Below, one piece after another: positions 1-64,000 of a stretch of DNA of 64,000 nt. Position numbers and translations under genes: made by a program. The notes beneath the pieces were generated by a model. That model searched no databases. It saw only the letters and a program-made list of their open reading frames with translations, and had not been told where the DNA came from. Positions within the stretch are counted from its first letter, which is position 1, and each line of letters opens with the position of its first letter. The stretch spans positions 26,637 through 90,636 of the forward strand of contig CAZNVR010000001.1 of assembly GCA_964576655.1 (NCBI GenBank), in the 5' to 3' direction. Origin of the DNA: an uncultured Legionella sp. (GTDB lineage Bacteria; Pseudomonadota; Gammaproteobacteria; Legionellales; Legionellaceae).

Positions 1-295
1 AATCTTTAACACTTATGCCATGATATGCAGCTTGTGAAAGCGTATTTTCTTCGGCGTGACAACATATACACTCATGTAAATCAATGCTCGATGCAATATT
101 ATGATTATTGCAGCGTGGACATCCACCTTCATCGCAATTCTGAATGCCTCGTGGTGTACCATTATATCCAGTGGAAATAATACGTCCATCTTTTACTAAG
201 ATCGCGCCGACTTGACGACGACAACAGCTTGAGCGCATAGCGACAACACTTGCAATGCGTAAAAAATATTCATCTAAAGTCATTTTATTCATCAT
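1..295 (-). CDS. dCMP deaminase (deoxycytidylate deaminase family), N-terminal part only; 3' end lies beyond the window start
   Basis: Hand translation of the minus strand from ATG 295 (alternatives 292/283) gives MMNKMTLDEYFLRIASVVAMRSSCCRRQVGAILVKDGRIISTGYNGTPRG..GGCPRC..HECICCHAEENT. It has the CxHAEEN zinc/catalytic-Glu motif. It is missing from the ORF track because it is truncated. Confidence 0.8.
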   Translation of the reverse strand, partial: MMNKMTLDEYFLRIASVVAMRSSCCRRQVGAILVKDGRIISTGYNGTPRGIQNCDEGGCPRCNNHNIASSIDLHECICCHAEENTLSQAAYHGISVKD

Positions 296-692
296 TTGTA
301 TCAAAATCTAAATATTGCGTAAAATCATGCTTTGATTTCATTTTTCGGTGTAGTTTCATTAGAGATCGTTTAATATATAAATCGGCAGATGTGATAGTAG
401 AATTTGTAAGTGTTGCAATTTCATCTAATGTATGGACCTTATTATGTAGATGCTGATATGTGAAAAAGCAATAGTTGCTATCACCATGGACTATATACCA
501 TTCGCACTGCTCGTGAGGTGGACCTTGTTGATAGATCGTATTCAAGGCATATGGACACGGTTCACCAGAAAGACATTTGAGCTGACGAGGACAACGTGAA
601 TCCATTGGAATTGTTGAATAAAGTCGTTCTTTCTCTTTAGGATTCATTAAGTTAATGTCTTCAAATCCAGTTGTAATTTTCTTTTTACGCAT
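285..692 (-). CDS. Cys/His-rich small protein with C-terminal sigma-70 region-4-like helix-turn-helix
   Basis: 135 aa. N-terminal CPRQLKC..PCPY..HEQCEW..YCFF cluster. The C-terminal HTLDEIATLTNSTITSADLYIKRSLMKLHRKM resembles a sigma region 4.2 HTH. Confidence 0.4.
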   Translation of the reverse strand: MRKKKITTGFEDINLMNPKEKERLYSTIPMDSRCPRQLKCLSGEPCPYALNTIYQQGPPHEQCEWYIVHGDSNYCFFTYQHLHNKVHTLDEIATLTNSTITSADLYIKRSLMKLHRKMKSKHDFTQYLDFDTNDE

Positions 693-699
693 TGAGATT

Positions 700-705
700 A
701 TTATA
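700..705 (-). promoter_or_regulatory. -10 hexamer TATAAT located 7 nt upstream of ATG 692 (leaderless geometry)
   Basis: Minus strand reads TTTCGTATTATAATAATCTCA-ATG. There is no Shine-Dalgarno between the hexamer and the start. Confidence 0.4.
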
Positions 706-806
706 ATACGAAATTATGAAAAATGAAATATACTATTTATTTTAATCTATAAATCATAATTAAAAAAGAAAAAAGATAGATTACAATAGCAATTAATAGG
801 GATGTG

Positions 807-920
807 TCAATAGTGGTCATAAGCTCCATTGACATTGACAATTGATTCTATATGTTCAAAAACTACAATTGCCGATATAAAAGATAATGCTGAAAATGCC
901 ATAATTATAATAAATTTCAT
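807..920 (-). CDS. small hydrophobic protein (37 aa), below ORF-track cutoff
   Basis: Hand translation gives MKFIIIMAFSALSFISAIVVFEHIESIVNVNGAYDHY*, with one predicted TM helix. No clear SD. Confidence 0.35.
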   Translation of the reverse strand: MKFIIIMAFSALSFISAIVVFEHIESIVNVNGAYDHY

Positions 921-966
921 AAATTATTCACTTTCATATTAAAATCTTTTTTTATTGTTCTTAGTT

Positions 967-1290
967 TCATATGTTTTTTCCGACATAAGACAGTTCACCT
1001 GTTGCAATTCCATTTTCGTGTTTAAAATTCTTGATCACTATTTTGATAGAGGTAAACATGTCATTAGATTTCACATTTAATGGTTTGATTCCCTTCCTAT
1101 TATCTAAATTATCTTGAAAGACATCTAGACTTATCGAAACCTTTTCTTCTTCTTTGATCTCTTCGAAAATATCTGGGTAATCTTGTGGAGGATATATCTC
1201 ATCGTTTATAAGATAATTCGGTGGATACACTTTATGAATAGTATCTTTACAAAACCCTGGACAATCAATTTTTACTCTGTATTTTTTCAT
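967..1290 (-). CDS. hypothetical protein, paralog of ORF 19568-19909
   Basis: 107 aa starting MKKYRVKIDCPGF. The first 38 nt are identical to 19872-19909. The shared YP(D/E)IFEEIKEE segment is also present. Its SD (GGAGAG) lies in a hairpin at 1296-1311. Confidence 0.65.
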   Translation of the reverse strand: MKKYRVKIDCPGFCKDTIHKVYPPNYLINDEIYPPQDYPDIFEEIKEEEKVSISLDVFQDNLDNRKGIKPLNVKSNDMFTSIKIVIKNFKHENGIATGELSYVGKNI

Positions 1291-1363
1291 ATTATCATCG
1301 TCTCTCCGATGCGCCTCTCTCCCTATTATGCACCTATAGGGTCATGGCTTTAAGTTAGCACTG

Positions 1364-1385
1364 AATTGGTCACCACTAGTTGCTG
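1364..1385. repeat. direct repeat copy 1 (AATTGGTCACCACTAGTTGCTG) inside island A
   Basis: Matches 1515-1537 (AATTGGTCGCCCCCTAGTTGCTT), 151 nt away. Confidence 0.7.
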
Positions 1386-1514
1386 TGGAGGCAGGGCTTG
1401 ATACCTGCTGATGATCTTGTTGAGATAGTCGATTACAACTACGCCTTCATTACACCGATCAATAGTATCATCTAAGTCCTTATTCGCACGTCCTTCCGTG
1501 CCGCTCCACAATTA

Positions 1515-1537
1515 AATTGGTCGCCCCCTAGTTGCTT
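1515..1537. repeat. direct repeat copy 2 inside island A
   Basis: See 1364-1385. Consensus is AATTGGTCRCC(M)CTAGTTGCT. Confidence 0.7.
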
Positions 1538-1660
1538 GCTGGGTACGCTCTGACTTAACTTCACGCGCAATTAATCGTTCTACCCAATGTCAGATTAATT
1601 ACTAGGCTCCGTCGCGCATATTACAAGCAACATCGGGGCGTTGTTATAATAATCTGTACC

Positions 1661-2794
1661 TCATATTTCCACCTTATAAGCTTTTGAATGTTTAGGACAA
1701 ATGATTTGCCAAATAATACTATCGTATTCTTTCTCGCTTAACATAGCAAATAAGATTGTATTAAGTTTCTTAGGATGGGTCATGATTTTTAATGCTGCTT
1801 CTTTTCGCGGCAATTGATCAAGTTGTTCTCCCATATATATCGATAGAACTTGTTGGCGTATAGTACGGAATTTCTCTTTATAATGCTCTGAGACATCTGT
1901 GACCCATTTATAAAGCTCATCGGGTACACGATCAACAAGTCGTGTAATAAGTGATTCTTTACATTCTAGTATGTCTTCTACGTAGTACTTATCTAAGTTA
2001 AGCTTCAATCCAATGACCTTTGCATCTGTCATGCCTTTGCTTCTTAAGCTATCGATGGCTACAGCTTCCCAGATGGCCCGAGTGTTAAGTCCTGTAACAA
2101 GTTTATGTAGTCGGACGTATTCTTTAAATTTGATCTTTAGACGTAAACCAGAAGCATATTGAATAACATAGCCTTCTGCATTATCTTCTTGTTTGTTTAA
2201 TAAGAATTGTAAATCTCCCTTAGCATAGTGGCGATAAGGAGTTTCAATTGGAAGAATCTCATAGACGTCTGATCCATTGTCATTATCAATTGTTGCGATA
2301 TGAACAAGTTTCCGTTCATCTCCATAATTCACAACTATACGATTTTCTGGATAGATAATCTCGAATAAATATGTATAGGATTTTCGATTCTCTTGAAGAT
2401 AGCGGACAAAATTTGTTTTAGAACGAAGCATTTTAGTGCCTTCAAGCGCTTGATTGCTGGTAAAGCTTCCGCGCGTTGCAATATACGGTATATCGCCAAT
2501 CCAGTACATAATCCCTAAACTTCCATCAAACTTCATTGTAATTGTAAATTCTTCATCTGGTAATGGTTCTTTATGTTCTTCTAAATTGAAGAATTTTCTA
2601 AATGGTCTAGCTACAATATTATCTTCGCCATCTAAGATTAATCCACGACACATTAGTGTTTCAGGAGTCCAATATTTATTATATTGACATTTTGACGTAT
2701 AGTTGTAGATATATAGATCTTCAGTAGGATGTTTTTGAACTGAAATATATCGTTCTTCGATTAACTCTTTAAATTTAGTTGTATCAATTTTCAT
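1661..2794 (-). CDS. RNA ligase 1 (T4 RnlA/gp63-like)
   Basis: 377 aa. Motif I is KFDGSLG. MCRGLIL..ARPFRKFFNLEE, GSFTSNQA and FEIIYPENRIV are collinear with T4 Rnl1 ECRGIMF..SRPMEKFFNLNE, KEDGSL, GSIKSEQA and FEFVAPTNRIV (recalled from memory). Confidence 0.8.
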   Translation of the reverse strand: MKIDTTKFKELIEERYISVQKHPTEDLYIYNYTSKCQYNKYWTPETLMCRGLILDGEDNIVARPFRKFFNLEEHKEPLPDEEFTITMKFDGSLGIMYWIGDIPYIATRGSFTSNQALEGTKMLRSKTNFVRYLQENRKSYTYLFEIIYPENRIVVNYGDERKLVHIATIDNDNGSDVYEILPIETPYRHYAKGDLQFLLNKQEDNAEGYVIQYASGLRLKIKFKEYVRLHKLVTGLNTRAIWEAVAIDSLRSKGMTDAKVIGLKLNLDKYYVEDILECKESLITRLVDRVPDELYKWVTDVSEHYKEKFRTIRQQVLSIYMGEQLDQLPRKEAALKIMTHPKKLNTILFAMLSEKEYDSIIWQIICPKHSKAYKVEI

Positions 2795-2907
2795 TTTTTA
2801 TTAAAAGTTACATTCGTACTAAAAAGTACAGCTAAAATCCAAAGCCATAATGGAAAAGACCAGTTCAATGGTCCATATTTAAGAATTAATAATAACATTA
2901 ACGCCAT
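2791..2907 (-). CDS. small membrane protein (38 aa), below ORF-track cutoff
   Basis: MALMLLLILKYGPLNWSFPLWLWILAVLFSTNVTFNKK*. Its TGA overlaps the ATG of the ligase gene (ATGA coupling). Confidence 0.4.
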   Translation of the reverse strand: MALMLLLILKYGPLNWSFPLWLWILAVLFSTNVTFNKK

Positions 2908-2918
2908 AAATTTAAGTT

Positions 2919-3527
2919 TTACGTAAAATCAACCTCTACTTTTAATCTAACGTTGAGACTAGGAATACCAATTTTATTCACTAATCCATATTGAACAGCT
3001 TCTTCTGTACCTATATACCAATCAGCATGGCCTCGTTTATGAACTAATTTTGTAAAGTAATCTTCACGTTTACCACAATTCTTAGCCAATATTGTATAAA
3101 TAAGGTTATTTAATTTAATTAATTGCTCTGTATCAGATTTAATTTCGCCAATCTTGCCCATCGACATACTGGATGCATCATGGATCATAAATGTCGAATT
3201 AGCGGAAGCAAATCGCATCCCATCTGTACCACAAGAGAATAGAATAACACCACAACTCATTGCTTTACCAACACATATAGTCGCGACAGACTTTTTACAT
3301 GATCGTATAATGTCGATCATAGCTAATAATGAATAAACGCATCCGCCATAAGAATCAATTAAAATAGGAATAACTGGTTGACTTGATTGCGATGCCCTTA
3401 AGACATCAGCATGAAAATTTTTTACGGCAGATTCATTAAATTCATTAACAGTTACAATGACCGGTAAATCGATAAGATCCTCTGCTTTTTTACTTTTAAA
3501 GGCATTATCAATTTCTATATTGATCAT
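2919..3527 (-). CDS. ClpP-family serine protease-like protein
   Basis: Motifs IDSYGGCVYSLLAMIDIIRS, GKAMSCGVILFS (Ser), FMIHDAS (His) and C-terminal EEAVQYGLVNKI. The start is moved to ATG 3527 (MINIEID), 2 nt after the upstream stop. Confidence 0.7.
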   Translation of the reverse strand: MINIEIDNAFKSKKAEDLIDLPVIVTVNEFNESAVKNFHADVLRASQSSQPVIPILIDSYGGCVYSLLAMIDIIRSCKKSVATICVGKAMSCGVILFSCGTDGMRFASANSTFMIHDASSMSMGKIGEIKSDTEQLIKLNNLIYTILAKNCGKREDYFTKLVHKRGHADWYIGTEEAVQYGLVNKIGIPSLNVRLKVEVDFT

Positions 3528-3529
3528 AA

Positions 3530-4273
3530 TTATCTTATACCATCTAATCTCCAAAAACGTTCTAACATTGTCATTTGTAATTTTTCAATAGCATCGCGAT
3601 CTGGTGCCCATTGTAAGAGGGATTTTTGATATAATGTATCAATACGTTCCTCTAATTGAATGGCTTGTGCTAAAACAGTTTCTAATGAATAGACTCCTGA
3701 TCGAATATCTTTTAATTCTTCAACATGTAGTGATGGGTAAATAATTTCTTCATGTTCAAAAATATCAATCGCTTCATATAAGAGTCGTATAAGATGCATA
3801 GCAAACTTCGTGTCATAACCATACTGTTCAATTAGCGCATAACGTTTACTATTAGCTTGAGGATTCTTAATAAGAATCTTATGACGTTGAGTATGAGCAT
3901 ATCCTTTAAAAGCATGATATGCTTTCTTAGATAAAAATAAATGACGATTCTCTATAAGTTCTTCGCCAAACATTGTATTATAAACAATCTTGTTTTCAGG
4001 CGTATAGAGAATACTAAGGATGTTTGGATTATTAGCGATCGCTAATTGAATAAATTTGATTAAACCATAGCACGTATAATCAACATTTTTACCATCAATT
4101 TTATCATTAAGAACAAGATGTTCACATTTCGATAATCCATATACATATTCTTTTGGAAAGATACAAATGCCTTGGAAGTCATCATCTGATTCAATAGTAT
4201 CAGTACCATAAAGTTTGGAGCCGGTTCGAACCTTAAGAATTAAATTCTCTTGTGCGAGTCGTTGTTCTTGCAT
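3530..4273 (-). CDS. Pol-beta superfamily nucleotidyltransferase (RlaP / PF10127-like, RNA-ligase-associated)
   Basis: 247 aa. The N-terminal VRTGSKLYGTDTIESDDDFQGICI is the GS..SDxD nucleotidyltransferase signature. It sits in the same operon as Rnl1. Confidence 0.6.
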   Translation of the reverse strand: MQEQRLAQENLILKVRTGSKLYGTDTIESDDDFQGICIFPKEYVYGLSKCEHLVLNDKIDGKNVDYTCYGLIKFIQLAIANNPNILSILYTPENKIVYNTMFGEELIENRHLFLSKKAYHAFKGYAHTQRHKILIKNPQANSKRYALIEQYGYDTKFAMHLIRLLYEAIDIFEHEEIIYPSLHVEELKDIRSGVYSLETVLAQAIQLEERIDTLYQKSLLQWAPDRDAIEKLQMTMLERFWRLDGIR

Positions 4274-4274
4274 A

Positions 4275-4505
4275 TCATGGTTGTTTATTTAATATAGCAA
4301 CAGCATCATCTAAACATTGTAAGATGATTTTATTCATCTTGTCATGATAATAAATATCAAAAACTTTATCCACAAATTTCTCTTCACGTACTGCCCATAA
4401 TTCATAAAGGGCACTTCGAAGCTTCATTGATTGACTTGTGCCTTTATTGATACGTTGTATCGCATCTTTGCGCCATTGAACTGAATCAATTTTAGTTTGT
4501 TCCAT
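4275..4505 (-). CDS. hypothetical protein
   Basis: 76 aa, 1-nt gaps to both neighbours. No motif recognised. Confidence 0.6.
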   Translation of the reverse strand: MEQTKIDSVQWRKDAIQRINKGTSQSMKLRSALYELWAVREEKFVDKVFDIYYHDKMNKIILQCLDDAVAILNKQP

Positions 4506-4506
4506 A

Positions 4507-5040
4507 TCAATCCCACCAATCTAATAAATGTTGTCGTAAAATTTTACTAAAAAGCATTAAATCCTGTCGTTTTAATGAGTCTTCTTTTTTATATAATGCG
4601 AGAATACTAGCTCTATTAGCTTTAGGATGTGAAACCCATTCAACACTTCCATCTTCATGTTCTATTGTTGTATGAGGATATGCTGTATGATATTCATCTA
4701 ATTCGGTGCTAATATATTCATCATCTATAAGTCGTTGTAATGCGAATCGACATTCTTTCATTTGTTCAGCATTTTTAGGCGCATCATTTGAATGAGCATC
4801 ATTTAAAAAATGTTTTTCCATCAATTCTAATTTAAGACATATTAATTTCGCGAAATAATACCAATCCCAATCAAATGATGTAAGTGCATATTTTCCAAAT
4901 ATGTAAAGTAATTTTAAACGATATGCTACATGAGATGGTCGGAATAAACGAAAAAAATCTACAATCCGACCATAATAGTATTCAATTTCAAAACGTAATA
5001 TGTCGAGTTTTGATTTTTTTGTACGTGATGGAAATAACAT
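4507..5040 (-). CDS. hypothetical protein
   Basis: 177 aa with an AAAGGA SD upstream. No motif recognised. Confidence 0.65.
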   Translation of the reverse strand: MLFPSRTKKSKLDILRFEIEYYYGRIVDFFRLFRPSHVAYRLKLLYIFGKYALTSFDWDWYYFAKLICLKLELMEKHFLNDAHSNDAPKNAEQMKECRFALQRLIDDEYISTELDEYHTAYPHTTIEHEDGSVEWVSHPKANRASILALYKKEDSLKRQDLMLFSKILRQHLLDWWD

Positions 5041-5071
5041 GAAATAATCCTTTCATTAAAAATCTGCATAT

Positions 5072-5080
5072 ATTATACCC
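5072..5080 (-). promoter_or_regulatory. extended -10-like element GGGTATAAT upstream of ORF 4507-5040
   Basis: Minus strand reads TTGGGTATAATATATGCAG..AAAGGATTATTTC-ATG. Confidence 0.35.
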
Positions 5081-5152
5081 AATAAGGATTATAATTAGTT
5101 GTAATAATGTTAAAGGTTCATTCATGATTGACAATAGATAATGAATCATTAT

Positions 5153-5338
5153 TTAATCCTCAGACATATAGATTAAAATACAGCCAGTCACGATCGAAAT
5201 TCCCATCAGTATAGTGACGTGTGGAAAGCTCCAAATGAATGATACAATTGTGAGAACTATAATAGATAATACGACAACGATAATTGGTACTAAAATTAAT
5301 AAACTACCTAATATACGTCGAGTGTTTTGGGTTATCAT
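5153..5338 (-). CDS. small membrane protein (2 TM)
   Basis: 61 aa, ILGSLLILVPIIVVVLSIIVLTIVSFIW..ILMGISIVTGCILIYM. Confidence 0.6.
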   Translation of the reverse strand: MITQNTRRILGSLLILVPIIVVVLSIIVLTIVSFIWSFPHVTILMGISIVTGCILIYMSED

Positions 5339-5465
5339 ATTTATTACACCACCTTCTAATTAAAAAAACAAGTAATAGTAAAACAAAGATTGTTGTTAAA
5401 ATGCCAAAAAACCAAAAAGCAATAATTCCAATAATCATTAATGTAAAATATCCAAGAAATGACAT
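5304..5465 (-). CDS. small membrane protein (53 aa), below ORF-track cutoff
   Basis: MSFLGYFTLMIIGIIAFWFFGILTTIFVLLLLVFLIRRWCNKYDNPKHSTYIR*. It starts 2 nt after the stop of ORF 5467-5679 and overlaps the next ORF by 35 nt. Confidence 0.4.
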   Translation of the reverse strand: MSFLGYFTLMIIGIIAFWFFGILTTIFVLLLLVFLIRRWCNKYDNPKHSTYIR

Positions 5466-5466
5466 A

Positions 5467-5679
5467 TTAATCATCTAATGCCATTACAACAGCATTTCCT
5501 ACACAATAGACCTGTATTGCTAAGTATCCTACTTCTGATATATTATTTGGATGTATAAAAAAATGGAACAACCCTATGCTGAAAGCCATATTAAGGGTAT
5601 AAAATATCGTAAAACGAATAATTTTAATATCCCATAATAAAGTAATCCAACATAAACAACATGCGATAAGTCGTTGCAT
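5467..5679 (-). CDS. small membrane protein
   Basis: 70 aa, hydrophobic throughout (LIACCLCWITLLW.., FSIGLFHFFI.., LAIQVYCVGNAVV). Confidence 0.55.
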   Translation of the reverse strand: MQRLIACCLCWITLLWDIKIIRFTIFYTLNMAFSIGLFHFFIHPNNISEVGYLAIQVYCVGNAVVMALDD

Positions 5680-5701
5680 AAAAGCTCCTTACTTTATTAT
5701 A

Positions 5702-6202
5702 TCATAAGGGTACGAAAGAAAGTGATTTTAAATTAATTGAATTCTCTAATTCTTTATCATATTGAAAATCATTTGCTAATTGATTTAATTGTTGGATATA
5801 GAATTGATCGTCATGGTAAAAGCGATGAATAACGTGATGATTATGAATTTCAGTAAACCACCGAAAACCTTGGACCATATCTTTCACCTTTAAAAGCATC
5901 TTCTTAACTTTTCGATTTCCCAAGGCGACAACCATGCGTGGACGAATTAATTCAAGTTCCATTGCAAGAGCTTCATGCCACTCATCTTCAGAATGCATCC
6001 AGCGTTTTTCCGCAGTAGTGATGTAGATATGGTGTAGATTAATACTCGATCGTTCTAAATAAGAACGGAATAACTTAATAGATTCACTTTCAATATCATA
6101 TTGATCAGACCATTCATCAATAAAGACTAAATTTGCATCTGTAGAACCGAAGCCTAAGGCTTGAACAGATTTGAGCTTTGATGAAATTAGCTTAGTATCC
6201 AC
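5702..6202 (-). CDS. uracil-DNA glycosylase superfamily-like protein, degenerate motifs
   Basis: 166 aa. GFGSTDANLVFIDEWSD sits where family-4 UDG has GEGP..A.IMFVGEAPG. IYITTAEKR matches (TN..KC), and LIRPRMVVALGN is also UDG-like. The catalytic motifs are not conserved. Confidence 0.4.
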   Translation of the reverse strand: MDTKLISSKLKSVQALGFGSTDANLVFIDEWSDQYDIESESIKLFRSYLERSSINLHHIYITTAEKRWMHSEDEWHEALAMELELIRPRMVVALGNRKVKKMLLKVKDMVQGFRWFTEIHNHHVIHRFYHDDQFYIQQLNQLANDFQYDKELENSINLKSLSFVPL

Positions 6203-6221
6203 TATACTAATATACCAAGCA

Positions 6222-6401
6222 TTAACTATCTAATTGATCTTTATTAACTGGTTTTCGTTGCGATGTATTAAGGTTAAGAAAACTCAGCATATAAAGCACT
6301 AATTCTTCTTCATCTTGTTGACGATTTTTATTAAGTTCATCAAGTGCTTTGACCGCATCCTCTAAATTCTCATATTCAAATGTTCGTTGTTTTTTGTTCA
6401 T
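6222..6401 (-). CDS. hypothetical protein (59 aa), just below ORF-track cutoff
   Basis: MNKKQRTFEYENLEDAVKALDELNKNRQQDEEELVLYMLSFLNLNTSQRKPVNKDQLDS*. ATGA overlap with the stop of ORF 6398-6712. Confidence 0.5.
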   Translation of the reverse strand: MNKKQRTFEYENLEDAVKALDELNKNRQQDEEELVLYMLSFLNLNTSQRKPVNKDQLDS

Positions 6402-6712
6402 AATTCCCCCTTTGCTTTTAGAATAGCTTGTGAAATTTTAACAAATGCAACTGTAGCCCCAACATCTTGAGGTAAAATCGATCGAAATTGCATGTAAAAG
6501 TCCATTGCAGCTTCACATGCTTCAAATAAATCAGGACTTGCTGCAATCAAAGAAGCATTAGCTTTTTGAGTATTAGCATAGAAAGGTTGTTTAGTAGCAT
6601 AGGCGATAATGGCGTCAGGATCCAAACTTTTGTTAGCTGAGATACCTATTTTACCATCATATTGGTTGGCAGGTAATGTATGCCATGGTCCTTCTGTGTA
6701 GTCTTTACCCAT
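6398..6712 (-). CDS. hypothetical protein with ANAxLIAxxPxLxxACE motif (paralog family)
   Basis: 104 aa. KANASLIAASPDLFEACEAA is shared with ORFs 16075-16359 and, more weakly, 18716-19132. Confidence 0.65.
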   Translation of the reverse strand: MGKDYTEGPWHTLPANQYDGKIGISANKSLDPDAIIAYATKQPFYANTQKANASLIAASPDLFEACEAAMDFYMQFRSILPQDVGATVAFVKISQAILKAKGEL

Positions 6713-6726
6713 TGTTATATTCTCCT

Positions 6727-7221
6727 TTATTTTGTATTAATGTTAGAATGTTTTGCACAACAACATTTTTTATGTAGATCCTCTAATAATTTTTTATTTT
6801 CATAAATATTTCCTACTACGTAAAAACATTTATTTGCAAAAGGATATTGATCAGTAGTCAATGTATAGATGTTTTTTTGATTTTCATATGTATAGAGTGT
6901 TGAATCTTCTATAACATACCATCCATTTCCCGATACATTATCGCCATCGTTTTCACCATTATCATATATTCCAAATTTAACTTCGCATAATGAATAGCCA
7001 GTAGGATAATCATAACGAAGTATATCACCCTCATAAATTTCTTGACCATTTGAATCATATGAATTAGTTGATTGCATCACAATCATATCTGCTATATTTG
7101 GATGGCTTTTTTTATCAATATAAAAAGTCCAATGAAAATCGTATATTGTAAATGATGTCATTATAGATAATGACGGATTATCTACAGTTGGACCCCATCC
7201 TCTAAAATTGATGTCTTTCAT
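6727..7221 (-). CDS. YopX-family protein
   Basis: 164 aa. Motifs INFRGW, NGQEIYEGDIL and C-terminal VVGNIYEN are typical of the YopX domain. Confidence 0.6.
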   Translation of the reverse strand: MKDINFRGWGPTVDNPSLSIMTSFTIYDFHWTFYIDKKSHPNIADMIVMQSTNSYDSNGQEIYEGDILRYDYPTGYSLCEVKFGIYDNGENDGDNVSGNGWYVIEDSTLYTYENQKNIYTLTTDQYPFANKCFYVVGNIYENKKLLEDLHKKCCCAKHSNINTK

Positions 7222-7236
7222 ATTGGATTTTCCTCT

Positions 7237-7434
7237 CTAAATATAAAATAAAATATCAAGTGAACAAATTTCTTTCATATCATTACATATTATACGAGCA
7301 ACGGATATTTGATGATGAGGATTTAAAAATTTATATAATTCACCTCGTTTAATTGCTTGTTTCATTCCTTTGCACTTAATATATGGCTTATTATTAAATA
7401 AAATCATGTAATGCATATTGTGCGTGTGCCTCAA
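7237..7434 (-). CDS. hypothetical protein (start uncertain; ATG 7416 or 7407 possible)
   Basis: 65 aa ORF that overlaps the 3' end of ORF 7394-7573. Confidence 0.45.
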   Translation of the reverse strand: MRHTHNMHYMILFNNKPYIKCKGMKQAIKRGELYKFLNPHHQISVARIICNDMKEICSLDILFYI

Positions 7435-7573
7435 GATAGTTCACAGCTTCGCGATACGTCAAAAATATATTGAGAAGTTTCATACCATTGGTGACGTAAT
7501 ATTGATCATCTTTTTTATAAATATAGAATTTCGTAGTCTTTTTGCTGTCTATATAGAGTAGGTTATAATTCAT
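7394..7573 (-). CDS. hypothetical protein (59 aa), below ORF-track cutoff
   Basis: A strong SD (AGGAGGAAACGAT-ATG) precedes MNYNLLYIDSKKTTKFYIYKKDDQYYVTNGMKLLNIFLTYREAVNYLEAHAQYALHDFI*. Confidence 0.6.
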   Translation of the reverse strand: MNYNLLYIDSKKTTKFYIYKKDDQYYVTNGMKLLNIFLTYREAVNYLEAHAQYALHDFI

Positions 7574-7588
7574 ATCGTTTCCTCCTAA

Positions 7589-7819
7589 TTAAAAATCATC
7601 TGGAAAGTTGCTCTGTTCTCTTGAAAAATCTTCGCAACCATTGTGATCCTGATAATCTTGTTCAGCGGCTCCTCGTTCTTCTTGTTCAACCTCAAAAATT
7701 AATTGTTTAATGTTGTTTCTTGCTGCTTCCCAAAAGCTTTGCTCCCTACAATATGGTCCACTAAGTTTTTTATTGATTTGTTCAAGATCTTTAAGTAGTT
7801 GTTTTGTCGTTATCTTCAT
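7589..7819 (-). CDS. small acidic protein, first gene after conserved cassette copy 1
   Basis: 76 aa with a C-terminal half rich in D/E (EQEERGAAEQDYQDHNGCEDFSREQSNFPDDF). The ATG lies 6 nt after TACTAT. Confidence 0.6.
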   Translation of the reverse strand: MKITTKQLLKDLEQINKKLSGPYCREQSFWEAARNNIKQLIFEVEQEERGAAEQDYQDHNGCEDFSREQSNFPDDF

Positions 7820-7824
7820 AAGAC

Positions 7825-7910
7825 TATAGTACTATATCGCCTTTGAGATGTATACAAAATAATGGAATTAAATTGATATTAAATAACTATATGATTTGAT
7901 TAATTATTTT
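7825..7910 (-). promoter_or_regulatory. conserved promoter/regulatory cassette, copy 1
   Basis: Minus strand reads ..ATCAAATCATATAGTT..AATTCCATTATTTTGTATACATCTCAAAGGCGATATAGTACTAT. Same architecture as copies at 16884, 17322, 21846, 27811 and 61204. Confidence 0.6.
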
Positions 7911-7979
7911 TAACAATGAGCAGTATTAGAAACGGCTAAAGTTAAGAAAAAGAGAAATAATAGAACTGATATTGAAATT

Positions 7980-8519
7980 CTAATCGTTTGTAGATGTGTC
8001 ATGATGATCGATTGGCTCCCATTCCTTGGTTTTCATAATCTCTTGAACTTGATCAAATGAAATTGGTCTATAATCATTGACATCTATACCAACATCATGC
8101 TGTCGTAAATTTGGAAGTATCTCTAATGTACCATGACTATGGCCATGGAGATTCCAACTTCCATGATGTGAGTTGCGCCAAGTTCTCATCGCATAATGAC
8201 ATAAAACTATTAATTGTTTTTGATACTTAAGTTCATAATAGTCTTTAACCCATTCAAAGCGTTCAGCATAGATTTGTTTATCGTGATTTCCTTTAACTAA
8301 GTAGATCCGACCTTTTAAAGAATCAAGAATATCTTTTGTGGTGTTATATGATCCTAAAGCAAAATCACCTAAATGATATATTTCATCAGTTAAGCTGACT
8401 GTATCATTCCATCGTTTTACAAGTTCTTCATTCATCTCTTGAACAGAAGCAAATGGACGATTGCAATATTTTATAACATTGGCATGATTAAAATGCGTAT
8501 CGGCAGTAAAGAAAATCAT
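7980..8519 (-). CDS. calcineurin-like metallophosphoesterase
   Basis: 179 aa. Motifs DTHFNH, HLGDF, VKGNHD, LCHY and HGHSHG appear in the canonical order. Confidence 0.8.
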   Translation of the reverse strand: MIFFTADTHFNHANVIKYCNRPFASVQEMNEELVKRWNDTVSLTDEIYHLGDFALGSYNTTKDILDSLKGRIYLVKGNHDKQIYAERFEWVKDYYELKYQKQLIVLCHYAMRTWRNSHHGSWNLHGHSHGTLEILPNLRQHDVGIDVNDYRPISFDQVQEIMKTKEWEPIDHHDTSTND

Positions 8520-8911
8520 TTTGTGACTTTCTTATCAGATTTGTAGATTGTAGTAAGTTTCTTTTTCATTATAGTGATTAGTGATGGATTTCTATATTCA
8601 TAATTATCTGGTACATCAAGATTTAAAATTTTTCCTTTATAACCACGATCTTGTAATTGCTCAACTTGTTGTAAACTCATACACACTACTTCATCAGCCC
8701 ATTCTAAAAGTATATTATCAACTGGAATTAATGCATAAGATTCAAGTCCAGCTGCACGTGTATTAAAATTAAATGGTGATTTTGATAATATCAGAGCTGC
8801 AGTAGGAGAACGCAATAATCCAGCTGAACAGACACATAAGACCTTGCGAAATGCTCCTTGATTTGGATTTTTTACGTTCCATAGTCTATTCATATCGATT
8901 TCATCTGTCAT
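8516..8911 (-). CDS. low-molecular-weight phosphotyrosine phosphatase / ArsC-family phosphatase
   Basis: 131 aa. VLCVCSAGLLRSP is a C-X5-R-S P-loop, and the downstream DVPDNY is a general-acid-like motif. 4-nt overlap with the metallophosphoesterase gene. Confidence 0.65.
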   Translation of the reverse strand: MTDEIDMNRLWNVKNPNQGAFRKVLCVCSAGLLRSPTAALILSKSPFNFNTRAAGLESYALIPVDNILLEWADEVVCMSLQQVEQLQDRGYKGKILNLDVPDNYEYRNPSLITIMKKKLTTIYKSDKKVTK

Positions 8912-9693
8912 TATACACTCCTAGTTGGATATGATCCATTTAAAGCATTATGAGCAATTTCTTTTGTTTTATCAGCAAAGTTACCTTTTAAGATCCATTG
9001 TAAATACCCTGCATCATTTTGGCTCATATCTTGCAGCGTTCTACCTAAATGTTTCCCGAATGATATTACTGCATTGTCACCACGCCAAATAAATTTTCCT
9101 TCATCATCAACATACTCTTTCGGCTTCTCATGACAATAGTCGTGAAGACGTGTAACTGTAGGCGATGAACCTAAACTATAGTAGTCAATTTGCGTCTTTA
9201 AGATGTCACTCGTGGCTTTCACATCTTCTAAAGCATTATGTGCACCATAATGATCTCTCTTTAAATAGAATCTGACAGCAGATGGAAGATCTCGCTTCTC
9301 ATTCTTATGATATATCGTCATAACATCAATGACTTTACGGCCTTGCATAAAATCTTCGTAACCTGCTCTTTTAAATTCATTCACTAATAAGGGAATATCG
9401 AAGCGCTCAATATTAAACCCACATAGATCGCTACCTTCAAATATCGACCATAAAGATGGTGCTAAAGTTGCAAACGTAGGTTTACCAACTAGTTGCTCAT
9501 CTTTTATTCCATGAACAGCAATTGCATCAGAATCAATTGGCATTTCAGGATTAAGGAAACAATCGAATTCTTCTGTAACGCCATTAATATCAACGCGAAC
9601 TAAAGCAATTTGAATGATTCGATCCTTCTCAACATTGATACCTGTAGTTTCAAGATCAAAAAATATCAACGGTTTATCTAAAACTAACGACAT
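8911..9693 (-). CDS. DEDD-family 3'-5' exonuclease (DnaQ/epsilon-like) with C-terminal DUF3820-like domain
   Basis: 260 aa. Exo I is FFDLETTG and Exo III is HNALEDV. The C-terminal FGKHLGRTLQDMSQNDAGYLQWIL motif is also present. Confidence 0.8.
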   Translation of the reverse strand: MSLVLDKPLIFFDLETTGINVEKDRIIQIALVRVDINGVTEEFDCFLNPEMPIDSDAIAVHGIKDEQLVGKPTFATLAPSLWSIFEGSDLCGFNIERFDIPLLVNEFKRAGYEDFMQGRKVIDVMTIYHKNEKRDLPSAVRFYLKRDHYGAHNALEDVKATSDILKTQIDYYSLGSSPTVTRLHDYCHEKPKEYVDDEGKFIWRGDNAVISFGKHLGRTLQDMSQNDAGYLQWILKGNFADKTKEIAHNALNGSYPTRSV

Positions 9694-9702
9694 ATATTAC
9701 TC

Positions 9703-9966
9703 CTAATTATATGATCCATTATAATCATCATAACATCCAATGCTATATTCAGCACATTCAGCTAACAATTCATCTAATAATTGAATCATTAATGGTCCAT
9801 CATCTTCGTTTATGGTAATTTCATCTAATCTACGAACCCAATGATTTAAGAATTGTTCTTTATCAAAGATTTTTACTGGCGAATGGCGATGATTTTCGCA
9901 TGAATCTATAAGTTCCTCTTCATCGAGTTCAATGATAAGTTTACCATCTTGTCTATATGTCAACAT
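9703..9966 (-). CDS. hypothetical protein
   Basis: 87 aa, acidic. No motif recognised. Confidence 0.6.
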   Translation of the reverse strand: MLTYRQDGKLIIELDEEELIDSCENHRHSPVKIFDKEQFLNHWVRRLDEITINEDDGPLMIQLLDELLAECAEYSIGCYDDYNGSYN

Positions 9967-9975
9967 ATCAGATAC

Positions 9976-10137
9976 CTATATATCAAAGTCATCCGTGGAT
10001 ATTATACAAGGAGCGGGGAATATATTATCCAATACATCGGAAATATCTGGCAACTTCATTTCATCACAGTCACAATAGAATCCTGTAAACAAAATCTTTT
10101 GTTCTCGACCGCATTTTTGACATCTTTCGGGTCCCAT
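9976..10137 (-). CDS. small Cys-rich protein (53 aa), below ORF-track cutoff
   Basis: MGPERCQKCGREQKILFTGFYCDCDEMKLPDISDVLDNIFPAPCIISTDDFDI*. It has CxxC..CxC and starts 3 nt after the ligase stop. Confidence 0.5.
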   Translation of the reverse strand: MGPERCQKCGREQKILFTGFYCDCDEMKLPDISDVLDNIFPAPCIISTDDFDI

Positions 10138-10140
10138 TTT

Positions 10141-11094
10141 TTATCTTTCTAAATATGCATTACTAACAATCTTAAGTTGGAGTCTACCGACTTCGTATTC
10201 ATATCGCTCAATAGTAGGTCTAATCACAATTCCTTCTCGTATCTGATTCTCATATAATTCTGTCTTTCCTTCGGCTAAATCTTTGATTTTGAGCTCACTA
10301 TATGGCCCACGGTATATGAGTGGACAGAACTGCATACCTTGACCCATCGACTGCATTTCATCATAACTGAGCCATCTGCCATGATCGTAGACGTCAAAGA
10401 CTCTAATATCAGGTTCGGAACGCCCATATCTAAGGTCTTGCACAGGTCCGAACACTTCTCCATAGACTGCAAGTCCTTCGTGCGCCTGAAGCCAAGTCGA
10501 TAACCATGGACAATTCTTTAAAGCATTCCACCACATATTATTATCGGCTTCTTTAACCCATCGAGTGCGTGATCCACAATGCATCTGTCCGTTAACAAAA
10601 ACGAATCGACCATTTGCTCCATGGACCTTCTCTGTTGCGACGATCTCTTCATTCTCTTGGAATAAATGTCCATATCTATGCCATGATTCAACGTCATAAA
10701 TTGGATAAACGCCTTCTGGTGCATTGGCTTCTTCAGCGAATGAACTAATGCCTCGAATAGGTGGATCATATCGTGTGATACCAATTATCGGTGCCGCATC
10801 ATCTCCTTCTTTTAATCCTTCAGGTGATGGTATCAATAATCCTTGAGAATATACACCCCTAAAACGACGAACTTTAATTCGTTTGCTATCTTTCAGGAAG
10901 TCGAATTGTGGAGTATCTGGTACAACGCTGTCTGGCTGTATATAAACCGCAAGATCTCCTTCGTGCCAATCAGCTAGGCGAACACAGATTGTAAAATTCC
11001 ATATCTTAACAATACCTAAGGTATCGGCATTTGGATGTTTTTCGATTGCTCCAAGTTGAACAACGTCAGCTCTATGGGTTGATTTTGTTTCCAT
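10141..11094 (-). CDS. RNA ligase, Rnl2/DraRnl(Rnl5)-like: N-terminal OB-like domain plus adenylyltransferase domain
   Basis: 317 aa. Motif I is EKVHGANGRF (T4 Rnl2 has EKIHGTNFS). VYGEVFGPVQD matches VFGEFAGPGIQ. The N-terminal 110 aa resemble the OB module of DRB0094-type ligases. Confidence 0.7.
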   Translation of the reverse strand: METKSTHRADVVQLGAIEKHPNADTLGIVKIWNFTICVRLADWHEGDLAVYIQPDSVVPDTPQFDFLKDSKRIKVRRFRGVYSQGLLIPSPEGLKEGDDAAPIIGITRYDPPIRGISSFAEEANAPEGVYPIYDVESWHRYGHLFQENEEIVATEKVHGANGRFVFVNGQMHCGSRTRWVKEADNNMWWNALKNCPWLSTWLQAHEGLAVYGEVFGPVQDLRYGRSEPDIRVFDVYDHGRWLSYDEMQSMGQGMQFCPLIYRGPYSELKIKDLAEGKTELYENQIREGIVIRPTIERYEYEVGRLQLKIVSNAYLER

Positions 11095-11106
11095 TCTAAT
11101 TCCATT

Positions 11107-11304
11107 CTAATTCTCAATGATAGGATCTAAACGATTTGATACGTATAGCTGATAAGCTTTGATGAGTTCTTGCATCGCACAATCGAAGTCAATCTTACTC
11201 ATTGATTTTCTCACTTTTGATTGTTGATAAGTATTATATGCATGAATTGTATACGCCACGTTAGCTATTAACTTTTTAATATCATCAGTCATATCGTTCT
11301 TCAT
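11107..11304 (-). CDS. hypothetical protein; ATG lies 1 nt after the tRNA 3' end
   Basis: 65 aa, helical-looking. There is no room for an SD between the tRNA and the ATG. Confidence 0.55.
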   Translation of the reverse strand: MKNDMTDDIKKLIANVAYTIHAYNTYQQSKVRKSMSKIDFDCAMQELIKAYQLYVSNRLDPIIEN

Positions 11305-11305
11305 G

Positions 11306-11378
11306 AGCTAGCGGTAGGACTCGAACCTACAACCTCCGCATTACAAATGCGGAGCTCTGCCAATTGAGCTACGCTAGC
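11306..11378 (-). tRNA. tRNA-Thr(UGU): tRNA-Thr (anticodon UGU), no encoded CCA
   Basis: Hand-folded cloverleaf: GCTAGCG-TA-GCTC-AATTGGCA-GAGC-T-CCGCA-TTTGTAA-TGCGG-AGGTT-GTAGG-TTCGAGT-CCTAC-CGCTAGC-T. All four stems are perfect. Confidence 0.9.
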
Positions 11379-11386
11379 ATGTAGGT

Positions 11387-11554
11387 TTAACTACAAAGAT
11401 CATCGCGCGTCATACATACGCAATTTGGTAATTCATTACGTGAATCAATATCGGTAAATGTTTTCATCCCATATGGACACGAACGGCTACATTCTGTCGC
11501 TGAAGTACAACCTATCGATACTAATGATAATATCAATAATAAAAGATATTTCAT
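11387..11554 (-). CDS. small lipoprotein (55 aa), below ORF-track cutoff
   Basis: An AAGGAG SD precedes MKYLLLLILSLVSIGC-TSATECSRSCPYGMKTF..CVCMTRDDLCS*. It has a lipobox (SIGC) and a Cys-rich mature part. Confidence 0.6.
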   Translation of the reverse strand: MKYLLLLILSLVSIGCTSATECSRSCPYGMKTFTDIDSRNELPNCVCMTRDDLCS

Positions 11555-11569
11555 TTATTCTCCTTTAGA

Positions 11570-12052
11570 TTATTTATTCACCTTATGTCTACTAATATAC
11601 CGTTTAAGTTCATCGAAATTCTTAAAAACCATGTTGCCTTTCATCTTTGATACCGTCAAGGGCCAACCACTAAGTTTCCTAGATGTTACGATATAGCATG
11701 GAATGTCATGATAACCAGCAAAGGTAAGTTCTGAAACTGTTCCAGTTGAGTACTTGGTAAAATAGCAGATGATAAAACTGGTTCGGTACTTGATTTGATT
11801 CAAGTCATTCAACATTATCTCAACTTGAAGTGGGATAGGAAACTTGTCCCATTGATGTGGTTTAATCTTACTTAAGTCGTACTTTTGATGAAACTCTACT
11901 TCATCTACACAGGGATCGAAGCATTGTAAATCGTATTTCGCCAACCATTTACGCAACATCTTGCGCCATTGAGCTCCAAATGTCTTCATTCCTGACATTG
12001 AACCAGCCAAGTAAATTACCTTCTTATTTTTGAATATCATGGATATTAGCAA
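11570..12052 (-). CDS. nucleoside 2-deoxyribosyltransferase-like superfamily protein (start uncertain: TTG 12052 or ATG 12040)
   Basis: The N-terminal KKVIYLAGSMSG..W...L......FDP pattern is typical of the N-deoxyribosyltransferase/DUF4406 fold. Confidence 0.4.
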   Translation of the reverse strand: MLISMIFKNKKVIYLAGSMSGMKTFGAQWRKMLRKWLAKYDLQCFDPCVDEVEFHQKYDLSKIKPHQWDKFPIPLQVEIMLNDLNQIKYRTSFIICYFTKYSTGTVSELTFAGYHDIPCYIVTSRKLSGWPLTVSKMKGNMVFKNFDELKRYISRHKVNK

Positions 12053-12069
12053 TATCCTTTGTAAGGATA

Positions 12070-12381
12070 CTACTCTCCTATTTTAGTATTAGTTAAGTCT
12101 TCTGGACTTAACTTATTTTCATCTATTAAGGTCTGATAAACATCACCATTTTCAATGATTTTTTTATCCTCATACGGTGCTGCGATGCGACGATAGAACT
12201 CAAGTTTAGCAGATTCTAATGCACCAACCACATCATTGACTCCAATGTACTTTAAGCCTTTATAACGTAAGTATTTAATGACTGTTAGTGTAACAAGATA
12301 ATTTAATTGACCAGGATCTGCTGGACTATTATTTTCGTGATAGGCGATGTAGGTTTTTAGTTCTTTTGTTAGATACGGCAT
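12070..12381 (-). CDS. hypothetical protein (GQLNYLVT motif)
   Basis: 103 aa with a strong SD (AAAAGGAGCAATA-ATG). Overlaps the upstream ORF by 53 nt. Confidence 0.6.
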   Translation of the reverse strand: MPYLTKELKTYIAYHENNSPADPGQLNYLVTLTVIKYLRYKGLKYIGVNDVVGALESAKLEFYRRIAAPYEDKKIIENGDVYQTLIDENKLSPEDLTNTKIGE

Positions 12382-12712
12382 TATTGCTCCTTTTTATTGT
12401 TGACCATCGATCATCAAGATTTTGATGAGTCTTTGTATGCTCCAATAAAAAAGAAATGTCGCACATTGCATGCGATAAGTGGAGCAATTTACTTTCAGGA
12501 TCATGATCTTCACCATCCCAAAATGCTGTTAAGTGACGTTGAATAGCTGCATAGGTACGTGACCATTTGACACCATTTCGCCAATTATGGTCATTGTACT
12601 TCAAAGATCCAAAACCTAATACATCAGCCATACATTGTAATGGGTAGATAGGAATTAAATCCATGCGTCTTTTTTGATGATCTTTTTTAATGCCTTCTTT
12701 TTGATTCTTCAT
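12329..12712 (-). CDS. DUF5664-like protein (N-terminal domain of dATP/dGTP diphosphohydrolases)
   Basis: RMDLIPIYPLQCMADVLGFGSLKYNDHNWRNG..AAIQRHLTAFWDGEDHDPESKLLHLSHAMCDISFLLE matches my recollection of the R.DL.P..KY...NW..G..RH...W..GE..D.ESG..HL.H pattern. Confidence 0.5.
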   Translation of the reverse strand: MKNQKEGIKKDHQKRRMDLIPIYPLQCMADVLGFGSLKYNDHNWRNGVKWSRTYAAIQRHLTAFWDGEDHDPESKLLHLSHAMCDISFLLEHTKTHQNLDDRWSTIKRSNNAVSNKRTKNLHRLSRK

Positions 12713-12981
12713 AAAGGCTGAACACTTAAGTTTCGAACATTTATATCTATTACATTGAGTTCGGCTTTAAGTTTAAGAAGTTCTTTACGTAATGAAATGC
12801 GTTGCGTAAATTTTGTATGAGATTTTGAGGGTGGATTATATTGGACGCATTCCATCTTTGCAAATGGCGTATGGAAGTCACATGTAATCATATCTTTAGC
12901 TGGTTTTTCATCCCATACACTGTAAAGTTCTCGTGTACGTTGGCATTTAGGGCATTTATAAATGTGTGATAACATTGTCAC
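12709..12981 (-). CDS. zinc-ribbon protein (FmdB-like YKCPKC start)
   Basis: 90 aa with HIYKCPKC...CDFH. Confidence 0.5.
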   Translation of the reverse strand: MTMLSHIYKCPKCQRTRELYSVWDEKPAKDMITCDFHTPFAKMECVQYNPPSKSHTKFTQRISLRKELLKLKAELNVIDINVRNLSVQPL

Positions 12982-12985
12982 TCCT

Positions 12986-13282
12986 TTATTTTATAGGTTG
13001 AAAATTAAACTTATCACAACCTAATGCTGTATTATCCTTACTGCCCCAATTCGGGGGTAATTTAACGCCGCACCATTTCTCTACTTTCTTCTTATACAGC
13101 GCTTCAAGAGCTGATTGTAACTCTTTTGCTTGCTCAAATGTTCGAACCTTATAATTGATCTTAACGCTATAATAAGACATCGCAGGATCTTTGGTATCAA
13201 TTTTAGATTTTTTCTTATCCATCTTAGTTTTTAAAATCTTGTCTTTAATGTTTATCGTATCTTTAGATGATTTTTGTTTCAT
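12986..13282 (-). CDS. hypothetical lysine-rich protein
   Basis: 98 aa. The N-terminal 35 aa are very K-rich. Confidence 0.55.
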   Translation of the reverse strand: MKQKSSKDTINIKDKILKTKMDKKKSKIDTKDPAMSYYSVKINYKVRTFEQAKELQSALEALYKKKVEKWCGVKLPPNWGSKDNTALGCDKFNFQPIK

Positions 13283-13490
13283 ATCCTAATACCTCTCCAG
13301 TAAATTGATATTGTGTATTTTTTGGTAAATATTTGGTGCATTCAGTATGTTCCTCTGCAAAATTCATTAAGTCAATCTGCATTGCTTGCTGAACAGCAGT
13401 GGGATCTTTAGGATCTATACCATACCATTCATCTAACTTTTGATCATCAAGGTCATATTCTAAGTACATTGCAAGACGAATTCGAGCCAT
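13263..13490 (-). CDS. hypothetical protein
   Basis: 75 aa. First ORF downstream of island B and of a CTAGTATAAT element. Confidence 0.6.
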   Translation of the reverse strand: MARIRLAMYLEYDLDDQKLDEWYGIDPKDPTAVQQAMQIDLMNFAEEHTECTKYLPKNTQYQFTGEVLGYETKII

Positions 13491-13510
13491 AATATGTATC
13501 CTATCTTTTT

Positions 13511-13520
13511 ATTATACTAG
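13511..13520 (-). promoter_or_regulatory. -10-like element CTAGTATAAT upstream of ORF 13263-13490
   Basis: Minus strand reads GGTCCACCTAGTATAATAAAAAGATAGGATACATATT-ATG. Confidence 0.35.
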
Positions 13521-13718
13521 GTGGACCGAATCACAGGCTAGCAGATGATTCGGTCCGTTTGGCAACCTAGTTTGACTGGCGCAATCAGGTCAAAGCTTCT
13601 ATATGCTGATTCTTTGACGGTACGAATTACTGGCAGTATACTCAGTTAAGTTCCCGTATACTGCATTGCATATACCTAACCCCTCTCCCCTAACTAGATC
13701 GCTGATTGCCTGATAGCT
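13521..13718 (-). ncRNA. candidate structured RNA (GC-rich island B), class unknown
   Basis: ORF-free, about 47% G+C by hand count. It has an 11-bp hairpin (13523-13556), an 8-bp hairpin (13634-13663) and mutually exclusive pairings of TTTGAC/GTCAAAG/CTTTGAC segments. Strand is inferred from context. Confidence 0.45.
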
Positions 13719-13955
13719 TTACTTAGTTGAATTACCACTTAAAGATTTTATTAAATGAATGTGTTCCCATAACTTCTTATGATTCTTAATGGTATTATCT
13801 AAATCTTTCCCTTGTATTATACCACCCTTAACGTGTACTGGTAACATAATAGGATCTGCTGGATACGATGTTTTAACGATCTTCGGTATACTACCACAAC
13901 TTATAAGCACAAGAGTTAAAATTAAAATTATATATAGCTTAAGATATGTATTCAT
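13719..13955 (-). CDS. lipoprotein, possible o-spanin
   Basis: 78 aa, MNTYLKLYIILILTLVLISC-GS, with a lipobox (LISC) and a Pro-containing mature part. Confidence 0.45.
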   Translation of the reverse strand: MNTYLKLYIILILTLVLISCGSIPKIVKTSYPADPIMLPVHVKGGIIQGKDLDNTIKNHKKLWEHIHLIKSLSGNSTK

Positions 13956-14137
13956 TTAGTAACCTCATGTTCCTGAACGGGAGATAAAAATAAAGATTCG
14001 ATTGATTTTAATGTTTTCGCTTGGTCATCAATAATATCACACAGGTTCATAATCAAATGATAATGTGCAGAATCATCATTAATTAAATTCTGTCTTATTT
14101 TATCTGTAGTTGTCATAATAGTGTTCATTTTATACAT
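13952..14137 (-). CDS. hypothetical protein
   Basis: 61 aa. Overlap-coupled to both neighbours. Confidence 0.55.
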   Translation of the reverse strand: MYKMNTIMTTTDKIRQNLINDDSAHYHLIMNLCDIIDDQAKTLKSIESLFLSPVQEHEVTK

Positions 14138-14433
14138 TTCTTTTTAAAAGGATCATTTGATAATAAACAACTATCTCTCGTATCATCTAAAGGCCTACTT
14201 TGACGATCTTCATCAATTTTTTGACTCTCCTTATCAATTGCTTCTTGCGTCTTAAGATATTCAGCCCAACGACGTTCTAATTCTTTATTAACAGCCTTTT
14301 CCGCTGAACGTTGAGCAGAAACGTTTCCATTATGATAACCTACAAAATAGATACCAACAACGAGGCCAACAATAGCCAATGGCTTCCAATATGATTTAAT
14401 AAAGTTAAAAGCAACTAAAAGAAACACTGGCAT
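14125..14433 (-). CDS. type II membrane protein with coiled-coil, possible i-spanin
   Basis: The start is moved to ATG 14433 (SD AAAGGAGAATATA). The sequence MPVFLLVAFNFIKSYWKPLAIVGLVVGIYFVG is followed by a charged helical region. Confidence 0.4.
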   Translation of the reverse strand: MPVFLLVAFNFIKSYWKPLAIVGLVVGIYFVGYHNGNVSAQRSAEKAVNKELERRWAEYLKTQEAIDKESQKIDEDRQSRPLDDTRDSCLLSNDPFKKKCIK

Positions 14434-14446
14434 TATATTCTCCTTT

Positions 14447-14581
14447 TTACTCTTTAGATGGCTGTACTGGACACGTATGCCACTTCTTAGCGTGTGTATA
14501 ACATCGTTGTTCACTTGCCAAAATAAATGTTGAATTTAGTAATAAAATTAAACTTACAGTTATAAAGATAGTTTTGTTCAT
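14447..14581 (-). CDS. small secreted/membrane peptide (44 aa), below ORF-track cutoff
   Basis: MNKTIFITVSLILLLNSTFILASEQRCYTHAKKWHTCPVQPSKE*. The stop lies just before the SD of the next gene. Confidence 0.45.
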   Translation of the reverse strand: MNKTIFITVSLILLLNSTFILASEQRCYTHAKKWHTCPVQPSKE

Positions 14582-14587
14582 AAAATA

Positions 14588-14725
14588 TTATTTAATTAAA
14601 AATGCAATCATATTACCTAAAGCCCAAAAGAATGTTGCAACTGTATACCATCCTTTATCATTATACCAGCAAAGCCATACAGGGGCGAGTTGAATAAAGA
14701 TAAAAAATAGAGTTGACCATTTCAT
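14588..14725 (-). CDS. small membrane protein (45 aa), below ORF-track cutoff
   Basis: MKWSTLFFIFIQLAPVWLCWYNDKGWYTVATFFWALGNMIAFLIK*. Starts 3 nt after the upstream stop. Confidence 0.45.
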   Translation of the reverse strand: MKWSTLFFIFIQLAPVWLCWYNDKGWYTVATFFWALGNMIAFLIK

Positions 14726-14728
14726 AGA

Positions 14729-14911
14729 TTATTTATCCATATTATTATATGGTTTTATGCCTTCATATGTTTGAATCATTTGTCCACAATTGCAAAGTGT
14801 TCCTATTGGAATTATATTCGACGTATTATCGACGCCTAGAAGTATGAAACGATGACATTCAGCATCACATAGCCATGGATTGTAGAGAGTAGGTTGTTTA
14901 TAATCTTCCAT
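14729..14911 (-). CDS. mini Cys-protein, tandem paralog A
   Basis: 60 aa. CDAECHRFILLG..IPIGTLCNCGQMI parallels the neighbouring ORF. Confidence 0.6.
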   Translation of the reverse strand: MEDYKQPTLYNPWLCDAECHRFILLGVDNTSNIIPIGTLCNCGQMIQTYEGIKPYNNMDK

Positions 14912-14913
14912 AA

Positions 14914-15108
14914 CTAACTATACGTTTGATGTTCAATATTTGATATATGATTATCAGCATCTTTAATCATTGAGCCACAGACACAAATAGAACCTATTGT
15001 TACATCAGTTGTTGGATTAAGATAAGTCAATTTAAAATAATGATTTTCATTATCGCATTTAGGATAATTGCGTAGTTTTATACGTTGTGGAACAATCAAT
15101 GTCTCCAT
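14914..15108 (-). CDS. mini Cys-protein, tandem paralog B
   Basis: 64 aa with CDNENHYFKLTY..VTIGSICVCGSMI. Confidence 0.6.
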   Translation of the reverse strand: METLIVPQRIKLRNYPKCDNENHYFKLTYLNPTTDVTIGSICVCGSMIKDADNHISNIEHQTYS

Positions 15109-15112
15109 ATAC

Positions 15113-15457
15113 TCACCATTGTATTTGACTTGGTTTTAATACAGTTGATCTTTTCTTAGTTTGAATTACAGCTCGCTTTGATTTGCTTTTTGATGAACAC
15201 TTTTTCCCCTTGCAATTGATACAATTAGTTGTTTTTGCATTCGCCACAATATATTGATGAACCCATTCTTTCGCAACTTTAAAATATCGATCATGAATAA
15301 TACATAATATAGTCCACAAGCTATCTGGAATACCAATTTCTTGATGAACTTCAGCTTGATACTTTTCAGAATAACGCGATAAAAGTTCAATCATATGTAA
15401 AATCGAAACTAATTCTTTAACTGGTATCTCAATCATTTGTTGTTTTTTCTTACACAT
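15113..15457 (-). CDS. hypothetical protein with basic C-terminus
   Basis: 114 aa. CINCKGKKC is followed by a K/S-rich tail. Confidence 0.55.
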   Translation of the reverse strand: MCKKKQQMIEIPVKELVSILHMIELLSRYSEKYQAEVHQEIGIPDSLWTILCIIHDRYFKVAKEWVHQYIVANAKTTNCINCKGKKCSSKSKSKRAVIQTKKRSTVLKPSQIQW

Positions 15458-15708
15458 AAATTTTTATATTCCTTGTCATCATGAAGATTATAATCTAATT
15501 CCGTTAATTCAGGATCAATAAATATTTTTTCATCAACAACTTCAAGTCCTAAAAAACTATTGCACCCACTGCACTTATGATACAACATTGTTAATACACA
15601 GCTATATGGATTAAAAAGAGTTCCTTTGTCCGACGATGTGATCGTTGTATGATTGACAATCTTTAAATCACTACATCGATAACACCATTCAACATCGCCA
15701 ATCTTCAT
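15433..15708 (-). CDS. Cys-rich hypothetical protein
   Basis: 91 aa with WCYRC...CSGC. Confidence 0.55.
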   Translation of the reverse strand: MKIGDVEWCYRCSDLKIVNHTTITSSDKGTLFNPYSCVLTMLYHKCSGCNSFLGLEVVDEKIFIDPELTELDYNLHDDKEYKNLCVRKNNK

Positions 15709-15759
15709 AAGAAAATAAAGCTACTTACCCAACTTGGGGATGTTGAAGTAAGTAGCTTT
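15709..15759 (-). terminator. rho-independent terminator-like hairpin
   Basis: 12-bp perfect stem AAAGCTACTTAC/GTAAGTAGCTTT (15717-15728/15748-15759). On the minus strand it is followed by ATTTTCTT. Confidence 0.55.
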
Positions 15760-15807
15760 AGTGCTAGGAGGGAAAAGGTTGTTTTTATATCTTGCATGTA
15801 TATATTC

Positions 15808-16038
15808 TTAATTTCTTATATTTTGCTTATAATGTAGATCAATTCTTTGTATCTGCTGTTTATTCCGAATCTCACATAAGCTCTTTTGAACTTTAGCATA
15901 AAAATCATCAGATCGATCAACAAACATAAAACTTTTACGATTTGTTTTATGACGTATCTTTAATAATTCTTTATATAGAGTTGCATCATAAAATGCTAAC
16001 TCTGAAACATCTTTTCGTTTTAAATTTAGTGTTGGCAT
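15808..16038 (-). CDS. hypothetical protein
   Basis: 76 aa with SD GAGGGAA. Confidence 0.6.
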   Translation of the reverse strand: MPTLNLKRKDVSELAFYDATLYKELLKIRHKTNRKSFMFVDRSDDFYAKVQKSLCEIRNKQQIQRIDLHYKQNIRN

Positions 16039-16057
16039 TATCGTATTCCCTCATAAT

Positions 16058-16066
16058 ATTATACCG
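16058..16066 (-). promoter_or_regulatory. -10-like element CGGTATAAT upstream of ORF 15808-16038
   Basis: Minus strand reads AAAAATCGGTATAATATTATGAGGGAATACGATA-ATG. Confidence 0.4.
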
Positions 16067-16074
16067 ATTTTTCT

Positions 16075-16359
16075 TTATTCATCACCTTTTACTAGGGCAA
16101 TAAGTTCTCTGAGTTGTTCTTTAATAAGACATGTATCAATCTTTTGTCCCCATGTGTCAATCGTTGCAGCTAACTCACATGCGGCTAGTAATTCCGGCGC
16201 GTAGCAGATAAGTCGGGCATTGCCGATTGCGTACTTATGGGGCTTAATTGTAGCGATTGCATCATTGCCACTTACTATCGTCGTGAGATATTCAGTGTGT
16301 GTTGTAGACGTGGTTGGCGTGTGTATTACCCATTGGTCTTGTGCATGTTCGATTCTCAT
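16075..16359 (-). CDS. hypothetical protein with NARLICYAPELLAACE motif (paralog family)
   Basis: The start is moved to ATG 16359 (SD AAAGGAGACACA). It shares a motif with ORF 6398-6712. Confidence 0.6.
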   Translation of the reverse strand: MRIEHAQDQWVIHTPTTSTTHTEYLTTIVSGNDAIATIKPHKYAIGNARLICYAPELLAACELAATIDTWGQKIDTCLIKEQLRELIALVKGDE

Positions 16360-16369
16360 TGTGTCTCCT

Positions 16370-16858
16370 TTATAACGTTTCGATTTGACCTTTTTCATTG
16401 AAATAATACTCATTAGCTTCAAGCTCTTCAATGACCGCTTCATCAGTTGTGAGATAATGATATTCAGTTTTTAGCATTGTAACATACTCGTGTCGAAGAT
16501 CGTTTTCAAATTGAAGCGTAATAGCATCTTCTTGTGGAGTATCATCTTCATCTTGTGGCAATAGTTTATAGTTTTTGATGTATTCTTGAGCAAGGAGATA
16601 TGTACCGCGTGCTGTTCCATGGTTCTTAATGATCAATTCTGCAACTTCTAATGGGGTCTTCGTAAACTCAAGGTCAAGGTGTCTGCTCCAGATATCAAAG
16701 TTGTCAATTTCTAATCCAACATTATTTGCATCCTCATCAATGTGTTCGCACCAACCATCGTAGTCAACATTGATCGTACGATTCTGTGTCAATACGCGCG
16801 TTTGAACGTCTTTTGGTAATTCTTGAAATGTATATAAGTTGATTGTTTTTGTTATCAT
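16370..16858 (-). CDS. acidic hypothetical protein, first gene after cassette copy 2
   Basis: The start is moved to ATG 16858 (SD AAGGAGAAAAT). MITKTINLYTFQELPKDVQ.. is D/E-rich. Confidence 0.6.
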   Translation of the reverse strand: MITKTINLYTFQELPKDVQTRVLTQNRTINVDYDGWCEHIDEDANNVGLEIDNFDIWSRHLDLEFTKTPLEVAELIIKNHGTARGTYLLAQEYIKNYKLLPQDEDDTPQEDAITLQFENDLRHEYVTMLKTEYHYLTTDEAVIEELEANEYYFNEKGQIETL

Positions 16859-16883
16859 ATTTTCTCCTTGTTTTGTTTCGTTG

Positions 16884-16944
16884 TTCACCATACATTATAA
16901 TAGTACTATAACTTTGTTGCAATGTATACAAAATAATGGCATTA
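16884..16944 (-). promoter_or_regulatory. conserved promoter/regulatory cassette, copy 2
   Basis: Minus strand reads AATGCCATTATTTTGTATACATTGCAACAAAGTTATAGTACTATTATAATGTATGGTGAAC. Confidence 0.6.
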
Positions 16945-17178
16945 ATCAATTATTTTAATGACATCTTTTAAGGAACAAATCGTCCAGGGAGTAGGTTTTG
17001 TGAATCCTATGGGCATATCCTCAAGACACACCTTAACTGTTGATTCCATTGGTCTTTTCCATGAGCATTCTTTGCATCTAGAATAGATTTCTCCCCAATG
17101 GTTAGTTCCTTCATTCGAAACATGATTGCAATGTGTGCATTTATATGGTTTTATTGAGTATTTTCCTGTTGTATTCAT
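16942..17178 (-). CDS. zinc-ribbon protein
   Basis: 78 aa with YKCTHCNH..CKECSW and SD AAAGGAGACAAAT. Confidence 0.6.
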   Translation of the reverse strand: MNTTGKYSIKPYKCTHCNHVSNEGTNHWGEIYSRCKECSWKRPMESTVKVCLEDMPIGFTKPTPWTICSLKDVIKIID

Positions 17179-17189
17179 ATTTGTCTCCT

Positions 17190-17321
17190 TTACACCATTT
17201 GATGATGCATTAAGAATTCTAAGAACGTCTTTTCATGGGCGACAAGAAGCTTAAGGGCGAGGATCGCACCAAACTGCTTCCAAACTGCCAACCAATTCCG
17301 TTTTGTCACTGTTCCGCTCAT
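17190..17321 (-). other. GC-rich island C: either a 43-codon leaderless ORF or a small RNA
   Basis: About 49% G+C by hand count. The ORF reads MSGTVTKRNWLAVWKQFGAILALKLLVAHEKTFLEFLMHHQMV*, and its ATG sits 6 nt after the cassette's TACTAT. It also contains direct repeats (GCAGTTTGG x2, TCGCCC x2) and a GGUGCGA-UCC-UCGCCC hairpin. Confidence 0.35.
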
Positions 17322-17372
17322 AGATTAATAGTAACATAACATAGCAGCGATGTATATAAAATAATGGAATTA
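17322..17372 (-). promoter_or_regulatory. conserved promoter/regulatory cassette, copy 3 (diverged)
   Basis: Minus strand reads AATTCCATTATTTTATATACATCGCTGCTATGTTATGTTACTATTAATCT-ATG. Confidence 0.5.
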
Positions 17373-17440
17373 AAATATAATGATGCAACCTATTAATATG
17401 GTTGAAGATTTTGTGAGCAATTTATGACGAAATAATGCCG

Positions 17441-17472
17441 TTAATTCACTATATGGCAATATTAATTCACTA
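17441..17472. repeat. direct repeat TTAATTCACTA x2, spaced 21 nt start-to-start
   Basis: 17441-17451 and 17462-17472, in the ORF-free stretch upstream of cassette copy 3. Confidence 0.6.
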
Positions 17473-17547
17473 ATGAAATAGATAAGTATATGATATGATT
17501 CAACTTAATAGCTATGGTACAGCGTATTTCAATTTAGATGATCGAGT

Positions 17548-17871
17548 CTATCGTCTAACGTTAGATTCATTTTTCGCATTGATGTCTTTTTCATATATAT
17601 TATGGAAATATAGAGGAGGACTACCTTTAATCCTTTCATTCAGCATTGCATCAGCTATCTGATAAGATTGTTTACATAACGTTTTGTGGGTTATTGATGC
17701 TTCATCAAACATATCGCCTTTTCCACCCCATCTTAAAATCCCACTTTGCATAGCTTTAGCTGCAAAATAATCGCGGAGCGAAATATCAACACTAATGTTT
17801 GGAATATCATTTGCTATTACATCAGAAACAAACATTGGAAAAGCTGGTCCGCCATCTTTATTATTTTTCAT
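17548..17871 (-). CDS. hypothetical phage protein (GGPAFP / SLRDYFAAxAM motif family)
   Basis: 107 aa. DGGPAFP and ISLRDYFAAKAMQSGIL are motifs I recognise from widespread phage proteins of unknown function. Confidence 0.6.
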   Translation of the reverse strand: MKNNKDGGPAFPMFVSDVIANDIPNISVDISLRDYFAAKAMQSGILRWGGKGDMFDEASITHKTLCKQSYQIADAMLNERIKGSPPLYFHNIYEKDINAKNESNVRR

Positions 17872-17880
17872 GTATAGTTC

Positions 17881-18264
17881 CTATATATTTTGCAATGTAT
17901 TTTTAATATTATTCAAATCATTAGATATACGGTCTCCTATATAGTCTTTGACTATTCCAAAGAATCCTTTACCAAGCTCTTCGTTAATAGCGCGTGTTAC
18001 TTCATCTTTATGATCTGTCATCCATTCTTTAGCAGCTAAAGCAACCTGAGGCTTAAGTTCTTTTTGAATTAATTCAATAAATAACGAAGTCTTTGGTGAA
18101 TCATAATAACCATTAGTCTTTCGTTCTTTAAAGAATGATTCATGAACCGCTGCTTCTACGATTCTTTTTAGATCCTCATGAGTCATTAAATCACCCATTG
18201 ACTCTTGTATCTTGGTAAACATGCGTTGTTGAAATGTTTGTGTTGTATCAATTGTAGTGGTCAT
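17881..18264 (-). CDS. hypothetical protein
   Basis: 127 aa. No motif recognised. Confidence 0.6.
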   Translation of the reverse strand: MTTTIDTTQTFQQRMFTKIQESMGDLMTHEDLKRIVEAAVHESFFKERKTNGYYDSPKTSLFIELIQKELKPQVALAAKEWMTDHKDEVTRAINEELGKGFFGIVKDYIGDRISNDLNNIKNTLQNI

Positions 18265-18719
18265 ATTATTGGTCTCCTTAGTATGTTTTGAATTTTTTTA
18301 AAGTACTCGTATATTTTAAACCATATTGGATGACGACGTTTGATATGAATAACGACTTTATCTCCAATGATTTTATACCGTCCAGGATTTACTTCATATA
18401 CTGGAACTGTATTGCCAACGCCATCAACTACTAATGCATTAGTTGAAAAAGTACCTTTATAAGTATCACCAATGATTGGCATTTGACGATTGAAAATGGG
18501 GACATCGCAATCACATTCAAAGCTTTGACTACTGCTCTCACGTCCGCATTTTGTACAAGTATTTGTCATTTTTTCCAGTCTCCATGGTTGGGGTTCATTT
18601 GCCATATATGTTGGAAGATAGTGGCCATCTGAAGAACCCCGCGTATCATCATTGGATGCTATCTTTAGGCTATTATTCGCTATTGAAATATAACATTTTG
18701 CCATATCATATTGTTTCAT
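18261..18719 (-). CDS. hypothetical protein
   Basis: 152 aa with a CTKCG..CDC cluster. Confidence 0.6.
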   Translation of the reverse strand: MKQYDMAKCYISIANNSLKIASNDDTRGSSDGHYLPTYMANEPQPWRLEKMTNTCTKCGRESSSQSFECDCDVPIFNRQMPIIGDTYKGTFSTNALVVDGVGNTVPVYEVNPGRYKIIGDKVVIHIKRRHPIWFKIYEYFKKIQNILRRPII

Positions 18720-19132
18720 AATTTTAATTTTCTTGATTTAATTATTTTTAATGCATCTTTAGCTAATAATTCCAATTGTTGTAATTTCGATGCTGCGAAT
18801 TTTTCATCACCTGAAGGAGCTAAGTTCATTGGTTTAGCCAAAGCTTTATAGCCATCAATTGCAATATTTAACATTTTTAGTAAGGTTGGATAGGTATTAT
18901 GGGCATGCACAACGAAACGTGCATTGGCATTTTGTTCTTTTAATGTTTTATTCCATCCTCCATATTCAAAAGTACCAAGATATGCATCAGCAGGAATATA
19001 CCCACAATCTGTCCAAATATTGTGTTTTTTCTTTGTTGTTTTATCTTCATCATATTGTCGCTGCCACATGCCTTGAGTTGTTTGAGCCTCAATTGATGAA
19101 GATAGTTGTAAAAATGTTTTCATATAATTCAT
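18716..19132 (-). CDS. hypothetical protein (weak NANARFVVHAHNTYPTLL motif)
   Basis: 138 aa. Confidence 0.6.
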   Translation of the reverse strand: MNYMKTFLQLSSSIEAQTTQGMWQRQYDEDKTTKKKHNIWTDCGYIPADAYLGTFEYGGWNKTLKEQNANARFVVHAHNTYPTLLKMLNIAIDGYKALAKPMNLAPSGDEKFAASKLQQLELLAKDALKIIKSRKLKL

Positions 19133-19137
19133 ATAGA

Positions 19138-19326
19138 TTACTCCAATTCATCGCATTGTTTAAGGGCTTCGAAAGCAATATCGTAATGTGCAAGAAGTGT
19201 ACCGCATTCTCCACAAGCAGAGATTTGTTTGTCACGATCTTTGGACATATATGGATCATACTTGCCGACTTTAAACGTATACAATAGTACAGGTTCTTTG
19301 GGATTATCAACTAGAATTTGTAACAT
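19138..19326 (-). CDS. hypothetical protein
   Basis: 62 aa. Preferred over the overlapping ORF 19089-19310 because of its packing with neighbours and SD GGGGAA. Confidence 0.55.
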   Translation of the reverse strand: MLQILVDNPKEPVLLYTFKVGKYDPYMSKDRDKQISACGECGTLLAHYDIAFEALKQCDELE

Positions 19327-19349
19327 ATAATAGAATTCCCCATAAAATA

Positions 19350-19571
19350 TTAAATATTATTATTAGCTTTTAATTCGCACATTTCAACAAACTGTATTAA
19401 ATGAGGAATTAACATCTTCACTTGCTTCTTTGTCAAACACATGCGACTTGATTCATCACAACCAAGCCACATACACAAAGAAGAAGAAAATGTTTCAAGA
19501 GTACAATTGCTGTTATATTTATCTTTAAATTTAATTAATTTAAGGTCTTTATTCTTTTTTAATACTTTCAT
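19350..19571 (-). CDS. hypothetical protein
   Basis: 73 aa. Confidence 0.55.
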   Translation of the reverse strand: MKVLKKNKDLKLIKFKDKYNSNCTLETFSSSLCMWLGCDESSRMCLTKKQVKMLIPHLIQFVEMCELKANNNI

Positions 19572-19909
19572 TTTTTCACCTCACACCATAAATCCGCTTC
19601 AATTTCTTCAATCCTACTGTTGAATTTAACATTCTTCAACACTACTCGCATTGGCCATTGCATCTCGTTAGACTCTGGATTTATAGAGTCTCTAGGATCA
19701 TCTTTAAATAGCCCTACGATACCACCACGACAAACTGCTGGACTAACCAAAATCTTTTTTTCTTCTTTGATCTCTTCAAATATTTCAGGGTAGTGAACTG
19801 GATCGATAGATGGGATTTTTGCTTCTAGATATGGCACCAAAGAAGACACAGTCAATATTGTGTTCTTATAGAACCCTGGACAATCAATTTTTACTCTGTA
19901 TTTTTTCAT
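19568..19909 (-). CDS. hypothetical protein, paralog of ORF 967-1290
   Basis: The start is moved to ATG 19909 (ATGA overlap with the upstream stop). It begins MKKYRVKIDCPGF, identical to the paralog. Confidence 0.65.
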   Translation of the reverse strand: MKKYRVKIDCPGFYKNTILTVSSLVPYLEAKIPSIDPVHYPEIFEEIKEEKKILVSPAVCRGGIVGLFKDDPRDSINPESNEMQWPMRVVLKNVKFNSRIEEIEADLWCEVKK

Positions 19910-20142
19910 TTTATCCACTTTCTAAAAAAATGTTTAACTTTAAGAAACAATAATCTTAATTGACTTCCATGATCTGTTGACAATTCTACCGCTAAATCAT
20001 CAGCATATGAAGCATAAACAATATTCCCTCTTCGTATATAGCGAATAAGTGGCATATTAATAAATCGAGAATCAGTTCTTCCAACACGTAAGGCAGGGGA
20101 CCATAAATCTTTACAATAATCAATGTTATTTTTTCTTTTCAT
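19906..20142 (-). CDS. hypothetical protein
   Basis: 78 aa. Confidence 0.55.
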   Translation of the reverse strand: MKRKNNIDYCKDLWSPALRVGRTDSRFINMPLIRYIRRGNIVYASYADDLAVELSTDHGSQLRLLFLKVKHFFRKWIK

Positions 20143-20308
20143 TATCTTGTATTAGAGAATAAATTTTCAAATGTTGTTCTTCAATAATGCGTAATAGATG
20201 TTGCACCACAATATAAGTAGCATACGATGAAGTCGGCAATGTAAGTAGGTCATATCCTTGCTGAATATAGTGTTCTTTTAATTCTTCCGAATGTATGGTT
20301 GAAGACAT
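20126..20308 (-). CDS. hypothetical protein
   Basis: 60 aa. Confidence 0.5.
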   Translation of the reverse strand: MSSTIHSEELKEHYIQQGYDLLTLPTSSYATYIVVQHLLRIIEEQHLKIYSLIQDNEKKK

Positions 20309-20352
20309 CTTATTCTATTTCAAAAGGATAATTGCAGTCCTTAAGATCTCCA

Positions 20353-20502
20353 TTACAATTTGTATGTCGAATGGGATGATCCATCTTCTTTATATCCATC
20401 ATCGCCATATTTTAAACATTGATCTTTATTAACTTGATAATAACGACATCGCAAATGTAAATTCTCAATAATTAGATTAATTAAAAATTTTTCTTTTGTC
20501 AT
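20353..20502 (-). CDS. hypothetical protein (49 aa), below ORF-track cutoff
   Basis: MTKEKFLINLIIENLHLRCRYYQVNKDQCLKYGDDGYKEDGSSHSTYKL*. Starts 3 nt after the upstream stop. Confidence 0.4.
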   Translation of the reverse strand: MTKEKFLINLIIENLHLRCRYYQVNKDQCLKYGDDGYKEDGSSHSTYKL

Positions 20503-20505
20503 ATT

Positions 20506-21318
20506 TTATCCATTCCATTTTAAAAAGTATGTTGACGCATTATGTTTTGGAAACACATATAGTATCGTTTCTCTTACAATCTCTAAAGCTTGTCGATACC
20601 AATCACCTTTGCTTTTATCTTCGATCCGCTTCATAATAGCATATATACAAGGTTTTAATGAATATTGACTTTTACCTTTCATAAGTCCATAGCATTTATG
20701 CCCATTTCTATAAAATGTTCCACGATAATTTGCATAGTCATTGAATTGGTTCGTCTTATTCTCTTTCATGTCTTCGATGAATGCTGTTAACGCTTGTCGT
20801 CTATTAGTAGGTATATCATTCATATTATCTAATACATCAATTTCAATCGCTTGATATTGTCCTGAACTTGTCTTCATTATGTCATCATATTGGCGTAAAA
20901 GATAATCAATACGATCTAATGAAGCTATCCAATTTGGTGAATGATAATAAACATCTTTTTTATAATCAAAGATCCAATCAAGTGTAGAAAGTCCAAGTTC
21001 TTTTAAAACTGCATCTAGTCCATTACTATTATACGAACTTCTAAAATAACCTATTTTAAAACCATGATCAGGATAATGCAATGATGGAAGCTCAACTTTA
21101 TGCTTATCTAAACACGAACCAAATTCATCCAACCTTAAACTTTCAGCAATACGTATTGTTTTTATTCGACATTCTTTCTTAAACTCTTCTGGAATTAAAT
21201 CATAATCTACACCCTTATATGCAGACCAAACAAGATCAAATTGTTTTAAATATTCATCTTCACGTTGCAAAGTATCTTGCAAATTATCGCATTGATAAAG
21301 TTCAATATCAAGACCCAT
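20506..21318 (-). CDS. hypothetical protein
   Basis: 270 aa. No motif recognised. Confidence 0.7.
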   Translation of the reverse strand: MGLDIELYQCDNLQDTLQREDEYLKQFDLVWSAYKGVDYDLIPEEFKKECRIKTIRIAESLRLDEFGSCLDKHKVELPSLHYPDHGFKIGYFRSSYNSNGLDAVLKELGLSTLDWIFDYKKDVYYHSPNWIASLDRIDYLLRQYDDIMKTSSGQYQAIEIDVLDNMNDIPTNRRQALTAFIEDMKENKTNQFNDYANYRGTFYRNGHKCYGLMKGKSQYSLKPCIYAIMKRIEDKSKGDWYRQALEIVRETILYVFPKHNASTYFLKWNG

Positions 21319-21321
21319 AAT

Positions 21322-21570
21322 TTAGTCCTCAAGATCTAAAAGATCATCGTCATCATCAAAATCATCTTCATCTTCGTCATAAGCGTACGATGATCTACAT
21401 GAATCAGAATTATTCAATTTAAAATCACATTCACTACATAACATATTGCCATCGCTACATGTATCTAAAAGAAGATCTTTAAAACCAGTACAATAAAAAC
21501 AAATGCCTAGTTTCGTTGGATGTCGATCTTCTAAATCAATATCATTTGTAAAAAGATTAAGTTGTTTCAT
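21322..21570 (-). CDS. Cys-rich protein with poly-acidic C-terminal tail
   Basis: 82 aa with CFYC..CSEC and the tail YAYDEDEDDFDDDDDLLDLED. Confidence 0.6.
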   Translation of the reverse strand: MKQLNLFTNDIDLEDRHPTKLGICFYCTGFKDLLLDTCSDGNMLCSECDFKLNNSDSCRSSYAYDEDEDDFDDDDDLLDLED

Positions 21571-21845
21571 ATATTTACTCTTTTCTTTTTGCGACGATCA
21601 AATATTGGTATGTTATACCATGCAATCTTCGCGGCTTTTTTAATGTGACGACAAATGCTATTGAGATTCGATGATTCTATGGTACGCTGATCAAATCGAC
21701 TAAATAAGATTGTATGAGGTTGGGTATTAAAAACTTCAATGAAATTCTTGCATCCATTATGTGTTGCAGCATATTCAGCTTCTGTTTGTTCTTTAATAAT
21801 ATTATCCATTTCAACAACTTGCGTTTTATCAAAATCTTTTATCAT
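21567..21845 (-). CDS. hypothetical protein, first gene after cassette copy 4
   Basis: 92 aa with SD TAGGTG. Confidence 0.6.
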   Translation of the reverse strand: MIKDFDKTQVVEMDNIIKEQTEAEYAATHNGCKNFIEVFNTQPHTILFSRFDQRTIESSNLNSICRHIKKAAKIAWYNIPIFDRRKKKRVNI

Positions 21846-21909
21846 AATCGCACCTATATTAGAATAGTCTCATAATATGTGATAAATGTACACAAAATAA
21901 TGGAATTAA
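21846..21909 (-). promoter_or_regulatory. conserved promoter/regulatory cassette, copy 4 (diverged)
   Basis: Minus strand reads AATTCCATTATTTTGTGTACATTTATCACATATTATGAGACTATTC. Confidence 0.5.
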
Positions 21910-21924
21910 ATACAGATACGATAA

Positions 21925-22287
21925 TTACTTAATTTTATTAACTTTTTTGGCTTTACCATTGCACGTTTCATACCAAAATTTAATAATAGGTGGTTCTTTA
22001 AATAAATATAAAGAAATACAATCAGGTTGAAAACGTCGATTTAATTTAGCTAATGTTTTTCCGGAAAATACAGCTGTATCTATAATAAGTATAGGTTTTA
22101 AAGCTTGTGGAATGCTTTTTAATGAGGAAGGTAAAAATGGGATACCTAGAAAATGACTTGCATATACTGATGCGACTGCACCGCTACGACCTGGACCCAT
22201 AACAGATTTTACATTCATTTTAAGATTTGATAATTTATTACTCAATCTCTCACGAAATTCAGGCTCTAAAACAATGCGATAAGTCAT
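21925..22287 (-). CDS. small type I phosphoribosyltransferase-like protein
   Basis: 120 aa. KPILIIDTAVFSGKTL matches the PRPP-binding loop (acidic-hydrophobic run followed by SG.T). Confidence 0.5.
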   Translation of the reverse strand: MTYRIVLEPEFRERLSNKLSNLKMNVKSVMGPGRSGAVASVYASHFLGIPFLPSSLKSIPQALKPILIIDTAVFSGKTLAKLNRRFQPDCISLYLFKEPPIIKFWYETCNGKAKKVNKIK

Positions 22288-22294
22288 AAAAACA

Positions 22295-22355
22295 ACGCCA
22301 CACTACGTTGTAATAGTGTGGCGTCTTCTAAGCGGTTAGAGGAGAACCGCAGAAG
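22295..22355 (-). terminator. twin GC-rich hairpins, terminator-like
   Basis: ACGCCACACTA/TAGTGTGGCGT forms 11 bp (22295-22324). On the minus strand this is followed by TGTTTTTATG. A second hairpin, CTTCTAAGCGGTT..AACCGCAGAAG, lies at 22325-22355. Confidence 0.55.
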
Positions 22356-22360
22356 AAAAA

Positions 22361-23098
22361 TTACCACGTCGCCTTCGTCAAATGCCAGATACAGTTACGT
22401 GAGAATTGTGGAAATAATGGTGCAAATAACACAGCTAATGTATTTGTATCATAATATTGTTGGAGATGCGCAAAATGATCTTGCTGCGCTGTCGACATAT
22501 GAGGCAAAATATCTTTTTGACTTGCAAACGTTCCATAATGTGCTTCAATATTAAAACGTTTTGAAAGCTCTTCCTTAAGCTCATCATATCGCCATTCATA
22601 TACATGATTTTCAGCTGCTGAACCATTAAAACAGGGGGTTGATAGAAAGACTTTTGTATGTGGTTTAGTCCATTGTGCAATTGTATCAAGAAGTTTTAAC
22701 CCAGAATCACGGTCAACATGTTCAATAACTTCGAAACATGTAATAATATCATAATCATGATCCGGAACAATTTCAGGTTGCTTAATTAAATCAACTTGAT
22801 AAAATTCCGTGGGAAAATTAGTTTTAATATTCTCTTTATTATGGCTCACCGCACTTTCACGATACTCTAATCCTACATAAAGCGAAGGTTTTGCTTTATT
22901 AGAATACAATGCCATACACATTGGTGCATCTTTACCACATCCAACATCAAGAATCTTTTTTTCACGACCCCAAAATTTCGCAACATGTGTCCATCGTAAA
23001 TGATGAGCTAAAATATCACGATGCATAACTTGACGCTTACTATATTGGTCAGCAGTTAACTGCGTCGTATTATAGCCATTTTTATTAATGTTCACCAT
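22361..23098 (-). CDS. class I SAM-dependent methyltransferase
   Basis: 245 aa. Motif I is KILDVGCGKDAP, and DIITCFEVIEHV is the post-II/III region. The substrate is not inferable. Confidence 0.7.
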   Translation of the reverse strand: MVNINKNGYNTTQLTADQYSKRQVMHRDILAHHLRWTHVAKFWGREKKILDVGCGKDAPMCMALYSNKAKPSLYVGLEYRESAVSHNKENIKTNFPTEFYQVDLIKQPEIVPDHDYDIITCFEVIEHVDRDSGLKLLDTIAQWTKPHTKVFLSTPCFNGSAAENHVYEWRYDELKEELSKRFNIEAHYGTFASQKDILPHMSTAQQDHFAHLQQYYDTNTLAVLFAPLFPQFSRNCIWHLTKATW

Positions 23099-23133
23099 TA
23101 TTGCTCCATTCTTGTTTAATATTTGATGATATA

Positions 23134-23673
23134 TTAAGCAGCAGTAGATGTTGTATCCACAGATGTATTCTCAATAACAATACGCTTCTTATGAAAATTA
23201 CTATACCATGTAACCAAGGCTTTGGGGGATTGTTTTGTTTTAAATACACCATCTTTAATTTTAACTTCTAAATCTGATACTAAAACTGATTTCTCAACTT
23301 TTGCATCCAATTGTGTTTTAATATAAGTAGCGATACTTTCAGTTTTTCTACGGTTTCCCATAGGATTACCTCCTGGTTGTTGAGTTTGAAGAGAAGTATT
23401 GAATTCATGATGAATTTTAATAATTCTATCCATTAACTCTTTGTGTTGACTATACATAGAACATTTACGCTGCATTTTTATAGGGCATAAGCGAGGTTTT
23501 AAACGGTTTTCCACGCATATTCTTTGTGTTAATTTTCGTCCTTCAAGACCACATGATTGCTCACAATCATTGTCTTTTTTTATTTGACATTCATCAAGTG
23601 CCACAAGCAAACGAGGATCATTATATAGCCATGTGTGACAACTACGGCGCAATTCATGATAAAATTTATTCAT
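23134..23673 (-). CDS. hypothetical Cys-rich protein
   Basis: 179 aa. Confidence 0.6.
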   Translation of the reverse strand: MNKFYHELRRSCHTWLYNDPRLLVALDECQIKKDNDCEQSCGLEGRKLTQRICVENRLKPRLCPIKMQRKCSMYSQHKELMDRIIKIHHEFNTSLQTQQPGGNPMGNRRKTESIATYIKTQLDAKVEKSVLVSDLEVKIKDGVFKTKQSPKALVTWYSNFHKKRIVIENTSVDTTSTAA

Positions 23674-23895
23674 TTAGTTTATCTCATTACACAATACTCG
23701 TGCTTCACACAAAGAAGAAGCAGCGAACGCATAACCATTATATCCGTTATACCAAATCCAACATTGTGATTCTTCAGTTGTTCGTTGAATTGCATCAGCA
23801 TAAGTCTCACTAGGTTGTAAATAAATATGCTTATGTTCACGAACCCCTTCATTTGGAATGTAAATATAAGTTTTTAACATAATATCCTCGTTCAA
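23674..23895 (-). CDS. hypothetical protein
   Basis: 73 aa. Confidence 0.55.
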   Translation of the reverse strand: MNEDIMLKTYIYIPNEGVREHKHIYLQPSETYADAIQRTTEESQCWIWYNGYNGYAFAASSLCEARVLCNEIN

Positions 23896-24503
23896 TTAGA
23901 AAAATACATCGTGCTTGTATTATTTATACCAGCAACATTCCAAGGTAAAATAGTATTTGATTCATTTTTTACAATTACTTCATAATGCTTTTGAATTTTA
24001 CGCCAATACCGTTGACGATATTTAGGCGTTAATGAATGGTATGCTGTAGCCCAATAAGGTGAAGTTGTAACATTTTGTTTTGCTTTATAATATGCCAAGA
24101 TACGACCCATAGTTTCAACATTGAATTTCCAATTCCACAAATCTTGATGCTTGTATCCATAGAATTTAGCCCATAGAGGTTCAATTTGTCCTAATCCTAT
24201 ACCATGACGATTGCGCGCCTTTGAATCAAAATTACTCTCTTGCTTAGTGACCACTACGAGAATGCGCCAATCAATATTATAATAATGTGAGACAGCTGAT
24301 ATTTGAGTTGATAGCTTCGTGCACCATTGGCGTTCAATAGTGGGCGTTAATTTTTGAATAGCATTACTAATGTTTTGTATTTCACGATCTTTAGACTCCG
24401 TTGTGATACTATGATAACGGTGCGACGTCTGTGCATTATGATATGATGTACTTGAGCAACATGTCAAACAAACAACAATAATAAAAAATAGAAAATTTCG
24501 CAT
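23892..24503 (-). CDS. lipoprotein lytic transglycosylase (SLT domain)
   Basis: 203 aa. The signal/lipobox is FFIIVVCLTCC, and the SLT motif is TKQESNFDSKA..GIGLGQI. Confidence 0.7.
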   Translation of the reverse strand: MRNFLFFIIVVCLTCCSSTSYHNAQTSHRYHSITTESKDREIQNISNAIQKLTPTIERQWCTKLSTQISAVSHYYNIDWRILVVVTKQESNFDSKARNRHGIGLGQIEPLWAKFYGYKHQDLWNWKFNVETMGRILAYYKAKQNVTTSPYWATAYHSLTPKYRQRYWRKIQKHYEVIVKNESNTILPWNVAGINNTSTMYFSN

Positions 24504-24506
24504 TCT

Positions 24507-24725
24507 TTAGTCCTCCTCTTCAAAAGTTAATAACCAGCGTATATCGGTTAGAATATCATCACTATGATATGTCCGATCAATATAGCCCTCTCTAAAATAA
24601 TTCGATGTTGCTACGCCCTCTTCAGTTCTATAGCCACACAAGATGCATTGACTGATAATAAGTCCTTGTGCTGTTTTATTAACAAGACCTTCAGCTCTAC
24701 ATTTTGGGCATTCTAATGCAAACAT
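24507..24725 (-). CDS. zinc-ribbon protein (leaderless geometry)
   Basis: CPKC..CILCGY. The first ATG at 24725 lies 6 nt after TATAAT. The track start at 24731 is GTG. Confidence 0.55.
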   Translation of the reverse strand: MFALECPKCRAEGLVNKTAQGLIISQCILCGYRTEEGVATSNYFREGYIDRTYHSDDILTDIRWLLTFEEED

Positions 24726-24731
24726 GTCCAC

Positions 24732-24740
24732 ATTATACCC
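24732..24740 (-). promoter_or_regulatory. -10 element GGGTATAAT, 6 nt upstream of ATG 24725
   Basis: Minus strand reads GTAGGGTATAATGTGGAC-ATG. Confidence 0.4.
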
Positions 24741-24799
24741 TACATAGTTGTGGCATTAATACATAAAAATAAATTTTGATGATTTTGTTTAAAAAAACT

Positions 24800-25309
24800 C
24801 TATGAATACAAGCCTTTAGCCCATATAAAAGTTTCACGAGAACGACGTATTGAGAGTCCAGAAGTAACTTTTCCACCAGCTTTATTCCAACGAATTAATT
24901 GTCCTTGCGCAACGCCCTTATCATCGATCCAACCAACTTTGTCATATTTGCCTTCATTTAATAGGCGCAAGAGTGTACTCGCTGCAAAATTACTTGGTCC
25001 CACATTAAAGACAAACGATACTAATGTATCAAATTGTGCTTGACTTAAGGGAACAGTGACTAAATGATTGACGGTATCTTCTGTATGGACTAAATCTTGA
25101 CGAAGCAGCTTATCTACCTGTGCTTTTGTGAGTCCAGATTGATATGGAATGGGGATACCATCAATCGATATGGTGCCGCTTTTGTGCTCATCAGAAGTAA
25201 TTAAATGCCCAACACCAATGGTGTCAAAATTTGCTGAATCACGATATACCTTTAAGCGGAAGCCTTCAAATTTAACAATTTGTTGAATACCATTATCACT
25301 TGTCTTCAT
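24800..25309 (-). CDS. endolysin, T4-type lysozyme (GH24)
   Basis: 169 aa. IVKFEGFRLKVYRDSANFDTIGVGHLI parallels T4 e [26 protein letters not shown], including the catalytic Glu. Confidence 0.9.
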   Translation of the reverse strand: MKTSDNGIQQIVKFEGFRLKVYRDSANFDTIGVGHLITSDEHKSGTISIDGIPIPYQSGLTKAQVDKLLRQDLVHTEDTVNHLVTVPLSQAQFDTLVSFVFNVGPSNFAASTLLRLLNEGKYDKVGWIDDKGVAQGQLIRWNKAGGKVTSGLSIRRSRETFIWAKGLYS

Positions 25310-25676
25310 TTTTGAAAATCACCTCATTTAAATCTTGTAGCCATTGAGATGATTGAATTGATCCATCATCATTGAACTGTCGCACAACCCCTACATTTGC
25401 TAATGATACTATATTAAGTGCGGCATGTGGTGATCCATTGAGTCGAGGAATTTCACCTATCATAGCTTTCTTAGGAAAATTTAACTTTGTTACGTTTTCT
25501 TTTAATACAACAACTTCACTCTGAGGAAAACCTTGAATTTGATCAATTTTCAAAATTAAATAATTTCCACCTACATTCTTAACTTTGCATTTTAATAAAA
25601 CATCATAATCTGTAGCATAAAAAGAAGATATAATCTTATCATTTGATAATTGCATATTAAAATCCAATAACTTCAT
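25296..25676 (-). CDS. hypothetical protein
   Basis: 126 aa. Confidence 0.6.
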   Translation of the reverse strand: MKLLDFNMQLSNDKIISSFYATDYDVLLKCKVKNVGGNYLILKIDQIQGFPQSEVVVLKENVTKLNFPKKAMIGEIPRLNGSPHAALNIVSLANVGVVRQFNDDGSIQSSQWLQDLNEVIFKNEDK

Positions 25677-26172
25677 GTAAAGTTACTCGATGATCAAAAC
25701 CCTCTTCATCATCAGGTACTTCTAATTGAGCATAAAATGTATGATGCAATCTATTGACCATTTCTGTTGCATCTTGTATACTAATGCCTTTTTGCATAGC
25801 ACATTGAACCGCACGTTGAGCAGCAAGTGGCATTTCAATATCAATATATAAAAGTCCAACAGATGCATTGTATTCACGAGCTAATTTTATCCATGATTGC
25901 CGTATTGTTTTTGTTGGATTAATATCATCAATAATTAATAAATTACCAGAAATTAACGCATAGCGAGCAAAAATCATTTGTTGAGCGTGATTTAAACGTT
26001 TTCCATCAATACGTGTTCCACCTAAAGCTTTATAAATCAAGCGATACGCAAGAGTTTTTCCAGCTCCTTGCGGTCCACATAACACAATAACACAACATTG
26101 ACTAAGTGATTCAACAAACTTCATAGATCCATTATAGCATGAATTAGATGTTGTTTGTATCATCATTATCAT
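25657..26172 (-). CDS. P-loop kinase, polynucleotide-kinase (T4 Pnk kinase domain)-like; start uncertain
   Basis: Walker A is LCGPQGAGKT. LIIDDINPTKTIRQSWIKLAREY..IDIEMPLAAQRA parallels T4 Pnkp [34 protein letters not shown] (recalled). Confidence 0.5.
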   Translation of the reverse strand: MIMMIQTTSNSCYNGSMKFVESLSQCCVIVLCGPQGAGKTLAYRLIYKALGGTRIDGKRLNHAQQMIFARYALISGNLLIIDDINPTKTIRQSWIKLAREYNASVGLLYIDIEMPLAAQRAVQCAMQKGISIQDATEMVNRLHHTFYAQLEVPDDEEGFDHRVTLHEVIGF

Positions 26173-26464
26173 TATTCAATGGTGGAATCTCTATCCTCTC
26201 GTCTTCGCGATCTAGAAAAAAAGAATATGAATTTAATAATAGATTCCAAATACTTATAGAATTTTTTAATTGAACTTTTAAAAAAGCATTATATTCAGAA
26301 ATGCAAAGCTGCTGTTGTGGATGCAACGGTTTGAATTCAAAAAATGAATCTAATGAATTATCAAATAGATCCGTTAACGTCTTATTAAACGTTTGCATGA
26401 CATTACTTAAAGTAGCAGCATGCTTCGATTCAATGGCGGTTAAATTAATTGGTTTCTTACTCAT
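26144..26464 (-). CDS. hypothetical protein
   Basis: 106 aa. Confidence 0.55.
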   Translation of the reverse strand: MSKKPINLTAIESKHAATLSNVMQTFNKTLTDLFDNSLDSFFEFKPLHPQQQLCISEYNAFLKVQLKNSISIWNLLLNSYSFFLDREDERIEIPPLNNDNDDTNNI

Positions 26465-26760
26465 TGACGAATCTCGATTTGTGACATTTTTGGATACTTA
26501 TCATCTAGCCGGAACATATAGACAGAACCGTCTGCTAAACACCATACTTTAGCGACGCCATATTGCTTTGGATCATCATCAATTAATTCTCCTAATAGTC
26601 GCTGTAATTGTTCATATTTAACATCAATCAATTTACGACTAATTTTTGATGCATTATCAAATGCAAACAATGGCCATAAGTGATTTAATCCATTGTTGTC
26701 AATAGCACCAATAATCATTGATCCATGATCTTGCTTAATTAATTTTAATCCTATGTCCAT
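26461..26760 (-). CDS. hypothetical protein (leaderless geometry)
   Basis: 99 aa. The ATG lies 6 nt after TGGTATAAT. Confidence 0.6.
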   Translation of the reverse strand: MDIGLKLIKQDHGSMIIGAIDNNGLNHLWPLFAFDNASKISRKLIDVKYEQLQRLLGELIDDDPKQYGVAKVWCLADGSVYMFRLDDKYPKMSQIEIRQ

Positions 26761-26766
26761 AATCTA

Positions 26767-26775
26767 ATTATACCA
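26767..26775 (-). promoter_or_regulatory. extended -10 TGGTATAAT, 6 nt upstream of ATG 26760
   Basis: Minus strand reads CTTTGGTATAATTAGATT-ATG. Confidence 0.5.
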
Positions 26776-26784
26776 AAGTACTTA

Positions 26785-26817
26785 AGGACCATCATTTTTT
26801 ATTTTTATGATGGTCCT
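26785..26817. terminator. 11-bp stem-loop AGGACCATCAT/ATGATGGTCCT (possible terminator or RNA-stability element)
   Basis: Perfect stem with an 11-nt T-rich loop, lying between ORF 26826-27761 and the next promoter. Neither strand has a clean U-tract after it. Confidence 0.4.
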
Positions 26818-26825
26818 AAAAAAGA

Positions 26826-27761
26826 TTATGCTGCCAACTGTATCGCGTCATGAAGTGCGCGCTCTTTTATTAATTTACCTTGACCAAACCATGCTTGATT
26901 TAAGCGCGTATCGCTGTGTCCTCTATAATGATCAACATACTGCGTTACTGCATTATATGCAGACCATAATGATCCACCAATCGATGAAAGATTGTTTGTT
27001 ATATCATTGTTAAATAAATCAACAATCTTTTCAACAGTGCGTGTTTCTTTATGCTTCTCAATAACGTTTAAATCAGTCAGTTGCGGATATATAACTTTCG
27101 TAACATATTGCTCAATATTTTTGACACCTACAGATGCTAAGTGACGATACTGTGTTAATGTAGCGTCAAATGTATTGTTGGCAGTATCAATGATTCCTCG
27201 TACATCTTCAAGATTTTGCACAACTCTTGATGAATGCATTAATCCAACACGCGGTGTATCCATTGCTTCAGCCATATTGAGAGTATTAGCGCAGACAACG
27301 CGTTGTGGAGTAAATTGTACATTTATTCCATTGCGACCATTATGTGCTGCAGATAAAAGAAGGAAGCGCTCGACAATATCGCCTTTAACAATTTCCATGT
27401 TATCGCCAGCTAATTTAACCAATATCCATATACGTGCACCACTTTGCAAACTGCCTGCAGTATGATATTGAGCTAAACCTGCTTTGACAATTGGATCAAA
27501 AAATGCAAAAGCTTCAACATTTTGAAGTGGTGTATATCGTGCTTTTACGACACCATAAACTTGTCCATCTGTTTCGCGTTGAATTGCAAGAAATTCATTA
27601 AATGTACGTTCGCCTACAGTAATGGGCTTTAAACCTACTTTCCAATCAAGACCAGCATCACGAATCGCTTCTTCAGATGTAGGTGGTTGATCTAATTTTT
27701 TACCTAATCCATGCCACGGTGTTTCGCCTACATAAAACATATTTTCAACTTGATGAGCCAT
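26826..27761 (-). CDS. DUF932 / phage-plasmid-like protein (TIGR03299-like)
   Basis: 311 aa. The N-terminus MAHQVENMFYVGETPWHGLGKKL is characteristic of that family. Confidence 0.6.
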   Translation of the reverse strand: MAHQVENMFYVGETPWHGLGKKLDQPPTSEEAIRDAGLDWKVGLKPITVGERTFNEFLAIQRETDGQVYGVVKARYTPLQNVEAFAFFDPIVKAGLAQYHTAGSLQSGARIWILVKLAGDNMEIVKGDIVERFLLLSAAHNGRNGINVQFTPQRVVCANTLNMAEAMDTPRVGLMHSSRVVQNLEDVRGIIDTANNTFDATLTQYRHLASVGVKNIEQYVTKVIYPQLTDLNVIEKHKETRTVEKIVDLFNNDITNNLSSIGGSLWSAYNAVTQYVDHYRGHSDTRLNQAWFGQGKLIKERALHDAIQLAA

Positions 27762-27810
27762 ATTATTCTCCTTTATTATTTATTTTTTCATATCATTAAC
27801 CATACATCAT

Positions 27811-27896
27811 AATAGTACTATAATATCGCAGCAATGTATACAAAAATAATGGAATTATTTTATAATTGCATAATTATATGATTTTATTAAGTTTTT
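27811..27896 (-). promoter_or_regulatory. conserved promoter/regulatory cassette, copy 5 (best copy)
   Basis: Minus strand reads ..TTAATAAAATCATATAATT..TAATTCCATTATTTTTGTATACATTGCTGCGATATTATAGTACTATTATGATGTATGGTTAATGAT. Confidence 0.6.
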
Positions 27897-28262
27897 TTAA
27901 TGAACAGTTGATGACAAATTAGTGAGACGGCCTAATATCGATGTAGCTTGAATCTGTGCTAATAATTCAAGTGATTGTGATTGAGTAAAGGATAATAAAG
28001 CATCTTCCGATAGAGACGGTATAGCGAGTCGTAACATTGTGAATGTAATATCAGATTCAGCGCTTCCAAGTTTCGATAATTGTTCAATAATTGTTAAATC
28101 ACGAAGATCATATTCATAAATAGGATATAACTCACCGTCAACATAAGCATCACAAATCTTCTTTTTACGTGGATTTATTGGCAATAATGATGGACAATCG
28201 ACAACTTGAAGTTCAATAGGTGGATCATTATTGATGGAAGTTTCTTTTTTCTTATGATCCAT
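27897..28262 (-). CDS. hypothetical protein
   Basis: 121 aa. Confidence 0.6.
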   Translation of the reverse strand: MDHKKKETSINNDPPIELQVVDCPSLLPINPRKKKICDAYVDGELYPIYEYDLRDLTIIEQLSKLGSAESDITFTMLRLAIPSLSEDALLSFTQSQSLELLAQIQATSILGRLTNLSSTVH

Positions 28263-28270
28263 TAAGCTTA

Positions 28271-29218
28271 TTATACTACTTTTTTATGAGTTTTCGTTGA
28301 AAGAAACAATGCAAGGTCTTTAGAATAGCATGCAATTTTATTCATTTGTATTGTGGTGTCTTTTTGTTTCCAAATTGATTTTAAAACAAACATTTCCACA
28401 AATAATTGCCAAAAAGGATCAATTGGTAAAAGCTCATGTGGATAATCATTCATATTAGAATTACGTAATATGCCTTCAATAATAGAAACATTATCTAGAT
28501 TATTCAGATTATCTTCTAAAGAAGTAGAATGTAATATCGGTAACTCTCCTGATGTCGATTGTTCATCAATCAACTCACGGGCTAATTGAAAATGTGCTTC
28601 ATATATATGCATTGAATTAGCAGTTAAATAAAGTTCACCCGGCACAATTCCAACACAACTTGCAATAAAATTTAATAACAAACAAAATGATGGCACATCA
28701 TAATTGTTTCCCCAAATGGCGTCATTGCTTCGCATTAAAACATGTAGATTTAATTGATTGTCGCGAATTAAAAAATGTAATGCCACAGTACACGGAACAT
28801 CTTTGCTAGTAGGTGGATTCCATCTCCAAAATGTCATGATTGCTTGACGTGTATCAGGATCTTTTTTTAAGGTATTAACCACAAAACGTAATTGTTCACG
28901 AAATGGTATGCCATACGCACCGTCATGGATACCGTCTTCTGAAAAAGACGAGATGTTTTTGTTATAATAATGCAGCATGGCTGTATCATTACGACCTAAT
29001 AAATACCATAGATTTTCAGCAAATAAAAAGAAAAAATTAAGATTACGTTTTTCTGATAAATATAAGCACTTCAATGGATCAATAGGACCCATCGTGTATG
29101 GACCACGAGCCTCTAGAGTTAATTGACCTCTTGGCGAAACTTTACGACCATTTGTTAAAATACAATCAACGGCTTTTTTAAACTCTATATGATATTCGTG
29201 ACCTTGTTGCAAAATCAA
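28271..29218 (-). CDS. ThyA-family pyrimidine C5-transferase, dCMP hydroxymethylase-like (T4 gp42-like)
   Basis: 315 aa. DPDTRQAIMTFW, catalytic-Cys motif VPCTVALHFLIRD and MRSNDAIWGNNYD are present. Asp occupies the position of E. coli ThyA Asn177, as with Asp179 of T4 gp42. Confidence 0.7.
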   Translation of the reverse strand: MILQQGHEYHIEFKKAVDCILTNGRKVSPRGQLTLEARGPYTMGPIDPLKCLYLSEKRNLNFFFLFAENLWYLLGRNDTAMLHYYNKNISSFSEDGIHDGAYGIPFREQLRFVVNTLKKDPDTRQAIMTFWRWNPPTSKDVPCTVALHFLIRDNQLNLHVLMRSNDAIWGNNYDVPSFCLLLNFIASCVGIVPGELYLTANSMHIYEAHFQLARELIDEQSTSGELPILHSTSLEDNLNNLDNVSIIEGILRNSNMNDYPHELLPIDPFWQLFVEMFVLKSIWKQKDTTIQMNKIACYSKDLALFLSTKTHKKVV

Positions 29219-30167
29219 CTCCTTTCGTAAACATCTCGGCGTATTCTTTTAATTTTTCATAATGAAAACGTTTCCAATATGAAGGATGTGGTATCATAAT
29301 CTTATTTGAATCATCATCAATTTCATATTTCGTTGCAAAATCCGCAGCTTTTTGTCCTAGAAAAACAATCGTCTTCGGCTTAATCCATTGAATTTCAAGC
29401 TTCAGTATTTCGGCTGCAACATCATCATTAGGAAGCCAAGGTTTAAAAGCATTTGTTAAATAGATGTCCTTCTTATACAAATTTGATTCTTTTAGCGTCG
29501 AATATAAATACTCTGATGAAGTACCAGAAGAAAATGGATATTCATTCAATGTGGCTTTAGGACGTAATTGTTCGCCAACAATCATAATTTCAGCGTTACG
29601 ACTTCCAGTACTTCGTGCATCAATAGTATTCAATTTAGAATTAATAAATGAAGTATTCGTACGTCTTTCGATAAGTGGTTGGACATGCGCGACAAATGTT
29701 TGAGCTGAACATTTAGCAGAATCATAAAAAATTGGATTTAATGAAGATTTTTTCAAAATTATTTCATTAAATAATTCAATCGCTTTATTGATGTCATTAT
29801 TATAATTAAATTCCGCTAATGATTCATTAGTTGCAACACAGCGATTATAAATAGTTTTGGCATCGGTTGACGAATAAATTAATAATGCATCATTCTTTTT
29901 TGCCAACATATCAAAAACCCAAAATTGAAAATCTGAAATTGTACATCCATCACGATAAAGATTTGAATAAACATATTCACCTAAATAAAATCGATCAAAC
30001 ACAACATCTTGACCTTCATATTCTTGGAATAATTGTAAGTATTCTTGATAAGGATTGTTAGTCTGTGGCTTAGAACAATGAATTAACTTAAAATTAAAAT
30101 CACGCGCTATTATTTCCGCTAAAGTTGATTTTCCAGATCGATCTAATCCTTCAATTATGATAAACAT
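29178..30167 (-). CDS. fusion protein: thymidylate/dNMP kinase-like P-loop domain + uracil-DNA-glycosylase-superfamily domain
   Basis: 329 aa. The N-terminus has IIIEGLDRSGKSTLAE..DRFYLGEYVY (Tmk-like). The C-terminus has EIMIVGEQ, IYLTNAFKPW, PKTIVFLGQKAA and IPHPSYW (UDG family-4-like motifs A/B). Confidence 0.6.
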   Translation of the reverse strand: MFIIIEGLDRSGKSTLAEIIARDFNFKLIHCSKPQTNNPYQEYLQLFQEYEGQDVVFDRFYLGEYVYSNLYRDGCTISDFQFWVFDMLAKKNDALLIYSSTDAKTIYNRCVATNESLAEFNYNNDINKAIELFNEIILKKSSLNPIFYDSAKCSAQTFVAHVQPLIERRTNTSFINSKLNTIDARSTGSRNAEIMIVGEQLRPKATLNEYPFSSGTSSEYLYSTLKESNLYKKDIYLTNAFKPWLPNDDVAAEILKLEIQWIKPKTIVFLGQKAADFATKYEIDDDSNKIMIPHPSYWKRFHYEKLKEYAEMFTKGVDFATRSRISYRV

Positions 30168-30172
30168 TATAT

Positions 30173-30526
30173 TTAGCTCCTTATTTTATACATAATCGTC
30201 GATGCTGTTAATCGACGTTGAAATTCATCTTCTGTAATTTTTTCTTGTTCAAATGAATACCGATAATTGTTACGATCCCAACCATCTGGATCCATTATAA
30301 AAGTATCAGGATATAATTCTTGAAGCCAAGTAGCGCTGGTTTTCAAAATCGGCATTGAAGTATTAAAATATTGGCATATAAAGTCAATAATTATGCGTAA
30401 TATACAATCTTGATGATGTGTTATATAGCCTTGTTTACCATTACATAATCCACAGAATGTCGATGGCTGCTTTAAGGCATTAATAAATCCAATTAAAGAT
30501 TCTATTTGCAGCATAAATATCTCCAT
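30173..30526 (-). CDS. hypothetical protein
   Basis: 117 aa. Start is 30526 or 30514. Confidence 0.6.
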   Translation of the reverse strand: MEIFMLQIESLIGFINALKQPSTFCGLCNGKQGYITHHQDCILRIIIDFICQYFNTSMPILKTSATWLQELYPDTFIMDPDGWDRNNYRYSFEQEKITEDEFQRRLTASTIMYKIRS

Positions 30527-30606
30527 ATACGTCTAAAAAATCCGCATCGTTTTGATTGACCTAAAGACTGAATTAGATCATATCCTGATATATTAAAAGT
30601 CGCCAT
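30502..30606 (-). CDS. small protein (34 aa), below ORF-track cutoff
   Basis: A strong SD (AGGAGGTAGT-ATG) precedes MATFNISGYDLIQSLGQSKRCGFFRRIWRYLCCK*. Confidence 0.4.
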   Translation of the reverse strand: MATFNISGYDLIQSLGQSKRCGFFRRIWRYLCCK

Positions 30607-30614
30607 ACTACCTC

Positions 30615-30815
30615 CTAATTAGATTCATACCACCGTTGATACATAAGATTCCAATCAATAGTATTGAAGCAATATTGTGTTATTTTATATCCAATACCAC
30701 CTAAAGAATATGGTAATTGATCTGAAATATAATATTTAAAGTTTAATTCAGTTATATGAAGATCATCTTTTTTTAATTTTAAAGATTGTATCCATGTAAA
30801 GATTATATCTTCCAT
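30615..30815 (-). CDS. hypothetical protein
   Basis: 66 aa. Confidence 0.55.
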   Translation of the reverse strand: MEDIIFTWIQSLKLKKDDLHITELNFKYYISDQLPYSLGGIGYKITQYCFNTIDWNLMYQRWYESN

Positions 30816-30817
30816 AA

Positions 30818-31288
30818 TTACTGTAATGAATTGCTATTTTTATGTATACAATTTTTAATTAAATCAATTTCAACTAGACTTACTAACGAACAATCTTTGC
30901 CGCCGTATCGTAAATAATCACGACCACCATCAACCATAGTTTCATTGTTGCAGCCACACGTTTTATAATCATGACGATTAATAGAATATAAAAGCTTTTC
31001 ACATTGTAGACATTGAACGCCTTGTTGATAACGAAACGGCTTCATTTCAGACGTCGTCATGCCGCGTACAATCATGGATTTACTATTTTGCGGATCAAGT
31101 TGTAGTAATAAATAATCTTTATGGCCTAATTTTTTATCAGGCTTGTGTACTTTATAGACCGCTACAGGGTAATATTCATTGTTAACACAAAATTCATTAC
31201 AAAAAACTGGATCGCTTTTAAAATGTTTTGCAACTGCCTCATGGTCAAAATTATAAAACGAATCTCGTTGATTTAATCTTTTGCGCAT
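30818..31288 (-). CDS. hypothetical Cys-cluster protein
   Basis: 156 aa with CLQCEKLLYSINRHDYKTCGC..VDGGRDYLRYGG. Confidence 0.6.
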   Translation of the reverse strand: MRKRLNQRDSFYNFDHEAVAKHFKSDPVFCNEFCVNNEYYPVAVYKVHKPDKKLGHKDYLLLQLDPQNSKSMIVRGMTTSEMKPFRYQQGVQCLQCEKLLYSINRHDYKTCGCNNETMVDGGRDYLRYGGKDCSLVSLVEIDLIKNCIHKNSNSLQ

Positions 31289-31306
31289 ATCATTAACCTT
31301 GTTTAT

Positions 31307-31660
31307 TTATACCAAATAATTATACTTTTCTTTTAATTCCTTACGTACAGATTTTAAACATTGACGATAAAGTTTATAGAATCGTTTAGAATGTCGATTA
31401 TGCGCTTCATGTACAACTTCATGTGCAACAGTTGTTAAAAGATATGGTAATGAATAATAATGATTAGTTTTTAAACGTCTCAATCTAATACGAATATGAC
31501 CATCAGCATTGTAACCTAAGGTTGTTCTATAAAATTCATCTTTATGATGCATTTTATTTAATGATTTAAAAGAAACGTTAAGATGTTGAGCAACAAGATA
31601 TGCAAATATGCGGAGTAATGCAATTAAATAAGTTTCAAAATAATGATTTAAAGATTTCAA
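31307..31660 (-). CDS. SprT-like zinc metallopeptidase-like protein
   Basis: 117 aa with an HExxH motif in TVAHEVVHEAHNRH. Confidence 0.45.
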   Translation of the reverse strand: MKSLNHYFETYLIALLRIFAYLVAQHLNVSFKSLNKMHHKDEFYRTTLGYNADGHIRIRLRRLKTNHYYSLPYLLTTVAHEVVHEAHNRHSKRFYKLYRQCLKSVRKELKEKYNYLV

Positions 31661-31673
31661 ATTAACCTCATTT

Positions 31674-31907
31674 TCATTGTATATTCGGTTTTTGATTATT
31701 TAATCGTTTAGACCATTCAAGTTCATATAAAATTAAAGATTTAATATTTTGGTAATATTGATCTTTTAAAGGTTCCCATCTTTCGAGTGCCTTTGGATCT
31801 TGTAAAATACTAAATCCAACACACAATGTCCGAATTTCATCAAAAATTTTAAAAATCTTTTCCTTAACATCAGAAATAGATGATATATCAATGTCATCAT
31901 TTATCAT
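31674..31907 (-). CDS. hypothetical protein
   Basis: 77 aa. Confidence 0.55.
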   Translation of the reverse strand: MINDDIDISSISDVKEKIFKIFDEIRTLCVGFSILQDPKALERWEPLKDQYYQNIKSLILYELEWSKRLNNQKPNIQ

Positions 31908-32356
31908 TTTGTAGCCACCTTTGAATATCCACGATTAATACGTTTAATATTTTCGCTATTTTTTGCCATATAAAAATCAAATAACTCTTGTGCTGATAGA
32001 TTAAAAATTAAACAAAGATTAACAAAAAAATGTAGAATATCAACTAATTCCATCTTAATTTCTTTTACTTCATCTTGTGATGGATTAAAATCTTCTGGAA
32101 CTTTATAATTTCTCCATGGCTTCCAAGGTGTTCTATTTAAAAGTTCATGCAATTCATCGGTCAATGCTAACACCATATCTTTGACTACTATAGGTTTTTC
32201 TATTTGATTATCAAGATTTTGTAAATCATTTCCATATAGAAGTTGAAGTTTTTTTTGATATGCAAATATTGTTTCTAATTTATTCTCAATGTTATCTAAC
32301 GGAATAACATCAACATTAGCACATTGGTTTTCAGGATTAATTATTCTAGTTGACAT
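31904..32356 (-). CDS. all-alpha NTP pyrophosphohydrolase (dimeric dUTPase / MazG-like)
   Basis: 150 aa. LALTDELHELLNRTPWKPWR and EIKMELVDILHFFVNL match the E..E..WK.W / E.VD.LHF pattern of dUTPase_2/MazG enzymes. Confidence 0.6.
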   Translation of the reverse strand: MSTRIINPENQCANVDVIPLDNIENKLETIFAYQKKLQLLYGNDLQNLDNQIEKPIVVKDMVLALTDELHELLNRTPWKPWRNYKVPEDFNPSQDEVKEIKMELVDILHFFVNLCLIFNLSAQELFDFYMAKNSENIKRINRGYSKVATK

Positions 32357-33366
32357 ACAGTCTCCTTTGTAAAACCTGTCTGATGAAGAAGCGTTTGTAT
32401 ATCATCATAAGATATGATTGATTTACGGTATGCTTCATGTAAAATTTGGGAACAAATATTTGTTTCTAATTTCGTATAATACCGATGCAATACATTAATT
32501 TTTAATTTTATATCTGAAAGTTGACAAATCGTTGTGGAAGCAGATAAATATGCTAAGCATTCATCAATTTTGCATTGTAAAATATCATTATGTCCTTGTT
32601 GTTGTAAACGATTAATTGTTGGTAAAATATCATTTAATTTTTTCCAATTTAGCCAATTAGTGTTAAATGATTTATTATTGTGCTGTAAAGATTCAATCAA
32701 TTGATTATATAGAACATAATTATCCATTGCGTCAACTGATGAACATTGTAAAAGATTCATTACATCATCTACATTGATATTTTGACCCTGCGCAATCTGA
32801 TTTGATATATCATTCGTTGTGTTAAGATCTTGTTTAAAATTCTGTAATGTTTTATGTTTTTCAATTGTTGAATAAATTGTTAATGAACGATGAAAAAGAT
32901 TTCCAAATCTAAAATAAAGATGACGATAAACATAGGTCAATTCACATCCAAGCGAAAAAGGCCTTAATGTTGTATTAGGATAAGGGACAGTAAGATTTGT
33001 ATTTAATTCTTTTTTATTGATTAAATCATTAAGGCGTTCTAATGTTCGTTCTAAATCATAATTCAATTCAATAAACGTTCGTGAACAATCTTTTAATTCT
33101 GCTCCAGTTTTTTCTTTCAGATATTTGACGTGATGATTAATCCAAGCTTGGTGTCTAATTTCAGGTTTATAAAAATTTTGTAAGGCATAAAAAATCTCTT
33201 TTCGCCCTTCTTGTTGAAGATCTTCAAGAGACATAGCCAAATTATTATAATGACCAAGTCCACGAATCATTTTATGTATTAACCAATCGTATTGTTGAAT
33301 TTTTTTGTTATCGATAATCGATTCTTGACATACATCTTCCATTAGGGCCTCCTTTGTTAAAAACAT
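32341..33366 (-). CDS. divergent sigma-70-family-like protein (region 2-like)
   Basis: 341 aa. SLEDLQQEGRKEIFYALQNFY resembles the region 2.1-2.2 DLvQEG..gL..A..kF pattern. The rest is unrecognisable. Confidence 0.4.
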   Translation of the reverse strand: MFLTKEALMEDVCQESIIDNKKIQQYDWLIHKMIRGLGHYNNLAMSLEDLQQEGRKEIFYALQNFYKPEIRHQAWINHHVKYLKEKTGAELKDCSRTFIELNYDLERTLERLNDLINKKELNTNLTVPYPNTTLRPFSLGCELTYVYRHLYFRFGNLFHRSLTIYSTIEKHKTLQNFKQDLNTTNDISNQIAQGQNINVDDVMNLLQCSSVDAMDNYVLYNQLIESLQHNNKSFNTNWLNWKKLNDILPTINRLQQQGHNDILQCKIDECLAYLSASTTICQLSDIKLKINVLHRYYTKLETNICSQILHEAYRKSIISYDDIQTLLHQTGFTKETVCQLE

Positions 33367-33417
33367 GAAGAACGCCTAGTAATACTAGCAAAAATGCATC
33401 AATATGTACACCATTAT

Positions 33418-35019
33418 TTAAAGTTTCCAAAAACCATCAATAGAATGGATTAATTGACGTGATCCGTTAGCATAAACAAGACAAGATGAATGAAGCCAAC
33501 TAGAAGGACCACTATTATAACTTAGTTTTAAAAAGCTTGATGTACCAACTCCCCAGGCACCTCGTAGTATTTCGGGCGTATGTGTATGACCTGTAACAGA
33601 ATTTCCATAAGCACTTTCCATACCCATAATAGATCCACGTGACCCATTTGGTCCTTTATCGCCATGTGCGCCTAATTGGATTCTAGCGACCTTATAGTCT
33701 TGATCACGTTGAAGCCAGACAATTCTATCTTTATTTTTTAATCCTGCAAGTTCGACTCCATATCGTAGAGGATCACGTCCTTCCAACATAGCTTGTGCTA
33801 ATTTAAGACTAATATAATGATTGAAGGGATCCTTTACATATATGCCTTCATCTAAATAGCGTTTTAAAAATTCATCATGATTTGACTTAACAATAACAAT
33901 TTTTGACACAATTTTGGACCATTTGTCTAAATCATTTGCTAAAATTTTAAGTTCTTGTTCTAAATTTAATTCACCACGATGCGCACGGATTGCTCGTAAA
34001 ACTAAATTATGCTGCTCATGATGATTAATTGACATACCATTAAAAGCATCATGAAGTATGAGACTTTTTGGCTTTAATTTACAAACAATTTCAGCCCATG
34101 CTTTCGCAGCCTGTGGATCAGTTTCACCTGAATGCCAATCGCCTAAAACAAATGCTTCAGGAATACATGTCGTGATTTGTCCATTTTTTTGATATTTAAT
34201 TCCAAGATCAATAAAGGAACCATTTTTATCAGCTTGAATTTGTCGAAAATGATAAATTTCATTATCTACAACTTCAACGATTATAGCACCCATAATATGG
34301 TCATTATCAGCAATATATGCTGTTCGTTCGCTCATGTAGCGTTGGGTATTATAATGAGGACTCGTAATGGCACCCGTTGTCATAAGGGCGTGAGGAGATT
34401 TACTGTTTGCAACAGGAACCATTTTTAAACGTTGTTTCGGTGAAGCATAAATAAAGCTTCCATTTCGTTGACCAATTCTGCCAAGCGATGTAGTAGGATC
34501 AATATGTTTTGCACTTAATTTTATTGTGCTTAAATAAATGTTGCTATTTAATGCCATCTCCTCAACAACAATATGCTCATCTCTAAGGCGACGATCTACT
34601 CGACATCCTGCTGATGACGCGGGATCAGAAGCTAATAAAATTAAAAGTTCAGCATTCTGCCTTTTGCAATAATTTTTTAATGCATTATAAAAATTTTCAT
34701 CAACTGAACATCCTACAACAGCTGTTGTAATAATAAAACGTTGTTGATTACCAATTACACTTCTCAGATCTTTAAGTTTTTTGGGGGTTAAAATATCTTC
34801 AACATTGACATCAGAAAAAACATTAGGAAATTTTAATCGCGCTTGTTTTTCTAACTCTGATAATGATCCGTAATAATGCTCGATTTGACGCTTTGTATAT
34901 AAAAATGCTTTTAAATCCTGAATTGTAACGTGTCGTTTTAGTGTCTTCTGTAATTTAATATAGTCATGTAGTAATTGATCTTTCTTGTTTTTCACTAGTG
35001 GAGTTTGTATTTTTTTCAT
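33418..35019 (-). CDS. large metallophosphoesterase-domain protein
   Basis: 533 aa. The C-terminal half has GDWHSG, VKSNHDEF, GAHGDKG and GHTHTP in order. The N-terminal 290 aa are unassigned. Confidence 0.6.
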   Translation of the reverse strand: MKKIQTPLVKNKKDQLLHDYIKLQKTLKRHVTIQDLKAFLYTKRQIEHYYGSLSELEKQARLKFPNVFSDVNVEDILTPKKLKDLRSVIGNQQRFIITTAVVGCSVDENFYNALKNYCKRQNAELLILLASDPASSAGCRVDRRLRDEHIVVEEMALNSNIYLSTIKLSAKHIDPTTSLGRIGQRNGSFIYASPKQRLKMVPVANSKSPHALMTTGAITSPHYNTQRYMSERTAYIADNDHIMGAIIVEVVDNEIYHFRQIQADKNGSFIDLGIKYQKNGQITTCIPEAFVLGDWHSGETDPQAAKAWAEIVCKLKPKSLILHDAFNGMSINHHEQHNLVLRAIRAHRGELNLEQELKILANDLDKWSKIVSKIVIVKSNHDEFLKRYLDEGIYVKDPFNHYISLKLAQAMLEGRDPLRYGVELAGLKNKDRIVWLQRDQDYKVARIQLGAHGDKGPNGSRGSIMGMESAYGNSVTGHTHTPEILRGAWGVGTSSFLKLSYNSGPSSWLHSSCLVYANGSRQLIHSIDGFWKL

Positions 35020-35665
35020 CAGCGGATCTCTTTTCTTTTAAACGACTTAATGTAAGACTAAAATGAAGTGTTTGTCCAGCAACACGGGGATTCACTTTAT
35101 AATCGTCAGGAAAATGAACATTAATGTGATCTTTTCTCTCACCTGGTACCATATTAATAAGAGCGGAATTAAGATTCGGCATTAACTGTGGAAACATTAA
35201 ATCAGTTATACCAATTGTTGTCATAAAATAGTTCGTACTCATTTCTTTCACAGCATTGCCCGATGTATCAGACGCTGAAAAAGATACAATCACTATGTCC
35301 CCTTCTTGAGCTGGACGTTCTACATCAATAAGATTCAATTGCTTATCAGTCTCCGCTTCGCAACGTGTCATATAATCAACGCGTTGACGTTCAATTGATT
35401 CTGCTAATTCATCTTCAAATAAAATTCCTTTTGTAGCTAAAAGTTTAATTAATCCCGTATATTCAAATTCAATCACGGGGACCACTACATCAATACGTGA
35501 CTCAAGTTGCGCCAAACGTTTTTCTGATTCATTATTACGCTCCATAAGCATTTGACATGCATACAATAATTTTTGCATATCAGTATTATCTGATTCTTTT
35601 TGTTTTAAAACTTGTTTTTTTGTTAAATCCTTATTACGACGAAAACCTTTTAATTCTTCAGTCAT
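34964..35665 (-). CDS. trigger-factor/FKBP-type PPIase-domain-like protein
   Basis: 233 aa. AQEGDIVIVSFSASDTSG...MVPGERKDHINVHFPDDYKVNPRVAGQTLHFSLTL parallels E. coli Tig GDRVTIDFTGSVDG...[33 protein letters not shown] (recalled). Confidence 0.5.
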   Translation of the reverse strand: MTEELKGFRRNKDLTKKQVLKQKESDNTDMQKLLYACQMLMERNNESEKRLAQLESRIDVVVPVIEFEYTGLIKLLATKGILFEDELAESIERQRVDYMTRCEAETDKQLNLIDVERPAQEGDIVIVSFSASDTSGNAVKEMSTNYFMTTIGITDLMFPQLMPNLNSALINMVPGERKDHINVHFPDDYKVNPRVAGQTLHFSLTLSRLKEKRSADEKNTNSTSEKQERSITT

Positions 35666-35667
35666 GA

Positions 35668-36006
35668 TTATGCTCCTTTTATTGTATATTTTGATGTTTG
35701 TCGTTCTTTAAGAACATTCCAGAATTTTATTCTAAATTGTGACCAGCTAAAGCATTGTGATATATTAGTATTAAAAAAACCCATTTTCCACATTATTATT
35801 AATAAACGATGATAGTTCATGGTGACAAAATTTTGAATAACTGCTTTTATTAAGGAAGTCAATGTAAGGGTTCTAAGTTCGATCGTTCGGTCACAAACAG
35901 AAATATCAGAAACAAAAAATGTTTGTGGCCAAGGTTGTAAAGGAACATACCGTCCCATGAATTTATTAAATATCGCTTGTTTGTATTTAAAACTTAATTG
36001 CACCAT
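35668..36006 (-). CDS. hypothetical protein
   Basis: 112 aa. Confidence 0.5.
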   Translation of the reverse strand: MVQLSFKYKQAIFNKFMGRYVPLQPWPQTFFVSDISVCDRTIELRTLTLTSLIKAVIQNFVTMNYHRLLIIMWKMGFFNTNISQCFSWSQFRIKFWNVLKERQTSKYTIKGA

Positions 36007-36007
36007 A

Positions 36008-36604
36008 TTAAATTAACTCTAAGCAATCCGATGGAATGCGAAATTGAATCATTCCTTGCTTAACAATAGCATTTTCACCCTCTATCGTCATAATAATTAC
36101 TTCTGAATCTGGTATGACACGGTCTTTAATATTAATTCCATCGATACTAGGTGGACCTTGAAAATCATAGGCAGATGCACTATCTAATAGAATTGCTTTA
36201 CGACCCTTAACAGGGGGTAATGATTGCAGCATTAAATGTGTCGTAGATGCAGTGGTTGTTTTAATAATAGGCTCAATAGCAGAAGCAGTAGAGGCAGGCA
36301 GGGTTGCGATATATCCGCTAGTCGCTGTGGGTTTCGATGTTAAACGATCAGCTACAAGCTTTAGTTTTTCTATATCTTCCGCGGTTAAGCTGATAGTACA
36401 GGTAGGGTTAATGTCGCGCTCTACATTAGAAATAAATTGTGTCAAAAAATCTTTAATTGTTCGAGTAATTTCAGATATAGCTTCATTAGAAGATTTTCGT
36501 ATTAAAGAAGGTTGGAATAAAATCTCTGCCGCTATCATCTTTTGTGATAACTCTATGAGCTCTGATTTATGCTGTAGTTTCTGAATTTCATCTTTAATTG
36601 ACAT
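36008..36604 (-). CDS. hypothetical protein (scaffold-position)
   Basis: 198 aa. It follows the minor head protein gene and has a promoter-like element plus SD upstream. Confidence 0.6.
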   Translation of the reverse strand: MSIKDEIQKLQHKSELIELSQKMIAAEILFQPSLIRKSSNEAISEITRTIKDFLTQFISNVERDINPTCTISLTAEDIEKLKLVADRLTSKPTATSGYIATLPASTASAIEPIIKTTTASTTHLMLQSLPPVKGRKAILLDSASAYDFQGPPSIDGINIKDRVIPDSEVIIMTIEGENAIVKQGMIQFRIPSDCLELI

Positions 36605-36626
36605 TATCTATCTCCCTGATATCCAC

Positions 36627-36635
36627 ATTATACCG
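36627..36635 (-). promoter_or_regulatory. -10-like element CGGTATAAT upstream of ORF 36008-36604
   Basis: Minus strand reads TCTTCGGTATAATGTGGATATCAGGGAGATAGATA-ATG. Confidence 0.4.
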
Positions 36636-36640
36636 AAGAC

Positions 36641-37540
36641 TTATTGATCTTGATGACGAATATAGTTGGGCGTTTTATAGATCATTTGACCAGCGTCATT
36701 AAATGTCCATCCATTAGGAATTTCAACCAAAGAACATCGACAATTAGGGTGCATTGATGTAATTGTAGGTTTATAATCAACGGCTTTTTTACCATAGTTA
36801 CTGCCATTTGCTTGCAATTCCGATAATTTAAAGACTCTCGGCGTTAAGCCATTGGATAGTGTATACGCTTTACGACAATATACACAAGTTGCGGCATCAT
36901 TGTTAATGCGCTTATACACATAGATCTCATCTGGTGATCGTCCTTTATTTCTGGATACGATAGCATCAGCTTCACCTAAATTCATGGCTGAGGTCAATTC
37001 TGTTGTTGCTACACGCTTCCAATCGCGAAATAAGTCACTTGTTTTTTCACGAAGATCTGAAGCAATTTGCATAATTGTTTGATTTTGTTCAATACCTTCG
37101 ATTAATGGAGAGCGTACAGTATCAGTCAAAATTTTATTGCGATACTCTAAATTATTGTCATTAATGATTTGTTCAATACTAACTCGCGCCTTTTCTCTAA
37201 TGTTTGTTAAAAAATTGCCTGCTGACAGACTGATATGCTCAATAGCGTACTGTTCTTTGTCCGTTATGGTCTGTGCAGTGTGTCGAAGCTGTTTATTAAA
37301 CTGATTTAACGTCATGTCATCACGAAGACGAGGATCTAATGTATTGCGTGCACGACCTATATAGTAGCCATCTTTGATTTTCCCACCATCATCAGAAACG
37401 TCAATTAACCCAGCATCAATTAAGGCTTGGAGTTCCTGATCTGTGAGATTTTCACGACCAGCAATTTTAAAAATCAATGCATTGTAGTGATTTTTAATCA
37501 AATCTCTAATTTGTTGTATTTTTTCTTTGTTAATAATCAC
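36641..37540 (-). CDS. minor head protein, Mu F / SPP1 gp7 family
   Basis: 299 aa. The C-terminal MHPNCRCSLVEIP is the family's H.nCRC signature. Adjacent to the portal gene. Confidence 0.8.
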   Translation of the reverse strand: MIINKEKIQQIRDLIKNHYNALIFKIAGRENLTDQELQALIDAGLIDVSDDGGKIKDGYYIGRARNTLDPRLRDDMTLNQFNKQLRHTAQTITDKEQYAIEHISLSAGNFLTNIREKARVSIEQIINDNNLEYRNKILTDTVRSPLIEGIEQNQTIMQIASDLREKTSDLFRDWKRVATTELTSAMNLGEADAIVSRNKGRSPDEIYVYKRINNDAATCVYCRKAYTLSNGLTPRVFKLSELQANGSNYGKKAVDYKPTITSMHPNCRCSLVEIPNGWTFNDAGQMIYKTPNYIRHQDQ

Positions 37541-37763
37541 GTTTAAGTATTTCTAAAATATCTTTAATGAGTGTGGAATAAGAATCCTTAAAATCACGAT
37601 CCATATCTTCCGCTAAAAGATTCATTAAAGAATCATCGAATCGCTTATCTAAAAATTCTTGATCTTTTTTTTCAATAAAGGATTTAATTAAAGATTCTTC
37701 AATTTCTTCTGGATTTTCATTTGATTCAGTAATGATTTTAACAATGGCCATTATTTTTTCCAA
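37530..37763 (-). CDS. hypothetical acidic protein
   Basis: 77 aa. Confidence 0.55.
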   Translation of the reverse strand: MEKIMAIVKIITESNENPEEIEESLIKSFIEKKDQEFLDKRFDDSLMNLLAEDMDRDFKDSYSTLIKDILEILKRDY

Positions 37764-39415
37764 TATTCAACTTTCATTAATTGTGGTTTTGTAAATTTCA
37801 TATTCTTTACTAGCGATTTTGTAATAGAATCTATTGATTGATTATCTGTAGAGCCACTACTGTTCGCAGAATCAAATGACGATAATTCATCAATAGCAGG
37901 ATCCGATTGTGCACCATCTGGTTGATCTATTGTTGTATTATTCATCAGCATTTGAATATAATTGCTATCACGTATAATATCGCCACCATCAATAGGATCT
38001 AAATCAAATTCTGCACGAACTTCATTTATTGTTTTATATGTAATGGTTTCTTTCTCTATACGATCTAATTCATTCTTTTTTGACTCAACATCGAGTCCGC
38101 AAAATATAAATTCATATTTTTCATAAAGTTGTGGATTATAACGATGTAATAATTTTTCATTCATTATACATTCAAAAAATTTCAATAGAGGCCATAAACC
38201 ACGAATTCGTGAGTCAGTCAACACGCTATCATGTTTGGCTCCTGAATCACTTAGAGATGGACCCTGAGATTTAGTTATATCAAAATTAATTTCTTGCGGT
38301 GCTATTGAATAAAGAGCGCAGATTAATTTAATAAGATATTCAGTCCATGCAGACCATTCCATATCTCTATTTGTAGCTTGTAATGGTATCCAATTAATTT
38401 TTTCACCACCAGCTAAAATTGGTGTACGCCAAGAGTTTTGAGTTCCTGAAAGTTGTTCACGCCATTGACGTCGAAATGCTTCTAAATGATGTGAAGGAAT
38501 ATCGCCTTGAATATGTAAAATTCCACGGCTCGCAAATCCTTGAATAAAAAATAACCTATTATGAGCTTCAGCGAATAAATGGTAACTCACAATATTCGCT
38601 AATAATTCTAAAGGACCAACAGAATAGCCATTAGCTTCTAAATCAGTAACAGGATTTAACATAGCTAAGATCATTTCATCATCAAAAAATCCTCTAATTA
38701 TTTGACCTTGATGAATTTGTACTAATTTATAATTCTCATCTTTTTTCGCATCATTTTTAAGAATCTCTTCTTCATGCTGACGATCCTTTTCATCATAAAA
38801 TTGATTACTTGAAGAACTACCCGCAATAATATCTTTTTGTTTAGCTAAATTTTTTGATGCCCAACGTAAAGATCCTGATGCAGCAGGAACAAAATATGCT
38901 AGAGTGCCGTCTTTTGCTGCAATAGTTTCAATCCCAACTTGATCATAGATTAATACATCACGTGTCAACATGCCTAAAAAATCCATAAAAAACATTTTTG
39001 TATTATCAGGACGACCTTCATGATTTCCAGTTGATAAAATCCAATTTTCAAGATCCTTCATGGTTTCTTTTTCTTCATCAGTAGGGGTCGCATCTTTATC
39101 ACGCAACACAATTTTAAATCCAACATCATATTTTGTCGGCTGTAGTCGAGCAAAAGATTTAATTTGATTAACACGAGTCATTATAATGGCTGATACAATA
39201 GAATCGCGCATTGCCATCTGACGTAATATATCAAATGTAACAGACGAAGCACGCTCTTTATATCCAGCTTCGTTGTCCTCATGTTTCTCTAATCCAGATA
39301 TTGATTTACGTTCAATCACGTACTCCTCTTTAGTATCGAGAGTTTTACGTGCTTTTGCAATATAACTTTGTAAACTAAGATCTAATGCTTTTTTAATATT
39401 TTCAAATATTGCCAT
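37751..39415 (-). CDS. portal protein
   Basis: 554 aa. The call rests on its position between the terminase and the Mu-F-like gene, its size and its acidic C-terminus. There is no motif-level proof. Confidence 0.7.
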   Translation of the reverse strand: MAIFENIKKALDLSLQSYIAKARKTLDTKEEYVIERKSISGLEKHEDNEAGYKERASSVTFDILRQMAMRDSIVSAIIMTRVNQIKSFARLQPTKYDVGFKIVLRDKDATPTDEEKETMKDLENWILSTGNHEGRPDNTKMFFMDFLGMLTRDVLIYDQVGIETIAAKDGTLAYFVPAASGSLRWASKNLAKQKDIIAGSSSSNQFYDEKDRQHEEEILKNDAKKDENYKLVQIHQGQIIRGFFDDEMILAMLNPVTDLEANGYSVGPLELLANIVSYHLFAEAHNRLFFIQGFASRGILHIQGDIPSHHLEAFRRQWREQLSGTQNSWRTPILAGGEKINWIPLQATNRDMEWSAWTEYLIKLICALYSIAPQEINFDITKSQGPSLSDSGAKHDSVLTDSRIRGLWPLLKFFECIMNEKLLHRYNPQLYEKYEFIFCGLDVESKKNELDRIEKETITYKTINEVRAEFDLDPIDGGDIIRDSNYIQMLMNNTTIDQPDGAQSDPAIDELSSFDSANSSGSTDNQSIDSITKSLVKNMKFTKPQLMKVEYWKK

Positions 39416-39417
39416 AA

Positions 39418-39801
39418 TTATATACCTGCAAAAAGACGAACATTCGCTATGGATGCACCGGGAACATTAATCACTAAACTTGTTACTGCACCACGCTTAA
39501 ATAATACACCATCAGAAAGTGTGGGTGTAGAAGGAGATACTTCATTTTTATCTGTAACATCACCATTGAATCGTACATAAATCAATTGATCTGTTTCAAT
39601 ATAAAGCCAATTAATTGAAGCAGCTGGTAAAGATAATGTTGTAACTGTAGTAGCTGGTAATTGCAATATCTGTGATTGCATACTTGATAACGACGATACT
39701 CCAATTGTCTTTGTATAATCAAAATCACGCTGTTGAGGATCGTTTGATGCTTTAACATCAGAATAAACTAACGCATCAATTGTAAATTCAGCTTTAGCCA
39801 T
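39418..39801 (-). CDS. hypothetical beta-rich protein
   Basis: 127 aa, with a promoter-like element plus AAGGAG upstream. Confidence 0.6.
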   Translation of the reverse strand: MAKAEFTIDALVYSDVKASNDPQQRDFDYTKTIGVSSLSSMQSQILQLPATTVTTLSLPAASINWLYIETDQLIYVRFNGDVTDKNEVSPSTPTLSDGVLFKRGAVTSLVINVPGASIANVRLFAGI

Positions 39802-39824
39802 AAAATCTCCTTTTATCTCGCTAT

Positions 39825-39833
39825 ATTATACCA
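39825..39833 (-). promoter_or_regulatory. extended -10 TGGTATAAT upstream of ORF 39418-39801
   Basis: Minus strand reads AGTGGTATAATATAGCGAGATAAAAGGAGATTTT-ATG. Confidence 0.45.
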
Positions 39834-39842
39834 CTAATAATT

Positions 39843-41750
39843 CTAAAAACTCCATGAAAAACCAGATGAACCACCGCCATTTGGATCTTTTGGATCATCT
39901 TTAGGTAATAACTTATTATCGTCAGTTGTTTGAAAATCTTCTCTATTATCAATAAATGATGCACCTACATGTTGTGCTAATTCAACTGCAATAGGTGCTC
40001 GTGTTGGACTATTGGCATTAAATTCATTAAGTGTGGAGTTCAATTGTCCTCTAAAATTTAAATCCCATGTAATTCCACCAAAAATTGTATGAATTACGTA
40101 TCGTGCTTGATCTAATGAGTGATCATTGCGTTTGAAAACTTCAGGCAGAGCAGTTTGTGTACGTTGATCAATTTTATTACGATAATTCGGTACTTCCTCA
40201 CGAAATACTGAACAGACAGGTGCAACAAAAAACATTGTTTCACGACTTCCTGGTAATCTCAAAAGTTTGCGAACTGTTGATATACCTTCACCTACACTTT
40301 TATCAACCTTTTCATGTGTACCCCATCCTGTAGCCTTACGAATTTCTTTTTTACCTCCTGGTGATTCAGGATCTGCTATAACAATATCAACTGGAAGATG
40401 TCCCCAATTTTTCTTTAATTCCGCAGCTACTTCAGAATCTGTATATCCTTGATATGATAACTCATCAACAAAATAAACACGTCCAGATCCGTCAATAAAA
40501 TACAATCCACAGACAGCCAATATGCTAAATCCAAAATCTACACCTACTACACAGCGACATCCAGCCTTAATAAATGCATCAACTAATTCTTTTAATTCAA
40601 TATCCCAACGTTTAGGACGACCAGATGAATCAGGTATCGTATCAGGATGAGGAGATCCATGAAAAATCTGCCACATCTGAGCGTATATCTTAACATGTAT
40701 CGTCTCATCCCACATGCCATAGATCAATCCTGTGGTCGATGGTTTTCGATTTAAGCGTTGACTTTTAAAGAAGTCTGGATTATCAGTTTTGAAAAAACTC
40801 TTTGCAATTTCAATTGGTTGAAGATGAGGATTACCAGCATCTTGATTTGGCAAACGACCTTGACAAAATGAAAAAATCCCACACTTAAGGCAATTCTCAT
40901 ATCCGTTCATTTTTGCATATTTATCTTGATCAGATAATGATAAATGAGCATATTCATCAGATGAAATTGCAATTAAATCTTCTTCATTTACATAAATATT
41001 TTCATTAGCATTACCATGACGTTCAGAAGTGCATTGTTCTGTTGTTTCTAAAATTCCCCATTTGTATATTTTAAGCGGAAAATCAACATCTTTCGCCGAC
41101 TTATCAATCATGTTTTGAATATTTCCAATGGCAAATTTACGAGATGAAATAGCAATATTTAAAGGCATACGACCTTGTTGTGCACTCAGCATACCTTTAG
41201 ATTCATCAAAAATTATTTTTGGTGTAAGATCGACCTCATCCTGAACCAAAGATCCATGAAATGAGTTTACACTATCCATCGTAGCAGTACCGATTTTTAA
41301 TTGTTTATTAAAACGTGAAATTGTTTCACGCATAGTTGGATCGCTGCTTGTAATACCATTCATAATTGGTTTAGTTAAAATATTCTTAAAATACTGATAT
41401 GTTACATATGACTGCTCTTTAATAGATGCCATATGAAACCAATCACGAAATTGATCATGTGTCAACAATAATGCTTCAATAACTGCACAACATAGACTTT
41501 TTTGTGAACCGCGTGCCGCCATTCCTAGAAAATTAAAAACTGGCGCAGGATTAAAGCCCATTGCTGTTGAATAAATATCCCAAACAAAATCTAATGGTGA
41601 GGAATTATCAGTATCAATAGGTTTTTTTGCTAAAAAGACATTATAAAAATGTCGTAAATAGTAATCAAGCTCTTCTCGTGTTTTAGGAGCACGATCACGA
41701 AGTTTTAATACACTTTGAAGGATTTTAGTTTTAGATTGAGAATCAACCAT
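39843..41750 (-). CDS. terL: terminase large subunit
   Basis: 635 aa. It has a Walker A-like GMAARGSQKS and a Walker B/DE motif SLVQDEVD. The C-terminal RNase-H-like nuclease has VVGVDFGFS. Confidence 0.85.
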   Translation of the reverse strand: MVDSQSKTKILQSVLKLRDRAPKTREELDYYLRHFYNVFLAKKPIDTDNSSPLDFVWDIYSTAMGFNPAPVFNFLGMAARGSQKSLCCAVIEALLLTHDQFRDWFHMASIKEQSYVTYQYFKNILTKPIMNGITSSDPTMRETISRFNKQLKIGTATMDSVNSFHGSLVQDEVDLTPKIIFDESKGMLSAQQGRMPLNIAISSRKFAIGNIQNMIDKSAKDVDFPLKIYKWGILETTEQCTSERHGNANENIYVNEEDLIAISSDEYAHLSLSDQDKYAKMNGYENCLKCGIFSFCQGRLPNQDAGNPHLQPIEIAKSFFKTDNPDFFKSQRLNRKPSTTGLIYGMWDETIHVKIYAQMWQIFHGSPHPDTIPDSSGRPKRWDIELKELVDAFIKAGCRCVVGVDFGFSILAVCGLYFIDGSGRVYFVDELSYQGYTDSEVAAELKKNWGHLPVDIVIADPESPGGKKEIRKATGWGTHEKVDKSVGEGISTVRKLLRLPGSRETMFFVAPVCSVFREEVPNYRNKIDQRTQTALPEVFKRNDHSLDQARYVIHTIFGGITWDLNFRGQLNSTLNEFNANSPTRAPIAVELAQHVGASFIDNREDFQTTDDNKLLPKDDPKDPNGGGSSGFSWSF

Positions 41751-42415
41751 TATGGATCTTTATCCTCATTATTATCAACTAATTGACTTAGTTTTAATAA
41801 ATCATCATCGTCTTTTTTTGCTTCACTAAATTCTGCATCAATGACACCAGATGCTTTGCGTACTAAATCTTGAGTTGATGCTTCAGACAATAACTGTAGC
41901 ATTTGCCGTGCAACTCCATCAGGAAGGGGTGTTGACAATAATTGATCAGCACGCTTAATACTAATAGCATTCTTTTCAACGCCTCCCGATACTACGAAGT
42001 CATGGAGTTTGTATAAAATGTCAATATCCTTCATCGAAGAAGGCACCCAATCTGGATGTTTAGATGGATTTTTAAGGTAGTCTTGGTAGCCACGCTGCAC
42101 AATATCAGAGGTGAGTGACATAATTACATGTAATGTTTTAATCTTTTCAGAAGTAAATAATTCAATTTCTTCATCAATTCCTTCTCGTACTTTGCTTAGA
42201 ATTTTTTCACGACGTTCTTTCCATGCATATTGCAACATACTACGATATAATGAAGACATGGAAAATTCTTCGGCAGTACCTTCATATAGACCTACGAGTT
42301 CTTCTAAACTCTTACCCATCATCCAAAGTTTAAAAAGAATTTCGTTAAGCCGGGCATCGATCGCCATCTGATGTCTGCTCAATCGACGTTTCTTTGGCAA
42401 GTTGCTGTCGGACAT
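41750..42415 (-). CDS. possible terminase small subunit
   Basis: 221 aa. It sits immediately upstream of terL with a 1-nt overlap, and has a basic N-terminus and an acidic C-terminus. The call is positional only. Confidence 0.4.
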   Translation of the reverse strand: MSDSNLPKKRRLSRHQMAIDARLNEILFKLWMMGKSLEELVGLYEGTAEEFSMSSLYRSMLQYAWKERREKILSKVREGIDEEIELFTSEKIKTLHVIMSLTSDIVQRGYQDYLKNPSKHPDWVPSSMKDIDILYKLHDFVVSGGVEKNAISIKRADQLLSTPLPDGVARQMLQLLSEASTQDLVRKASGVIDAEFSEAKKDDDDLLKLSQLVDNNEDKDP

Positions 42416-42710
42416 AATATTGAAATTTTATCCTTATCGTATAATTTGGAATATATTCAGAATATAGCGCCTTTAGTTGATTTACAATTTTTTGCTTATT
42501 CGCAAACTTAAGGTTAAACCATCCTAAATACAATGTTGCATCAATGTTTTTATTGTTTGAATCGATAGTAAAGTGTACATTTTTAATTTTTGTACATGCA
42601 CACATCGTTACGAGGACTAAGTTATTCTTTTGAAAATCACTTAAGATACCGAATGATCTTAAGAACTCATCACTATACATTGCATTGCTTAAATTTATAG
42701 GATCAGTCAT
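42345..42710 (-). CDS. hypothetical protein
   Basis: 121 aa. Confidence 0.55.
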   Translation of the reverse strand: MTDPINLSNAMYSDEFLRSFGILSDFQKNNLVLVTMCACTKIKNVHFTIDSNNKNIDATLYLGWFNLKFANKQKIVNQLKALYSEYIPNYTIRIKFQYYVRQQLAKETSIEQTSDGDRCPA

Positions 42711-43260
42711 TCGCTGTTCCTTTCAGATAGGCCAAGCCCAAAAGAACGGCGTCAGCCTTGTCGTTATCTTTCATTTTATAATTCAATTGATAAAGATCAT
42801 TAACTAACCGTACGGCTAAATGTTTTTTATTAATTTTTCCGCGTCCACCATCTTTTTTTAAATTGGCATTGTGTTTTTTATCTTCTTTCGACATCTTAAG
42901 ACCTACAAGTGATCGCCATTGTGAAGAATCAAGATATATAGGATATTTTTGTAACTGTTGAAGAATCATAATAATAACTTGAAAGTGCAACCATTCAAGA
43001 AGTTTTTGTGTATAACGAGATCGACCTTTATTAGTTTGCTCAATTACAACTTCATCTATATTATACAAGATAATAAGTTTTTGAATTGTGAAACTTAAGG
43101 TATAGGCCGCGAAAATCATAGCAGCTGTTGAATCAATGCTAAAATTTTTATAATCAATATCAGAATCTTTACAGTTAATAATACCAGTATGCTTTAAATT
43201 ACCATCTTCAAAAAATGCCCAACCTGTATTAGTACTAATATCAAGAGCCAATAGTTTCAT
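42703..43260 (-). CDS. RuvC-like Holliday junction resolvase
   Basis: 185 aa with LLALDISTNTGWAFF, VVIEQTN and DKADAVLLGLAY (catalytic D/E/D pattern). Confidence 0.75.
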   Translation of the reverse strand: MKLLALDISTNTGWAFFEDGNLKHTGIINCKDSDIDYKNFSIDSTAAMIFAAYTLSFTIQKLIILYNIDEVVIEQTNKGRSRYTQKLLEWLHFQVIIMILQQLQKYPIYLDSSQWRSLVGLKMSKEDKKHNANLKKDGGRGKINKKHLAVRLVNDLYQLNYKMKDNDKADAVLLGLAYLKGTAND

Positions 43261-45101
43261 TTAATCACACTAATTCCATCTTGTTTTTCAATTCGTATTA
43301 CATTATCAAAAGCAGTCACAAAATCACTCGCATGATCAATTACTAAAATACAATCACGTTTAGTAGATAATTCTTGCAATAAAGTCATGCATTTAACTTT
43401 ACCTTCAGTATCTAGGCCATCAAATACTTCATCAAAAAAAGCTATATTAAAAGATTTGTTCGATCGACTAGCAATAATATCAGCGAGCGCTAAATTAATG
43501 GCAAAGATTAATCTACGCTCTTCACCACCTGAAAAATTACCTAATGCTACTTCAATATTGTCTTTAAGGAATTGTGTTGTAAATGTTTGCTTTACATCAC
43601 CTTTTGCCGTTGTAGATTCAGATAAGAATCTTAGTCTAACATTTTGATCGAAAAGCTTAGTTAAATAATTATTGACTCTTGTATTTAGTTCATTCACAAC
43701 TGTATCAAAGACATATGACTTTATTCCTTTATTGCTAAAAACTGCTTGCAAAAAAGTCAGATTAGTAATGGCTATAGTTTGATCTGATATAGTTTGTTGA
43801 TCAAGAAGAAATTTTTGATTCTTTTCAATCAACTGCACTTCATTCTTTTGCATCATTGATTGATATGGATTTGTTTCTGCTTGTAGAGTGATGATAGCAT
43901 TTTCTAATACTGGAATTCTAGATTGTACATTATTAATAGTAGTTGCTGTTGCTTTAATATCGTATTGGCAAGCTTGTAAAGATGTACGTAATTCTTGTTC
44001 ATGGCTGTTTAATTGTGATCGTTGCGCAGTTAATTCTGCTCGATTAGGCAAAGTCCTTAAGTCGTCGTGATCAATATTTAATGCTTCATTAATTACTATA
44101 ATATTCTTTTCAATATCAGATCTTTGATTCTTTAAAAGTTCAAAATCAACATTTTGACGACATGTCGGACAGATAGGTGTCGTTACTTCTAATGAGCTAA
44201 GATTTGATGATTCATAACGTAGTTTGGTCTTTAATTCCGTTATATCAGTTTCAATACGACGATATTCATCTTCAAAAATATCTAATGCTTCAATTTTCTT
44301 TGGTTTTTCAGATGTTAAAAAAGTATTTAGACGCGTCTCTATAGATTGAATTAATGATGTAGATTCATTTTGTTTTTGTGTTAATGTCGCAATATTCGTA
44401 CGAATATTATTAATTTCAAGATTTAGATTCTGTATTTTTTGTTTTTGTTCTTCGTTATAATATTTACTTTGTGTTTTAAGATCAATATTCTGTGCATTAA
44501 GTGAATCAATAATACTTTTATCAGCAGCATTTTGTGATTTTAATATCATAAATGATGCTTCAACATCTTTTAACTTACGATGCGCTAAATCTTCAGCCTT
44601 ATCAAAAATTTTTAAATTTAATAAATCCGTTAAGATTTGTTTTTTCTGCTCATCATTAGCAACTAAAAAATTAGTAGATTGCTGTGCAAAATAGATACTG
44701 TTGATAAATGTTGAATAAGTAAGGCCCAATGTATTTTCTATAAGCTTTTGTGTCTTACGAACATCAACATCATGTGTAGCTATATCATTAACAAAGAATT
44801 TCAATATATTAGGAGAACGACCACGAATAATTTTATAGATGTGATTATTATCTTCAATTAAAAGCTCAACAGTACAATCGTGAGGAGCTTTTTTATTAAT
44901 CACATCATCAAGTTTTATTGACTTCGGTAGATCGCCAAATAATGCAAAACAGACGCTATTGAGTAATGCAGATTTACCACTACCATTGCTGCCTTGTTCA
45001 TCGGTATTATGCCCCTCGATAAGACAGAGTCCTCGATCAAAAGTAAACTCTAATGATAAATAGGACCAAAAATTTTGAGCTTTAATGCTAATGATCTTCA
45101 T
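43257..45101 (-). CDS. SbcC/Rad50-like ATPase (T4 gp46-like)
   Basis: 614 aa. Walker A is GSNGSGKSALLNS, followed by a long coiled coil with CPTC. The signature is FSGGEERR and Walker B is FFDEVFDGLD. Confidence 0.85.
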   Translation of the reverse strand: MKIISIKAQNFWSYLSLEFTFDRGLCLIEGHNTDEQGSNGSGKSALLNSVCFALFGDLPKSIKLDDVINKKAPHDCTVELLIEDNNHIYKIIRGRSPNILKFFVNDIATHDVDVRKTQKLIENTLGLTYSTFINSIYFAQQSTNFLVANDEQKKQILTDLLNLKIFDKAEDLAHRKLKDVEASFMILKSQNAADKSIIDSLNAQNIDLKTQSKYYNEEQKQKIQNLNLEINNIRTNIATLTQKQNESTSLIQSIETRLNTFLTSEKPKKIEALDIFEDEYRRIETDITELKTKLRYESSNLSSLEVTTPICPTCRQNVDFELLKNQRSDIEKNIIVINEALNIDHDDLRTLPNRAELTAQRSQLNSHEQELRTSLQACQYDIKATATTINNVQSRIPVLENAIITLQAETNPYQSMMQKNEVQLIEKNQKFLLDQQTISDQTIAITNLTFLQAVFSNKGIKSYVFDTVVNELNTRVNNYLTKLFDQNVRLRFLSESTTAKGDVKQTFTTQFLKDNIEVALGNFSGGEERRLIFAINLALADIIASRSNKSFNIAFFDEVFDGLDTEGKVKCMTLLQELSTKRDCILVIDHASDFVTAFDNVIRIEKQDGISVIK

Positions 45102-45155
45102 TTTAAATGTACTCCTATTTAATAAAAAAACTCTTCCTTAATTAACGTCCTATAT

Positions 45156-45344
45156 TTAAACGATTTTTGTAAAATCTAGACCTGTATTATTTAAAACAAA
45201 TGATGGGATTCCATGTGTTATTTTTGTCATTTTACATACATGCTTTATAACAGATTCAAGTGTTTTGATTCTTCTTTCAAGAGTCTTTATTTTCTTTTGA
45301 TGCCAAGTTAATTTTTTCTTTTTATTTAATACTAGAGATTTCAT
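45156..45344 (-). CDS. hypothetical basic protein
   Basis: 62 aa. Confidence 0.5.
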   Translation of the reverse strand: MKSLVLNKKKKLTWHQKKIKTLERRIKTLESVIKHVCKMTKITHGIPSFVLNNTGLDFTKIV

Positions 45345-45688
45345 TTTTCATCCCACACAGTTCTTTTTTTACCATCTTTTAATAATGTAGTACGATTAAC
45401 ATCGGTAATACCATGTTTTTCAATATATTCACCAACATTCTGCTTCATATCATCGCGTGAACGCTTTTTAAGAATGGATTGAATATTACGACGCACTTGT
45501 TTCCCATGATATTGACTACCTGTTTCCATCACTGTTGGTTCTGATATTGAAGTAATAATACGAGACATTATGCCATTCGAACACAATGTATTTGTACATG
45601 TCAATGCTAACTCATCACGCTCTTTCATAGAAAGTTTGATAACCTCAATACGACTGCATATAGGGCATTTAAATTTATATAGAGGCAT
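45341..45688 (-). CDS. FmdB-like zinc-ribbon protein
   Basis: 115 aa with MPLYKFKCPIC...C..C. Confidence 0.55.
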   Translation of the reverse strand: MPLYKFKCPICSRIEVIKLSMKERDELALTCTNTLCSNGIMSRIITSISEPTVMETGSQYHGKQVRRNIQSILKKRSRDDMKQNVGEYIEKHGITDVNRTTLLKDGKKRTVWDEK

Positions 45689-46709
45689 CTTTTAAGAAAG
45701 CTAGTCCATCCTCAAGAAGATCAGACTTACCTTTAATTTCCAAATATTGTGATAATAATTGTTCTAAAGAGGATCCTTCTTTTAACCTAACGTTCCGCGT
45801 ATTATCAATGATGTCATATTTTACTCTTAAGGTGATATTTGTAGTTGATAATTTAGATAAAATAAAATCAGAATTATAGGTAGCAATCTCGTCAGATGTA
45901 CAATGAATGATCGTTTCTACTAAATCACCATCTTTAATAGCATTCAGATATGGCTCAGAATCAGCATTGAAGGCGCTATTAATAGATGACCAATGAATCG
46001 AATAATGTTGTGGCAAAAATTTACCTGTATCCACGAGAGTCAAATTAGATGTATTGACATCGAAGACGCCAATGTGCTTAAAATGATTTGTTTCACCAAA
46101 TGAATGACTAAAGGGTGTACCTAAATAAATAACATTAGCATCGGCTTGTGGTTTATGATAATGGCCTACAATGAATTTTAATGTCTTAGGTAAGTCATTG
46201 GTAGTAATGCCAGTTTTATCTAAAAAACCACTACCTAAATCAAAACCGGCTAAGCCTTGATGACAGAATACAGTCTGAATATTGTTGCAATCCTTAATAG
46301 TTTCAATATCTTTTAAGAATAATTCATTAGTAGGACGAAATGGAACAAACGCGCAACTAAGATCGTTATGACAAAATAATTCATTATAGATAAAGACATT
46401 ATTAATAAGATTTAATGGTGTTAAAGAATTTTGATGACATTGCAAATTTTCATAATCATGATTACCAACTATAATATGTGTATAGACTTTTGATCTTCTC
46501 GATATATCAGATAAATGCTCAATTAAGAAATTTTGTGCTTCAGAACGAATAATCGCTTTTGTATCATATATATCACCCAAAAAGATCAAATCGGTAATAT
46601 CATACTCAACAATCCATTTTGCTATTAATTCAAAAAGAATTTGAGCAATATTTAAATTAGCAACTTTTAAATGCAAGTCACCGATTATCAATAATTTTTT
46701 CTTCTCCAT
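45675..46709 (-). CDS. SbcD/Mre11-like nuclease (T4 gp47-like)
   Basis: 344 aa with IGDLHL, LGDIYD, VGNHD and VGHYH phosphoesterase motifs. Confidence 0.85.
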   Translation of the reverse strand: MEKKKLLIIGDLHLKVANLNIAQILFELIAKWIVEYDITDLIFLGDIYDTKAIIRSEAQNFLIEHLSDISRRSKVYTHIIVGNHDYENLQCHQNSLTPLNLINNVFIYNELFCHNDLSCAFVPFRPTNELFLKDIETIKDCNNIQTVFCHQGLAGFDLGSGFLDKTGITTNDLPKTLKFIVGHYHKPQADANVIYLGTPFSHSFGETNHFKHIGVFDVNTSNLTLVDTGKFLPQHYSIHWSSINSAFNADSEPYLNAIKDGDLVETIIHCTSDEIATYNSDFILSKLSTTNITLRVKYDIIDNTRNVRLKEGSSLEQLLSQYLEIKGKSDLLEDGLAFLKDASI

Positions 46710-47769
46710 CAGAGGTCTCCATGATGATTTTAATCATCTTTGTTTGAAGGTCGAGATCATTAGCGATACAGGTGGTCATGGCTTCTTCGCCAACACCAAG
46801 TTTTTGTTCACCAAAAAAGTATGTATTGCCTTCTTTATTTAATATTCCTAATGATTTACCCAAGACTGCAATTTCATTTGCTTGATTAATAATTCCTTTA
46901 TTATAGTGTAGATCGAATTCTGCTATTCTAGGAGGACCAAAACGATTCTTTTTCGTCTTAACACGGACACGATGACCTATTTGACTATTAGAATCGTTCA
47001 TGTTTTTAAAATTTTCATCGACAATTCGTGATGCTTTAGATTGAATAGCTTCAAATAATAGCTCGACATCTAAGTTATGACCAAAAGCTTTACCACCTGT
47101 ACGTCTGTATTTTTCACCAGTATATGCAGCACTTGGATCAAGATTATCCCTTACTTGACTAATAAAGATCCATGGAATTCCCATAAAGCCATCAGATAAA
47201 CGTGGTTTACATGGAGAACTAATAAGTCGTAAAGCTTTCGGCAAATAAGCAGATAAATCACCCATTAAAAAATTTTCTGTTGACTTGGCTTGAGCTTCTT
47301 TAGGGGGTACAATTGTTTGTAAACTATCAACAACACAACCTGCAACCTTTAATCCATCTTGAACTAATCCTAAAACATTATTAACAAAATAATCAAATAT
47401 CTCTGCACCTGTAGGTGGATCAGATCTACGAACAATTAATCGTTTTGCATCCTCTTCATTTGGTAAAAAAATACTCTTAAAATGTGGACTAAAACTATGT
47501 TCACAATCAAACCAAAATGCCACTGACTCTTTATCTTTTTTAAGCATTTCAGCAATACAATGCATTGCCATAAAACTCTTACCACTCTGTTCAGGTCCAA
47601 GAAAACAATAAAAACCACCTGAACGTATTCCACCATTAAGTGCCCAATTTAAAGCATGAGATCCAATTGCGACAGGTTCTGGATATTTAATATCTTCAGC
47701 AGGAGCATTTGAAGGATCATTGTAAAGCTTATCTAATAATTTACTCATAGCTTTTTTATCAGTTGTCAT
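46678..47769 (-). CDS. RecA/UvsX-family recombinase
   Basis: 363 aa. Walker A is FLGPEQSGKS (RecA has GPESSGKT). Walker B region is CVVDSLQTIVPPKE (RecA has VVDSVAALTPKAE). Confidence 0.75.
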   Translation of the reverse strand: MTTDKKAMSKLLDKLYNDPSNAPAEDIKYPEPVAIGSHALNWALNGGIRSGGFYCFLGPEQSGKSFMAMHCIAEMLKKDKESVAFWFDCEHSFSPHFKSIFLPNEEDAKRLIVRRSDPPTGAEIFDYFVNNVLGLVQDGLKVAGCVVDSLQTIVPPKEAQAKSTENFLMGDLSAYLPKALRLISSPCKPRLSDGFMGIPWIFISQVRDNLDPSAAYTGEKYRRTGGKAFGHNLDVELLFEAIQSKASRIVDENFKNMNDSNSQIGHRVRVKTKKNRFGPPRIAEFDLHYNKGIINQANEIAVLGKSLGILNKEGNTYFFGEQKLGVGEEAMTTCIANDLDLQTKMIKIIMETSDGEEKIIDNR

Positions 47770-48272
47770 TATGAAACACCTCGTTCAGCTGTACGCATAT
47801 CAATCTGTTTTTTGATCCACATGTGCTTTTGCAAAAAAGAATCGCGTTTGTGATCAAGCCATTCGACAAACGCTTGCCAACCGTCACGAAGATTTTTACT
47901 TTTTACAAAATCAGCATTTTGATCAATCCATTTTTCTCTACTTGAATGACTGTCTTTCATACCTGCGACTTCTAAAGCATCACCAGCCTCTTTAAAATAA
48001 AGATCTGCTGATTGCTTGTCATATTGAACATGCGCAAATTTTGCAAATCTTTTTGCAATATATGCATAGTCTGCTGCAAGATCCATTGCACGAATTGTTT
48101 CTAATCCTAACATCTCAAAGTCTTGATCTTTAAGATGTTGAATTTCATTAAATTTTGATTCATAATGAAGCATTCTTGTAATATCAACAAAATCTGGTGA
48201 CATTACAAAAAACAACTCATTTAATTTAGGCAACATACTAACAGTTAATTCAAGATTTTGAATTTCGCTCAT
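47769..48272 (-). CDS. hypothetical protein (between SSB and recombinase; mediator position)
   Basis: 167 aa. No motif recognised. Confidence 0.6.
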   Translation of the reverse strand: MSEIQNLELTVSMLPKLNELFFVMSPDFVDITRMLHYESKFNEIQHLKDQDFEMLGLETIRAMDLAADYAYIAKRFAKFAHVQYDKQSADLYFKEAGDALEVAGMKDSHSSREKWIDQNADFVKSKNLRDGWQAFVEWLDHKRDSFLQKHMWIKKQIDMRTAERGVS

Positions 48273-48273
48273 A

Positions 48274-49161
48274 TTAACCTCCGGCTAAAATACGACGTGC
48301 TTCTTCAAGTGATGGTTTTCTATTGATTTGTATAGCTGATACATTAGGTGACGATACAGGAGATAAAGTAGCAGTTGGCTGCACTGTAACAGCAGTTACT
48401 TGATTTACAATATTTGTAGCTTGTGGTTCCACGATTGTTTGCGTGCTAACATTTTTTGATGTATCAGCTGACGTTTGATGTACTTTTTTTGTTTTAATAC
48501 CCTTAGGATCTAAATTTCCTGATAATACTTGTAGAAGCTCATCATTTGTATAAATTTCATAAATCTTATCAAGTTTAGGCAAATTAGAATGATTAGCAGC
48601 TACAACATCAGGTAAATCAATTCTCGAACGTTCAGCACGAGCTTTATAATCTGTTGTATTCCATGATCCTTGATCAGTACGTTCAATCTTAATCATAACA
48701 CCACCTTTGTATGCTGTAGGATCAAAACCAGCACTCATATCTTCTTTAAGTTCAAAAAGAATTTCTTTATGAGCTTTAGGACCAACGCCGAGAACTTGAA
48801 CTTCATTATCTATTCCACACACATTATAAAAATGACGATGAGATGCTTTAAGACGCTTACCTAACTTTTCCTCTTCTTCCTTATCAGAATGAAGTAATTG
48901 TGCTACGCGATCACATAAAACACATCGGCCATTTTCAAATCTTTTTGCACATTGGAATACATGAACATTGCTACTCTCATCATCTACAAAGTGAAGCCAA
49001 GCATCATGAAATGGTAAATCACCATCATTCCAAGGAGGCAAAATATGGGCATATGTTACGCCTTTTTTTAATTTCATCCATTTAATATTATTTGAGGAAG
49101 ATGAAGTGCTTCCGCTTGATTTGTCAAATGCATCTTGTAAAGCTTTAAGATTTAAAGCCAT
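48274..49161 (-). CDS. T4 gp32-like single-stranded DNA-binding protein
   Basis: 295 aa. ILPPWNDGDLPF..H..CAKRFENGRCVLC parallels the gp32 zinc-finger region (IRFLP..APF..H..C...CPVC). The C-terminal tail is low-complexity. Confidence 0.6.
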   Translation of the reverse strand: MALNLKALQDAFDKSSGSTSSSSNNIKWMKLKKGVTYAHILPPWNDGDLPFHDAWLHFVDDESSNVHVFQCAKRFENGRCVLCDRVAQLLHSDKEEEEKLGKRLKASHRHFYNVCGIDNEVQVLGVGPKAHKEILFELKEDMSAGFDPTAYKGGVMIKIERTDQGSWNTTDYKARAERSRIDLPDVVAANHSNLPKLDKIYEIYTNDELLQVLSGNLDPKGIKTKKVHQTSADTSKNVSTQTIVEPQATNIVNQVTAVTVQPTATLSPVSSPNVSAIQINRKPSLEEARRILAGG

Positions 49162-49197
49162 ATTGTTCTCCTTATGGTAGTTAGCCTTAATCGGCGT

Positions 49198-49203
49198 ATT
49201 ATA
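49198..49203 (-). promoter_or_regulatory. -10 TATAAT upstream of SSB gene
   Basis: Minus strand reads TTCACTATAATACGCC..ATAAGGAGAACAAT-ATG. Confidence 0.35.
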
Positions 49204-49218
49204 GTGAATAAAAGTATA

Positions 49219-50088
49219 TTATAAATCACGTGGTACTGGACCTATAATGTCGTTCTTATTTTGATAAATAAAACTAATATTTGGATTTTTTGAAGATCCA
49301 TTAATTTCGGCAGTATTTTGTAAATTGTCTTTTACAACAATAGACGGACATGTCATTTTTTTCCAATCATTCGCGGTCAATTGTGGTATTCTATGTTTAA
49401 CATCATCTTGTATTTGTTGAAAAACAATACTTGCATTCTTAATTAAATCATCAATTGAACTATTGTTTTGAATTGTTGCAAATGGTTTAATTTGTTTCCA
49501 TTCATTTTCGCTAATATGTTGACTATATGAATCATCTTCAATTGAGCGACCATTAATTAGAATAGGATAAAAAAGTGGGAATACTTCACGGGCATATTTT
49601 TCTTCATGGAGGAAACGAAGATCTGTGATAAACCATACCCCTGAATAACCGCGAATTTTATCATATGCAATATGGCAATGAAATGATTTAAAAATTGATT
49701 GAATCATATCTGTTCCAATAAACTGCAATATGGCACGTGGAGTCATAAATGAACGATCACAATATTTTTGAATTCCAACTTTATGTAATTTAAGATTATG
49801 CTGTTTTTTAATTTCATCAGACAGTGCGCGATCCATCATATCTAAAATTCCGCGTATATGATGGCCTTTTAAAACAAAAGGACGAGGTAAAACGTTATCT
49901 TTATAGGTATTAAATAAATCTAAAGGTAGTTTTAATATTTTACTACATATCTCTTTAAGAAAAGTGGCGCTGGCAACTTTTCCTACAGCATTCATTGTTT
50001 TAATGCTCAACTCTGCGAGCGTATCTTTACCAGCTCCTTTAGAACCCATTAGAGCAATAACAACTTGAGTTTGAACTTTATCAGACAT
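49219..50088 (-). CDS. dNMP kinase-like P-loop protein (T4 gp1-like N-terminus) with C-terminal extension
   Basis: The start is moved to ATG 50088 (SD AAGAGG). IALMGSKGAGKDTLAE parallels T4 gp1 LSGVKRSGKDT. Confidence 0.5.
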   Translation of the reverse strand: MSDKVQTQVVIALMGSKGAGKDTLAELSIKTMNAVGKVASATFLKEICSKILKLPLDLFNTYKDNVLPRPFVLKGHHIRGILDMMDRALSDEIKKQHNLKLHKVGIQKYCDRSFMTPRAILQFIGTDMIQSIFKSFHCHIAYDKIRGYSGVWFITDLRFLHEEKYAREVFPLFYPILINGRSIEDDSYSQHISENEWKQIKPFATIQNNSSIDDLIKNASIVFQQIQDDVKHRIPQLTANDWKKMTCPSIVVKDNLQNTAEINGSSKNPNISFIYQNKNDIIGPVPRDL

Positions 50089-50116
50089 AAAATACCTCTT
50101 ATAGAAAATCAATAGT

Positions 50117-50124
50117 ATTATACA
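50117..50124 (-). promoter_or_regulatory. extended -10 TGTATAAT upstream of ORF 49219-50088
   Basis: Minus strand reads TTTTTGTATAATACTATTG..AAGAGGTATTTT-ATG. Confidence 0.35.
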
Positions 50125-50173
50125 AAAACAAACTATTTATAGGGTGCAGAAAAAGATCTTTTTTTAGTGCACA

Positions 50174-53100
50174 TTATAGCGATACAATCTTGTCAACGAC
50201 GAGGCTTAATGAATTATTCCAAATATTAATCGTACCCCAAACCTGTACAATAGACGACGAACTGATGAGCGACTGATGTTGTTGCAACTTTTCAGGCCAT
50301 ACGACAAGCCTAACTTTTTGACCGCCATTGTTGAGGTTTACAAAAGCCATCTTATCGCCTTTTTTCGTTGTAACACTGTGAAAGTCAGTAAGTTTTCCAA
50401 CTGATGATAATTTACATCCTGATCCATACTTAGGGAGTTCTGCAACTTTTATTGGTGATCCAACGATGGTTTTTTGAAAAATGTCGATATAATTCATGTC
50501 CTGAACAGGTAGTGCAGCGCAGCGAAATTCTATTAATTCTGGAAGTGAGAGGTTCTTATACTTATCTGGTAATGTCTTAGCTTTTGCTAAAGTATAGAGT
50601 TTATTGATTAATTGCATTGGATCATCTAATTCTACTTCTTTAAAGCAATCGGCAAAAATAAGAGCTTCAATAACGTCTTTACGCACAATTCGTTTATTAA
50701 TTCGATCATAAAAATCCTTAAATGATGCAAAAGGCTGTTTACTAGCTACCTCAGACACGGAGCGCTCTCCCATGCCATTAATAAAACTTAATGACATAAT
50801 GATTTTTTTATCTTGAATATAAAAATCTTCTTTACTGCTATTAATGCCTGGTAACTGTAAAATATCTTTAATTAATGGATATAGTTCTTTACGATCATCT
50901 TTTGATCCATTAGAAAATACTGCACAATACCATTCCAAGGTGTAATGCTGTCGCAAGTATTGACAAATGTATCCCAACATAGCATACGCTAATGCATGTG
51001 ACTTATTGAATCCATATCCTGCAAAAGACTCAATCAACGACCATAGTTCATTTGCTTTTTCGATACTAATATCGTCATAATGAGACGATGCATGGGCTGT
51101 GAACCTATCTTTAAAAGATGACAATAACACTTTGTCCTTATCGCCCATGGATCGTCGGACCTCATCTGCTTCCGCAGGAGAAAATCCACCTAAAATTTGT
51201 ACGGCTGCCATAACCTGCTCTTGATAAACAATGATTCCATACGTATCGCGTAAAATATCTTTTAGCGAAGGATGTGGATAAGATATTAATTCTTCAGAAT
51301 TTTTTCTCTTCACAAAATGCCGATCCATTCCAACATTCATAGGTCCTGGTCGCCCTAAGGAAGTGATCGCTGCTAAATCATCAAGCCCTGTTATATTATT
51401 TAAATCGGTTAAAATTTTTCGTGCAACAGTTGTATGATATTGAAATATCGTATCTGTATCAGCTTTAGAAAAGGCATCAAGTGTTTTTTTATCATCTAAT
51501 GGTATTGTATATGGATCTATTTCAATATTATGAAGCGTTTTAATAATTTGAATGCACTTTGCAATATCGCCTAATGTATTTAAGCCTAAAAAATCATATT
51601 TAATAGCTCCTACTTTTTTCACCCAATCTGCACTATATTGCGTCGCCCATTCATCATTATCGCTAAAAAGTGGCATTACATCAGAAAGTGGCTTAGATGA
51701 AACAACTACGCCACATGGATGTCGACCACGTTGACGAGATTGACCTAAAAGAAGTATTGTCGATTCATATACGTCGCGATTTTTTACCATAAAATCATAT
51801 AGAACCGCACTCTTATCATCAGCCAAAACCTCGGAAAAAAATTCTAATTCATTCGATCCTTGTGGACTTCCAGGAATTAAACTTGTCAATGCATTTTTTT
51901 CTGGAAATGACATATCAGGTCGAAGTGCACCTAAAACATCTTTGAGAGCTTGTTTAGTTTTTAGTGTTTGAAATGTACCTAAAATAGCAACTTTATCCTT
52001 ACCATATTTTTCCATAACATACTTCTTAACGGGATCTGAATTACTAAAATCTAGATCAACATCTGGAAACGTGCCATTGATAATACGCGCTTTATTAATA
52101 AAGCGGTCAAATGAAAGGCTATAAGTGATGGGATTTAAATGAGTTATCTTAAGTCCATAACTTAATAATGATCCTGATGCTGAACCACGACCAGGACCGA
52201 CAGAGATGTTATTCGTTCCACACCAGCGAATCACATCTTCAAGTAATAAAAAATATGATATAAAATTAACTTTGCCATTATGAAATAGCGTGTCCATTTC
52301 ATATTTTAATCTTTCAACATGAGCATGGTTTTGAAAATCAATACGTCCATTGTCAATTAAAATTTTTAATAGAAGACCCTGATCATCGTCGCCTTCTTGA
52401 TACAGTGGATGCTGACTAAGATCGATCGCAGGTAGTAGCGGTTCAAATTTAGGCATATCGAATTGTGATTTTTGCATAATCTCAATAGTGTTTGCCATCA
52501 TATCAGGTAAATCGTCTAATAAATATGCATGATGAGCCTCAATTTTATCATGTAATTGTGTAGGGGTAAAAAGATGATGGCTTTGATCAAAATCCCAACC
52601 TTTGCCGCTTCTTGAATGCAATTTAATATCCTGTAACACTTTCATGCTCTCATCAATAATATGCGCATCGGGTGTAATGATTTTCTTAATATTATATCGT
52701 TGCGAATAATCAAGCAAAAACATATTAACTAATTGTTGCTTATTAACTTTTGTTGGATCATCCTTATCTATAACAATAGATGGCTGAAGCTCAAGATAAT
52801 AGTCGTCCTTAAATTGCTTAAGAAATTCTTTGACATACTCTTCAGCGAGAGGTTCATTGCCTTTAAGCAGCTCATCGCAAATTGGACCCGCTAAGCATCC
52901 AGAACCAATAATTAACCCCTCTTTATGGGCAAATAATTCATCGATAGTTACACGAGGTTTATAATAAAAATGATCTGGCTTAAATGAAAGCGTTGATAAA
53001 CGACATAAATTCTTATATCCTTCAAAATTCTTAACCAATACCGTCAAATGATAGTATCCTTTTTTAGGTTTTAATCCATCATATAATTGATCCGTAAGAT

Positions 53101-53299
53101 AAATCTCACATCCCATTGTGATGGGAAATTGATGTTTTTTGCCTAATGTATATAATTCAAGCAATGAACTTGAATCGCCGTGATCTGTTAATGCTAATCC
53201 AGCAAGACCTTTACGTTTTGCAGCTAAAACCCATTGTTCAACGGTTCCTACACCATCTAAAGAAAAATGCGAATGCGAATGTAAGCTAGCATAGGTCAT
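50174..53299 (-). CDS. dnaE: DNA polymerase III alpha subunit (DnaE-type, PHP domain)
   Basis: About 1040 aa. The PHP start is MTYASLHSHSHFSLDG, with GRHPCGVVVS and a fingers/OB-like C-terminus. ATG 53299 forms an ATGA overlap with the primase stop. Confidence 0.9.
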   Translation of the reverse strand: MTYASLHSHSHFSLDGVGTVEQWVLAAKRKGLAGLALTDHGDSSSLLELYTLGKKHQFPITMGCEIYLTDQLYDGLKPKKGYYHLTVLVKNFEGYKNLCRLSTLSFKPDHFYYKPRVTIDELFAHKEGLIIGSGCLAGPICDELLKGNEPLAEEYVKEFLKQFKDDYYLELQPSIVIDKDDPTKVNKQQLVNMFLLDYSQRYNIKKIITPDAHIIDESMKVLQDIKLHSRSGKGWDFDQSHHLFTPTQLHDKIEAHHAYLLDDLPDMMANTIEIMQKSQFDMPKFEPLLPAIDLSQHPLYQEGDDDQGLLLKILIDNGRIDFQNHAHVERLKYEMDTLFHNGKVNFISYFLLLEDVIRWCGTNNISVGPGRGSASGSLLSYGLKITHLNPITYSLSFDRFINKARIINGTFPDVDLDFSNSDPVKKYVMEKYGKDKVAILGTFQTLKTKQALKDVLGALRPDMSFPEKNALTSLIPGSPQGSNELEFFSEVLADDKSAVLYDFMVKNRDVYESTILLLGQSRQRGRHPCGVVVSSKPLSDVMPLFSDNDEWATQYSADWVKKVGAIKYDFLGLNTLGDIAKCIQIIKTLHNIEIDPYTIPLDDKKTLDAFSKADTDTIFQYHTTVARKILTDLNNITGLDDLAAITSLGRPGPMNVGMDRHFVKRKNSEELISYPHPSLKDILRDTYGIIVYQEQVMAAVQILGGFSPAEADEVRRSMGDKDKVLLSSFKDRFTAHASSHYDDISIEKANELWSLIESFAGYGFNKSHALAYAMLGYICQYLRQHYTLEWYCAVFSNGSKDDRKELYPLIKDILQLPGINSSKEDFYIQDKKIIMSLSFINGMGERSVSEVASKQPFASFKDFYDRINKRIVRKDVIEALIFADCFKEVELDDPMQLINKLYTLAKAKTLPDKYKNLSLPELIEFRCAALPVQDMNYIDIFQKTIVGSPIKVAELPKYGSGCKLSSVGKLTDFHSVTTKKGDKMAFVNLNNGGQKVRLVVWPEKLQQHQSLISSSSIVQVWGTINIWNNSLSLVVDKIVSL

Positions 53300-54327
53300 A
53301 AATAAGAACATGATAATGAGCTAGTAAGTGCTCGATGGGTGACATTGTATTGAATAGATGATGTAATATAATTATTAGCTTCATCTATAGAACAGTCGCC
53401 TAAGTCTTTATCTAGCGGCAAGTCGACAATCTTTACGTCGTATAAAAGAGATAATTGTGCAGCTAATGCTAAGCATTCTTTGCGTGCATCAGGATCAAGA
53501 CCTAAGATAACAGTTTGTAAATTTTCATTTGACATTAATAATGATAATTGAATATCGCTTATTTGTTTTCCAAATAATGCTACAGCATTGTGTTGATAAG
53601 CTTTATGACAATCAATCGGTCCTTCCACAAGAGTTATAGTCGACTCATCTTTAACTGTACAAAAATTATACAGAAATAATGATTTTTTAAGACCATCAGG
53701 TTTTGTTAATATTTTTATTTGAGATTCACCTGTTATATCACGACCTTGCCATCCAATAAAACGACCTAAATGATCTTTGATTGGAAATATCACTCGTTTC
53801 GCATAATCGTGATAATAAAGATCAAATAAATCTACAAGCTCTTGGGTGTATCCACGAACATTCTTAAGATAATTTGAAACATCTGATCCATCTTTAAGAT
53901 CAATTCTTGTAAAATAAAAAGGTATAGAAATAGTATCGTTTTGAAATGCTAATTCATCTAATGTAGATATTTTGTTGCTTAAAGCTAAGGGTGCTAAGGT
54001 AGTATTTTGAGTAAAGATAGTTTGATTTTTGATTATTTCGAATGCTTGATATTTTGAGATATTATCTAATAAGCTAATAAAATGTGCTAAGTTACCATGA
54101 TAATCACATACAAAACAGCGGAAATATTTATCTTGTCTATTAATAATAAATTTTCTCGAACGTCTACAATCAGGGTTAATGCAATACTCAAGCATTAAAT
54201 AACGTGATTTATCAATAAAGTTAATATTATGTGATGTTAAATATTCATCAATGGGAAACAGATGAATTAAGTTGGTTAGATCCTGTATAGTCATTTTCGT
54301 CGTTGCTTGTAATCTCTTGATTTTCAC
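53296..54327 (-). CDS. dnaG: DnaG-like DNA primase (zinc finger + TOPRIM); start uncertain
   Basis: 343 aa. The zinc finger is CINPDCRR..FRCFVCDYHGN, and the TOPRIM region has LVEGPIDC and GLDPD. Confidence 0.75.
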   Translation of the reverse strand: MKIKRLQATTKMTIQDLTNLIHLFPIDEYLTSHNINFIDKSRYLMLEYCINPDCRRSRKFIINRQDKYFRCFVCDYHGNLAHFISLLDNISKYQAFEIIKNQTIFTQNTTLAPLALSNKISTLDELAFQNDTISIPFYFTRIDLKDGSDVSNYLKNVRGYTQELVDLFDLYYHDYAKRVIFPIKDHLGRFIGWQGRDITGESQIKILTKPDGLKKSLFLYNFCTVKDESTITLVEGPIDCHKAYQHNAVALFGKQISDIQLSLLMSNENLQTVILGLDPDARKECLALAAQLSLLYDVKIVDLPLDKDLGDCSIDEANNYITSSIQYNVTHRALTSSLSCSYL

Positions 54328-55660
54328 CTACTGTCAAAGGATATATACCGATTCTTCGATCGTATAAAACAATACGTTTTAAATCTGTAACACAATCTAC
54401 AGCAACATTCGTAGCACCATCTCGTTGTTTCGCCAATAGAATTTTCATTCTATTATTTTGTTCATCTTCTTTTGATTTTGTTAAGGTAATGACGCATTCA
54501 GAACATCGAATAATATCAAAACATTCTGATACATCAGTAATGCTAAATAGTTTACGCCCCTTAGCAGTATCAATTTGGGCAGCTCTATTTCCTTGCGCTG
54601 CAGATACAACGGCAACTTCCAACTCTTCTGCTAACGCAACAAGACCACGATAGATTAAAGCTTGATTATGACGTAATTCTTTTGCAGCATTTTTGGTACA
54701 CAATAATTGTCCATAATCACATACAATCATATCAAAATCAAAGTCAGCTTTCTTCTGTTTACAATATGCTATAAAATCTTCAATTGTCACATCAAATCCA
54801 TGCCAAGGTTTTAAAACTAAGTTTTTACCAAACAATGCTTTAGCAGCAATTAAGCGTTGTTGTTCAGTAGAATCTAGAGCACTTTGTCCATTATAAAACT
54901 TCATATATGGAATACCAGTAAAACGACTTAAAAAACGTAAACTTGTTTGTTCATCTTGACCTTCATGATATATGTATAGCACTTTCTTATCATTGATCAT
55001 CGCATTATATGTCAAATTAATTAACATTAATGATTTTCCAACATTAGTTCCACCTAAGATCGTTGTAAGAGTTTGACGTGGCAATCCACCGAGCATAGCA
55101 GAATCAAATTCTGGAATTCCTATTGGTATACGTCGATCTTGACTATTTGATACTGCATCAATAAGCGTCTCAATTGAACTAAAATCGATAACTTTATCTG
55201 CTATAAAATCTATTTGTTTAATCTCATTAATTGCATTAAGTGTTATATCATAAGCATTTTCTCTTTGATTTTCATTAAATAAAGATGCAACTTTTGTATG
55301 AAGTTTAATAAACATCCGACTTCTTAACCATCCTGTCAATTCTTTACGTAAATATTCTTCATCACGATAATGACTTGCTTCAATTTTTTCTAATACTCGT
55401 TCATATACAAATCGCTTATCTTGAGAAAATTTTAAAAGCTCATTCTTAAGAGTTATTATTTCAATGGGGCGACCAAATTGTTCATAATGCTGCAATATCG
55501 TATCGAAAAACCAACCTAAAATAGAATCTTCGAAATAATCTTTTTTTAAATATAATGAACATTTAGCAAGAAGATGTTCGCTTATAGTCATCATTTTAAG
55601 TATATGATACTGTATTTCTTGATCAAATGGAAGATATTTTTGCTTTTCTTCTGGCGTCAT
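54248..55660 (-). CDS. dnaB: DnaB-family replicative helicase
   Basis: 470 aa. Walker A is GGTNVGKSLMLIN, Walker B is MIVCDYGQLL, and the arginine-finger region is AAQGNR. Confidence 0.85.
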   Translation of the reverse strand: MTPEEKQKYLPFDQEIQYHILKMMTISEHLLAKCSLYLKKDYFEDSILGWFFDTILQHYEQFGRPIEIITLKNELLKFSQDKRFVYERVLEKIEASHYRDEEYLRKELTGWLRSRMFIKLHTKVASLFNENQRENAYDITLNAINEIKQIDFIADKVIDFSSIETLIDAVSNSQDRRIPIGIPEFDSAMLGGLPRQTLTTILGGTNVGKSLMLINLTYNAMINDKKVLYIYHEGQDEQTSLRFLSRFTGIPYMKFYNGQSALDSTEQQRLIAAKALFGKNLVLKPWHGFDVTIEDFIAYCKQKKADFDFDMIVCDYGQLLCTKNAAKELRHNQALIYRGLVALAEELEVAVVSAAQGNRAAQIDTAKGRKLFSITDVSECFDIIRCSECVITLTKSKEDEQNNRMKILLAKQRDGATNVAVDCVTDLKRIVLYDRRIGIYPLTVGENQEITSNDENDYTGSNQLNSSVSH

Positions 55661-55681
55661 AAATGTCCTCTATGTTTTTTT

Positions 55682-57541
55682 CTACAGCTCACATACACCG
55701 TTGGGGCACGCAATTTTCTTACTAGCATCTTCTAAAGAGAGAGATTTTAATGGAGCAGCTCCACGTGATCCATCAACATATATTGTTATACCTTTTAAAA
55801 AAGGCAAGTAATCAAGTAATAAATCATAAAGTTCAGTTTTATCATATCCAACAGGGATATTAATAGTTTTTGAAATTGATTGATCAACATGTTTTTGACA
55901 TCGTTTTTGAATTTCAAGATGATCCTTAACTGATAAATCATAAGTACTCTCAAAATGAGATGTATCTCGTTTAGAATCAACAAATTTTTTAAAAAGATCA
56001 TGATGCACAATAGTTGTTTTTATTTCATCACCATCATAATAACGACGTTCATAAGCATAAGCAAAAATAGGTTCAATTCCACTCGTTACATTACAAACAA
56101 TTGACGTAGTTCCTGTAGGTGCTATAGTTAATAAAGCACAGTTGCGAATTCCATTATGTTTAATTCTTGATTTAGCTATTTTTGATAACGATTGATAAAA
56201 TCCACTTTTACAATATCCATCGTATTCATAAGCTGGAAATGAACCTTTTTCAGCAGCTAAAAAACAACTTGCTTCGTAAGCACTAAATTTAATAAACGCG
56301 CATAACTTGTCGACAAAATCTAAGCCTTCTTTAGAAGAATATTTTAATCCCATTAACAATAACGTATCATGAAGACCCATAATACCTAAACCAATACGGC
56401 GAAATTTTTGAGCTGCAGCTTTCGCTTCGGGAATAGGATAAACATTAGCATCAAGAACATTATCTAAAAATCGAACTGCAACAGTAACAGTCTCTGCTAA
56501 TTGATCCCAATTAAACTTATCATTTTCAATAAAACGTGGTAAGACAATAGATCCTAAACAACAACTTTCAGATGCAGACATAATTATTTCACCGCATGGA
56601 TTGCTAGAAGACAACGGTGCGATATATCCAATATTGCTCATTTTTTCAGCTAAATCAAGATTTAAAATACCGGGTTCAGCTGAAGAGTAAGCATTATCAA
56701 CAATCGTATGCCAAATATCAGATGCTTTGACATTCGCTAAAACTTCTCGTCTCCATATTAACGGCCAATCTTTATCATTCTTCACAGCATCAATAAAATC
56801 GTCTTGTTTTCCTTTTGGTATTACAACGCTAACATTAGCATTTTGTAATACTTTATCGCTCGATGCTTTGACAACATTATAAAACAGATCTAAATTTTTT
56901 TGATTTGATAATGATTTGTTTAATGTCTTACAGAATTGAACATCAGACTTTAGATTAGGGAAAAATTTAAAAAAGGCTGTGTATAGATCTTCTTTAGTTT
57001 TTTTAATCTTAAAACATTTTTTATCTAAAAATTCTAATAAATCTGGATGATCAATATTAAGACACTCCATAAGTGCAACTCTACGACCTCCACCACTTTT
57101 AATAACATCACCAGCAGAATTAATAATTTCCATTAAACTAATTGCACCTGTTGCAAATCCACCTGTACCAGAAATTTTAGATCCACGAGGTCGTATTTTT
57201 GAAAAATTTATACCTACTCCTCCACCAAGACCAGATATAATAATCATGTCATTGGTTAATTTTGCCCAACCTTCACGTGAGTCTTCTGGCTCAATTACAA
57301 AACAATTCAATAAGCCACCTTTAGATCGTCCAGATCCATACCAAATACGTCCACCAGGCATAAAACGATTGGTGATTAATTCTTCATAAAATAATGCTTC
57401 ATTTTTCGTTATTTTTTCGGATGATTCAACAGAGCTAATATGTTTTGCTAAACGACTACACGCTTCAGCCCATGTTTCATTTTCATGCAATGCGTAACGT
57501 TTTTGAAATATCTCTAAACTATATCCAGTAGGTTCAAACAT
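55682..57541 (-). CDS. nrdJ: ribonucleotide reductase, class II (adenosylcobalamin-dependent, NrdJ-like)
   Basis: 619 aa with SSNPCGEI, TIAPTGTTS, SKTIN and the C-terminal CPNGVCEL pair. No NrdB-like partner is visible. Confidence 0.7.
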   Translation of the reverse strand: MFEPTGYSLEIFQKRYALHENETWAEACSRLAKHISSVESSEKITKNEALFYEELITNRFMPGGRIWYGSGRSKGGLLNCFVIEPEDSREGWAKLTNDMIIISGLGGGVGINFSKIRPRGSKISGTGGFATGAISLMEIINSAGDVIKSGGGRRVALMECLNIDHPDLLEFLDKKCFKIKKTKEDLYTAFFKFFPNLKSDVQFCKTLNKSLSNQKNLDLFYNVVKASSDKVLQNANVSVVIPKGKQDDFIDAVKNDKDWPLIWRREVLANVKASDIWHTIVDNAYSSAEPGILNLDLAEKMSNIGYIAPLSSSNPCGEIIMSASESCCLGSIVLPRFIENDKFNWDQLAETVTVAVRFLDNVLDANVYPIPEAKAAAQKFRRIGLGIMGLHDTLLLMGLKYSSKEGLDFVDKLCAFIKFSAYEASCFLAAEKGSFPAYEYDGYCKSGFYQSLSKIAKSRIKHNGIRNCALLTIAPTGTTSIVCNVTSGIEPIFAYAYERRYYDGDEIKTTIVHHDLFKKFVDSKRDTSHFESTYDLSVKDHLEIQKRCQKHVDQSISKTINIPVGYDKTELYDLLLDYLPFLKGITIYVDGSRGAAPLKSLSLEDASKKIACPNGVCEL

Positions 57542-57616
57542 GGATTAATGCCTCATATGTTTTTTAAAAAATATAAAATGATAATGTTCTACTATAGGCT
57601 AAAAAAAGGATTTTTT

Positions 57617-59320
57617 TTATGATTCGTTTTGACCTTCTTCATTAACATAAAAATTATCCTTAATTTTCATATTGGAGGGTTTAATAATAATGGATCCACC
57701 ACTTCGTAATAACATAGTGGCAATTGAAACAGCATTCGATAATGCCGTTTTAACAACTTTAAAAGGATCAATTACGCCAGCTTGTATCATATCTTCTTCA
57801 ATTCTATTAGCTCTTGCATTATAGCCTACATTTGGATATTCCATAAATTTATTTAATAATTCCAAAACAACAATATCTGCGCTACGTTTCCCAGAATTAT
57901 AAATAATTTGACGTATTGATGCTTCACAAATCTTGCCAAAAATTTGCATTGCAATTTGTTCTTCTCGCGATACACCATCAACTAATGCATTCTGTTGATC
58001 GCATAACATCTGAAAAGCAAAGAGTAAAGCAGAACCACCTCCTGCTACAACACCTTCCTCTAAAGCAGCACGAGTTGCATTTAAGGCATCTTCAATTCGA
58101 TCCTTCTTTTCTTTCATTTCAAGTTCAGTAACAGCACCAACTTCAATAATAGCAATGCCACCAATTAAACGTCCTAAGCGTTCTTTTAATATATCTCTAT
58201 CAAATTCTGAAGGAGCATCTTTCATCTGAACACGCAAAGCGTCAGCGCGTGACTGAATTTCAGCATCAGAACCACTACCATTATAAATAATGGTTTCACG
58301 TCGTGATCCAATAATACGTTCAGCACCACCTAAATATTCGCTATCATGATTAGTAATATCAGATAATTTACTCAATCCCGGCCTTACAACTTTAGCACCG
58401 CTTAAGATTGCAATATCGTCAATAACATTGCTTTGACTATACATTGATCCAAGTTTAGGAACTTTAATTGGCAAAAGTTTTAGACCCATCTGTTGGGCAT
58501 TAATCATAACAATATTTATGATTTGAGGAGAAAAATCATGAGCAAAAATCACTAATGGAATAGCATCTTGACCACCACAATTGATTGAATTTAAACAACG
58601 ACCAAAATCGACAACATCATCGATAACTCCATCATAAGCAATAATGGCTGGCGTTTCATAACGGACTTGCTGTGCAACTGGTGCATTAATTAAGCAGACT
58701 CCATGGGGTCCTAAGCTACCAAAACCACGCTGAATTGAGAAGCCTTCTTCTAATCTCAGCGCTGTTCGAATTCCACCTTCTTCTAAAGACACAACGCCAT
58801 CAACTCCGACAGCATCAATAGCTTTTGTTACAATTTCAGCTATTTCATCATCGCCATTACAAGATATATAAGCAACATTATGAACTTTATCTGTTGTGTT
58901 GATTTCCACTGCTAATTTTGATAGTTGTTCAATAAGCATTGTAGAAACTTTAATTAGATGATCTCCTAAACTTTGCGGATTAATTGTATTAGTTTGAAGA
59001 TAGGCTTGTGATTCCTTAATAAGTGATTCAGTAAGCAAAATCGCTGTAGTTGTTCCATCACCAGCAATAGAATTTGTTTTCATTGCTGCTTCTTTAATAG
59101 ATTGAATAATAGCATTAATAGCGGGATCTTCGACAAATACATGATTAGCAACAGTTACGCCATCTTTTGTAATTAGTGGAACTTGACCAGGTCTATCTAA
59201 TACAATTGGAAGACCATCTGGACCTAAGGTAGCTTTAACAGGTTCAGCAAGAAGCTGAATAGCTTGTAAAACTTGTTTTTGAAAATCTACCTTACTATAA
59301 ATGAGTTTTGCATCAGACAT
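57617..59320 (-). CDS. groEL: GroEL-family chaperonin
   Basis: 567 aa with LGPDGLPIVLD, AGDGTTTAILL, VVAGGG and an overall collinear Cpn60 layout. Confidence 0.9.
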   Translation of the reverse strand: MSDAKLIYSKVDFQKQVLQAIQLLAEPVKATLGPDGLPIVLDRPGQVPLITKDGVTVANHVFVEDPAINAIIQSIKEAAMKTNSIAGDGTTTAILLTESLIKESQAYLQTNTINPQSLGDHLIKVSTMLIEQLSKLAVEINTTDKVHNVAYISCNGDDEIAEIVTKAIDAVGVDGVVSLEEGGIRTALRLEEGFSIQRGFGSLGPHGVCLINAPVAQQVRYETPAIIAYDGVIDDVVDFGRCLNSINCGGQDAIPLVIFAHDFSPQIINIVMINAQQMGLKLLPIKVPKLGSMYSQSNVIDDIAILSGAKVVRPGLSKLSDITNHDSEYLGGAERIIGSRRETIIYNGSGSDAEIQSRADALRVQMKDAPSEFDRDILKERLGRLIGGIAIIEVGAVTELEMKEKKDRIEDALNATRAALEEGVVAGGGSALLFAFQMLCDQQNALVDGVSREEQIAMQIFGKICEASIRQIIYNSGKRSADIVVLELLNKFMEYPNVGYNARANRIEEDMIQAGVIDPFKVVKTALSNAVSIATMLLRSGGSIIIKPSNMKIKDNFYVNEEGQNES

Positions 59321-59571
59321 TATTTTTTCCTTCCTTTTTTAAAGTTAGCATGGAAATTGATTTTTTTAGGAATGCTTATAAGATTATCAGAATTCAAGAC
59401 TTTAGCATTATAAGTTAATTCAATTTTTTTTATTTCTTCGGGCGTCATATCTTTCAATGTTTTAACTTTGGAAGTATATTGTATTTTCATTGCTTCTTCA
59501 GCAATAAGATTTGTCATAAATTGATGTATTGATCCATCGTCAACATTGAAAGCTGTATTATAATTTGCCAT
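59320..59571 (-). CDS. hypothetical protein (not GroES-like)
   Basis: 83 aa. 1-nt overlap (TAATG) with groEL. First gene of the minus-strand operon. Confidence 0.6.
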   Translation of the reverse strand: MANYNTAFNVDDGSIHQFMTNLIAEEAMKIQYTSKVKTLKDMTPEEIKKIELTYNAKVLNSDNLISIPKKINFHANFKKGRKK

Positions 59572-59685
59572 AAGTTGCTTAACTTATACCGAACACCTTA
59601 AACATATAGAGATTTAAAAAAATAATTAATTTTAATTAAAAATAAATAAATCTCGGTATATTAATTATTTCAGTATTGCTTCTTT

Positions 59686-59720
59686 ATCTTTTCTTAATTA
59701 GTTTTTATATCTTTTCTTAA
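59686..59720. repeat. direct repeat ATCTTTTCTTAA x2 in AT-rich divergent control region
   Basis: 59686-59697 and 59709-59720, 23 nt apart start-to-start. Confidence 0.6.
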
Positions 59721-59807
59721 GTATTTTCTATACCTAATTAATAAGCGATTTTTGGCATTATTATAAAAAATAATTCATTTTTTTCTCTTATATTTATAGA
59801 GGTGCTT

Positions 59808-59816
59808 TGGTATAAT
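59808..59816 (+). promoter_or_regulatory. extended -10 TGGTATAAT, 5 nt upstream of GTG 59822
   Basis: Plus strand reads GCTTTGGTATAATAAAAG-GTG. Confidence 0.45.
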
Positions 59817-59821
59817 AAAAG

Positions 59822-61198
59822 GTGCCAGTTACACTAACAATAAATAATAGTCATACCTCAATCCATGACTTAGATGAAGAGTTCGAAGAAGAACTGTCGA
59901 ATCTTTTATCCTATCCAATTCCTGGTGCTCATTTCACTAACCTACCGTGGTATTTAAAAAGAAAATTTTTATTAAAGAAAAAAGGTGGTGTCCTAACATT
60001 ACCGACAGGTCTGCTTACGATTGTTTTTGATTTTTTTAAAGAACATAAAATTATATATGATACTAAAGACAATCGCAAAGCGCCAGCTTCATACGGAAGT
60101 TTGAGAATCTTTAATAAGACGCAATCTAAACTACGTCCTTATCAAGAAGCCATAGTTGAACGGTGCTTAACGTCACAGCGCGGAGTTGTTGAGGCAGCGA
60201 CAGGCACTGGTAAAACACGCATCATCATTGAATTAGTTAAACGATTTTGCTTAACGACGCTTATCATCGTACCATCAACACAGATTCTATATCAATTCTA
60301 TGAATTGTTAGTAGCGACATTTGGCAAGAAAGTTGTTGGACGTATAGGCGATGGTAAATCCGAATATAAGGCTCAAATCACGATCGCCAATATTCAAGCA
60401 TTAGAAAAGGTACCAGATAGTTTTTGGCAACGTCAAGATGTGTTAATTATCGATGAATTTCATCACAGCGCTGCAGAGACGTATCAACAACTTAACAATA
60501 AGAAGTTTCTTAATATTTACCATCGCTTTGGCTTTACAGGAACCAATTTTCGTAACGATGGAACTGATCTCGCCCTACAAGGGGTCTTAAGCGATGTTCT
60601 TTATACCTACAATGCTATCGATGCTATCAATGATGGGTATCTGTGCTCACCTATCTTCTGCTTTTATGATGTCCACCATAACGCTTTGGTGTCTTCTGCC
60701 ACATGGAAAGAAGAATATGATCGATGTATCATTAATAATGATTCATTTGACCTTAGTGTATCCTCGTTAGCGAGCAAGCTTATAAAGCAAGGACTTCCAA
60801 CAATTGTTTTTGTGAAAGAAATTGACCATGGTCAAAAACTTACGAACCTAATACCAGGCAGTGTTTTTATCAATGGTGAACAATCAAGCCAACATAATAA
60901 GCAGGCGCTTGAGGACTTTAACGAAGGTAAGGTAATGTGCATTGTGGGGACTTCAGTAATAGGTGAAGGTGTCGATACTGTCAAAGCAGCATGCGGCATT
61001 ATGGCAGGCGGTGGTAAAGCGCGATCTGAAGTGATACAAAAAATTGGTCGCTTACTACGTCCACATCCGGACAAGAAGTTCGCTATGGTTATCGATTTTA
61101 TGCATCGCGACACAAAATGGTGCTTACGTCATTCAAAACTACGTGAAAAGGTCTATAAAGAGTACGGTTGTGACATTATCTACAACAATATCGTATAA
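59822..61198 (+). CDS. superfamily 2 DNA/RNA helicase (DEAH/RPYQ type, UvsW/res-subunit-like)
   Basis: 458 aa with RPYQEAIV, motif I EAATGTGKT, motif II IIDEFHH and motif VI QKIGRLLR. Confidence 0.8.
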   Translation: MPVTLTINNSHTSIHDLDEEFEEELSNLLSYPIPGAHFTNLPWYLKRKFLLKKKGGVLTLPTGLLTIVFDFFKEHKIIYDTKDNRKAPASYGSLRIFNKTQSKLRPYQEAIVERCLTSQRGVVEAATGTGKTRIIIELVKRFCLTTLIIVPSTQILYQFYELLVATFGKKVVGRIGDGKSEYKAQITIANIQALEKVPDSFWQRQDVLIIDEFHHSAAETYQQLNNKKFLNIYHRFGFTGTNFRNDGTDLALQGVLSDVLYTYNAIDAINDGYLCSPIFCFYDVHHNALVSSATWKEEYDRCIINNDSFDLSVSSLASKLIKQGLPTIVFVKEIDHGQKLTNLIPGSVFINGEQSSQHNKQALEDFNEGKVMCIVGTSVIGEGVDTVKAACGIMAGGGKARSEVIQKIGRLLRPHPDKKFAMVIDFMHRDTKWCLRHSKLREKVYKEYGCDIIYNNIV

Positions 61199-61203
61199 AA
61201 GCC

Positions 61204-61310
61204 AAAAATAATCAATAAAATCATATAGTTGTATCATTACATTTTAATTCCATTATTCTGTATACATCGCTGCCACGCTATGGTACTATTAGAGAGTATG
61301 GTTAATGATA
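61204..61310 (+). promoter_or_regulatory. conserved promoter/regulatory cassette, copy 6 (only plus-strand copy)
   Basis: Plus strand reads AAAAATAATCAATAAAATCATATAGTT..AATTCCATTATTCTGTATACATCGCTGCCACGCTATGGTACTATTAGAGAGTATGGTTAATGAT. Confidence 0.6.
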
Positions 61311-61333
61311 ATATAATTCAAAAGGAGATTAAA

Positions 61334-61600
61334 ATGGACAAAATTCAATTGACAACAAAGGTTCATGCTTACTTTATGGCTCACGCTGAAGACGCTCCTA
61401 ATTGGGGCGGTACTCCAATGGTTGGTGGCAATACGCATCAAGGTTTAGCGGAAAATGGCTATTTGACGGATTTGAAGAAAAAAGGACTCGTTACAACGCA
61501 GGTTGATAGAGAGCAAGGAAAACCAGTTGTTGAATGGATATATTTTACACCAATTGGCAAACAATACGCACTTGAAAATGGTTACGAAATTCAAGAATAA
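61334..61600 (+). CDS. hypothetical protein (alternative in-frame start 61298)
   Basis: SD AAGGAGATTAAA-ATG, then MDKIQLTTKVHAYFMAHAEDAPNWGG... The upstream part of track ORF 61229 overlaps the cassette and is rejected. Confidence 0.6.
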   Translation: MDKIQLTTKVHAYFMAHAEDAPNWGGTPMVGGNTHQGLAENGYLTDLKKKGLVTTQVDREQGKPVVEWIYFTPIGKQYALENGYEIQE

Positions 61601-61615
61601 AAAAGGATGAGCAAA

Positions 61616-61783
61616 ATGAGTCATACACTAATTGTTAAGGTTGTAAATCCAAGCACAGGAGTAATGTGTCAAGTCATAGACAATGGTGATTATTGGATAA
61701 CAGCCATTGATGAAAATGGAAAAAAGGTCATTTGGGATAAACGTGAATGCATACTAAAATACAACTTCAACTACAAGGACTAA
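61616..61783 (+). CDS. hypothetical protein (55 aa), below ORF-track cutoff
   Basis: SD AAGGA, then MSHTLIVKVVNPSTGVMCQVIDNGDYWITAIDENGKKVIWDKRECILKYNFNYKD*. Confidence 0.5.
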   Translation: MSHTLIVKVVNPSTGVMCQVIDNGDYWITAIDENGKKVIWDKRECILKYNFNYKD

Positions 61784-61786
61784 AAA

Positions 61787-61948
61787 ATGGACATATATTT
61801 TTATCAAGACGCTTTTAATCTAGAACAAATTGTTGACAGTATAGTACACAGTATATGGATACAATGTACGAGCAAAAATTATATAAGTTGCTGTTGCATT
61901 GCAAATTTCTATACTGGTGAAATAAGAATAAATAGAAGTTTTGTCTAA
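61787..61948 (+). CDS. hypothetical protein (53 aa), below ORF-track cutoff
   Basis: MDIYFYQDAFNLEQIVDSIVHSIWIQCTSKNYISCCCIANFYTGEIRINRSFV*. Starts 3 nt after the previous stop. No SD. Confidence 0.35.
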   Translation: MDIYFYQDAFNLEQIVDSIVHSIWIQCTSKNYISCCCIANFYTGEIRINRSFV

Positions 61949-61954
61949 TCCTTA

Positions 61955-62260
61955 TTAATCAGGTGAATCAACTTTATTCTTTTTTACTATCTTCTTTTTT
62001 CCTGTCGATGAATCATTATTTTGTAACGAAAAAGATTGCTGATCAATCCATCGTCTAAAACCATATAAACCAAAAGAAGGAGTTAACAGAGCTAAAACAA
62101 TTCCAGCATCGAGCATTCTAAATTTTAACACATAATTATTAATAGTAATTTCTTCAATTAAGCCAATTGTAAGTGCTACAAGGCACCAAATAAATGAAAC
62201 CCATGCAAATGTTACCGATGACGATGGTTTACCCGCTGAATCTTTAATCATTATTCGCAT
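61955..62260 (-). CDS. two-TM membrane protein with charged C-terminus, holin-like
   Basis: 101 aa. TM1 is VTFAWVSFIWCLVALTIGLI and TM2 is AGIVLALLTPSFGLYGF, followed by a K-rich tail. Confidence 0.35.
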   Translation of the reverse strand: MRIMIKDSAGKPSSSVTFAWVSFIWCLVALTIGLIEEITINNYVLKFRMLDAGIVLALLTPSFGLYGFRRWIDQQSFSLQNNDSSTGKKKIVKKNKVDSPD

Positions 62261-62262
62261 AA

Positions 62263-64000
62263 TTATTGATTGCCTTGTGCTATGATACTAAAATCTATAT
62301 TTGCATCGGCACCACTAATATCTTTTGTTTCTACTATGACATAGTCTGTTGTGCGATTAGTTGATGATATACTAATAAATCCTGCTTGACCTTCGAGCGA
62401 TACTATGCAAGGATAATCATTAGTTAAAAAAGGTGTTGTCCAATTAACCTGAACATCACCTGGACTTAAATAAACTAATGAAGAAATACCATTACTATCA
62501 GTTCCAAGAGTTGGTATACCATTATTATGAATTAATCCATGAGCTTTTAGACTCGCTGCTGCTAGTTGTGCGGGTAAATCATCAAGACTAAGTGTAGTGT
62601 CTTTGAACCAAAATTTATTAACTGAACTTGTTCCATGTTTAATACGTAAGATTTCAGTCATTATCGCATCAAGCATTTCTTTTAAGGTTGTAACTGATTT
62701 ATCTGAAGTATTGAAACTTTCTTTGATTGTTAAAATAGGTCGTGAAGATCCAGAAGTCATACCTAATAAGCGTTCACCAACTGTGTAAGTTGGCGCAGTT
62801 TTTGCATCAATTGTAATTGTTGTAGAGCCACCCGCTACAACAATTGCTGATGTTCCTGAGGTATCACCTGTAACGGTCTCGCCTGTTATGTAATCGCCAC
62901 CACCACCGCCGCCAATCGCTACATTGCCAGAATCTGCGATTGCTAATATAATTGTTAAATTATCTTGATCGATAACCGTGATTGAATCTGGTATCACTAC
63001 ATTATTCGATGAATCATAAACAGTTATATCAGCATATTCGGTGTTTAAGTTGTGTGCAATATTCCATGTTGTAGCTGGAGCTGCTTGATTAACTACTGCA
63101 AATAGTCCGTCACCGCCTCCTATTGTGACAAATGCATTGCCTGCAATCGCAACTGAAAATGTAACTGTAGTAACAGTTGTACTTGTTGCTGCAATAACAT
63201 CGGGTAAAACTAAACTATTTGAAGCATCGTAACATTTTATATTAACAAATTGTGTACCAAGATTGTGATTAATGGTCCATGTAGTAGATGGAGCGGCTTC
63301 ATTATGGTCATAATATTCGCTCGATGGATTGCCGATAGCTATAAGGCATTTACCAGCCATTGCAATTGAAAATGTAGCTGTTAATGTCGTAGTACTTGTT
63401 ACAACCACAGTATCCGGTATCACTACATTGTTATCAGCATCATAGAATGTTCCACTAACGAATTGTTTACCTAAATTATGAGTAATTGTCCATGTCGTAC
63501 TAGCAGTAGATTGCGTAAAAAGATATGAACCAGGTGCAGAACCTAAGGTCAATGTATGTATTGCTTCATAACGTCCTTCAGTGAATGAATATTGATTATC
63601 ACCGTTATATGGTTGGCCTGTGGCTAAACGAAAAAATAGTTGTCGACGATCATAAAATGCTGTAATGACACCAAGACTATCTACTGTAATTGCAGCAATT
63701 GGAGCTTTATTCCCACCTACGAAACCAGTTGTATTAACTGTGATTGAAGGATCGACATTTTCTACGGTATCCACTGATTGGATAAATTCTTCACCCGCGT
63801 TATTATTTGCAGTTGGATCCCAAAATGCGCGATTATCTGGAGAACCAGTTGACGTCGTTAAATCGACTTCAATATAATTTGTGGTATTAGCAGTTAAAGA
63901 AATGGAGACCGGCGCTGTACCACTTGCACCAACATACCAGTGAGGTTCGGTAGTCTTACTTGAATGTATTAAAACTGATCCGTCTAATTCAACATAAATT
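62263..64000 (-). CDS. tail fibre / receptor-binding protein, 5' end beyond window
   Basis: The reading frame stays open upstream of the track's GVG start at 63774 all the way to 64000 (hand translation IYVELDGSVLIHSSKTTEPHWYVGASG...). It has three internal repeats and a poly-Gly linker. Confidence 0.7.
   Translation of the reverse strand, partial: IYVELDGSVLIHSSKTTEPHWYVGASGTAPVSISLTANTTNYIEVDLTTSTGSPDNRAFWDPTANNNAGEEFIQSVDTVENVDPSITVNTTGFVGGNKAPIAAITVDSLGVITAFYDRRQLFFRLATGQPYNGDNQYSFTEGRYEAIHTLTLGSAPGSYLFTQSTASTTWTITHNLGKQFVSGTFYDADNNVVIPDTVVVTSTTTLTATFSIAMAGKCLIAIGNPSSEYYDHNEAAPSTTWTINHNLGTQFVNIKCYDASNSLVLPDVIAATSTTVTTVTFSVAIAGNAFVTIGGGDGLFAVVNQAAPATTWNIAHNLNTEYADITVYDSSNNVVIPDSITVIDQDNLTIILAIADSGNVAIGGGGGGDYITGETVTGDTSGTSAIVVAGGSTTITIDAKTAPTYTVGERLLGMTSGSSRPILTIKESFNTSDKSVTTLKEMLDAIMTEILRIKHGTSSVNKFWFKDTTLSLDDLPAQLAAASLKAHGLIHNNGIPTLGTDSNGISSLVYLSPGDVQVNWTTPFLTNDYPCIVSLEGQAGFISISSTNRTTDYVIVETKDISGADANIDFSIIAQGNQ
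62908..63513 (-). repeat. three tandem ~60-70-aa domain repeats inside the tail fibre gene
   Basis: The three units are S/PxTTW(T/N)IxHNLGxxFV..(F/C/V)YDxxNNxV(I/L)PDxxxxTSTTxxTxxFSxAxAGxxxxxIG, at residues about 88-149, 158-219 and 229-289 counted from the codon at 63774. Confidence 0.75.

Follow-up and report, generated by a model that had tools for sequence, protein, structure and literature searches.

A probable RNA fold in a G+C-rich, gene-free spacer downstream of an RNA-ligase gene of an uncultured groundwater phage

Results

Locus and Composition

In the window analyzed here, a 64-kb stretch of DNA from an uncultured groundwater phage that encodes two RNA ligases, a gene-free, G+C-rich spacer of 370 bases lies 3′ of an RNA-ligase gene, within a tightly packed array of genes that are all on the minus strand (Table 1). 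The neighbors of this element are those given in an earlier note on this DNA, with the Rnl1 gene at 1661–2794 (−) on one side and a 107-aa ORF at 967–1290 (−) on the other, and the paralogue of this ORF at 19568–19909 indeed has no such leader. No homologue of the 107-aa ORF was found besides its own paralogue, and neither an intrinsic terminator nor a promoter better than chance was detected in the element and its immediate flanks. The sequence of the region is identical in three independent assemblies, so that population variation cannot be used for testing the element, and a further 14 kb of the same phage beyond the window holds no additional copies of it. Groundwater data from the site comprise ENA ERZ909576/SRR2177968, the source of this DNA, and SRR5855237. 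The window contains one tRNA.

Table 1. Features of the element, its neighbors and a second G+C-rich gap. Positions are those of the window; RNA position i equals 1661 − i in the window.
Feature	Position	Strand	Description	Basis
Rnl1-type RNA ligase gene	1661–2794	−	377 aa, PF09511; upstream neighbor	
Whole element	1291–1660	−	ORF-free, G+C-enriched; sense-strand RNA	Composition, folding, ORF scan
M1 (predicted)	1518–1640	−	Rod-like hairpin of ~120 nt, A-CCA directly after	z −3.9 (1520–1645), MFE = centroid
Repeat copy 1	1515–1537	−	AGCAACUAG-GGGGCG-ACCAAUU	
M2 (predicted)	1380–1510	−	tRNA-shaped shell, then G-CAA	Pair probabilities, ARAGORN chimera
M2 acceptor-like helix	1510–1504/1390–1384 (RNA 151–157/271–277)	−	7 bp	
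M2 D-like hairpin	1501–1486 (RNA 160–175)	−		p 0.97–1.0
M2 irregular hairpin region	1409–1484 (RNA 177–252)	−	76 nt, where anticodon arm and variable loop would be	
M2 T-like hairpin	1408–1391 (RNA 253–270)	−	GCAGG-UAUCAAGC-CCUGC; abuts acceptor 3′ strand	p 0.16
Repeat copy 2	1364–1385	−	CAGCAACUAG-UGGUG-ACCAAUU; 3′ trailer of M2	
TTG-started ORF	1350–1511	−	53 codons, without homologues	ORF scan
3′ hairpin (predicted)	1313–1348	−	GCC...CCCUAU-loop-AUAGGG...GGC	Folding
SD hairpin (predicted)	1296–1311	−	CAUCG-GAGAGA-CGAUG, GGAGAG in loop, 5 nt before ATG of ORF 967–1290	
107-aa ORF	967–1290	−	Function unassigned; downstream neighbor; paralogue of 19568–19909	
Candidate sibling element	13491–13718	−	G+C 0.43; uncertain	z −3.56

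The G+C enrichment reported for the element was borne out, with a G+C content of 0.46 (0.48 in the core) against a window mean of 0.33 (sd 0.045, 200-nt windows), a value among the highest in the 64 kb, and the element is the largest G+C-rich non-coding stretch that they contain. In A+T-rich genomes, long G+C-rich intergenic regions are a recognized predictor of structured RNAs (PMC6429828, PMC8723152). The tetranucleotide CTAG is threefold rarer than expected in the window (66 vs. 196), and its counts are three in the element, four in the second G+C-rich gap and two in the tRNA. There is no skew inflection at the element, and a composition foreign to the genome is supported.

A non-coding nature is likewise supported. 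The earlier claim of an ORF-free element holds insofar as all six frames contain stops and the longest ATG-started ORF has 14 codons, but it overlooked a TTG-started ORF of 53 codons. Stop types are mixed in each frame, with no pattern of stop-codon recoding, and the longest stop-free frame has no match in Pfam or in phage tblastn and no genuine protein match among 1.84 billion representatives searched with phmmer, the four matches returned there being tandem-repeat proteins matched repeatedly by one short stretch of the query. Comparison by tblastx and tblastn with the PNKP region of a related phage, which speaks to the decayed coding remnant that the earlier note had contemplated, revealed no similarity, and public gene calls place nothing in the element. 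These results speak against a protein-coding gene or pseudogene, with neither a homologous open frame nor frame-shifted protein similarity found.

Predicted Structure

The earlier note had held that a folding z-score no different from shuffled sequence would count against the element; the minus strand does differ, with a minimum free energy (MFE) of −108.9 kcal/mol and a z-score of −2.62 (100 shuffles) or −3.38 (24 shuffles), which rank it third by z-score among 172 equal windows of the genome and give it the lowest MFE of all. The plus strand reaches a z-score of −1.17, and the mirror image of the minus-strand MFE structure, which contains 10 G-U pairs, is predicted to be 20.8 kcal/mol weaker on that strand. 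These predictions therefore support a strand-specific structure, formed in the sense direction of both neighbors. Arbitrarily placed 120-nt windows across the element fold unremarkably, which indicates that the folding signal is long-range, and some coding windows equal the z-score of the element, so that its predicted folding is modestly better than chance.

The high self-complementarity attributed to the minus-strand RNA is largely reproduced in the predicted ensemble, where most of the local helices listed earlier have pair probabilities of 0.7–1.0, including the hairpins AAUUAAUC/GAUUAAUU (0.98) and CACG-GAAGGA-CGUG (1.0). The predicted helices include 1640–1635/1527–1522, 1631–1623/1539–1531 and 1510–1504/1390–1384. 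The last of these corresponds to the long-range helix described as 10 bp long, which is in fact 7 bp long, with C-C and G-G mismatches after it. The two helices thought to close the ends of the element have pair probabilities of about 0.00 and about 0.1 and are disfavored because a stronger CGCCCC/GGGGCG helix closes the 5′ domain. The predicted fold comprises three parts: an ACCA-ended rod of 120 nt (M1), a tRNA-shaped module of ~130 nt (M2) and two small 3′ hairpins.

In M1, the closing helices CGCCCC/GGGGCG and GUUGCUUG/CAAGCAAC have pair probabilities of 0.96–1.0, the apical hairpin is formed by AAUUAAUC/GAUUAAUU around a 16-nt loop, and the module contains a predicted 36-bp rod. A pseudoknot is possible, as judged by eye, between UGGGUA and CUGAC in the M1 loop and UACCCA and GUCAG downstream. 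The 22-nt direct repeat that overlaps both modules is significant, with a local alignment score of 27 against 15.2 ± 2.0 in shuffled sequences (0 of 300 reaching it). Its copies lie 151 bp apart in two otherwise dissimilar halves that have nothing but this motif in common, and a duplicated module of ~150 nt, at which the repeat had seemed to hint, is not borne out.

The stems of the M2 shell consist entirely of perfect Watson–Crick pairs, and their predicted geometry is that of a cloverleaf, with a 7-bp acceptor, a 2-nt linker between the acceptor-like helix and the D-like hairpin, a D arm and a 5-bp T stem. Six acceptor pairs have probabilities of 0.94–1.0 and the innermost (157–271) of 0.72, and the constrained cloverleaf (−38.8 kcal/mol) lies 0.6 kcal/mol from the MFE (−39.4 kcal/mol). 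The 76-nt hairpin region that replaces the anticodon arm has no 7-nt anticodon loop, and this replacement would leave M2 unable to decode. When a donor anticodon arm was put in place of these 76 nt, the resulting chimera (5′ 26 nt of M2, canonical anticodon arm, 3′ 29 nt of M2) was called as a tRNA by ARAGORN at default settings, an outcome seen in 71 of 40,000 controls (0.18%) that kept the acceptor helix and had shuffled inner parts, and in 0.045% of those with inner parts taken from the genome. The M2 shell is the sole solution of this chimera test in the element, and the plus strand has none. In a blind shell scan, which is a weak test, 7 of 94 random 411-nt segments (7%) gave at least one match, and the statistics for the tRNA-shaped shell are modest.

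M2 departs from a canonical tRNA in several respects. The D-like loop contains GG, but the conserved tertiary nucleotides U8, A14 and A21 are absent (the positions read C8, G14 and C21), and the T-like loop is the 8-nt UAUCAAGC instead of the canonical 7 nt. ARAGORN finds no tRNA in the element at default settings, and its calls in intron mode or at lowered thresholds were discarded as poor and inconsistent. The Rfam tRNA model (RF00005) does not hit M2 at the gathering score, nor at E ≤ 10 on 801 or 147 nt of sequence. An intron-containing tRNA is ruled out, as the insert is not flanked by anticodon-stem halves and, on inspection, the flanks cannot form a canonical anticodon arm after its excision.

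Searches for Related Sequences

As the earlier note had supposed, no known RNA class matches the element, whether with Rfam or with tRNA and tmRNA finders. Rfam 15, with its models for riboswitches, ribozymes, group I/II introns, GOLLD, ROOL, 6S, RNase P, Y RNA-like and T-box RNAs, gives no match at the gathering score; at E ≤ 10, the sole matches in 1100–1900 are noise within a flanking ORF, and 1372–1518 matches nothing. Hammerhead and T-box look-alike words (CUGAUGA; GUGGUGACC) were ruled out because they have no Rfam support. Near and distant DNA searches of INPHARED and a distant DNA search of PLSDB return nothing, and scans for the repeated motif in IMG/VR, JGI metagenomes and GTDB genomes return nothing or chance matches only, the matches having been checked by nhmmer and by eye (in IMG/VR through five motif scans, including three other segments of the element). 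Nhmmer and a covariance model reveal no homologue in Rnl1-linked loci or in the closest relative, a covariance model of domain 1 finds only itself in 566 kb, and no similar sequence lies downstream of Rnl1 in the best 80 of the IMG/VR Rnl1 loci or in the two closest Logan/NCBI relatives. That the element falls in no known RNA family is thus supported at the level of sequence and model searches, and covariation is absent because no homologue was found. Formally, this is the lack of conservation in related genomes that the earlier note would have held against a structured element, but the relatives at hand, with Rnl1 at most 55% identical, are too far removed for it to be decisive.

The Rnl1 protein of the closest relative phage is 55% identical, and in that phage the slot of the element is occupied by genes for a 68-aa protein, PNKP and a 111-aa protein, which places the element within a rearranged, variable region beside a duplicated gene. 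This relative also carries a cluster of eight tRNAs together with degenerate tRNA-like sequences, at a position that differs from that of the element. One of its tRNA hits (L104, 5111–5212; 35 bits) has its anticodon arm replaced by 45 nt, and a similar hit with an expanded or replaced anticodon region is found at L038, 7929–8034. In other phages, Rnl1 genes are often located within about 0.1–3.5 kb of tRNA genes, and one Rnl1-encoding phage (L061) has a GOLLD RNA about 3 kb from its Rnl1 gene.

Discussion

The spacer downstream of the Rnl1 gene probably folds as RNA, and the reading that we tentatively prefer is that of an orphan, co-transcribed structured-RNA spacer, partly derived from a tRNA, that would serve as a processing and stability module or release stable RNAs. 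The transcription and processing that we infer, and any function that the element may have, would proceed as follows. The element would act, if at all, as minus-strand RNA, as part of one polycistronic message with the Rnl1 gene and the 107-aa ORF, a shared message that is proposed because neither a promoter nor a terminator specific to the element could be detected. The tRNA-derived module would act as an intercistronic processing and stability element, or tRNA punctuation, with cuts made at the tRNA-like and rod structures by RNase P of the host and perhaps also by RNase III or E. Such cutting would separate the ligase message from that of the downstream ORF, and would leave stable structured ends or free stable small RNAs, much as stable small RNAs are released from phage tRNA clusters. 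The M1 helix with its ACCA, the acceptor/T stack of M2 and the 36-bp rod of M1 all have predicted shapes resembling RNase P or RNase III substrates.

Several known systems provide parallels. tRNA punctuation, and the processing of tRNA-like structures by RNase P, are established for polycistronic transcripts, among them those of mitochondria, the operon mRNAs of E. coli and the precursors of phage tRNAs; as in these systems, a fold predicted to be tRNA-shaped stands between two cistrons of what would be one transcript, and the ...GGGGCG-A-CCA of M1, a helix followed by N-CCA, resembles in its predicted structure the substrate determinant of RNase P. The tRNA-like sequences of L104 and L038 share with M2 an acceptor/D/T shell with a long insertion at the anticodon arm, in Rnl1-encoding phages and in the sense of the neighboring genes. 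They pass the Rfam tRNA threshold (35–42 bits) and have canonical D and T loops, neither of which is true of M2, which further differs in its larger insert (76 nt), its 8-nt T-like loop, the lack of an encoded CCA (G-CAA), a location outside any tRNA cluster and the absence of sequence similarity. Phage T4 encodes RNAs C and D together with tRNA genes. The modules of the element, as predicted, and these T4 RNAs are alike in being phage structured RNAs of ~120–140 nt near tRNA or RNA-repair genes, a conceptual likeness in terms of stable processed RNAs. The INPHARED searches, which cover T4, found no phage with a similar sequence. RNAs C and D are small stable RNAs with a function that is still unknown (PMC9697503).

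Two other RNA classes resemble the element more loosely. GOLLD (RF02032) and ROOL are long G+C-enriched phage non-coding RNAs, often located beside tRNAs; the element is likewise a G+C-enriched non-coding stretch of a phage genome, but it is shorter (370 nt), has none of their conserved motifs and matches no Rfam family at any threshold. With tmRNA it shares a similar length (about 360 nt) and a tRNA-like domain with a long extension as anticodon arm, and differs in lacking a tag reading frame, in the 3-70 pair of M2, which is U-A and not G3-U70, and in the end of M2, which has no ACCA. A tmRNA was ruled out, as ARAGORN, including lowered thresholds, and the Rfam models find nothing and no alanine-rich terminal tag frame occurs in the element, and so was a two-piece tmRNA, for want of a tag frame and of complementarity between the acceptor strands of M1 and M2.

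Almost as likely as the processing module, and somewhat unlikely in itself, is a non-functional relic: the decaying remnant of a tRNA cluster, or foreign DNA brought in by a recombination event that removed PNKP and copied the small gene, still kept only because this event was recent. The variability of the slot, with PNKP there in the relative, the duplicate origin of the adjoining ORF and the lack of homologues of the element are all consistent with such an event, and the contrast between the eight tRNAs and degenerate copies of the relative and the single tRNA of the window makes the loss of tRNA genes plausible. tRNA ancestry alone could furthermore explain G+C content, CTAG count and self-complementarity, and M2 lacks the conserved tertiary nucleotides and fails the Rfam model. 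Decay, however, does not readily account for shell stems that are intact while loop identities have drifted, for a 22-nt motif kept in two otherwise unrelated halves or for strand-specific structure; the element is not where the tRNA cluster of the relative sits, and, although phage genomes lose junk fast, no G+C-rich non-coding stretch of the 64 kb is larger.

It is improbable that the element, as a riboswitch, thermometer or protein-binding leader, regulates the translation of ORF 967–1290 in cis through the SD hairpin. The element lies directly upstream of this ORF and its paralogue has no leader, as the earlier note had observed, and the SD hairpin is predicted with a probability of 0.99 at −6.4 kcal/mol and has no counterpart elsewhere in the window; in the relative, moreover, the start codon of PNKP is preceded by a GAGAGA-loop hairpin with another stem (L082, 7415–7428). 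In a hairpin loop, however, the SD-like GGAGAG would be exposed rather than sequestered, and the ORF has a weak RBS of its own (GAUGAUAA), which lies within the duplicated unit common to the paralogue. The pairing proposed to compete with the SD hairpin has an ensemble probability of ~0, and an SD switch is unsupported because the end pairing reaches a probability of only about 0–0.1. There is no terminator or antiterminator in the element and no match to an Rfam cis-regulatory family even at E ≤ 10, and 370 nt is long for the leader of a 107-aa ORF. A leader of the riboswitch or attenuator type is not supported, as no mutually exclusive structures were found that would gate an SD or a terminator.

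Quite improbable, too, is the more ambitious version of the preferred reading, in which M1 and M2 would be expressed, RNase P-processed stable RNAs used with the two RNA ligases against host defenses that target tRNAs, for instance as decoy, sensor or substrate. M2 could then be an anticodon-less tRNA mimic and M1 an ACCA-ended rod RNA, in the slot that holds PNKP in relatives.

It is very improbable that the element works at the level of DNA, be it as an origin of replication, as a site of recombination or packaging, or by binding proteins at the 22-bp repeats. The two direct repeats, 151 bp apart, have a third, looser copy in the other G+C-rich gap, all three in the same orientation, but just two of them are good, and the strand asymmetry of the predicted fold is unexpected for duplex DNA. 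The slot appears prone to recombination, and one JGI contig (Ga0103682_10171966) switches to unrelated DNA exactly at 1291/1292, a junction that nevertheless looks like an assembly chimera because a bacterial gene is truncated there; skew shows no inflection, and the terminase and replication modules are not nearby. Finally, a decayed or unconventional coding sequence, be it a pseudogene, a recoded gene or the 53-codon TTG ORF, is most improbable, as its stop-free run on the sense strand is set against mixed stops in all frames, empty public gene calls, no Pfam, phage tblastn or PNKP-region tblastx match and artefactual tandem-repeat matches.

If the element is functional, the short list of phage non-coding RNAs would gain a tRNA-shaped RNA that has no anticodon and a rod RNA ending in ACCA, and their position by an RNA-repair ligase, in the PNKP slot, would link RNA mimicry to the arms race of tRNA damage and repair; a reading as stable RNAs, if true, would make them a class of phage RNAs not seen before, tRNA mimics connected with RNA repair. 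As a relic, it would record the splitting of an RNA-repair cassette (Rnl1 and PNKP) by recombination. Either way the element is at present a single-genome orphan, and its value is that of a starting point for transcriptomics, not of an established discovery. Function would also mean that the long G+C-rich intergenic region heuristic is valid inside uncultured phage genomes. Apart from the element, the window has a single G+C-rich gap without ORFs (13491–13718), which has short motifs in common with the element and no significant alignment to it, and which fails the tRNA-shell test. Its predicted fold is a four-way junction with GCAAUCAG/CUGAUUGC as the closing helix and G-CCA after it, and the gap holds the third, and only other, AACUAG-N(4–7)-CCAA motif of the window.

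A candidate structured RNA beside the Rnl1 ligase gene

The spacer between the Rnl1 RNA ligase gene and a 107-aa ORF (hereafter the element; see table) is an unusual feature of the sequence and a genuine one; we regard it as an orphan candidate RNA with no known family, no homologues, and an unproven tRNA-like core. The window derives from an uncultured phage with a genome of about 100 kb, known from groundwater metagenomes and recovered in ENA ERZ909576/SRR2177968 (80-kb contig), in Logan SRR5855237, and in an NCBI contig of 103.5 kb. Its genes, which include T4-like replication and recombination genes, GroEL, ribonucleotide reductase, portal, and terminase among others, are closely spaced and nearly all encoded on the minus strand, and overall G+C in the window is 33%. 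As the earlier note had described, the 370 nt between the Rnl1 stop codon and the next ATG contain no ATG ORF above 14 codons, and they are G+C-enriched. One TTG ORF, a stop-free run of 53 codons, lies inside. The G+C of the element (0.46; core 0.48) exceeds the genome mean by about three standard deviations, a level that only a few coding stretches equal. Other ORF-free gaps of at least 120 nt have a G+C of 0.18-0.33, except the second gap (see table) and the cut-off gap at the end of the window (0.39). Neither a promoter above chance nor an intrinsic terminator was found in or beside the element, so that it would almost certainly be transcribed together with the neighbouring genes.

Features of the window considered in the text
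Feature	Position	Strand	Remarks
Element	1291-1660	minus	
107-aa ORF	ATG at 1290		borders element
tRNA-shaped module (M2)	1380-1510	minus	
Rnl1 RNA ligase	1661-2794		stop codon at 1661, borders element
Metallophosphoesterase ORF	7980-8519		
Second RNA ligase	10141-11094		PF09414/PF21189, 317 aa; about 210 nt downstream of tRNA-Thr
tRNA-Thr (UGU)	11305-11378		sole tRNA detected
Two near-perfect hairpins	12035-12165	minus	boundary of ORFs 11570-12052 and 12070-12381
Second gap	13491-13718	minus	ORF-free, G+C 0.43, between two small ORFs
Paralogue of 107-aa ORF	19568-19909		
AAA_33 kinase-like ORF	25657-26172		

The statistical support for a sense-strand structure is modest. The predicted MFE of the element is -108.9 kcal/mol on the minus strand (z -2.62, 100 dinucleotide shuffles) and -94.3 kcal/mol on the plus strand (z -1.17). 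In a genome control of 172 non-overlapping 370-nt windows folded on the same strand, the element ranked third by z (-3.4, 24 shuffles) and had the lowest MFE of all, and some coding windows reached z close to its own. Arbitrary 120-nt windows along the element are unremarkable, and the signal hence comes from long-range domains. The MFE structure holds 10 G-U pairs and loses 20.8 kcal/mol of stability when mirrored onto the plus strand, a comparison that favours the sense strand. Several helices first drawn by eye persist in the ensemble, with pair probabilities of 1.0 for the hairpin CACG-GAAGGA-CGUG and 0.98 for AAUUAAUC/GAUUAAUU. The proposed long-range helix exists (1510-1504/1390-1384), but it spans 7 bp and not 10 bp, C-C and G-G mismatches coming next; six of its pairs have p 0.94-1.0 and the innermost 0.72. 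The 5' domain (1520-1645) is a rod-like hairpin (z -3.9, MFE structure same as centroid), closed not by the two helices postulated to join the ends of the element (p about 0 and 0.1) but by the stronger CGCCCC/GGGGCG and GUUGCUUG/CAAGCAAC (p about 1.0). The closing helix is followed by A-CCA, which, like the CCA after the second-gap junction, carries little weight because the true tRNA-Thr of the phage encodes no CCA.

The element belongs to none of the Rfam 15 families, with no match at the gathering threshold or at E<=10, in agreement with the earlier failure to place it in a known class. ARAGORN found neither tRNA nor tmRNA in it, and low-threshold calls were discarded for their poor quality. 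No DNA similarity was detected in INPHARED (near and distant) or PLSDB, motif scans of IMG/VR (five patterns), JGI metagenomes, and GTDB genomes returned chance matches only, and nhmmer and a covariance model of the rod found no match in the 80 best IMG/VR Rnl1 loci or the relative. Three independent assemblies of the region are 100% identical, and another 14 kb of the same phage beyond the window holds no additional copy. Two Logan contigs (L081 and L110, SRR5855237) break about 30 nt into ORF 967-1290, in a stretch common to this ORF and its paralogue, which fits an assembly gap caused by repeated sequence better than true heterogeneity.

A tRNA-shaped module

In module M2, the helix UGUGGAG/CUCCACA (7 bp) is followed two nucleotides on by the hairpin GCAC-GGAAGGAC-GUGC, and GCAGG-UAUCAAGC-CCUGC abuts its CUCCACA side directly, with zero spacer. 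This geometry corresponds to a tRNA acceptor with D and T arms, in which 76 nt replace the anticodon arm and variable loop, and a cloverleaf-like fold lies just 0.6 kcal/mol above the MFE of the module. When the outer 26 and 29 nt of M2 were joined by the anticodon arm of the phage tRNA-Thr, ARAGORN (default) called the chimera a 75-nt tRNA, as it did for 71 of 40,000 controls that retained the acceptor helix but had shuffled inner parts, and for 18 of 40,000 with inner parts from elsewhere in the genome. M2 is the sole chimera solution within the element when every position and every insert length from 0 to 200 is tried, and none was obtained on the plus strand or in the second gap. A blind scan of random 411-nt segments yielded at least one match in 7 of 94, the Rfam tRNA model did not score M2 at all, the module lacks the canonical U8, A14, and A21 and a 7-nt T-loop, and its T-like hairpin has an ensemble p of 0.16; we therefore treat the tRNA shape as a lead and do not assign M2 to the tRNA family.

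Precedents for such arrangements are found in related phages. The nearest relative (L104, Logan SRR21487923_11868) carries an 8-tRNA cluster (4566-5700 and 6748-6897) with about 600 nt of non-tRNA spacer. Within it, an Rfam tRNA match (5111-5212, 35 bits) has 45 nt replacing the anticodon arm, where M2 has 76 nt, and a similar case occurs in another Rnl1 phage (L038, 7929-8034); at about 5300-5373, the relative also has an unannotated degenerate cloverleaf with T-loop UAUAAAU and a CCA end. In several of the examined Rnl1 loci, tRNA genes lie within about 0.1-3.5 kb of the ligase gene. One comparison contig (L061, IMG/VR 3300034272_001354) bears a full-length GOLLD RNA (8039-8450, 306 bits) about 3 kb downstream of Rnl1 and, beside it, a tRNA with a 20-nt insertion in the D loop (7407-7497).

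A variable slot and possible readings of the element

Among 5.8 billion sequences, the nearest Rnl1 proteins are 55% and 50% identical. In the 55% relative, RlaP, a 39-aa ORF, and Rnl1 are separated by a 68-aa ORF, PNKP, and a 111-aa ORF from a 141-aa ORF and dCMP deaminase; in the window, RlaP, ClpP, a 38-aa ORF, and Rnl1 are separated by the element, the 107-aa ORF, and small ORFs from a 135-aa ORF and dCMP deaminase. The element hence occupies a variable slot where the relative has a polynucleotide kinase-phosphatase. No PNKP homologue was found in the 64-kb window, in which separate AAA_33 kinase-like and metallophosphoesterase ORFs might supply end-healing. The 107-aa ORF has no homologue apart from its paralogue, and the likeness between them, which starts about 8-12 nt ahead of the ATG, sets the 3' boundary of the element. 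A 1134-nt contig (L089, JGI 3300009031, Ga0103682_10171966) is 100% identical to the 107-aa ORF (window 958-1292) and turns at 1291/1292 into unrelated bacterial-like DNA (DUF420, then a truncated PNPOx-like gene); its breakpoint coincides exactly with the element/ORF junction, and the contig is probably an assembly chimera.

The best-supported reading is that of an intercistronic structured-RNA module, putatively tRNA-derived in part or more. Its processing would resemble that of phage tRNA precursors: RNase P would cut the tRNA-like shell, and RNase III or E the rod. Such cleavage would uncouple the flanking messages or make them more stable, or set free stable small RNAs. T4 RNAs C and D are stable small RNAs whose function is still unknown (PMC9697503). 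Nearly as likely, the element is a relic without function, left by a tRNA cluster or by the recombination that displaced PNKP.

A riboswitch or Shine-Dalgarno switch is a weak alternative. The Shine-Dalgarno hairpin described in the earlier note, CAUCG-GAGAGA-CGAUG (1311-1296), is predicted with a pair probability of 0.99 and has no counterpart elsewhere in the window; the end-closing helices set in competition with it are those with the low pair probabilities given above. In the relative (L082, 7415-7428), the intergenic stretch before the PNKP start codon holds UCAG-GAGAGA-CUGA, with the same loop and a different stem. This comparison covers two sequences with no significant alignment; the GAGAGA hairpin may be conserved for translation initiation, its stem having undergone compensatory changes.

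The 22-nt direct repeat is genuine (score 27 vs 15.2 +/- 2.0 in shuffles, 0/300), but the two halves of the element are otherwise dissimilar and the proposed duplicated module is not borne out. The pattern AACTAG-N(4-7)-CCAA occurs three times in 64 kb (0.31 expected), always on the minus strand, twice in the element and once in the second gap. CTAG is about threefold depleted in the window (66 observed vs about 196 expected from base composition), with exceptions concentrated in the element (3), the second gap (4), and the tRNA (2). The predicted fold of the second gap (z -3.56) is a four-way junction with GCAAUCAG/CUGAUUGC as its closing helix; G-CCA comes next, and then a perfect 12-bp hairpin. 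This gap has no Rfam match at the gathering threshold and no significant alignment with the element, so that kinship between the two is put as a possibility. The gap sits roughly at the position of the tRNA-Gln/tRNA-Thr pair of the relative phage.

A DNA site is unlikely, and so is a coding remnant. There is no evidence for the element as coding sequence: mixed TAA, TAG, and TGA interrupt all frames, so that stop-codon reassignment rescues none, the 53-residue frame belongs to no Pfam family and gave no tblastn match in 50,697 phage records, tblastx and tblastn of the element against the genes of the nearest relative in the same slot gave no similarity, and public gene calls leave the region empty. 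Only four weak matches to this frame were obtained among 1.84 billion protein representatives, and they were rejected as repeat artefacts: in the best-scoring of the four, one short part of the query was matched repeatedly (7, 3, and 9 stretches), the top match consisting of tandem repeat units (BLASTP). The strongest local fold signal of the window lies elsewhere, in two near-perfect hairpins of 9 and 12 bp (z -8.2 in a 120-nt scan, -4.8 on 131 nt; see table) that may act as a terminator or stabilise RNA.

Follow-up and report, generated by a model that had tools for sequence, protein, structure and literature searches.

A probable RNA-repair cassette of RlaP nucleotidyltransferase and Rnl1-type ligase in a new phage, with a ClpP-like protease gene between them

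When genes for an RNA ligase, a nucleotidyltransferase and a protease lie tightly packed on one strand of a phage genome, do they form a new repair system, or a known repair cassette that has taken in an additional gene? We addressed this question for a locus in a 64,000-nucleotide stretch of DNA (the window), which comes from a contig of a new phage of about 100 kb. Terminal repeats were sought on the contig and none were found, and the contig may be incomplete. An earlier note on this DNA had described four tightly packed, co-oriented ORFs, and these were confirmed at their coordinates on the minus strand, where they abut each other (Table 1). The stop codon of the peptide gene overlaps the start codon of the ligase gene in ATGA, 11 nt lie between the ClpP stop and the peptide start, and 2 nt lie between the RlaP stop and the ClpP ATG. 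The co-orientation and packing are not special, since 146 of the 163 non-overlapping ORFs on the 103.5-kb contig share the strand of the cassette. In a consensus scan promoter-like sites (62, versus 66.8 in shuffled sequences) and terminator-like sites (3 versus 5.0) were no commoner than in the shuffles. Together with the strand bias this indicates that the packing reflects probable co-transcription and not a dedicated operon.

Table 1. Coordinates of the cassette genes and of neighbouring features in the window.
Feature	Position	Strand	Remarks
Rnl1-family RNA ligase	1661-2794	-	377 aa; PF09511, phrog_562
38-aa hydrophobic peptide	2791-2907	-	38 aa
ClpP-family serine protease	2919-3527	-	202 aa from ATG; PF00574
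RlaP nucleotidyltransferase	3530-4273	-	247 aa; PF10127, phrog_388
p76, conserved directly upstream of RlaP	4275-4505	-	76 aa
p177, phrog_8579 family, upstream of p76 and RlaP	4507-5040	-	177 aa
Calcineurin-like metallophosphoesterase	7980-8519	-	179 aa; PF00149 and PF12850
Second RNA ligase, DRB0094 (Rnl5) type	10141-11094	-	PF09414 and PF21189
Island A, ORF-free GC-enriched element	1291-1660	-	370 nt, GC 45.9%

The assignment of the first gene to an Rnl1-like ligase with the motif I KFDGSLG was borne out by profile searches. The protein matched PF09511 (RNA_lig_T4_1) above its gathering threshold (E 3.3e-15, 57 bits, cut-off 28.3) as well as phrog_562 (E 3.6e-68), and a sequence search of the PDB led to T4 Rnl1 (E 1e-18). 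Motif I (K88, D90, G91, S92 and G94) was invariant among 12 homologues, as were E145, E207, G208, K220 and K222 of motifs III (FE), IV (EGxV) and V (KxK), and the motifs align with those of T4 Rnl1. An AF2 model (pLDDT 87.6) consists of a nucleotidyltransferase domain and an all-helical C-terminal domain with helices spanning residues 224-370. The top Foldseek match of the model was T4 Rnl1 (2c5u; E 5e-19, 397 columns, TM 0.55), followed by the ligase domains of fungal Trl1. As modelled, the C-terminal domain is helical as in T4 Rnl1 and Trl1, and its sequence similarity to that of T4 Rnl1 was undetectable. The strict T4 RnlA equivalog model TIGR02308 (NCBIfam) scored 73 bits, below its cut-off of 242.25. 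By these sequence comparisons the 377-aa protein is placed in the Rnl1 family, though not as a T4 RnlA equivalog, and it is predicted to act as an ATP-dependent RNA ligase of the Rnl1 clade.

Profile searches and conserved residues likewise confirmed the 247-aa protein as an RlaP-like nucleotidyltransferase of the PF10127 family with a GS..SDDD signature. Its match to PF10127 was above the gathering threshold (E 4.6e-22, 79.4 bits, cut-off 23) and that to phrog_388 had an E-value of 3.9e-55. The residues of the signature (G18, S19, S29, D30 and D32) are invariant, and the third catalytic aspartate, D65, is kept in at least 90% of the homologues; the protein thus has the Pol-beta signature G[GS]x9-13DxD together with the third catalytic Asp. 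The AF2 model (pLDDT 91) shows a nucleotidyltransferase domain and a C-terminal helical domain, and its best Foldseek matches were two-domain Pol-beta nucleotidyltransferases (3c18, ANT(4') and HalB). Compared without superposition, the model has the layout given in the description of the PfRlaP crystal structure, that is, a nucleotidyltransferase and a helical domain with a closing C-terminal helix. A phmmer search of PDB sequences with the phage protein gave no match at E ≤ 0.01. PfRlaP and PaRlaP have been reported to add one or two NMPs to RNA 3'-OH ends, and over-damaged tRNA regains function when RlaP and repair are combined (bioRxiv 10.64898/2025.12.29.696909). Addition of one or two nucleotides at the 3'-OH of RNA is also predicted for the phage RlaP. 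The family is also represented in T4, by NrdC.11 (bioRxiv 10.64898/2025.12.29.696909), and in jumbo phages the distribution of RlaP mirrors that of RNA ligases (PMC7824862).

The protease gene was first called as an ORF of 211 aa (2919-3554) with a TTG start at 3554. Most likely it starts instead at the ATG at 3527, because the homologues, 202-205 aa in length, begin to align at residue 9-10 of the 211-aa ORF, and because the source gene call is also 202 aa. As the earlier note had it, a ClpP-family homologue does lie beside the ligase and RlaP: it matched PF00574 (CLP_protease; E 1.6e-31, 110 bits, cut-off 20.2), aligned with ClpP of H. pylori (2zl0, E 1.1e-22) and has the catalytic triad in place, with Ser in GKAMSCG, His in MIHD and Asp in HADW, all conserved across the subfamily. 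Catalytic residues are therefore intact in all three enzymes of the locus. At E ≤ 1e-10 there were 155 homologues, about 200 aa in length and from contigs as long as 584 kb; the best among the matches listed were 41-55% identical. The subfamily has the signature IDSYGG...GKAMSCG...MIHDVS...GHADW. The NCBIfam ClpP models gave 70-102 bits against cut-offs of 228-361, and some members of the subfamily matched NfeD1b_N weakly. The first 20 residues form a short stretch without conservation, where canonical ClpP has the axial-loop segment that couples to ClpX/ClpA. The ORFs scanned included no unfoldase gene. The protein appears to be an intact serine protease of a phage-specific ClpP subfamily. 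ClpP has been described as a patchily distributed, host-directed peptidase of large and jumbo phages (Iyer et al. 2021, PMC7824862).

Next we compared the locus with its relatives. In the closest one (L049/L050/L051) the order is p177-like gene, p76-like gene, RlaP, 39-aa peptide, Rnl1, 68-aa ORF and T4-type Pnkp, with RlaP 56% and Rnl1 55% identical to the proteins of the window. The flanks are collinear as well (UDG-like 66%, Rnl5-type ligase 54%, dCMP deaminase 64%, prohead protease 58%), and the Rnl5-type ligase of L051 is an orthologue in syntenic position. The hydrophobic 38-aa ORF that had been noted is present, with a mean Kyte-Doolittle hydropathy of 1.0, and its 39-aa counterpart in the same slot of L051 is 57% identical over 30 aa. 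The conserved core is LIL-YGPLNWS-P-W-W, and the mismatches to L051 number 10/7/16 by codon position. This hydrophobic peptide of 38-39 aa is conserved and translationally coupled to the ligase. Upstream, p76 is 52% identical to an 85-aa ORF that precedes RlaP in L051 and had no Pfam or PHROG match. The p177 protein shares 34% identity with its positional counterpart in L051 and has 302 representatives at E ≤ 1e-3; phrog_8579 was matched by 41 of its 50 aligned homologues, and a profile search found no PDB relative.

RlaP lies 736 nt upstream of Rnl1 in the window. Among IMG/VR loci 5 of 80, and among metagenome loci 5-7 of 80, have RlaP beside or close to an Rnl1-family ligase. Linkage of RlaP with an RNA ligase was also seen in L018, L063, L128, L056, L127, L138, L167 and L175, and in the IMG/VR loci L063, L128, L056 and L127 the orders RlaP-Rnl1-Pnkp and Rnl1-Pnkp-RlaP recur. 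The claim that RlaP-type nucleotidyltransferases associate with RNA ligases was upheld by this conserved linkage and by the gene order of the closest relative, and the linkage fits the published association of the two in RNA repair (PMC7824862; bioRxiv 10.64898/2025.12.29.696909).

RlaP and Rnl1 could also be mere neighbours in a dense accessory region and serve separate processes, RlaP rebuilding tRNA 3' ends without ligation and Rnl1 acting, for instance, in tail-fibre attachment. An activity in tail-fibre attachment has been reported for T4 gp63, and phrog_562 is annotated as 'RNA ligase and tail fiber protein attachment catalyst'. Throughout this genome arm the genes share one orientation and lie closely together, and most loci with RlaP homologues have no Rnl1-type ligase nearby: with the window ligase as tblastn query, only 1 of 24 IMG/VR RlaP loci had one adjacent, none was found near RlaP in L052, L053 or L009, and the closest RlaP-bearing IMG/VR contig, which is 94% complete, had no PF09511 match at all. 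RlaP so often stands without a nearby Rnl1-type ligase that it may have ligase-independent roles. However, the nearest relative retains the order RlaP, peptide, Rnl1, with identities of 55-57% and Pnkp directly after it, triads of RlaP, Rnl1 and Pnkp recur in unrelated contigs, and RlaP has been linked to ligase-based repair in comparative and biochemical studies (PMC7824862; bioRxiv 10.64898/2025.12.29.696909). We regard a chance neighbourhood as unlikely.

A repair cassette with a ligase raises the question of how the broken ends would be healed. The Pnkp of the relative gave no tblastn match in the assembly at E ≤ 1e-3 and, on the contig, nothing beyond chance level at E ≤ 10. A search of the assembly with PF25109 found no match, and the same search was also empty in its 14 control genomes. 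An HMM built from ligase-adjacent kinases found nothing on the contig, where the sole P-loop candidates were a Zeta-toxin-like domain in the virion-gene region and a weak AAA_33 match at 25657-26172. The repair pathway as proposed is incomplete on the contig, with no recognisable polynucleotide 5'-kinase or Pnkp. A repair system scaffolded by Band-7/SPFH or Ro/TROVE proteins was rejected because the phage contig has no scaffold gene: the Band-7 model PF01145 matched only on contig C30, which is not that of the phage, and the TROVE model PF05731 gave no match.

The metallophosphoesterase lies 3.7 kb from the cassette and belongs to a ligase-associated family. In 16 of 80 IMG/VR loci an Rnl1-family ligase has a homologue of this enzyme within 6 kb, in several cases directly beside it, and none of the nine loci with Pnkp is among them. 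In L052 a Metallophos gene directly follows RlaP, and L010 and L028 have homologues of the window enzyme near RlaP. It is a candidate 3'-end healing enzyme for the ligase. On IMG/VR phage contigs the metallophosphoesterase and small AAA_33 kinase families accompany Rnl1-type ligases more often than Pnkp does, whereas the metagenome set showed the opposite trend. The second RNA ligase matched PF09414 (E 7.5e-29) and PF21189, has an N-terminal OB domain, and reached 152.3 bits with TIGR02306 (cut-off 151.15). It adjoins a tRNA-Thr gene (11305-11378).

Island A, which the earlier note had counted as part of the repair module, stands out in GC content against the window (0.459 versus 0.33). Its folding energy is modest (MFE z-score -2.6), it had no Rfam match at E ≤ 1, and neither the fetched loci nor the rest of the assembly contain a relative. 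The island, orf107 and small ORFs jointly fill the slot taken in the closest relative by the 68-aa ORF, Pnkp and a 111-aa ORF. The membership in the module proposed for the island was not supported.

The protease was another component of the proposed 'expanded RNA-damage countermeasure module'. In the closest relative the peptide gene follows RlaP with no intervening ClpP. In a second syntenic relative (L036), where the order of 13 matching ORFs is conserved apart from ClpP, the orthologue (52% identical) lies between Mre11-like and SbcC-like genes. About ten other contexts of ClpP homologues (L001, L003-L007, L037/L038, L039/L040, L218 and L219) lacked a close relative of RlaP or Rnl1 at distances up to 5-6 kb, and in LR756511.1 all three families are present but separated by tens to hundreds of kb. 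Of 80 IMG/VR and 80 metagenome loci with an Rnl1-family ligase, 2 and 0, respectively, have a ClpP-family gene within 5-6 kb, and this total of 2 in 160 is about the chance rate (roughly 1-4%) for a gene family common in phages. The co-occurrence with ClpP is unique to this genome, an outcome that the earlier note had itself named as a refutation, and the claim that the protease belongs to the module was not supported. Its absence in the closest relative, its other position in L036 and its rarity near Rnl1 point to a wandering accessory gene. From this comparison of sequences, ClpP appears to have been inserted as a bare ORF in this phage only, outside the conserved cassette. The locus is not a new three-enzyme system.

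ClpP might nevertheless be a working part of the module, degrading an attacking ribotoxin or the activator of this toxin during RNA repair by RlaP and Rnl1, or processing or regulating a repair protein. It sits exactly between the two repair genes, and so precise and frame-tight an insertion, with its short spacers, implies expression together with them. In addition, a canonical ClpP is encoded on jumbo-phage contig L120 at a distance of 2.7 kb from a triad of Rnl1, metallophosphoesterase and kinase and of 2.4 kb from an Rnl5-like ligase, and in L088 Rnl1 and a diverged ClpP-like gene are 0.6 kb apart. However, these two proteins are of other ClpP subtypes, with unrelated genes between them and the ligase. 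The arrangement of the window is not kept in its closest relative, the orthologue in L036 belongs to a recombination module, and neither the ten or so other contexts nor the chance-level count favours an association. A functional role of ClpP in the module is very unlikely. More improbable still is an adaptive variant, in which an ATPase-independent ClpP would remove the attacker while the RNA is mended, and a metallophosphoesterase route together with the RNA element would replace Pnkp. That ClpP is a head-maturation (prohead) protease displaced from the structural module is hardly credible: it matched ClpP-type head maturation proteases in PHROG (phrog_94, E 7e-26, and others) and NCBIfam Clp_rel_HeadMat, but the latter match (60.6 bits, cut-off 120) falls short of its threshold and scores lower than those to cellular ClpP models, a separate head maturation protease with a syntenic orthologue in the relatives is encoded at C1:25197-26504 (phrog_1028, E 1e-35), and ClpP lies among early or metabolic genes in the window and among recombination, nucleotide-metabolism or translation genes in the relatives. 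The major head protein is encoded at C1:10567-12030.

The locus is thus probably a phage RNA-repair cassette of a known kind, in the order p177, p76, RlaP, peptide and Rnl1, with ClpP inserted as a bare ORF and Pnkp missing. Of the earlier reading, the identity and linkage of RlaP and Rnl1 stand, and the membership of ClpP and the link to island A do not. The following scheme, with activities, substrates and timing all predicted, would fit the cassette. A tRNA or other RNA would be cut by a ribotoxin of the host or of a rival, for example an anticodon nuclease. The broken ends would then be healed, the 3' end probably by the metallophosphoesterase. If the toxin had removed a base, RlaP would add one or two nucleotides to the 3'-OH, and the Rnl1-type ligase would seal 3'-OH and 5'-phosphate. 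The ClpP-like protease would be co-transcribed and independent in action, as one of the patchy accessory proteases of phages, for which host proteins are proposed as targets.

In a dense, single-strand phage arm gene adjacency is weak evidence for a functional module, and two syntenic relatives were enough to part the conserved core of RlaP, peptide and Rnl1 from the passenger ClpP. The locus adds a divergent phage example of RlaP-ligase repair, a type of system whose biochemistry has only recently been described. As leads we note the cassette variant without Pnkp, the metallophosphoesterase and AAA_33 families near Rnl1-type ligases, and the ligase-coupled peptide; phage RNA repair as currently understood is not altered by any of them.

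In T4, tRNA repair by Pnkp and Rnl1 (gp63) counters the anticodon nuclease PrrC. The window ligase resembles T4 Rnl1 in all nucleotidyltransferase motifs, in its helical C-terminal domain and as best structural match, but it is only about 23% identical. T4 and the window phage both have an RlaP-family nucleotidyltransferase in the same phage as the ligase; in the window phage the two are linked, with the peptide and ClpP genes between them, and the Pnkp searches of contig and assembly were negative. With RNA-repair operons that contain RlaP (Burroughs & Aravind 2016, as cited in PMC7824862; PfRlaP and PaRlaP from rtcB-rlaP-rtcA operons, Carruthers et al. 2025 preprint) the locus shares the PF10127 family, the GS...DxD...D site, the linkage to an RNA ligase and, as modelled for the phage protein, a layout of nucleotidyltransferase and helical domain. 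The partner in the window is an ATP-dependent ligase of the 5'-phosphate Rnl1 type and not RtcB, and the structural neighbours found for the phage RlaP are generic Pol-beta nucleotidyltransferases only. The protease is free-standing, about 200 aa long, patchily spread and equipped with the Ser-His-Asp triad like the stand-alone phage ClpPs (Iyer et al. 2021, PMC7824862), and its subfamily differs from them at the N-terminus, which is short and unconserved and takes the place of the canonical axial loop. A further likeness is to the cassettes of uncultivated phages (L049/L050/L051, L063 and L128), with the same order from the p177-like gene to Rnl1 at 34-57% identity in a collinear arm. These carry their own Pnkp directly after the ligase and no ClpP, whereas in the window ClpP is inserted and the Pnkp slot holds the 370-nt ORF-free element followed by unrelated small ORFs.

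All four ORFs of the cassette were confirmed at their positions, and the observation on which the earlier note was built therefore holds (see table). By sequence, the best PDB match of the ligase was T4 Rnl1 (E 1e-18), and the motif residues K88, D90, G91, E145, E207, G208, K220 and K222 were invariant across homologues. Its AF2 model (pLDDT 87.6) gave T4 Rnl1 (2c5u) as the best Foldseek match (E 5e-19; 397 alignment columns), ahead of the ligase domains of fungal Trl1. The strict T4 RnlA equivalog cut-off was not reached (73 bits vs 242). The 247-aa protein was assigned by profile search to the RlaP family, as had been proposed. Residues G18, S19, D30 and D32 were invariant and D65 nearly so, and the model (pLDDT 91) showed a Pol-beta nucleotidyltransferase domain followed by a helical domain. 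In the ClpP homologue, whose length was counted from an ATG backed by homologues and by the gene call of the source, the Ser-His-Asp triad aligned with that of H. pylori ClpP.

Features of the repair cassette and of other parts of the phage contig (window coordinates, except those marked C1, which are contig coordinates outside the window)
Feature	Position	Length	Basis or remark
Island A	1291-1660	370 nt	no ORFs; 45.9% G+C
Rnl1-family RNA ligase	1661-2794, minus	377 aa	PF09511, 57 bits (cut-off 28.3); phrog_562, E 3.6e-68
Hydrophobic peptide	2791-2907, minus	38 aa	stop overlaps Rnl1 start
ClpP-family protease	2919-3527, minus	202 aa	PF00574, 110 bits (cut-off 20.2)
RlaP-family nucleotidyltransferase	3530-4273, minus	247 aa	PF10127, 79.4 bits (cut-off 23); phrog_388, E 3.9e-55
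p76	4275-4505
p177	4507-5040
Stand-alone UDG-like protein, second in the window	5702-6202		66% identity with the orthologue in the collinear relative
Metallophosphoesterase	7980-8519	179 aa
Metallophosphoesterase with overlapping C-X5-R-S P-loop protein	7980-8911	179 and 131 aa
AAA_33 match	25657-26172		weak and partial
Thymidylate-kinase-like P-loop N-terminus fused to UDG-superfamily domain	29178-30167
GroEL-like chaperonin	57617-59320		phrog_5725, E 5e-109
Major head protein	phage contig		phrog_752, E 7e-62
Head maturation protease	phage contig		phrog_1028, E 1e-35
Two adjacent virion-region ORFs	G000:C1:4760-7253		shared N-terminal HKYIKRTG-x-GNYKYWYKL segment
AAA_33 ORF of this pair	C1:6234-7253		Zeta_toxin-family domain, E 2e-20; phrog_505 'polynucleotide kinase' matches

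The spacers from the ligase gene up to p177, the second of two ORFs upstream of RlaP, were -4, 11, 2, 1 and 1 nt, and consensus promoter-like and terminator-like sites were no commoner than in shuffled sequence. This arrangement suggests that the cassette is likely co-transcribed. The packing is uninformative on function, because the entire genome arm is packed alike.

The window spans G000:C1:26637-90636 of a 103,553-bp contig (33.9% G+C vs 38.5% for the remainder of the 2.0-Mb assembly). This contig represents the whole or a large part of a tailed-phage genome, and may be incomplete, since terminal repeats are absent. Besides head proteins it codes for a portal protein and a lysozyme, a family-B DNA polymerase, a DnaB-like helicase and a primase, ribonucleotide reductase and thymidylate synthase, and UvsX-, Mre11- and SbcC-like proteins. 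The minus strand holds 146 of its 163 non-overlapping ORFs. A megablast search of INPHARED for near-identical phage genomes gave no match, and the phage thus has no near relative among the deposited genomes.

The nearest relatives of the ligase (P0122, 55% identity) and of RlaP (P0246, 56%) were found to share one metagenomic contig of 61.2 kb, which also occurs as an NCBI MAG contig and is collinear with the phage contig. Its genes encode, in order, an Rnl5-type ligase (54%), the UDG-like protein (66%), homologues of p177 (34%) and p76 (52%), RlaP (56%), a 39-aa peptide (57% over 30 aa), Rnl1 (55%), a 68-aa ORF, a T4-type Pnkp (AAA_33 and HAD_PNKP domains), a 111-aa ORF, a homologue of the gene at 285-692 (65%), dCMP deaminase (64%) and the prohead protease (58%). 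On this contig RlaP and the peptide are only 9 nt apart, with no ClpP gene in between. The peptide gene (L051 10745-10864 in the relative) has a common core, LIL-YGPLNWS-P-W-W, is about as conserved as the flanking enzymes (57%) and is translationally coupled (ATGA) to the ligase gene in both phages. The order RlaP-Rnl1-Pnkp was also found in two other uncultivated phages, L063 and L128, the latter with an unrelated 63-aa ORF in between, and the order Rnl1-Pnkp-RlaP in L056 and L127. The second-closest ligase (50%) is directly followed by Pnkp. From these recurring orders we conclude that the conserved unit consists of RlaP, a small ORF and Rnl1, usually with Pnkp.

ClpP, which the earlier note had included in an expanded RNA-damage countermeasure module, did not follow this unit. 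In total 155 homologues were detected at E <= 1e-10, metagenomic and mostly phage-borne, some of them carried by contigs as long as 584 kb; among the matches listed, the best were 41-55% identical. Among the closest is P0002 (52%), encoded on a contig collinear with that of the phage for 13 genes (33-59% identity). Its gene is placed between the Mre11-like and SbcC-like genes, a position at which the window phage shows just a gap of 240 nt. In the remaining contexts examined, ClpP had as its neighbours small unknown ORFs, dCMP deaminase, a nucleoside deoxyribosyltransferase-like protein, adenylosuccinate synthase, a tRNA-synthetase-family (PF00749) gene with EF-Tu, or a second ClpP paralogue, and tblastn with the window RlaP or Rnl1 detected no relative there. 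The sole ligase trace, a weak match of Rnl2-like type, came from the low-identity locus L008, at a distance of about 4 kb. In one 595-kb phage all three families are present, tens to hundreds of kb apart. Tandem ClpP-like paralogues occur in some relatives (L005 5346-6639, with 28% and 41% identity to the window ClpP; L001 5397-6609), and the window has a single copy.

The association was also surveyed from the ligase side, in 80 IMG/VR and 80 metagenome loci with Rnl1-family ligases and 5-6 kb of flanking sequence. A ClpP-family gene was near the ligase in two of the IMG/VR loci and in none of the metagenome loci, and both cases involved other ClpP subtypes with unrelated genes in between. 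By a rough estimate this is about the chance rate for a gene family common in phages. The co-occurrence is thus not conserved (2/160 ligase loci, none in the other ClpP contexts), and the inclusion of ClpP in the module was not upheld, as the closest relative has the cassette without ClpP and the P0002 contig has ClpP elsewhere. Such a lack of conservation had been given in the earlier note as grounds for refuting its reading.

Other roles for ClpP were considered. That the phage supplies its own ClpP to a host lacking one agrees with the assembly outside the phage contig, in which neither PF00574 nor the ClpX zinc finger was matched. However, all relatives at least 90% complete, same-genus genomes included, have a canonical ClpP (about E 1e-84), and the gap is ascribed to the incompleteness of the assembly (88.9% complete). 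A function as capsid protease was ruled out by the separate head maturation protease. A Band-7/NfeD or Ro/Y-RNA scaffold link, prompted by weak NfeD1b_N matches in ClpP homologues, was rejected, as neither a Band-7 nor a TROVE gene is present on the phage contig. Most simply, ClpP can be read as an accessory gene of patchy distribution that entered this lineage's repair cassette as a bare ORF. In G+C and GC3 it does not differ from the neighbouring genes, indicating that the insertion is not of recent date, or else that its source was a similar genome. We propose that ClpP acts separately from RNA repair. Its N-terminus is short and unconserved, and it may work with or without a Clp ATPase.

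Pnkp was not detected on the phage contig or in the assembly. Between Rnl1 and the gene at 285-692 the phage has island A, a 107-aa ORF and small ORFs, whereas the same stretch in the closest relative holds the 68-aa ORF, Pnkp and the 111-aa ORF. Island A was rejected as a decayed Pnkp gene, as tblastn with the Pnkp of the relative gave nothing there even at E <= 10. It was likewise rejected as a known or shared RNA, with no Rfam match at E <= 1 and a modest folding z-score (-2.6); blastn found no relatives of it in the fetched loci or the assembly.

Near the IMG/VR ligases the most frequent of the partners counted was a small (~140-aa), stand-alone AAA_33 kinase, mostly adjacent to Rnl1 (40/80), followed by homologues of the window metallophosphoesterase (16/80), T4-type Pnkp (9/80) and RlaP (5/80). 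The loci with metallophosphoesterase and those with Pnkp did not overlap. This pattern was noted in IMG/VR loci L077-L135 (e.g. L120 7067-8156). A triad of Rnl1, metallophosphoesterase and kinase was seen in L120. The commonest partner in the metagenome set was Pnkp (about 28/80), mostly directly after the ligase, and metallophosphoesterase was found in 2/80. A Metallophos gene directly follows RlaP in L052, and L010 and L028 have homologues of the window enzyme close to RlaP. Based on this partnership with Rnl1 and RlaP, the metallophosphoesterase is a reasonable candidate for 3'-end healing. In the loci examined, no Pfam, NCBIfam or PHROG-like relative was seen for the 131-aa protein overlapping it, and neither gene had a counterpart in the fetched part of L051, which has Pnkp instead.

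No 5'-kinase was assigned among the candidates. An HMM built from the 40 ligase-adjacent small kinases had no match on the phage contig, and the match at 25657-26172 was rejected as weak and partial. The ORF at C1:6234-7253 was also rejected, being a Zeta_toxin-family domain in the virion-gene region, perhaps a kinase that is ejected or associated with the virion. p177 and p76 were dismissed as hidden repair enzymes, as neither has a Pfam match. The relatives of p177 belong to phrog_8579, of unassigned function; its profile search found no PDB relative, and the IMG/VR scan was empty. The phage has a second ligase, a DRB0094 (Rnl5)-type enzyme, which adjoins tRNA-Thr and may serve other substrates.

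Judging from the functions of the families, a ribotoxin would cleave the RNA and the broken ends would be healed, after which RlaP would replace the lost nucleotide at the 3'-OH and Rnl1 would close the break. RlaP is reported to extend RNA 3'-OH ends by one or two NMPs (bioRxiv 10.64898/2025.12.29.696909). The RlaP-Rnl1 part of the earlier interpretation is supported by the neighbourhood kept in relatives, and the association was already known. The name stands for 'RNA ligase-associating Pol-beta', and in jumbo phages the distribution of RlaP mirrors that of RNA ligases (PMC7824862). The conserved unit described here is this already published association of RlaP with an RNA ligase.

What the first reader, a model, noticed from the sequence alone, without database searches (positions are those of the whole stretch)
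13521..13718. Second GC-enriched ORF-free element with mutually exclusive helices, downstream of a lipoprotein gene
Seen directly. This is roughly 200 nt with no ORF and about 47% G+C by hand count.

Strong hairpins:
- GGACCGAATCA/TGATTCGGTCC, 11 bp (13523-13556).
- CAGTATAC/GTATACTG, 8 bp with a 14-nt loop (13634-13663).

Three segments allow alternative pairing in an attenuator-like 1:2 versus 2:3 arrangement. GTCAAAG (13589-13595) can pair with TTTGAC (13571-13576), extendable to 8 bp with one bulge. It can instead pair with CTTTGAC (13612-13618), 7 bp.

The palindromic GTATAC/GTATAT also occurs three times. AATCAG and its complement CTGATT recur five times, which gives further competing helices.

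The element ends at a CTAGTATAAT -10-like box (13511-13520). It could therefore be a 3' UTR or processing element, a stand-alone sRNA, or a transcription-control region for ORF 13263-13490.
Basis: seen in the sequence. Interest (0 to 1): 0.75.

Follow-up and report, generated by a model that had tools for sequence, protein, structure and literature searches.

The report
Orphan structured spacer at phage operon boundary
A 228-base, unusually G+C-rich, gene-free spacer in a novel A+T-rich phage folds into stable hairpins and sits just before the promoter of the next gene; it is probably the structured tail of one transcript, and with no relatives anywhere a special regulatory role cannot be shown.

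Summary
Region 13491-13718 has no minus-strand ORF, and 13521-13718 is 46.5% G+C against 33% for the window. It has the lowest folding energy of 280 equal-sized windows. It also holds the second-strongest simple hairpin in 64 kb (13523-13556).

The attenuator-like interpretation does not hold:
- A different pair of isoenergetic folds exists, but 11 of 40 shuffled controls do as well.
- The CTAGTATAAT box belongs to a strand-biased GTATAAT motif. Twelve of the 19 minus-strand copies lie within 40 nt upstream of ORF starts. ORF75 therefore has its own promoter downstream of the structure.
- The only ORF75 homologue has a 46-nt upstream gap with a promoter and no structured element.

No Rfam family, tRNA, BLAST, pattern-scan or covariance-model match was found. 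The phage itself has no close relatives, so conservation is untestable rather than refuted.

Best reading (confidence about 0.4): this is a transcription-unit boundary. A structured 3' tail of the lipoprotein-gene transcript ends in a U-tract-less hairpin and is followed by the next promoter. An independent novel phage non-coding RNA remains possible. Interest is low to moderate.

The parts
13719..13955 (-). Upstream gene: a 78-aa predicted lipoprotein (signal peptide plus lipobox LISC). Its stop codon abuts the element.
   Evidence: ORF list; sequence read directly. There are no Pfam or PHROG hits and no tblastn match in GenBank phages.
13816..13844 (-). Candidate internal promoter inside the lipoprotein ORF: TTACCA, 17 nt, then TATAAT preceded by TG (TGGTATAAT). 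It could start an RNA of about 285 nt covering the element.
   Evidence: Best-scoring minus-strand promoter-like site in 12500-14600 (10/12 plus TG). It is one of 8 GGTATAAT copies on the minus strand against 1 on the plus strand. About 2 of the 8 are expected by chance, so its function is an inference.
13562..13709 (-). Core domain of about 150 nt. The predicted three-way junction is closed by an 11-bp helix (13692-13702 with 13562-13572, two G-U pairs). The competing helix is 13702-13709 with 13581-13588.
   Evidence: On the minus strand the MFE is -43.9 kcal/mol with z = -2.32. On the plus strand it is -36.8 with z = -1.71.
13633..13664 (-). Hairpin A: 9-bp stem GCAGUAUAC/GUAUACUGC with a 14-nt loop.
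   Evidence: I4. Pair probabilities are 0.86-0.99. Energy is -11.1 kcal/mol, tenth strongest simple hairpin on the minus strand.
13589..13618 (-). Hairpin B: 7-bp stem GUCAAAG/CUUUGAC with a 16-nt loop.
   Evidence: I8. Pair probabilities are 0.90-0.98.
13675..13693 (-). Purine-rich, predicted mostly unpaired segment UUAGGGGAGAGGGGUUAGG.
   Evidence: Sequence and fold. Its complement does not occur elsewhere in the window, even with 3 mismatches allowed.
13523..13556 (-). Hairpin C: 11-12-bp G+C-rich stem GGACCGAAUCA/UGAUUCGGUCC with a 10-12-nt loop holding a central GCUAGC. No U-tract follows on the minus strand. It can be extended by ACUAGGU (13565-13571) pairing with ACCUAGU (13516-13522).
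   Evidence: (pair probability 1.0). At -17.4 kcal/mol it is the second-strongest simple hairpin on the minus strand of the 64-kb window. Its 3' tail is ACCUAGUAUAAUAAA.
13511..13517 (-). GTATAAT -10 box of the likely promoter of ORF75, 20 nt upstream of the ATG.
   Evidence: Motif strand bias and position relative to starts. The ORF75 homologue in L005 shows an analogous promoter-then-gene layout.
13499..13502 (-). Shine-Dalgarno AGGA of ORF75.
   Evidence: Sequence read directly.
13263..13490 (-). Downstream gene ORF75. It is an orphan with one remote homologue, P0016.

Best explanation
The element is a transcription-unit boundary in a novel A+T-rich phage.

On the gene (minus) strand, the 228-nt spacer is the untranslated 3' tail of the transcript that carries the lipoprotein gene. 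It may also be made from an internal TGGTATAAT promoter at 13824-13816.

The tail folds into a junction domain of about 150 nt (13709-13562). A very stable 11-12-bp hairpin follows (13556-13523). That hairpin forms or protects the transcript's 3' end. It could act as a U-tract-less terminator, as a block to 3' exonucleases, or, when extended by the flanking ACUAGGU/ACCUAGU pairing, as an RNase III-type processing site.

Five bases further on, the GTATAAT -10 box (13517-13511) starts a new transcript with a short leader for ORF75.

Shown here: the composition, the foldability, the rank of the hairpin, and the enrichment of the promoter motif.
Inferred: that the region is transcribed as RNA on the minus strand, that the hairpin defines a 3' end, and what the junction domain does.
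For: - Non-coding and G+C-enriched: 46.5% against 33%, in the top 0.43% of windows. The other G+C peaks outside protein-coding sequence are the tRNA-Thr gene and island A.
- Lowest MFE of 280 windows; z between -2.8 and -3.7.
- The core folds 7 kcal/mol better on the gene strand, with a better z (-2.32 against -1.71). The closing helix uses G-U pairs that would be mismatches on the other strand.
- Hairpin C is the second-strongest simple hairpin in 64 kb. The other three of the top four are also intergenic and lie directly upstream of gene starts. Two of them are canonical terminators (22325-22294 and 15760-15716). The third (26817-26785) is a GGACC...GGTCC hairpin followed 12 nt later by GGTATAAT, the same hairpin-then-promoter layout as here.
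- GTATAAT is a strand-biased, start-proximal motif (19 against 7 copies; 12 of 19 within 40 nt of an ORF start, against 7.8% expected).
- The ORF75 homologue starts a unit with its own promoter and has no long leader.
Against: - Hairpin C has no U-tract, whereas this phage's clear terminators do. Intrinsic termination there is therefore doubtful.
- No transcript data exist.
- No homologue of the element was found, so there is no covariation support for any helix.
- The z-scores are moderate and similar on both strands for the full gap.
- A tail that merely ends a transcript does not explain why about 150 nt of extra G+C-rich structure is kept.
Confidence: 0.4

Rival explanations
1. It is an independent, trans-acting phage non-coding RNA of a new class, about 190-285 nt long. 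It would either start at the TGGTATAAT promoter inside the lipoprotein ORF or be cut out of the polycistronic transcript, as the tRNA-Thr 2 kb downstream must be. Hairpin C would be its 3' end.
For: - A G+C island in an A+T-rich genome is the classic signature of structural RNA genes. The tRNA-Thr interval has a similar G+C (0.44).
- This is the premise of the GC/IGR screens of Stav et al. 2019 (PMC6429828) and Narunsky et al. 2024 (PMC11109978), both listed.
- A candidate extended -10 promoter lies at 13844-13816.
- The core shows a gene-strand folding bias.
- The gene neighbourhood is rich in RNA-handling functions: two RNA ligases, RlaP and a tRNA.
Against: - There is no Rfam match even at E <= 10, no homologue, and no paralogue in the window.
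- No target complementary to the exposed G-rich segment occurs in the window.
- There is no U-rich 3' tail.
- About 2 of the 8 GGTATAAT copies are expected by chance, and this one lies inside an ORF.
Confidence: 0.2
2. It has no dedicated function. It would be a remnant of foreign, G+C-richer DNA, or a spacer left by gene loss or gain at a mosaic junction. Its hairpins would be partly fortuitous apart from a simple transcript-end hairpin.
For: - Both flanking genes are orphans in a mosaic accessory-gene region.
- The ORF75 homologue's context lacks the element.
- Bistability is at chance level.
- The core z of only -2.3 is not exceptional. Several coding windows reach z <= -3.
Against: - The G+C excess, the lowest MFE in the window and a 153-nt core that folds better than 197 of 200 shuffles all coincide in the one long gene-free gap of this region.
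- There is no trace of a decayed ORF.
- The element keeps four CTAG sites in a genome that avoids CTAG three-fold.
Confidence: 0.15
3. It is a DNA-level control site. The 34-bp near-palindrome 13523-13556 (11-bp arms, central GCTAGC) is centred about 35 bp upstream of the predicted start. Together with the flanking ACTAGGT/ACCTAGT inverted repeat, it would be an operator or activator site for a phage or host protein regulating the ORF75 promoter.
For: - The dyad overlaps the -35 region of a promoter that lacks a recognisable -35 hexamer (AGCCTG).
- The centre of the loop is itself palindromic (I1), which an RNA hairpin does not need.
- TGATT/AATCA recurs 5 times.
Against: - The half-site does not recur elsewhere in the window beyond chance: 11 matches with up to 2 mismatches against 8.9 expected.
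- A 34-bp dyad with half-site centres 23 bp apart is atypical for dimeric regulators.
- This reading does not explain the 150-nt G+C-rich core or its strand-biased folding.
- The one external match to the arms is a terminator-like palindrome between convergent genes in an unrelated high-G+C MAG, which is a chance match.
Confidence: 0.1
4. It is a cis-regulatory leader (attenuator or riboswitch) controlling ORF75 through mutually exclusive helices.
For: - Read-through transcripts from upstream would carry the element ahead of ORF75.
- Two isoenergetic global folds exist (-66.8 and -66.7 kcal/mol). One of them pairs CUAUC (13712-13716) with GAUAG next to the Shine-Dalgarno sequence.
Against: - The likely ORF75 promoter lies downstream of all the helices.
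- There is no terminator with a U-tract to be switched.
- Equally different alternatives occur in 11 of 40 shuffles.
- The homologous gene has a 46-nt promoter-bearing gap.
- No riboswitch family matches.
Confidence: 0.07

Closest known systems
Terminator-promoter boundaries between phage transcription units, including 3'-end protective hairpins
   Same: A strong G+C-rich intergenic hairpin sits at the end of one gene and is immediately followed by a -10 box and a short leader for the next gene. The same layout occurs at 26817-26760 in this window.
   Different: No U-tract follows hairpin C, whereas the window's clear terminators at 22325-22294 and 15760-15716 have one. About 150 nt of extra structured sequence precedes the hairpin.
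RNase III processing sites of T7-type phages and lambda sib retroregulation (from general knowledge)
   Same: When extended, the hairpin has a 7-bp lower stem, an asymmetric 8-nt internal loop and an 11-bp upper stem. It lies between genes. The lower stem needs sequence beyond the hairpin (13516-13522), so it could form only in read-through transcripts, as at sib.
   Different: No cleavage data exist, the total duplex is short (about 18 bp), and the host and its RNase III are unknown. The resemblance is structural only.
Type I 3'-UTR-derived small RNAs such as DapZ and MicL (from general knowledge)
   Same: A candidate promoter lies inside the upstream ORF, and the RNA would share its 3' hairpin with the mRNA.
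   Different: There is no U-rich tail for Hfq, no identified target, no expression evidence, and the length of about 285 nt is large.
G+C-rich intergenic regions flagged as structured-RNA candidates in A+T-rich genomes (GC/IGR approach: PMC6429828, PMC11109978; Pelagibacter screen PMC2704228, all listed)
   Same: It is a long intergenic gap with G+C far above the genome mean and above-chance folding.
   Different: Those candidates are accepted only with covariation across homologues, and none is available here.

Membership tests
Any Rfam 15 family (riboswitches, ribozymes, sRNAs, introns, tRNA-like RNAs) | Covariance-model score at or near the family's gathering threshold | tested here: not met
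   At gathering thresholds the whole window yields only tRNA-Thr at 11306-11378. A permissive E <= 10 scan of 13400-13800 gives only four chance-level miRNA, snoRNA and lncRNA matches of 9-17 bits, against thresholds of 48-70.
tRNA / tmRNA | Cloverleaf or tmRNA detected by ARAGORN or the Rfam tRNA model | tested here: not met
   The single relaxed call, an intron-containing tRNA-Gly at -ps80, is noise: the same setting 'tRNAs' in the window.
Intrinsic (Rho-independent) terminator | Stable G+C-rich hairpin | tested here: met
   Hairpin C has 11-12 bp and -17.4 kcal/mol, ranking second in the window.
Intrinsic (Rho-independent) terminator | U-rich tract immediately 3' of the hairpin | tested here: not met
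   The minus-strand tail is ACCUAGUAUAAUAAA and the plus-strand tail is GUUUGGCAACC. The site is not reported by the terminator scan.
Transcription attenuator / riboswitch leader | Location in the 5' leader, downstream of the regulated gene's promoter | tested here: not met
   The GTATAAT -10 box (13517-13511) lies downstream of all the helices.
Transcription attenuator / riboswitch leader | Energetically competitive terminator and antiterminator, or sequestering helices, beyond chance | tested here: not met
The isoenergetic alternatives that do exist are matched by 11 of 40 shuffles.
Transcription attenuator / riboswitch leader | Conserved aptamer or leader across homologous genes | tested here: not met
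   The only ORF75 homologue (L005) has a 46-nt gap with a promoter and no such structure. This rests on a single comparison.
Sigma-70-type promoter for ORF75 | A -10 hexamer at the right distance from the start, belonging to a motif enriched upstream of genes | tested here: met
   TATAAT at 13516-13511 is preceded by G and lies 20 nt before the ATG. GTATAAT shows 19 against 7 strand bias, and 12 of 19 copies are within 40 nt of an ORF start. There is no recognisable -35, and the simple scan did not call this site.
RNase III processing site (T7 R-site type) | Irregular hairpin of about 20 bp with an asymmetric internal loop, lying between cistrons | tested here: inconclusive
   The extended hairpin 13571-13516 has 7 + 11 bp with an 8-nt bulge. 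It forms in the alternative fold with pair probability about 0.28.
RNase III processing site (T7 R-site type) | Cleavage by RNase III | not testable with these tools
   This needs an in vitro cleavage assay or transcript-end mapping.
Structured non-coding RNA family (generic) | Homologues with compensatory base changes | not testable with these tools
   No homologue was found in any of these:
- GenBank phages or plasmids.
- IMG/VR pattern scans.
- GTDB genomes, where the one hit is a chance match.
- 1.35 Mb of loci carrying a dGTPase-homologue gene, searched by nhmmer, blastn and a covariance model.
The only other copy, L001, is 100% identical.

The most novel reading that the evidence does not exclude
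The 13709-13523 region could encode a previously undescribed class of phage structured RNA: a three-way-junction domain plus a 3' hairpin. It could be a trans-acting RNA linked to the surrounding RNA-repair and tRNA gene set. Alternatively it could be a sib-like retroregulator, in which read-through beyond the hairpin allows the ACUAGGU/ACCUAGU extension, refolds the domain and exposes the lipoprotein-gene transcript to RNase III.
Probability: 0.12. Interest if true: 0.6.

Novelty: new member of a known kind. Interest (0 to 1): 0.3.

Why it matters
If the boundary reading is right, the element is ordinary phage gene-expression punctuation. Its main use is then to annotate the operon structure of an uncultivated phage that has no close relatives, together with the GTATAAT promoter class found here.

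If the junction domain turns out to be an independent RNA, it would add to the very short list of phage-encoded structured non-coding RNAs. It would also do so in a genome that carries its own tRNA and two RNA ligases.

Either way, the case shows that G+C islands in A+T-rich phage genomes flag structured RNA candidates. It also shows that single-sequence 'alternative helices' are not evidence of a switch.

Tried and rejected
- Rfam at gathering and permissive thresholds: nothing.
- tRNA or tmRNA, including relaxed and intron modes: only noise.
- BLAST of the element against GenBank phages (near and distant modes) and plasmids: nothing beyond 17-24-nt chance matches.
- Four IMG/VR pattern scans for the three hairpins and the G-rich segment: zero hits.
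- GTDB genome scan for hairpin C: one hit, a palindromic terminator between convergent genes in a high-G+C Actinomycetota MAG. It shows no similarity beyond the arms, so I rejected it as chance.
- Anchoring on neighbouring proteins:
  - ORF75 is an orphan in the word-indexed search.
  - Full HMMER found one 39% homologue on a 1.4-kb contig that lacks the element.
  - An alignment of the two found no loci in JGI metagenomes or IMG/VR.
  - tblastn of ORF75 and of the lipoprotein against GenBank phages: nothing.
- dGTPase homologues gave 160 loci (1.35 Mb). None is syntenic, and none matches by nhmmer, blastn or a single-sequence covariance model.
- A concatenated query of nine neighbouring proteins was swamped by word candidates.
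- Paralogues or an operator motif within the window: none.
- Similarity to island A: none.
- Target complementarity for the G-rich segment: none in the window.
- cos/pac site or genome terminus: rejected. Terminase and portal genes lie 25 kb away, and the surrounding genes are accessory or nucleotide-metabolism genes, not the end of a late operon.
- HDV-like, group I-like or H-type pseudoknot readings of the crossing helices: the strand order does not fit those folds, and Rfam found nothing. This was reasoned from the strand order, not tested further.

Full report
CONTEXT

The window is an A+T-rich (33% G+C) phage-like genome, and almost all of its genes lie on the minus strand. Identified genes include:
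- a DnaE-like polymerase, DnaB-like helicase, ribonucleotide reductase, SbcCD, terminase, portal and a GroEL-like chaperonin;
- thymidylate synthase and kinase;
- two RNA ligases, RlaP and one tRNA-Thr.

The phage has no close relative. Its polymerase is at most about 30% identical to anything in GenBank phages, and megablast and blastn of the locus find nothing. The only other copy of the locus is a Logan contig with a 100% identical element.

THE OBSERVATION

The gap 13491-13718 lies between a 78-aa lipoprotein ORF (13719-13955) and a 75-aa ORF (13263-13490), both on the minus strand.
- It has no minus-strand ORF of 20 aa or more.
- G+C of 13521-13718 is 46.5%, a value reached by only 0.43% of windows. 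Outside protein-coding sequence the only other such island is island A (1296-1682), and the tRNA interval is comparably G+C-rich.
- The named hairpins are real.
- The whole gap folds better than shuffles: z = -2.84 on the minus strand and -3.02 on the plus strand.
- It has the lowest raw MFE of 280 non-overlapping windows and ranks third by z.
- The 153-nt core without the big hairpin gives z = -2.32 and -43.9 kcal/mol on the gene strand, against z = -1.71 and -36.8 on the other strand.
- Its closing helix contains G-U pairs. This gives a modest hint that the structure is meant for minus-strand RNA.

THE 'MUTUALLY EXCLUSIVE HELICES'
- I found a different pair of global folds that are isoenergetic, at -66.8 and -66.7 kcal/mol. 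One uses an 11-bp closing helix, 13692-13702/13562-13572. The other uses an 8-bp helix, 13702-09/13581-88, plus a 7-bp extension of the 3' hairpin, 13565-71/13516-22.
- Eleven of 40 dinucleotide shuffles also have alternatives at least as different within 1 kcal/mol. Bistability here is therefore not evidence of a switch.
- Exact AATCAG/CTGATT occurs three times rather than five, and GTATAC is not enriched in the window.

WHAT THE -10-LIKE BOX IS

GTATAAT occurs 19 times on the gene strand and 7 times on the other. GGTATAAT occurs 8 times against 1. Twelve of the 19 end within 40 nt upstream of an ORF start, although only 7.8% of positions qualify. The copy at 13517-13511 lies 20 nt before the ORF75 ATG, like those at 39831, 36633 and 16064.

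ORF75 therefore very probably has its own promoter and a leader of about 14 nt. All the structure lies upstream of that promoter. The only homologue of ORF75 detectable in 1.8 billion representative proteins (39% identity) sits on a short ENA contig. Its upstream gap is 46 nt and holds TTGACA-17-TATAGT, with no structured element.

Together these results argue against a dedicated leader or attenuator for ORF75.

THE BIG HAIRPIN

Hairpin C (13556-13523, -17.4 kcal/mol) is the second-strongest simple hairpin on the gene strand of the window. The other three of the top four are also intergenic and lie just upstream of gene starts:
- 22325-22294 is a textbook terminator with a U-tract;
- 15760-15716 is also a textbook terminator with a U-tract;
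- 26817-26785 is a GGACC...GGTCC hairpin followed 12 nt later by GGTATAAT and a gene. This is the same hairpin-then-promoter layout as here.

Hairpin C lacks a U-tract on either strand, so it does not meet the definition of an intrinsic terminator. It may instead be a 3'-end protective or processing structure. When extended by ACUAGGU/ACCUAGU it resembles a T7-type RNase III site, and the extension needs sequence present only in read-through RNA, as at lambda sib. This comparison rests on general knowledge and is untested.

A DNA-level operator is a rival reading, because the dyad is centred near -35 and its centre, GCTAGC, is itself palindromic. However, the half-site does not recur in the window.

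A POSSIBLE OWN PROMOTER

TTACCA-17-TATAAT preceded by TG (13844-13816) lies inside the lipoprotein ORF. It is the best promoter-like site in the region and belongs to the GGTATAAT class. It could produce an RNA of about 285 nt ending at hairpin C. This would be the layout of a 3'-UTR-derived sRNA. About two of the eight GGTATAAT copies are expected by chance, so this remains a lead only.

SEARCH FOR RELATIVES
- Rfam at gathering and permissive thresholds, and ARAGORN: nothing.
- BLAST against phages and plasmids: nothing.
- Four IMG/VR pattern scans: zero hits.
- One GTDB scan: a chance palindrome between convergent genes in an Actinomycetota MAG.
- Protein-anchored searches in JGI metagenomes and IMG/VR: no ORF75 relatives.
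- 160 loci anchored on the nearby dGTP diphosphohydrolase homologues (1.35 Mb): not syntenic, and no match by nhmmer, blastn or a covariance model built from the core.

It is uninformative, though, because the phage's flanking genes are themselves orphans.

VERDICT

The feature is real: a G+C-rich, strongly folding, non-coding spacer. The most economical reading is a transcription-unit boundary. It consists of the structured 3' tail of the lipoprotein-gene transcript, ending in a very stable hairpin, followed at once by the promoter of ORF75 (confidence about 0.4).

The rival readings and their confidences are:
- an independent novel phage non-coding RNA, about 0.2;
- no dedicated function, about 0.15;
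- a DNA operator, about 0.1;

I file it as a new, orphan member of a known kind, not as a member of any named RNA family. Interest is 0.3. It is a reasonable candidate for follow-up if relatives or transcript data appear, but nothing here would surprise a specialist.

Noticed in passing
The part 1512-1660 folds with z = -3.17. It holds a diverged direct repeat, GCAACTAG..GACCAATT, at 1535-1515 and 1383-1364. It has no Rfam match at E <= 5 and no sequence similarity to the 13.5-kb element.
   Followed up: partly
window 7799-7911, 16873-16945, 17301-17412, 21886-21948, 27791-27898 (minus sense); 61204-61310 (plus sense): A family of intergenic repeats of about 110 nt lies upstream of genes. Each contains a conserved TTTTGTATACA block and a TTGCAA-17-TATAAT promoter with a conserved TATAGTACTAT spacer. 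This is probably one temporal class of phage promoters.
   Followed up: partly
whole window, e.g. 39831, 36633, 26773, 16064, 13517, 5078 (minus strand): GTATAAT/GGTATAAT is strongly strand-biased (19 against 7 copies; 8 against 1). Twelve of the 19 minus-strand copies lie within 40 nt upstream of ORF starts. This looks like a second promoter class, of the extended -10 type without a clear -35.
   Followed up: yes
window 22325-22294, 15760-15716, 26817-26785 (minus strand): Strong intergenic hairpins lie directly upstream of gene starts. The first two are canonical intrinsic terminators with U-tracts, and the simple scan missed them. The third shares the GGACC...GGTCC stem base with the hairpin of the finding and is followed by GGTATAAT.
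   Followed up: partly
whole window; cluster at 13517, 13538, 13567, 13694: CTAG is about three-fold under-represented (66 observed against 194 expected). The densest cluster in the window, four sites, lies in the element, three of them inside the competing helices.
   Followed up: partly
window 1661-2794, 10141-11094, 11305-11378, 22361-23098; L167 8522-9265: There is an RNA-repair-like gene set: an Rnl1-like and a second RNA ligase, an RlaP-family nucleotidyltransferase, tRNA-Thr(UGU) and a weak tRNA-methyltransferase-like protein. It suggests a counter-defence against host tRNA nucleases.
   Followed up: no
window 57617-59320 (minus strand): A phage-encoded GroEL-like chaperonin, matching PHROG 5725 at E = 5e-109.
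   Followed up: no
L006 4878-4975 (Actinomycetota MAG CAWBZR010000025.1): Two tandem, near-identical 34-40-bp palindromes lie between convergent genes, directly downstream of the stop codon of a sigma-factor-like gene. One has exactly the 11-bp arms and 12-bp spacing of the phage hairpin. I judged this a coincidence.
   Followed up: yes
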